Source: an uncultured bacterium (GTDB lineage Bacteria; Acidobacteriota; Thermoanaerobaculia; Multivoradales; JAHZIX01). From it: a stretch of DNA of 17,572 bases. A program made the translations under genes and the position numbers. The notes under the pieces are model-generated. The model was not told the origin of the DNA and did no database searches. It was given only the letters and a program-made list of their open reading frames with translations. The stretch's first letter is position 1, and each line of letters starts with the position of its first letter. The stretch is from the NCBI GenBank assembly GCA_965368975.1, contig CBDUPA010000045.1:1-17572 (forward strand), in the 5' to 3' direction. This document shows, piece by piece, positions 1 to 17,572 of the stretch.

Positions 1-122
1 CAATAATCGAACAACCGGGTCAATGTGATGGCCTTTGAGATGCTTGAGCCGTATGACGGGAAACTGTCACGTACGGTTCTTAGAGGGGCCAGGGGGTGGT
101 AACACCCCCTGGCCTACTCGGC
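1..122 (+). mobile_element. 3' end of a group II intron (domains V and VI), truncated by the window edge
   Basis: Domain V GAGCCGTATGACGGGAAACTGTCACGTACGGTTC at 46-79 (AGC triad, GAAA loop, AC bulge). Domain VI stem at 83-119 (GGCCAGGGGGTG-GTAA-CACCCCCTGGCC) with bulged A116, ending CTACTCGGC at ~122. The probable last codons of the intron-encoded protein (IIEQPGQCDGL*, 3-38) precede domain V. Confidence 0.92.
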
Positions 123-304
123 CACAGCGAGAGCACCGGGGCGCCGGTCTCGTCGCATGGCAATAGCACCTCGACGGTGAGATCCATGAAGCCTCGGGCC
201 TTGAGGCGAAAGGTGTCGCAGGGCTTCAGCTCGGTCAGCGGGCGACCGAGGAGGTCTTCGATCCGTTGGTAGGTCATCTCGTAGCGGTTGCGTCTCGTAC
301 TCAA
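123..304 (-). pseudogene. 5' part of a small mobile-element gene interrupted by the antisense group II intron; resembles DUF6908/DUF1249-type proteins
   Basis: AAGGAG RBS (314-319) lies 9 nt before a TTG start at 304. The frame reads STRRNRYEMTYQRIEDLLGRP...LKARGFMDLTVEVL...GAPVLSL and then runs into intron sequence at 122. The family is recalled from the 'GFMDL.VE...LSL(x)HY' pattern; the diagnostic C-terminal part is outside the window. Confidence 0.6.
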
Positions 305-362
305 TGCTGGGGTCTCCTTGTTGGTTGTCGTGTGCTGGGTGTGCAGGCTCGCCAGGAGCACT

Positions 363-386
363 GAGGGCGGCCCGTGGGCCGCCCTC
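363..386. terminator. GC-rich intergenic hairpin (terminator-like or RNA-processing stem)
   Basis: Perfect 10-bp inverted repeat GAGGGCGGCC-cgtg-GGCCGCCCTC just downstream of the 402-821 gene; no clear U-tract on the minus strand. Confidence 0.45.
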
Positions 387-401
387 GCTCGTGTCGCTGT
401 T

Positions 402-821
402 TCACTTCTTGGCGCTTCGCGCCTTGGATCGTGGCGCCGGCTTGGCCGGCTTGGTTGCCTCCTCCTCGGTCACCTCGGGCAGCAGGAAGCCGACGACGCC
501 GTTGCCGAAGTCTTCAGCGTCGAAGCGCCGCGCCTTCTCGGCGCTCAAGCCGTGGTGCGCAAACAGGCGCTTGCCGTCGACCAGGCGCGAGACGCTGTTG
601 CTCTGCGCCCGCAACCGGTAGGCACCTCGCGCATCCTTGGCAGCGGCCTTCAGACCGATCGCGCGGTTGGCGGAGTCGAAGCCGAGTTGGACGTGGGTCG
701 TGCCCTTGCCCAGCATCTCGACGGTCGCAGCAGTCAGGACCAAGACGCCGCCCCGGCGGACGGTGATCTCGGCGGCAGTGGCGCTGTGGGTGGCGTGGCC
801 TTCGTAGAATTCAAAGCTCAT
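402..821 (-). CDS. Hypothetical 139-aa protein, beta-rich core with Lys/Ala/Pro-rich basic tail; possible DNA-binding protein
   Basis: ATG preceded by an ACAAGGAGACC RBS, upstream sigma70-like promoter, tail KPAKPAPRSKARSAKK. Confidence 0.85.
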   Translation of the reverse strand: MSFEFYEGHATHSATAAEITVRRGGVLVLTAATVEMLGKGTTHVQLGFDSANRAIGLKAAAKDARGAYRLRAQSNSVSRLVDGKRLFAHHGLSAEKARRFDAEDFGNGVVGFLLPEVTEEEATKPAKPAPRSKARSAKK

Positions 822-909
822 AGTCGAGGTCTCCTTGTGTGAGTAGTGAGCTGTGTAGCGGGCTGCCTGTCGCGTCGGACCTGCATGCCATTGCGCTGTG
901 TGGTGGTGG

Positions 910-939
910 GTTATATTCGCGAAAACTGCGAATGGTCAA
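910..939 (-). promoter_or_regulatory. Sigma70-type promoter with a palindromic operator in the spacer
   Basis: TTGACC (939-934), 18-nt spacer, TATAAC (915-910). Inverted repeat ATTCGC-N7-GCGAAT at 915-933. Confidence 0.7.
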
Positions 940-995
940 CCACTCCACGTCGGAAACTTCGGGATTTCGTCGTATTTCTCGGGCCCCACGACTTA

Positions 996-2150
996 TCAGG
1001 CACTTAGAATCTCGTCGAGACGTGTACTCCAGCGTGCAAGGGCATCTTGCTTCTCGGAGTCGTAGCTGTGCCGGTCATAGACGGCAGTAACACCACTCTC
1101 TATATGGTTCAGGAGCTTCGAGACGACCAGTCTTGAGATGCCCATCGACGTCATACAGCTGGCAGCCGTGCGCCGCAGGTCGTGCGGCACAAACTCGACG
1201 TCGGCTCTCTTGGCAATGCGCTCGGCGGCTTTCTGCACGGCAACGATGGGATGTCCTGGCTTACGCGGACTGGCGAACACCCACGGTCCCTTCCCAGTCA
1301 AGGGACGTAGCTTGTCGAGTAGCGCCAGCGCTTGCGGCGCAAGCGGCACCCTGTGGGTGAGACCGTTCTTGGCAACGTGCGCGGGGATGGTCCACCACGC
1401 CCCGTCGATGTACCGCCAGCGCATCTTCAGCACCTCGACGCCGCGCTGTGCGGTCAGCAGCCGCATGCGGAAGGTCGCGGCCATCACCGGGTGCTCGTCA
1501 TCGAGCGCGCACCACACTCGGCAGATCTCCTCCTCGCTGAGCACTCGTTCGCGAGGACGCTCCCGCGCCGGCATCGGTACCAGCAAGCACGGATTGTGCT
1601 CGACGAGGCCGCGCCCGATCCCGAAGTTGAAGATCTTCGAGATCAGCGCCTTGACACGGTTAGCCATGATCGGTGCGCCACGGGCAACGATGGCGTCCAG
1701 GATCTCGGTTACCTCAGCACGGCCCAGACTCTTGGCCTTGCGGCGCTGCCACTGCGGCAAGAGATCGACGCGCAGAATGCGCTCGTCTTCCTGCCAGCGC
1801 CGCTTCTTGATCTTCGCGTGGCGCTCCAGGTAGACCTCGGCGAGTTCTCCAAAGGTGACAGCCTCGCGCTCGGCAACTTTCTCGACCTGTGGGTCTTCAC
1901 CCTTGGCGATGGCGGCCAGCTTCTCTCTTGCCTCGTCGCGGGCCTCGGCCAGACTCATCACGGGATAGACGCCGAGATTGAGGCGACGCTTGCTGCCGCT
2001 GGCACCCTTGTAGCGCACGATGAACGTCTTGCGGCCACTCTTCGAGACCCGCACCCCGAAGCCGGGCAGCTGCTCATCCCAGTAGTCGGTCATCCAGCGC
2101 CCGGCAACGAAGGTATCGATCGCGCGGTGGGTCAAGTGCGCTTTCGGCAT
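996..2150 (-). CDS. Tyrosine recombinase / phage-type integrase with N-terminal arm DNA-binding domain (P4-like)
   Basis: N-terminal WDEQLPGFGVRVSKSGRKTFIVRY...LGVYPVMSLAEAR (arm domain). Full catalytic set: R (TAQRGVE), K (AKNG), HDLRRT, H (LNH), Y (VTAVYDRHSY). Confidence 0.95.
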   Translation of the reverse strand: MPKAHLTHRAIDTFVAGRWMTDYWDEQLPGFGVRVSKSGRKTFIVRYKGASGSKRRLNLGVYPVMSLAEARDEAREKLAAIAKGEDPQVEKVAEREAVTFGELAEVYLERHAKIKKRRWQEDERILRVDLLPQWQRRKAKSLGRAEVTEILDAIVARGAPIMANRVKALISKIFNFGIGRGLVEHNPCLLVPMPARERPRERVLSEEEICRVWCALDDEHPVMAATFRMRLLTAQRGVEVLKMRWRYIDGAWWTIPAHVAKNGLTHRVPLAPQALALLDKLRPLTGKGPWVFASPRKPGHPIVAVQKAAERIAKRADVEFVPHDLRRTAASCMTSMGISRLVVSKLLNHIESGVTAVYDRHSYDSEKQDALARWSTRLDEILSA

Positions 2151-2154
2151 CGCC

Positions 2155-3141
2155 TCACCTCACCGGCTGCACCTGGCACCACTGTCCGGCGTCGGCGATC
2201 GTGATCGAGGCGTAGAGATGGACTCCCAGCACCGCACCCGCCTCCCGCAGCCGGTGCGTAAAGCGCTCATCCTGTCGGCTCGGTCGCGGGTTGCCCGAAG
2301 GGTGGTTGTGGGCGACGACAATCGCGCGTGCATTAGCGAGTAGCGCGGGCGCGAGGATCCCACGCGGCTCGGCCTGAGTTGCGGTCATCGTGCCAATGTA
2401 CGGGACGTCCCAACCGATAACGCGACGCGCGCCGTCGAGGAAGAGCACGGCCACAGCTTCGCGGTCGTAGCTCTGCAGGATTTGCCACAGAAGCGCTGCG
2501 GCGTCGCCGTGAGCGCGGACTTGGGGATACGTCTGCAGCGGTGCATTCGACTCGCGTACCAACTCGACACGGAGACGTGGCAGGTCCGGCAGCGAGGGCA
2601 ACTCGGCAGCCCAGGCTGGACGAACCGGTTGACGCTGTGGAAGGTTTGCGCGACACGGTCGAGGCTTCTTCCGATCGGCCGGCAGCGCGGCAATCAGCGG
2701 AGCCAGCGTGCCCTTGTCGAGTTGGATCTGATCCAGCACCGCCGCCAGCTCTGCGCCGGGCCAAAGGTCGACCCAGCCGAAGCGCGGCACCCGCGCGCCA
2801 ACCTCGAAGCCGACGTCCTGAGCAAGATCGCGGAACCGATGATTGTGGTACCCGCGATGACAGCAATCCTGGAGACCGCGCAGCCCGTTGACCCAGTGCA
2901 CCATCGCGTGAAGCAGAGCCGCTGCGACCTGGGAGGTCGAACCCGTTAGTGCATGGGCGGGTATCCGCAGACGTTGCGACTGCTCGTCGTCCTCGTGCGC
3001 ACCGCGTGAGATTCCCTCGATCCGCACGCGTGGTGGAACCTGCGCCACCTCGGGACCGAAGCGGTCGAGGAGCTGAGCGCAACAGCGCTCAAGCTCCTGT
3101 TCCACTCGTGCAACGCCGGTGCCGGTGTCCATGACCGGCAT
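2155..3141 (-). CDS. Fusion protein: degenerate SprT-like zincin N-domain plus RadC-like JAB domain
   Basis: C-terminal DREAVAVLFLD...IGTMTATQAEPRGIL..ALLANARAIVVAHNHPSGNPRPSRQD is the RadC/JAB signature. N-terminal LLHAMVH..N...LQDC...GYHNHRFRDLAQDVG matches SprT-like HExxH...H proteins with E replaced by A. Confidence 0.85.
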   Translation of the reverse strand: MPVMDTGTGVARVEQELERCCAQLLDRFGPEVAQVPPRVRIEGISRGAHEDDEQSQRLRIPAHALTGSTSQVAAALLHAMVHWVNGLRGLQDCCHRGYHNHRFRDLAQDVGFEVGARVPRFGWVDLWPGAELAAVLDQIQLDKGTLAPLIAALPADRKKPRPCRANLPQRQPVRPAWAAELPSLPDLPRLRVELVRESNAPLQTYPQVRAHGDAAALLWQILQSYDREAVAVLFLDGARRVIGWDVPYIGTMTATQAEPRGILAPALLANARAIVVAHNHPSGNPRPSRQDERFTHRLREAGAVLGVHLYASITIADAGQWCQVQPVR

Positions 3142-3144
3142 CGC

Positions 3145-3552
3145 TCAGCTCTCCGGGGCCGGAGTAGTGCCTAACATCTCTTCGAGCTGGGAAGCCTCAG
3201 CGCCCAGACGTTCGGACAGCTCGACCGCCTGCAGGTGGAGTTGCACCAGTTCGGGATCGTCGATGCTTCCTGGCTCGGCACCGAGGTGGTGGATGTAGCC
3301 TTGAAGCTGACGCAGATCTCGGAGCGCCGCGCGTAGGTCGGATTTGACCGGCACCTCGCCGCGCTCCTTGTAGGTCTCTTCATGGAGCAGGGCGTTGTCA
3401 TAGAGCGTGACGCCCACGCTACGGAAGGCGTCGCGGATGTGCGCTTCCGGGTAGAGGTGCAAATACGTCTCGCGGAAGACGGCGTGGGCTTCCCAATGCT
3501 TCGCTTCGAGACTCGGTGACAGGGGATTGCTATGCTCCGGCTGGTCACTCAT
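3145..3552 (-). CDS. Hypothetical 135-aa, probably helical protein; first gene of the hyp-radC-int operon
   Basis: Strong AAGGAGG RBS before ATG 3552. Gaps of only 3 and 4 nt to the next two genes indicate an operon. Confidence 0.85.
   Translation of the reverse strand: MSDQPEHSNPLSPSLEAKHWEAHAVFRETYLHLYPEAHIRDAFRSVGVTLYDNALLHEETYKERGEVPVKSDLRAALRDLRQLQGYIHHLGAEPGSIDDPELVQLHLQAVELSERLGAEASQLEEMLGTTPAPES
3528..3536 (+). promoter_or_regulatory. Extended -10 promoter for the predicted antisense RNA
   Basis: TG-c-TATGCT at 3528-3536, inside the first codons of the 135-aa gene on the opposite strand and about 5 nt before the first RNA hairpin. Confidence 0.55.
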
Positions 3553-3617
3553 GGGACTTTTCCTCCTTTGAGTGGCTAGGCCCGGTTCGGTGCTCCAACA
3601 CCGGATCGGGCCGTTTG
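3541..3617 (+). ncRNA. Predicted cis-antisense RNA (SymR-like architecture) covering the RBS and start codon of the 135-aa gene
   Basis: Two adjacent stems: CTGGTCACTCA/TGAGTGGCTAG (3541-3579, loop holds the anti-SD TCCTCCTT) and GGCCCGGTTCGGTG-CTCCAA-CACCGGATCGGGCC (3579-3612) followed by GTTT. All four non-Watson-Crick positions are G-U pairs on the + strand. Confidence 0.6.
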
Positions 3618-3795
3618 CTGGAAGGCTGATCAGCCTGAACCAGCAAGAATGGGCAGGCAGTCAACCCGGTGGAGCTGGTACCACTACAGCGGGAGCAGGC
3701 GAGTTGTCAACCAAGATCAAGGTTACCTGATATTGAAGCCGCTATCCTTGTTACCTCAACCTGTAAGCTCGGGAGAAGTCAGACCGGCGACCCAA

Positions 3796-3817
3796 GGCCA
3801 AGCCCCAGGGCTTTGCC
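3796..3817 (-). terminator. Possible terminator hairpin after the giant surface-protein gene
   Basis: GGCAAAGCCC-TG-GGGCTTGGCC stem 10 nt after the stop at 3828; weak U-tract. Confidence 0.35.
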
Positions 3818-3827
3818 GGCCTGATGC

Positions 3828-6800
3828 TCAGATATTGCAGTGCAAGTTGTTGTAGGCGTCTAGCTCATCCTTCAGCTCGTTGGCTTGCTTGCGATCGCTT
3901 CCCTTCGGGTTGCTGCTCGGCGGGAAGTCTTCCAGGAAGGCATCCGCCGCCTCGACAATGGGCAGGATGAAGGGATCGGTGCCGTTGGCCAGGTTGAGCT
4001 TGGTGGCGACCAGGTGGTGCGCCAGCTTGCTGGCGGCGTCGGGACCGCCGTACTGCAAGAAGCCCATCAGCTCGACGTCGCCGTACTCGACCCTACCGAG
4101 GGTGAGATGATCGACGGGCCAGGCTTCACGGTGGGTCTTCCAGTAGCCCGGTGAGCGGGTACAGGCGTCGTCGTCGAGGATCTGCCCTTCGGTCGCGTCC
4201 TGGAGGAGCAAGACGAGATCCGGCTCGACGAGCTGCAAGCCCAGCTGCAGCGTTTCGCGTCCCTCGCCTATGTCATCGCCCAGGACGCTGACGGGTACTT
4301 GTACGCTGGTCGCACCGGGCTCCAGGACCAGACTCCCGGTCGCCGCCAGGTAGTCCTCACCAGCCGTGGCCGTGACGTCGACCGTCTCGTAGGTCAAAGC
4401 TACCGGTTCAGTGAGAGCACAACTGAGGTGGACGGTGAAGAGCAGCTCCGCCGTGTCCCCGATGTCGCCTTCGGCCACCGACTGGCTGGTCGCCCAGATC
4501 ACTGGCTGGCGCAGGCTGGTCAGCGAGACGGCAGCTACCTGGTCAGTAGTATCCTGCTTCGGCTGGGCCTGGACGCGTACGCGCACGGACTCGACACCCG
4601 TGATGGCGTCCAGGGTCTCACTGAGCGTCAAAGCCTCGACGGCACCAACGACATCACCGCTGTCGAAGGCATCGAGCACCAAGCCGCCGCCGTCCAGGGC
4701 TTCGACCTGGACGCGGGCCGTCTCGCCGTCAGCCAGGCTCAGCGTGAGCGCGAAAGCGAAACGCAGCTCACCGCTGCCGAACGTACCGCCACCGTAGGCT
4801 CGGACGTCGACGGTGTGCGTCCACAAACCGTCCGTCTGGGTCCAGGCCTGCGTGCCGAGGGCCGGCAGCAACTCCGGTCCTGGGCACAGCTCGTCGTCGA
4901 GTATCGTCGCCAGCGCTTCGGCATCGGCCAGTTGTGCGACGGTTGGCTCGCTCAGTTCGAGGCGGAAGGTCTCTTCGGCCGGTTCGAAGAGGGTATCGCC
5001 GAGAATGGGAACGTTGACGTTGTGCGTCGTGACGGTCGGGGCGAAGGTCAGCTCGCCCTCGGTCGCGGTGTAGTCCTCTCCCGCCAGAGCCGTATCGTCG
5101 GCAGTGCTGTAGCGCACGGTGACGTCGCGGTCGGCCGGATTCGACAGCCGGACCTCGAAGCGTGCTTCTCCGCCGTCCGCATCGCCCTCCTCGACCTCGA
5201 CATCAGCCGCCGAGAGCAGGGCTTGGTCGTCGTCGAGGATCGTGACTTGCGCCTCACCATTGACGAGCACAGCTCCTTCGACGCTCGTCACCTGCACCAG
5301 GAACATCTCGTCGAGTTCGTCCACATCGTCGGCGGTGACCGGCACCGGGATCACGCTCTGCGCCTCTCCGCTCGGAACAGTAAGACTACCGGCGGTGGGC
5401 GTGTAGTCCTGGCCGGCGAGGGCACTGCCGTCGACGGTCGCGAAGTAGACTGTGACCGGCTGGCTCGACGCCTCGGACAGCAGCACGGGTACGCCCGCCA
5501 GGCCGGCGGCTTCCTCGACGGTCACATCGCCGAGGCTCACATCCGGCTCAGCGGAGACGGCGTCGACGGTGACGCTCAACTCGGCGCAGCCACGGCCGCC
5601 GTCGTCGTCGAAGACGCACAGGCGCACCAGATAGGTGCCGGCTTCGCTGTACGGATGCGAAGCCTGTACCGTGCCGCCGCCGGCTTGCTGGTCGAGCGCG
5701 ACGACTTCGGGCGGACCGTCACCCCAGTCGATCTCGGCGCGGTGGGTGTCGAACAGACCGGGGTCGGTGAAGATGCCGACGACCTCCAGCGGACCGCCGG
5801 CCGCAAGGTCGGAGTCCGTGGTCAGTACGGCGGTCGGTGCGACGTTGCGCACGGTGACCGTGGCGCGGTCGCACGCGGGTGCACCACCGGCGGCCTGCCA
5901 GGCGGCCTCGTTGACGCAGACCTCGTGGGTAAAGACGCCGTCGTCGCCGAAGCTGCGCGTCGCTTCGATCGGGCCAATGCCGCAGTGTGGGGTGCCCAGC
6001 GTCGCCGGCAGGAACGGACCACCGGCCCAGCTGACCTCGGCACCGTAGCTGCGCGGGGGTAGCTGCGGACCGCTGATACGCAGCTCATCGAGGTCGCAGG
6101 TCTCGAGCACCTCGCCGATGATGAAGGCTTCGTCGATGCTGCCGATCCACGGCTCGTAGTACTCCGGGTTGACGCCCAGCCAGGTGCGGTCGAAGCCGGG
6201 GCCGACGTAGCCCTGGCTGACCAACTCCTGCCCGTCGACGTACAGGCGCACACTCTGCAACGCATGGCCATCCTGGATCGGACCGATCTGCTCGTAGACA
6301 CCGGCGACAAAGGTCCATTCGCCGTGGCGGATCGGGACTACACCGAGTACGGCTTCGTTGCCCTGGAAGATCGACCAGCCGAAGTCGCCGCTGCGATAGT
6401 CGACCACCAGCGTACGGTCGAAGCCGCCGCTGTCGTGCGAGATGACGGTGTTGATGACGTAGCTGAAACCCGGCACGGTCTTGACCCACGCGCCCATGGT
6501 CAGCTTGGGCTGGGCGGTGACGTTGATGTCGACCGGGATCTCGATTGAGTCCCCGTCGAAGAAACCACCGAACTCATAAGCGCCGCCCCGATAGCCCTCG
6601 GTCGGCGTGGGTGTGCCCCAGATGGAGCCGTGATTCTCGTTGCCGCTGGCGTCCTGGACGTCGCCATCGAGCGGCAAGTAGGCGAGCAGCCGGCCGTCGT
6701 CGAGCGGTGACAGGCCGGGCTGATCGAGCGACGCCTGCAGCGTGTAGAGCGAGCCCTCGTCGACACTGCCTGGGAGGATGCTGACGCGCGGCGCCTGCGG

Positions 6801-9800
6801 ATCGATGAACGTGACCGGCAGCTCGACCGAGTGATCGTCCGGCGTTGTGTCGACGCCTTGGCTGCCGTCGTCCCACACCTCGAGCTGCACGAGTACCCCG
6901 TCGCCAGGGGTAGTGGTGTTGGGCGCTCGTACCTCGACAGTGACGTCGAACTGCGCTCGGTAGGCCAAGCGGTCGAGGTTCCAGGTCAGCGCACCGGTCG
7001 CGGCATCGAGGCTCGACGGCGCCGGCTCGATGGTGACGATCTCGAGCGGTGGCGGCACCACGGCGCGCAGCTCGACATTCGTCGGTTCGAGCGTGCCGTG
7101 GTTGGTCAGGCTCAGCGTCAGCGGCACGCTCTCGCCAGGGCGCAAGCTGCTCGGCTGCACGTCGCCGGTGAGGCCGAAGTCGAGCAGCGGACCACGCCAG
7201 TAGACCAGGAAGCTGTCGCACGCCTCGCCGCCGTCATCGTCGGTGACGCAGACGCGCACCGGGTAGTCGGTCTCCAGGTCGTAGGCATGCTGCGCCACGA
7301 TGCGGCCGGCGCTGCCTTCGGCGCTGGCTGTGGGCGTCACAGCGACGCTCTCGATCGTACCGTCGCCCCAGTCGACCGTCGCCGTGTGCGTATCCGCCGG
7401 GCCGGCGTCCCAGTAGCTGGCGTCGAGTTCGAGGAAGCCTCCGACATAGGCGGGACGGTCGGGACCGGCCTCGAGCTGGGGCTCGGCGTTGATGACCCTC
7501 AGCGGGAAGTCACCGCAGCCCACATCGGTGCCGTCGTCGACACATACCTGGGCCACGAAGTCGCCGTTGTCCGCATAGGCGTGGCTGGCTCGAATACGAC
7601 CGAAGGTCTGGCCGCTGGCAACCCAGCTATCGACACCGGCGACCGTGGTGTTGCTGTCACCCCAGTCAACCGTCGCGCTGTGACTGTCCGCGCTACCCGG
7701 ATCGACAAAGGCGGCGCCGAGCGGGAAGGTCGAGCCTTCGAGCACCGCCAAGCCCTCGACCCGCACGTCGTAGAACTGCACCAGGCCGAGGTTCAGGGTG
7801 TAGAAGCCGAAGCGGCCACTACCGAAGGCGTAGTCGCCGCTCAGGTCGGCGATGGGGTTGCCGTTCATCCAGATCTGTACCCGATCGGCACGGCTCTCGA
7901 CGCGGAAGCGGTACTCCCAGCCGTTGTTCCACGGACTGAAACCCCAGGCATCGTAGGAACGCGAGAGTTCCTCGACGCCGTTCGAGAGGCCGTTGCACTG
8001 CCAGTTGACGTGCGCCGCGAGTTCAGACACCAGCGGCACGCCGCGCACGCGCGACACCGCCAGGCCGCCCTCGGCGTAGGCGCTGCCGCATTCCGAGTTG
8101 GCCGAGATCTGGGCGCCGCTACGCTTCCAGTCGACGAGCAGGAAGTCGGCCTCCGGGTTGGTGGCGTCGCCCGGACGGTAGCCGAGCACGAAGCCGAACC
8201 AGTCGTAGTCCCAGAACGGGATCGGTCGCACCGTGAATTCGAGCGTCAGGCCGGTCGCCAGGTAGGGGCTCAGGAAAACCGTGGCCTGCGAGTCGTTCAG
8301 CTGCTCGACCTGCGTGCCCGACGGCGCGACTCGCCAATCCGGCGAGCGCCGGTCGTAAGCCCAGCTCTCGGCCGTCCACAGGCGCAGGTCAGCACCCTCG
8401 GTCGACGCGCTGACCACCGGCGCCGCGTTGACGACGCCCAGGGTCTGTGAGCGGCACGCTTCGCCGCCGTCGTCATCCCGCAGGCACAAGCGCACGGTGT
8501 AGCTGCCGTCCTGGCCGTAAGCGTGCGAAGCGCGTACCAAGGAAGCTGCGGCATCGACCGTGGCCGACTCGACGACTCCGTCGCCCCAGTCGACCGTCGC
8601 GCTGTGGCTGTCGGCGCTGCCGGCGTCGGAATATGCGACTTCGATCAGCAGGGCCTCACCCTCGGCCGGAGCGGCCAGGAAGAGCGGATCGAGCTCGGGG
8701 GCGGCGTTGGTGATCGTCACCTGCGCGCTCGCGATGTCGATTTCACCGCTGTCATCGATGACCTGCAGCGCGACGGTGAAGACGCCATCGTCCGCGAAGG
8801 TCCAGATCGGCGTAACGGTCGAGGCATTATCGAAGACGCCGTCGCCGTCGAGATCCCAGGCGTAGGCCACCAGGGTACCGTCGCGGTCGGTGGAGGCCGA
8901 GCCGTCGAGTTGCACGGGCGTGCCCTCGGTGCCGCTGTAGGGGCCACCGGCGTCCGCACGAGCGCTGGCGATGACATTGGTATCACTCGCCTGGTTATTG
9001 GCGGGTGTCGGGTCCGGCCCAGCCGAACCGTCGTCGGTGACGGTGGCGGTCATCGTCAACTCGGTGACGCCCGCTGGTAGTGCGGCGTCGACATCGACGG
9101 TGAGGGTGACGTCGGTGGTCGTACCTGCACCCAGGTCACCGAGCTGCCACTCCAGCGTGTCCGGACTGCTCGTGCCGGCAGGGAGTTCGACGCGCAGCGT
9201 CACGCCGGTCCGCGCCCCCGGCCCGGCATTCACAACGGTCGCGGTGACGGTCAGGGAATCGCCTGGATGCACCCGCTCGACGCCGTCGACCAGCCGCACG
9301 GCCAGGCCGACATCGGTCGTGGTGTAGCTCAGGCGATGCTCGTTGTTGCTCTCGTTGCACTCGGTGAGCGCATCGTCGGGGTCAACCGAGGCAATAACGG
9401 TCTGCGCACCAAAACTCAGAACGGAGGCATCGAAAGTCAGCGCGATGTCCTCATAGCGTCCCGACGCCAGCACCTGCCTGGTCGCAACGCTGCCGAGCAG
9501 CGCACCACCTGCGTGCGGATCTCCGTCGTAGACGTGCACCGGCACGCCAGCCGGAGCGGCGGACGCGCCGCCGTTCCCGACGCGCACCGTCACTGTAATC
9601 CATGGCCAGGTATCGAGGTCGACGCGCAGGTACGACGCGGACAGGTCCGCCGCCGCCAGCGGGTCGACGCCCTCGGGCGCCAGGTTGGCGCGGAAGGTGT
9701 TGTGTGTCAGCCAGGGGTGCGGCGCCGTCGCTGGTACCGAGCCATCGGCGCGCACGTTGTCGGCGTGGAACGCGTGCTGGTTCCACACCTTGCGCGCCGG

Positions 9801-17572: not shown

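Follow-up and report, generated by a model that had tools for sequence, protein, structure and literature searches.

A short plus-strand segment (3528–3621) of the window, i.e., of the whole 17,572-nt stretch of DNA that was analyzed, likely encodes a cis-antisense RNA of approximately 75–80 nt which would repress the first gene of an operon read from the opposite strand (ORF1) and, by coupling, the genes for a RadC fusion protein and an integrase. This operon heads a family of integrative genomic islands with at least 12 copies in the genome, two of them at tRNA-Thr. The core of the proposal, a cis-antisense RNA with its own promoter in a layout like that of symE/SymR, had been put forward in a first-pass annotation, and it was strongly supported here by covariation, by the strand bias of the G·U pairs and by the −10 box. 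The genes concerned are the following:

3145–3552, minus strand: ORF1, 135 aa, first gene of the operon
2155–3141, minus strand: RadC fusion gene, 328 aa, second gene
996–2150, minus strand: P4-type tyrosine integrase gene, 384 aa, third gene
402–821, minus strand: fourth conserved island gene, 139 aa, downstream of the integrase gene
939–911, minus strand: promoter of the 139-aa gene (TTGACC 939–934, 17 nt, ATATAA 916–911)

As initially annotated, the three operon genes are tightly packed minus-strand open reading frames, with gaps of 3 and 4 nt between ORF1, the RadC fusion and the integrase. The integrase call was confirmed by the full domain set of a P4-type tyrosine integrase, namely an arm-binding N-terminal domain (Arm-DNA-bind_3, PF13356; 4.2e-20), a central domain (Phage_int_M, PF22022; 8.6e-11) and a catalytic domain (Phage_integrase, PF00589; 1.6e-14), all three above the cut-offs, as well as by a match to the phrog_1 integrase (1.9e-60). 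Contrary to what had been claimed, however, the integrase gene is not the last conserved one, given that the 139-aa gene with its own promoter was kept 3´ of it in five of the seven copies whose downstream DNA was compared; the 139-aa product belonged to no family in Pfam, NCBIfam, PHROG or PADLOC.

With regard to the second gene, described earlier as a SprT-like/RadC fusion, the RadC half of that description held. The C-terminal part matched the RadC/JAB family of Pfam (PF04002; residues 212–317, 2.4e-28, 98.9 bits vs. a cut-off of 22.1), and the H-x-H ... S-x-x-D metal motif of a RadC-like JAB domain is visible in the translation (AHNHPSGNPRPSRQD). The N-terminal part, in contrast, gave no Pfam match at E ≤ 10 and carries HA[MIT]VH in 12 of 12 copies (HAMVH here) in place of the HExxH of SprT-like metalloproteases, the catalytic Glu being missing. 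The ESM Atlas clusters nearest to this domain were SprT-like (score 0.87, which is only a lead), and it is possibly of that kind. Similarly, the remark that no tRNA gene is adjacent applies to the window, where none was found, but not to two of the 12 paralogous copies, in which tRNA-Thr(CGT), or its 3´ half, precedes the leader by approximately 200 nt.

Opposite the 5´ end of ORF1, and in the mRNA leader that faces it, the following elements were located:

3528–3536, plus strand: promoter of the predicted antisense RNA, an extended −10 TG-c-TATGCT (TG 3528–3529, hexamer TATGCT 3531–3536), inside ORF1 codons 6–9
3542–3578, plus strand: hairpin 1, with a 10-bp outer stem that includes the start-codon complement CAT (3550–3552)
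3579–3612, plus strand: hairpin 2, with a 14-bp G+C-rich stem and the loop CTCCAA (6 nt, variable among copies)
3613–3621, plus strand: U-containing tail GTTTGCTGG, directly 3´ of hairpin 2
3553–3680, minus strand: mRNA leader, with the Shine–Dalgarno sequence AAGGAGG (3568–3562)
3681–3710, minus strand: probable promoter of the operon mRNA (TTGACA 3710–3705, 18-nt spacer, TAGTGG 3686–3681; consensus scan silent)

An extended −10 hidden in the ORF1 codons, as previously claimed, was indeed found at 3528–3536 and is retained as TGnTA(T/A)GCT in all 12 own copies, despite differences in the amino acids encoded there. On sequence evidence, the RNA thus has a promoter of its own opposite its target, as a cis-antisense RNA should. 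Its start would lie at about 3542–3544, just 3´ of the extended −10, from where the RNA would fold into two stable hairpins and end past a short U-containing tail. The loop of hairpin 1 comprises an anti-Shine–Dalgarno CUCC and a variable spacer, hairpin 2 is probably both terminator stem and kissing loop, and the tail at 3613–3621 is the probable 3´ end of the RNA of approximately 75–80 nt. By position, the antisense RNA is fully complementary to the beginning of ORF1 (start codon and first codons) and to its Shine–Dalgarno sequence, and the stretch of mRNA that faces it runs from approximately 3621 down to the start codon. A search for sequencing runs with this DNA listed a single DNA run (0.14 of the words shared) and no RNA run.

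Folding of the plus-strand RNA yielded −47.4 kcal/mol (z −5.6), with none of 200 shuffles as good, compared with −33.5 kcal/mol (z −3.6) for the minus strand. Furthermore, all four non-Watson–Crick stem positions are G·U on the plus strand and A·C on the minus strand. Both the folds and these four positions are in line with the earlier description of a two-hairpin RNA whose wobbles favor the antisense strand.

A simple consensus scan of 3000–4200 called neither a sigma-70 promoter nor an intrinsic terminator. The terminator scan demanded at least five T in 8 nt, and the element, a 14-bp stem with G-Y-U-U-S-S-U-U behind it, averages 3.5. This silence of the scan counts against the antisense RNA, as do a tail with only 3–4 U in 8, a −35 region that is not conserved, and a sense-strand RNA that also beats its shuffles (z −3.6). 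At gathering thresholds, Rfam returned only group II intron matches elsewhere in the window, and the best hit of a permissive Rfam scan of 3480–3840 was naRNA4, with 25.4 bits vs. 59.5 required.

The genome contains 12 full copies of leader and module, plus one divergent RNA/ORF1 pair on C11, which was found by covariance model R1 and whose ORF1 is 37% identical. The leader is kept in all 12 copies, and the probable mRNA promoter is the first conserved block, at which the similarity between copies begins. Among own copies, identity reaches 95% over the stems and over the first 26 coding nt. In particular, the third positions of codons 1–8 are 98% identical, compared with 58–66% at the four-fold degenerate sites of the same genes. 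Hairpin 2 cells of the own copies comprise 141 Watson–Crick, 25 G·U and two mismatched ones when read on the plus strand, but 141 Watson–Crick and 27 mismatched ones when read on the minus strand.

We then examined how far the motif extends beyond this genome. Covariance model R1 detected it in 19 of the 41 genomes searched from this order, and model R2 matched in 10 of the 151 drawn from across the phylum, this genome being counted in both cases. Starting from the protein instead, the RNA was present at the 5´ end of ORF1 in nine of the 11 loci fetched, one of them weak. In a Holophagales MAG, an ORF1 homologue with 35% identity (profile search with a close alignment) had no RNA match beside it.

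Comparison of 89 sequences (12 own and 77 foreign copies) revealed a strict arrangement around the ORF1 start. TAnnnT occupies fixed model columns in 71 of the 77 foreign copies, and at least two of the other six have the hexamer shifted by 3 nt. The gap between hexamer and stem is 6 nt in 81/89, CTCC or TCCT lies in the hairpin 1 loop in 85/89, and the CAT of hairpin 1 is the ATG of an open reading frame in 88/89. Within the tail, T is found at +3 in 80/89 and at +4 in 72/89, and the first 8 nt average 3.5 T, compared with 24% T overall. Relatives also have TTGACA-N16–18-TAnnnT upstream, at variable distance. The same RNA would thus recur at approximately 90 such genes in related uncultured bacteria and is apparently a real, undescribed regulatory RNA family of mobile elements; a literature search by title and start of the abstract, with subscription journals outside its coverage, found no description of the RNA or of the island family.

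The first-pass annotation had proposed Rfam and covariation analyses, and their outcome is an RNA without Rfam family whose stems covary. In an alignment fitted by an antisense-oriented model, which leans the pair counts towards the antisense structure and strand, 95.5% of the cells of 97 aligned matches were paired, compared with 77.2% in shuffles and 32–52% in slid controls, and 23 of the 24 pairs had changed on both sides (10/10 in hairpin 1 and 13/14 in hairpin 2). Cells with double-sided change numbered 341 vs. 83 ± 7.6 in shuffles, and none of 500 shuffles reached the observed covariation values. With the same lean, 86 rows held 1524 Watson–Crick and 414 G·U cells on the antisense strand, against 35 A·C cells (equivalent to G·U on the sense strand), 24 of which fall in the doubtful outermost pair. 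The energy comparison is alignment-free and hence without this lean; here, the antisense-strand RNA was the more stable one in 12/12 own and 77/77 foreign copies (mean −45 vs. −28.5 kcal/mol). A covarying structure on the antisense strand, as expected of a cis-antisense RNA, was therefore observed.

It is hardly conceivable that the conserved hairpins serve the sense mRNA as an attenuator, a protein-binding site, an RBS-sequestering switch or another leader element, with the antisense promoter being a coincidence. Such an element would fit the sense fold, which beats its shuffles and places the start codon in a 6-bp stem, and the position of the leader between a promoter-like block and the start codon. 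Nevertheless, the sense fold is the weaker one in 89/89, non-Watson–Crick cells are G·U on the antisense strand in 414 vs. 35 cases, hairpin 1 would carry 3–4 A·C mismatches on the sense strand in many relatives, and TAnnnT is kept at its fixed place in 71/77.

Covariation with G·T pairs alone cannot separate RNA from single-stranded DNA, and the element lies near the island end beside the att site in 2/12 copies, with a tyrosine recombinase encoded nearby. A plus-strand single-stranded DNA structure, such as a single-strand origin, a recombination site in folded form or a single-strand promoter acting during island transfer, is nonetheless very improbable. A transcription unit fits both the −10 hexamer, fixed 6 nt before the first stem, and the conserved U-containing tail behind the second; the structure keeps its register with the ORF1 start codon (88/89) and Shine–Dalgarno sequence (85/89), for which a DNA site would have no reason; and the 20-kb island examined showed neither conjugation nor rolling-circle genes. 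Two further candidates were dropped: a palindrome of the operator or att type in double-stranded DNA, on account of the compensatory changes and strand-specific G·U pairs, and a single-strand promoter of the plasmid leading-region type, since the −10 box lies outside the stems.

The three-gene set, treated as a unit in the first-pass annotation, did not recur in other genomes. RadC followed in one of 98 downstream proteins scanned there, and a related integrase was present within the fetched flank in 16/77 loci, mostly upstream, whereas the RadC/integrase set follows ORF1 in about 13 copies of this genome. The unit conserved across genomes is the RNA together with ORF1. As RadC and integrase do not follow ORF1 outside this genome, control of the integrase cannot be the general purpose of the RNA family. 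Even ORF1 belonged to the 135-aa family in only 47/74 cases, the remaining 27/74 having no match to the 135-aa profile, and what all 74 ORF1s have in common is the first eight or so codons, that is, the RNA stem and the −10 box read backwards. At least two unrelated ORF1 families lie behind the same RNA.

In agreement with its earlier description as an unrecognized protein, ORF1 had no family in Pfam-A (E ≤ 0.01), NCBIfam, PHROG or PADLOC, toxin families included, and neither ORF1 nor 70 members of its family matched SymE or any other Pfam family. The family itself comprises 202 representatives at E ≤ 1e-3. A sequence search of the PDB with the 70-member profile found nothing (best E 0.44), and tblastn of plasmid and phage collections gave no match. 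After a first, poor AF2 model (pLDDT 52.7), a second one reached a pLDDT of 88.9 and predicts an all-helical protein of an unnamed family. Foldseek searches with the model against PDB and BFVD had no match at E ≤ 0.001, VIA-align returned only generic helical hairpins (best Z 8.4, below chance level for helical models), and the ESM Atlas only low-score fungal clusters.

These properties bear on the possibility of a type I toxin–antitoxin (addiction) pair, in which ORF1 would be a toxin blocked by the antisense RNA, and island loss would lead to RNA decay and killing, thereby stabilizing the island. By position, the RNA is complementary to the mRNA and able to block translation, the RNA and ORF1 alone are conserved across genomes on mobile islands, and the family is multicopy within genomes. 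Moreover, the layout is that of symE/SymR, where the toxin is also large (113 aa) and not hydrophobic (PMC4147584). We nevertheless consider this reading unlikely. The 135-aa ORF1 is not the small hydrophobic peptide with a membrane segment that is typical of type I toxins, but an acidic (pI 4.96), soluble protein (GRAVY −0.57) without hydrophobic segment (best 19-residue hydropathy window 0.34), and the database searches returned no toxin family. In addition, the presence of two or more unrelated ORF1 families behind one RNA (27/74 outside the 135-aa profile) speaks against it, and a toxin would be unusual as the first cistron of an integrase operon.

According to the preferred reading, i.e., cis-antisense repression, pairing of the RNA with the mRNA may block ribosome binding on ORF1 or trigger cleavage. 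Since the three genes lie 3–4 nt apart, this pairing would also keep the RadC fusion and the integrase low; against this coupling part stands that it is drawn from the gaps only. More speculatively, an island that enters a cell without the cognate RNA would undergo a burst of operon expression followed by shut-off, and variable loops on invariant stems might let each co-resident island respond chiefly to the RNA that it encodes itself. Among the 12 own copies, 11 distinct hairpin 2 loops were found, with one identical pair among 66, and loop identity was 44% vs. a neutral 58–66%, which is not clearly beyond neutral. One identical loop pair in 66 fits drift, so that control specific to each copy is conjectural. 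Loops under diversifying selection were also considered, but this idea was set aside, as 6–7 nt are too few to demonstrate it.

Taken further, the RNA and the first eight codons might form a portable "establishment switch", with a burst of ORF1, of the anti-defence-like RadC fusion and of the integrase, followed by integration and self-silencing. With stems fixed and the two loops differing among the 12 co-resident copies, related islands would not repress one another and would be heteroimmune; we offer this as a tentative and rather doubtful extension. If true, such a switch with non-repressing loops would explain how a dozen islands could pile up, partly in tRNA-Thr arrays, and would give genomic islands a system of immunity and incompatibility based on RNA. 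Likewise, if repression and loop specificity are true, the loops would provide a natural set of orthogonal antisense switches and an explanation for the coexistence of related islands. The 20-kb island examined carries the defence genes TIR-SIR2 and STAND NTPase, which would link the RNA family to the entry end of defence-bearing integrative islands.

To our knowledge, antisense-controlled modules are not on record for the phylum Acidobacteriota, and we know of almost no RNA regulators in it. The predicted antisense RNA is a new RNA family of a known kind, that of cis-encoded antisense RNAs. With approximately 90 copies examined and covariation in nearly every pair, it would add a well-supported structured RNA family to a phylum whose members are mostly uncultured bacteria from soil and sediment. 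For annotation, it would mean that an RNA and a promoter on the opposite strand account for the conservation at the N-termini of many "hypothetical proteins".

SymR of Escherichia coli is a cis antisense RNA over the 5´ end, RBS and start codon of symE, with control being mainly translational, and SymE and RalR are given there as exceptions to the small hydrophobic type I toxins (PMC4147584). The predicted RNA similarly covers the 5´ end, RBS and start codon of ORF1, and both targets exceed 100 aa and are not hydrophobic. Unlike symE, ORF1 has no SymE family match, is all-helical in the model, and heads a RadC/integrase operon on a multicopy island; unlike SymR, the RNA has no Rfam match.

A second parallel is RNA-OUT of IS10, which base-pairs with the transposase mRNA at the region where translation is initiated and whose repression rises with copy number, i.e., multicopy inhibition (PMC5006887); art200 of IS200 is a further antisense RNA of this kind (PMC4513863). 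As in the IS10/Tn10 RNA-OUT/RNA-IN pair, a mobile element would here encode a small antisense RNA with a stable fold, directed against the initiation region of an mRNA leading to a recombinase. In contrast to RNA-OUT, the RNA has two hairpins, its target is ORF1, two genes upstream of the recombinase, and its carrier is a tyrosine-integrase island and not an insertion sequence. Furthermore, loop sequences vary from one co-resident copy to the next, so that trans-inhibition would be weakened, not favored.

In phages P1 and P7, the small c4 antisense RNA from the immI region prevents an upstream cistron from being translated and thereby a coupled downstream gene from being expressed, a few loop bases setting the specificity between related elements. 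It is processed from the same transcript and acts on downstream sites, so it is not a true overlapping antisense RNA; it has no sequence relation to the RNA described here.

P4-integrase islands of enterobacteria carry RadC-like genes (YeeS, YfjY) beside anti-restriction and toxin–antitoxin genes. We know of no counterpart in them to the gene order and ORF1 of this island, nor of any antisense RNA described there. Both kinds of island share the P4-type integrase domain set, integration at a tRNA gene (in 2/12 copies here) and a RadC/JAB gene in the conserved backbone, but in the island studied here RadC is joined to an N-terminal domain whose HExxH is degenerate.

ORF1 (135 aa), the RadC fusion and the P4-type integrase lie head to tail on the minus strand, separated by gaps of 3 and 4 nt, and ORF1 is preceded by a leader of about 130 nt. 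The first-pass annotation had described this tight trio together with a -10 box and two hairpins opposite the 5' end of ORF1, and our ORF calls and folding agreed with it to within 1–2 bases. No tRNA gene was found within the window. The features of the locus are listed below.

Features of the module and of its predicted antisense RNA (window coordinates)
3145–3552, minus: ORF1, 135 aa (ORF call)
2155–3141, minus: RadC fusion, 328 aa; RadC/JAB domain PF04002 at residues 212–317 (Pfam, 2.4e-28)
996–2150, minus: integrase, 384 aa; three P4-type tyrosine integrase domains (Pfam)
402–821, minus: fourth backbone gene, 139 aa, after the integrase; near-consensus promoter of its own, TTGACC-17-ATATAA (gene and promoter, 402–939)
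3568–3562, minus: Shine-Dalgarno sequence of ORF1, AAGGAGG
3528–3536, plus: extended -10, TG-c-TATGCT, within ORF1 codons 6–9
3542–3578, plus: hairpin 1; stem holds the complement of the start codon, loop the anti-Shine-Dalgarno sequence
3579–3612, plus: hairpin 2; 14 bp, loop CTCCAA
3' of hairpin 2, plus: GTTTGCTGG

The predicted plus-strand RNA folded at -47.4 kcal/mol (z -5.6), a value that none of 200 shuffles equalled, and the minus-strand RNA at -33.5 kcal/mol (z -3.6).

Within its own 7.1-Mb genome, ORF1 had 14 matches, 12 of them full-length at 75–87% identity, one cut by a contig end and one divergent (contig C11, 37% identity). When all three proteins were searched by tblastn, the order ORF1, RadC fusion, integrase recurred at about 13 places, several of them cut by contig ends; in a copy near 34 kb on contig C28 the RadC gene was truncated and the integrase absent. 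Similarity between copies started sharply at GGTTGAC, about 160 nt upstream of the ORF1 start codon, and extended past the integrase to give a conserved backbone of about 4.8 kb. The integrase, which had been taken for the last gene, is followed in five of the seven copies compared by the 139-aa gene, for which no family match was found. In 2 of the 12 copies, the leader was preceded at about 200 nt by tRNA-Thr(CGT) or its 3' half. On contig C15, a direct repeat of the tRNA half, about 20 kb away, delimits one island that carries, among other cargo, a second tyrosine recombinase, an ABC transporter, a TIR-SIR2 protein and an nSTAND1-pentapeptide protein. These features place the module at the tRNA-proximal end of a family of integrative islands, as their head rather than as the tail of an element.

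The 3' half of tRNA-Thr(CGT) with about 90 nt was present in four copies (C15:12367, C15:32296, C28:53299 and C41:302), and three module copies lay within 32 kb on C28, which suggests that related islands are arrayed in tandem at a single tRNA gene. Many short contigs are composed of island pieces, suggesting that the assembly breaks on islands. Beyond the 4.8-kb backbone, a repeat of about 135 nt was common to many island copies, being found on C15 at about 26.7 kb (island positions 5583–5719) and in at least 10 other places.

Two non-coding blocks were conserved among the 12 own copies: a promoter-like TTGACA/C, 18 nt, TAnTGG, and a segment spanning hairpin 2 through codon 9.

Mean pairwise identity among the 12 copies of the module in this genome
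Hairpin 2 stems: 95%
First 26 nt of the coding sequence: 95%
Third positions, codons 1–8: 98%
Four-fold degenerate sites in the rest of ORF1 and in the RadC gene: 58–66%
Hairpin 2 loop: 44%
Spacer between Shine-Dalgarno sequence and ATG (the hairpin 1 loop): 43%

There were 11 distinct hairpin 2 loops among the 12 copies, and all spacers were distinct. Across these copies, 27 of 168 paired cells of hairpin 2 were not Watson-Crick; on the plus strand they comprised 25 G.U pairs and 2 mismatches, and on the minus strand all 27 were mismatches. The variants included private single changes in the C48, C49 and C51 copies. C48 also carried one compensatory change (T-A to C-G), and in the C55 copy both of the older wobbles had become Watson-Crick. 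The extended -10 bases (TG, T, A ... T) were invariant despite differences in the residues encoded across them (EHSN, QHTN, QHSN, QLTK).

In order to follow the RNA in other genomes, a covariance model (R1) was built from the 12 own copies. It recovered the divergent C11 copy at 37.8 bits and, among 41 genomes of this order (own genome counted), had matches in 19, often several per genome. A second model (R2) was derived from the R1 hits and, at E<=1e-4 with stricter filters and few candidates scored per genome, gave matches in 10 of 151 genomes from across the phylum, again with the own genome counted. This distribution is patchy, as expected for mobile DNA.

The resulting alignment held 97 matches, of which 89 were full-length, and showed strong covariation. 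Counted in this structure-guided alignment of related, hence not independent, genomes, 95.5% of the cells were paired, compared with 77.2% in shuffles; 23 of the 24 pairs showed change on both sides, and cells with two-sided change numbered 341 versus 83 ± 7.6 after shuffling. The observed covariation was reached in none of 500 shuffles, and sliding the partners by 1–3 columns lowered pairing to 32–52%. In the 86 rows with at most three gapped pairs, the antisense strand had 1524 Watson-Crick and 414 G.U cells, and just 35 A.C cells, which on the sense strand would be G.U; 24 of these were in the doubtful outermost pair. Since the alignment had been fitted by an antisense-oriented model, both strands were also folded free of any alignment. 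Here, the antisense RNA was the more stable in 12/12 own and 77/77 foreign copies, with a mean of -45 versus -28.5 kcal/mol, and the structured strand is clearly the antisense one.

A TAnnnT -10 hexamer, mostly TAGACT, was found at one fixed set of model columns in 71 of the 77 foreign hits, and at least two of the six exceptions had TAGAAT displaced by 3 nt. The distance from the end of the hexamer to the first stem was 6 nt in 81/89 hits. Hairpin 2 was followed by the consensus G-Y-U-U-S-S-U-U, with T at +3 in 80/89 and at +4 in 72/89, which we read as a possible, weak terminator tail; a consensus scan called no intrinsic terminator after hairpin 2. A motif of approximately GTCGTGTCCTAA-nn-GCGTGTTGG, located 60–110 nt before hairpin 2 when read in sense orientation, recurred in several relatives (loci L087, L048, L051, L064, L068, L078, L091 and L102) and in the divergent C11 copy; it might be a promoter of another type or a binding site.

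With regard to the genes to which the RNA is attached, in 88 of the 89 full-length hits the CAT of hairpin 1 was complementary to the start ATG of an ORF, and the loop contained CTCC or TCCT in 85. Starting from the protein, 9 of 11 foreign ORF1 loci had the RNA at the start of the gene, one of these nine being a weak match. With foreign genes called by a simple ORF rule, only 47 of 74 attached ORFs were members of the 135-aa family (profile E<1e-3), the others being of different families, for example proteins of about 200 aa, or short, perhaps broken, frames. All attached ORFs began with roughly M-x-D/N-x-x-E/Q/K-S-T/I, a stretch of about eight residues that corresponds to the 5' arm of hairpin 1 plus the -10 box when translated from the opposite strand. 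These residues are therefore conserved for the RNA and not for the protein.

A Pfam family (E<=1e-4) was assigned to 18 of the 98 downstream proteins scanned, and RadC to a single one; tblastn found RadC-like sequence in three foreign loci. A relative of the window integrase was present in 16 of 77 loci, a lower bound obtained with a single query; in 11 of these 16 it preceded the RNA on the same strand, often by about 200 nt. In 14 loci the fetched flank contained tRNA genes. The downstream genes in other genomes are thus diverse; the conserved unit is the RNA with its first gene, situated close to the end of islands that bears the integrase or a tRNA, and the three-gene operon is the version of this genome.

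ORF1 matched no Pfam, NCBIfam, PHROG or PADLOC family. Its own family comprised 202 representatives at E<=1e-3 in a library of 1.8 billion proteins, and none of 70 members contained a Pfam family. The one named hit from farther afield was an ORF1 homologue in a Holophagales MAG (35% identity), which agrees with the placement of the window in Acidobacteriota; no RNA hit adjoined this homologue. The AlphaFold model, based on a 70-sequence alignment, was all-helical (pLDDT 88.9), with a long helical hairpin as C-terminal half, and fold searches with it returned nothing specific. The protein is acidic (pI 4.96) and lacks a hydrophobic segment. The N-terminal half of the RadC fusion had no Pfam match even at E<=10; its nearest ESM Atlas clusters were SprT-like (score 0.87), which we treat as a lead. 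The HExxH-like site (2860–2880, minus) reads HA[MIT]VH in all 12 copies. If this domain is SprT-like, its catalytic glutamate is missing, a conserved loss that would make it probably a binding rather than a cleaving domain.

In the sequences compared, the predicted two-hairpin element is conserved, strand-specific and covarying, with a -10 box before it and a U-containing tail after it, and is locked onto the Shine-Dalgarno sequence and start codon of the first gene in island operons. It is very probably transcribed as an RNA of about 75–80 nt. This RNA would plausibly pair with the mRNA and block initiation on ORF1, much as SymR blocks translation initiation of symE (PMC4147584) and RNA-OUT pairs with the IS10 transposase mRNA and blocks its initiation (PMC5006887). 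In this genome, such a block would plausibly also lower the closely spaced, presumably coupled RadC fusion and integrase. More speculatively, expression might burst once an island enters a naive cell, and the loops might keep the control of each co-resident island private. The observed loop divergence fits this last idea but does not exceed the expectation for neutral drift.

Cis-antisense control of mobile-element genes is of a textbook kind. No Rfam family matches the RNA, and the titles and abstract openings returned by a literature search described nothing relevant on such an RNA or island family. As far as could be checked, the RNA family is new, as are its tie to an unnamed family of proteins and its role as a portable 5' cassette.

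Elsewhere in the window, a 2828-aa protein (3828–12314, minus) with Calx-beta, PKD, DUF11, FG-GAP, CARDB and Laminin_G_3 domains resembles a giant surface adhesin. On contig C42, the module copy is immediately preceded by the 3' end of a paralogue, so adhesin-like genes may be cargo of the neighbouring island in an array. A group II intron (13398–15439), with a reverse transcriptase/maturase ORF (13484–15439, minus) and Rfam domain matches at 15171–15324 and 13398–13460, adjoins an RHS-repeat gene (15411–17564, minus), and the 3' end of a second group II intron is present at the contig edge (44–122, plus).
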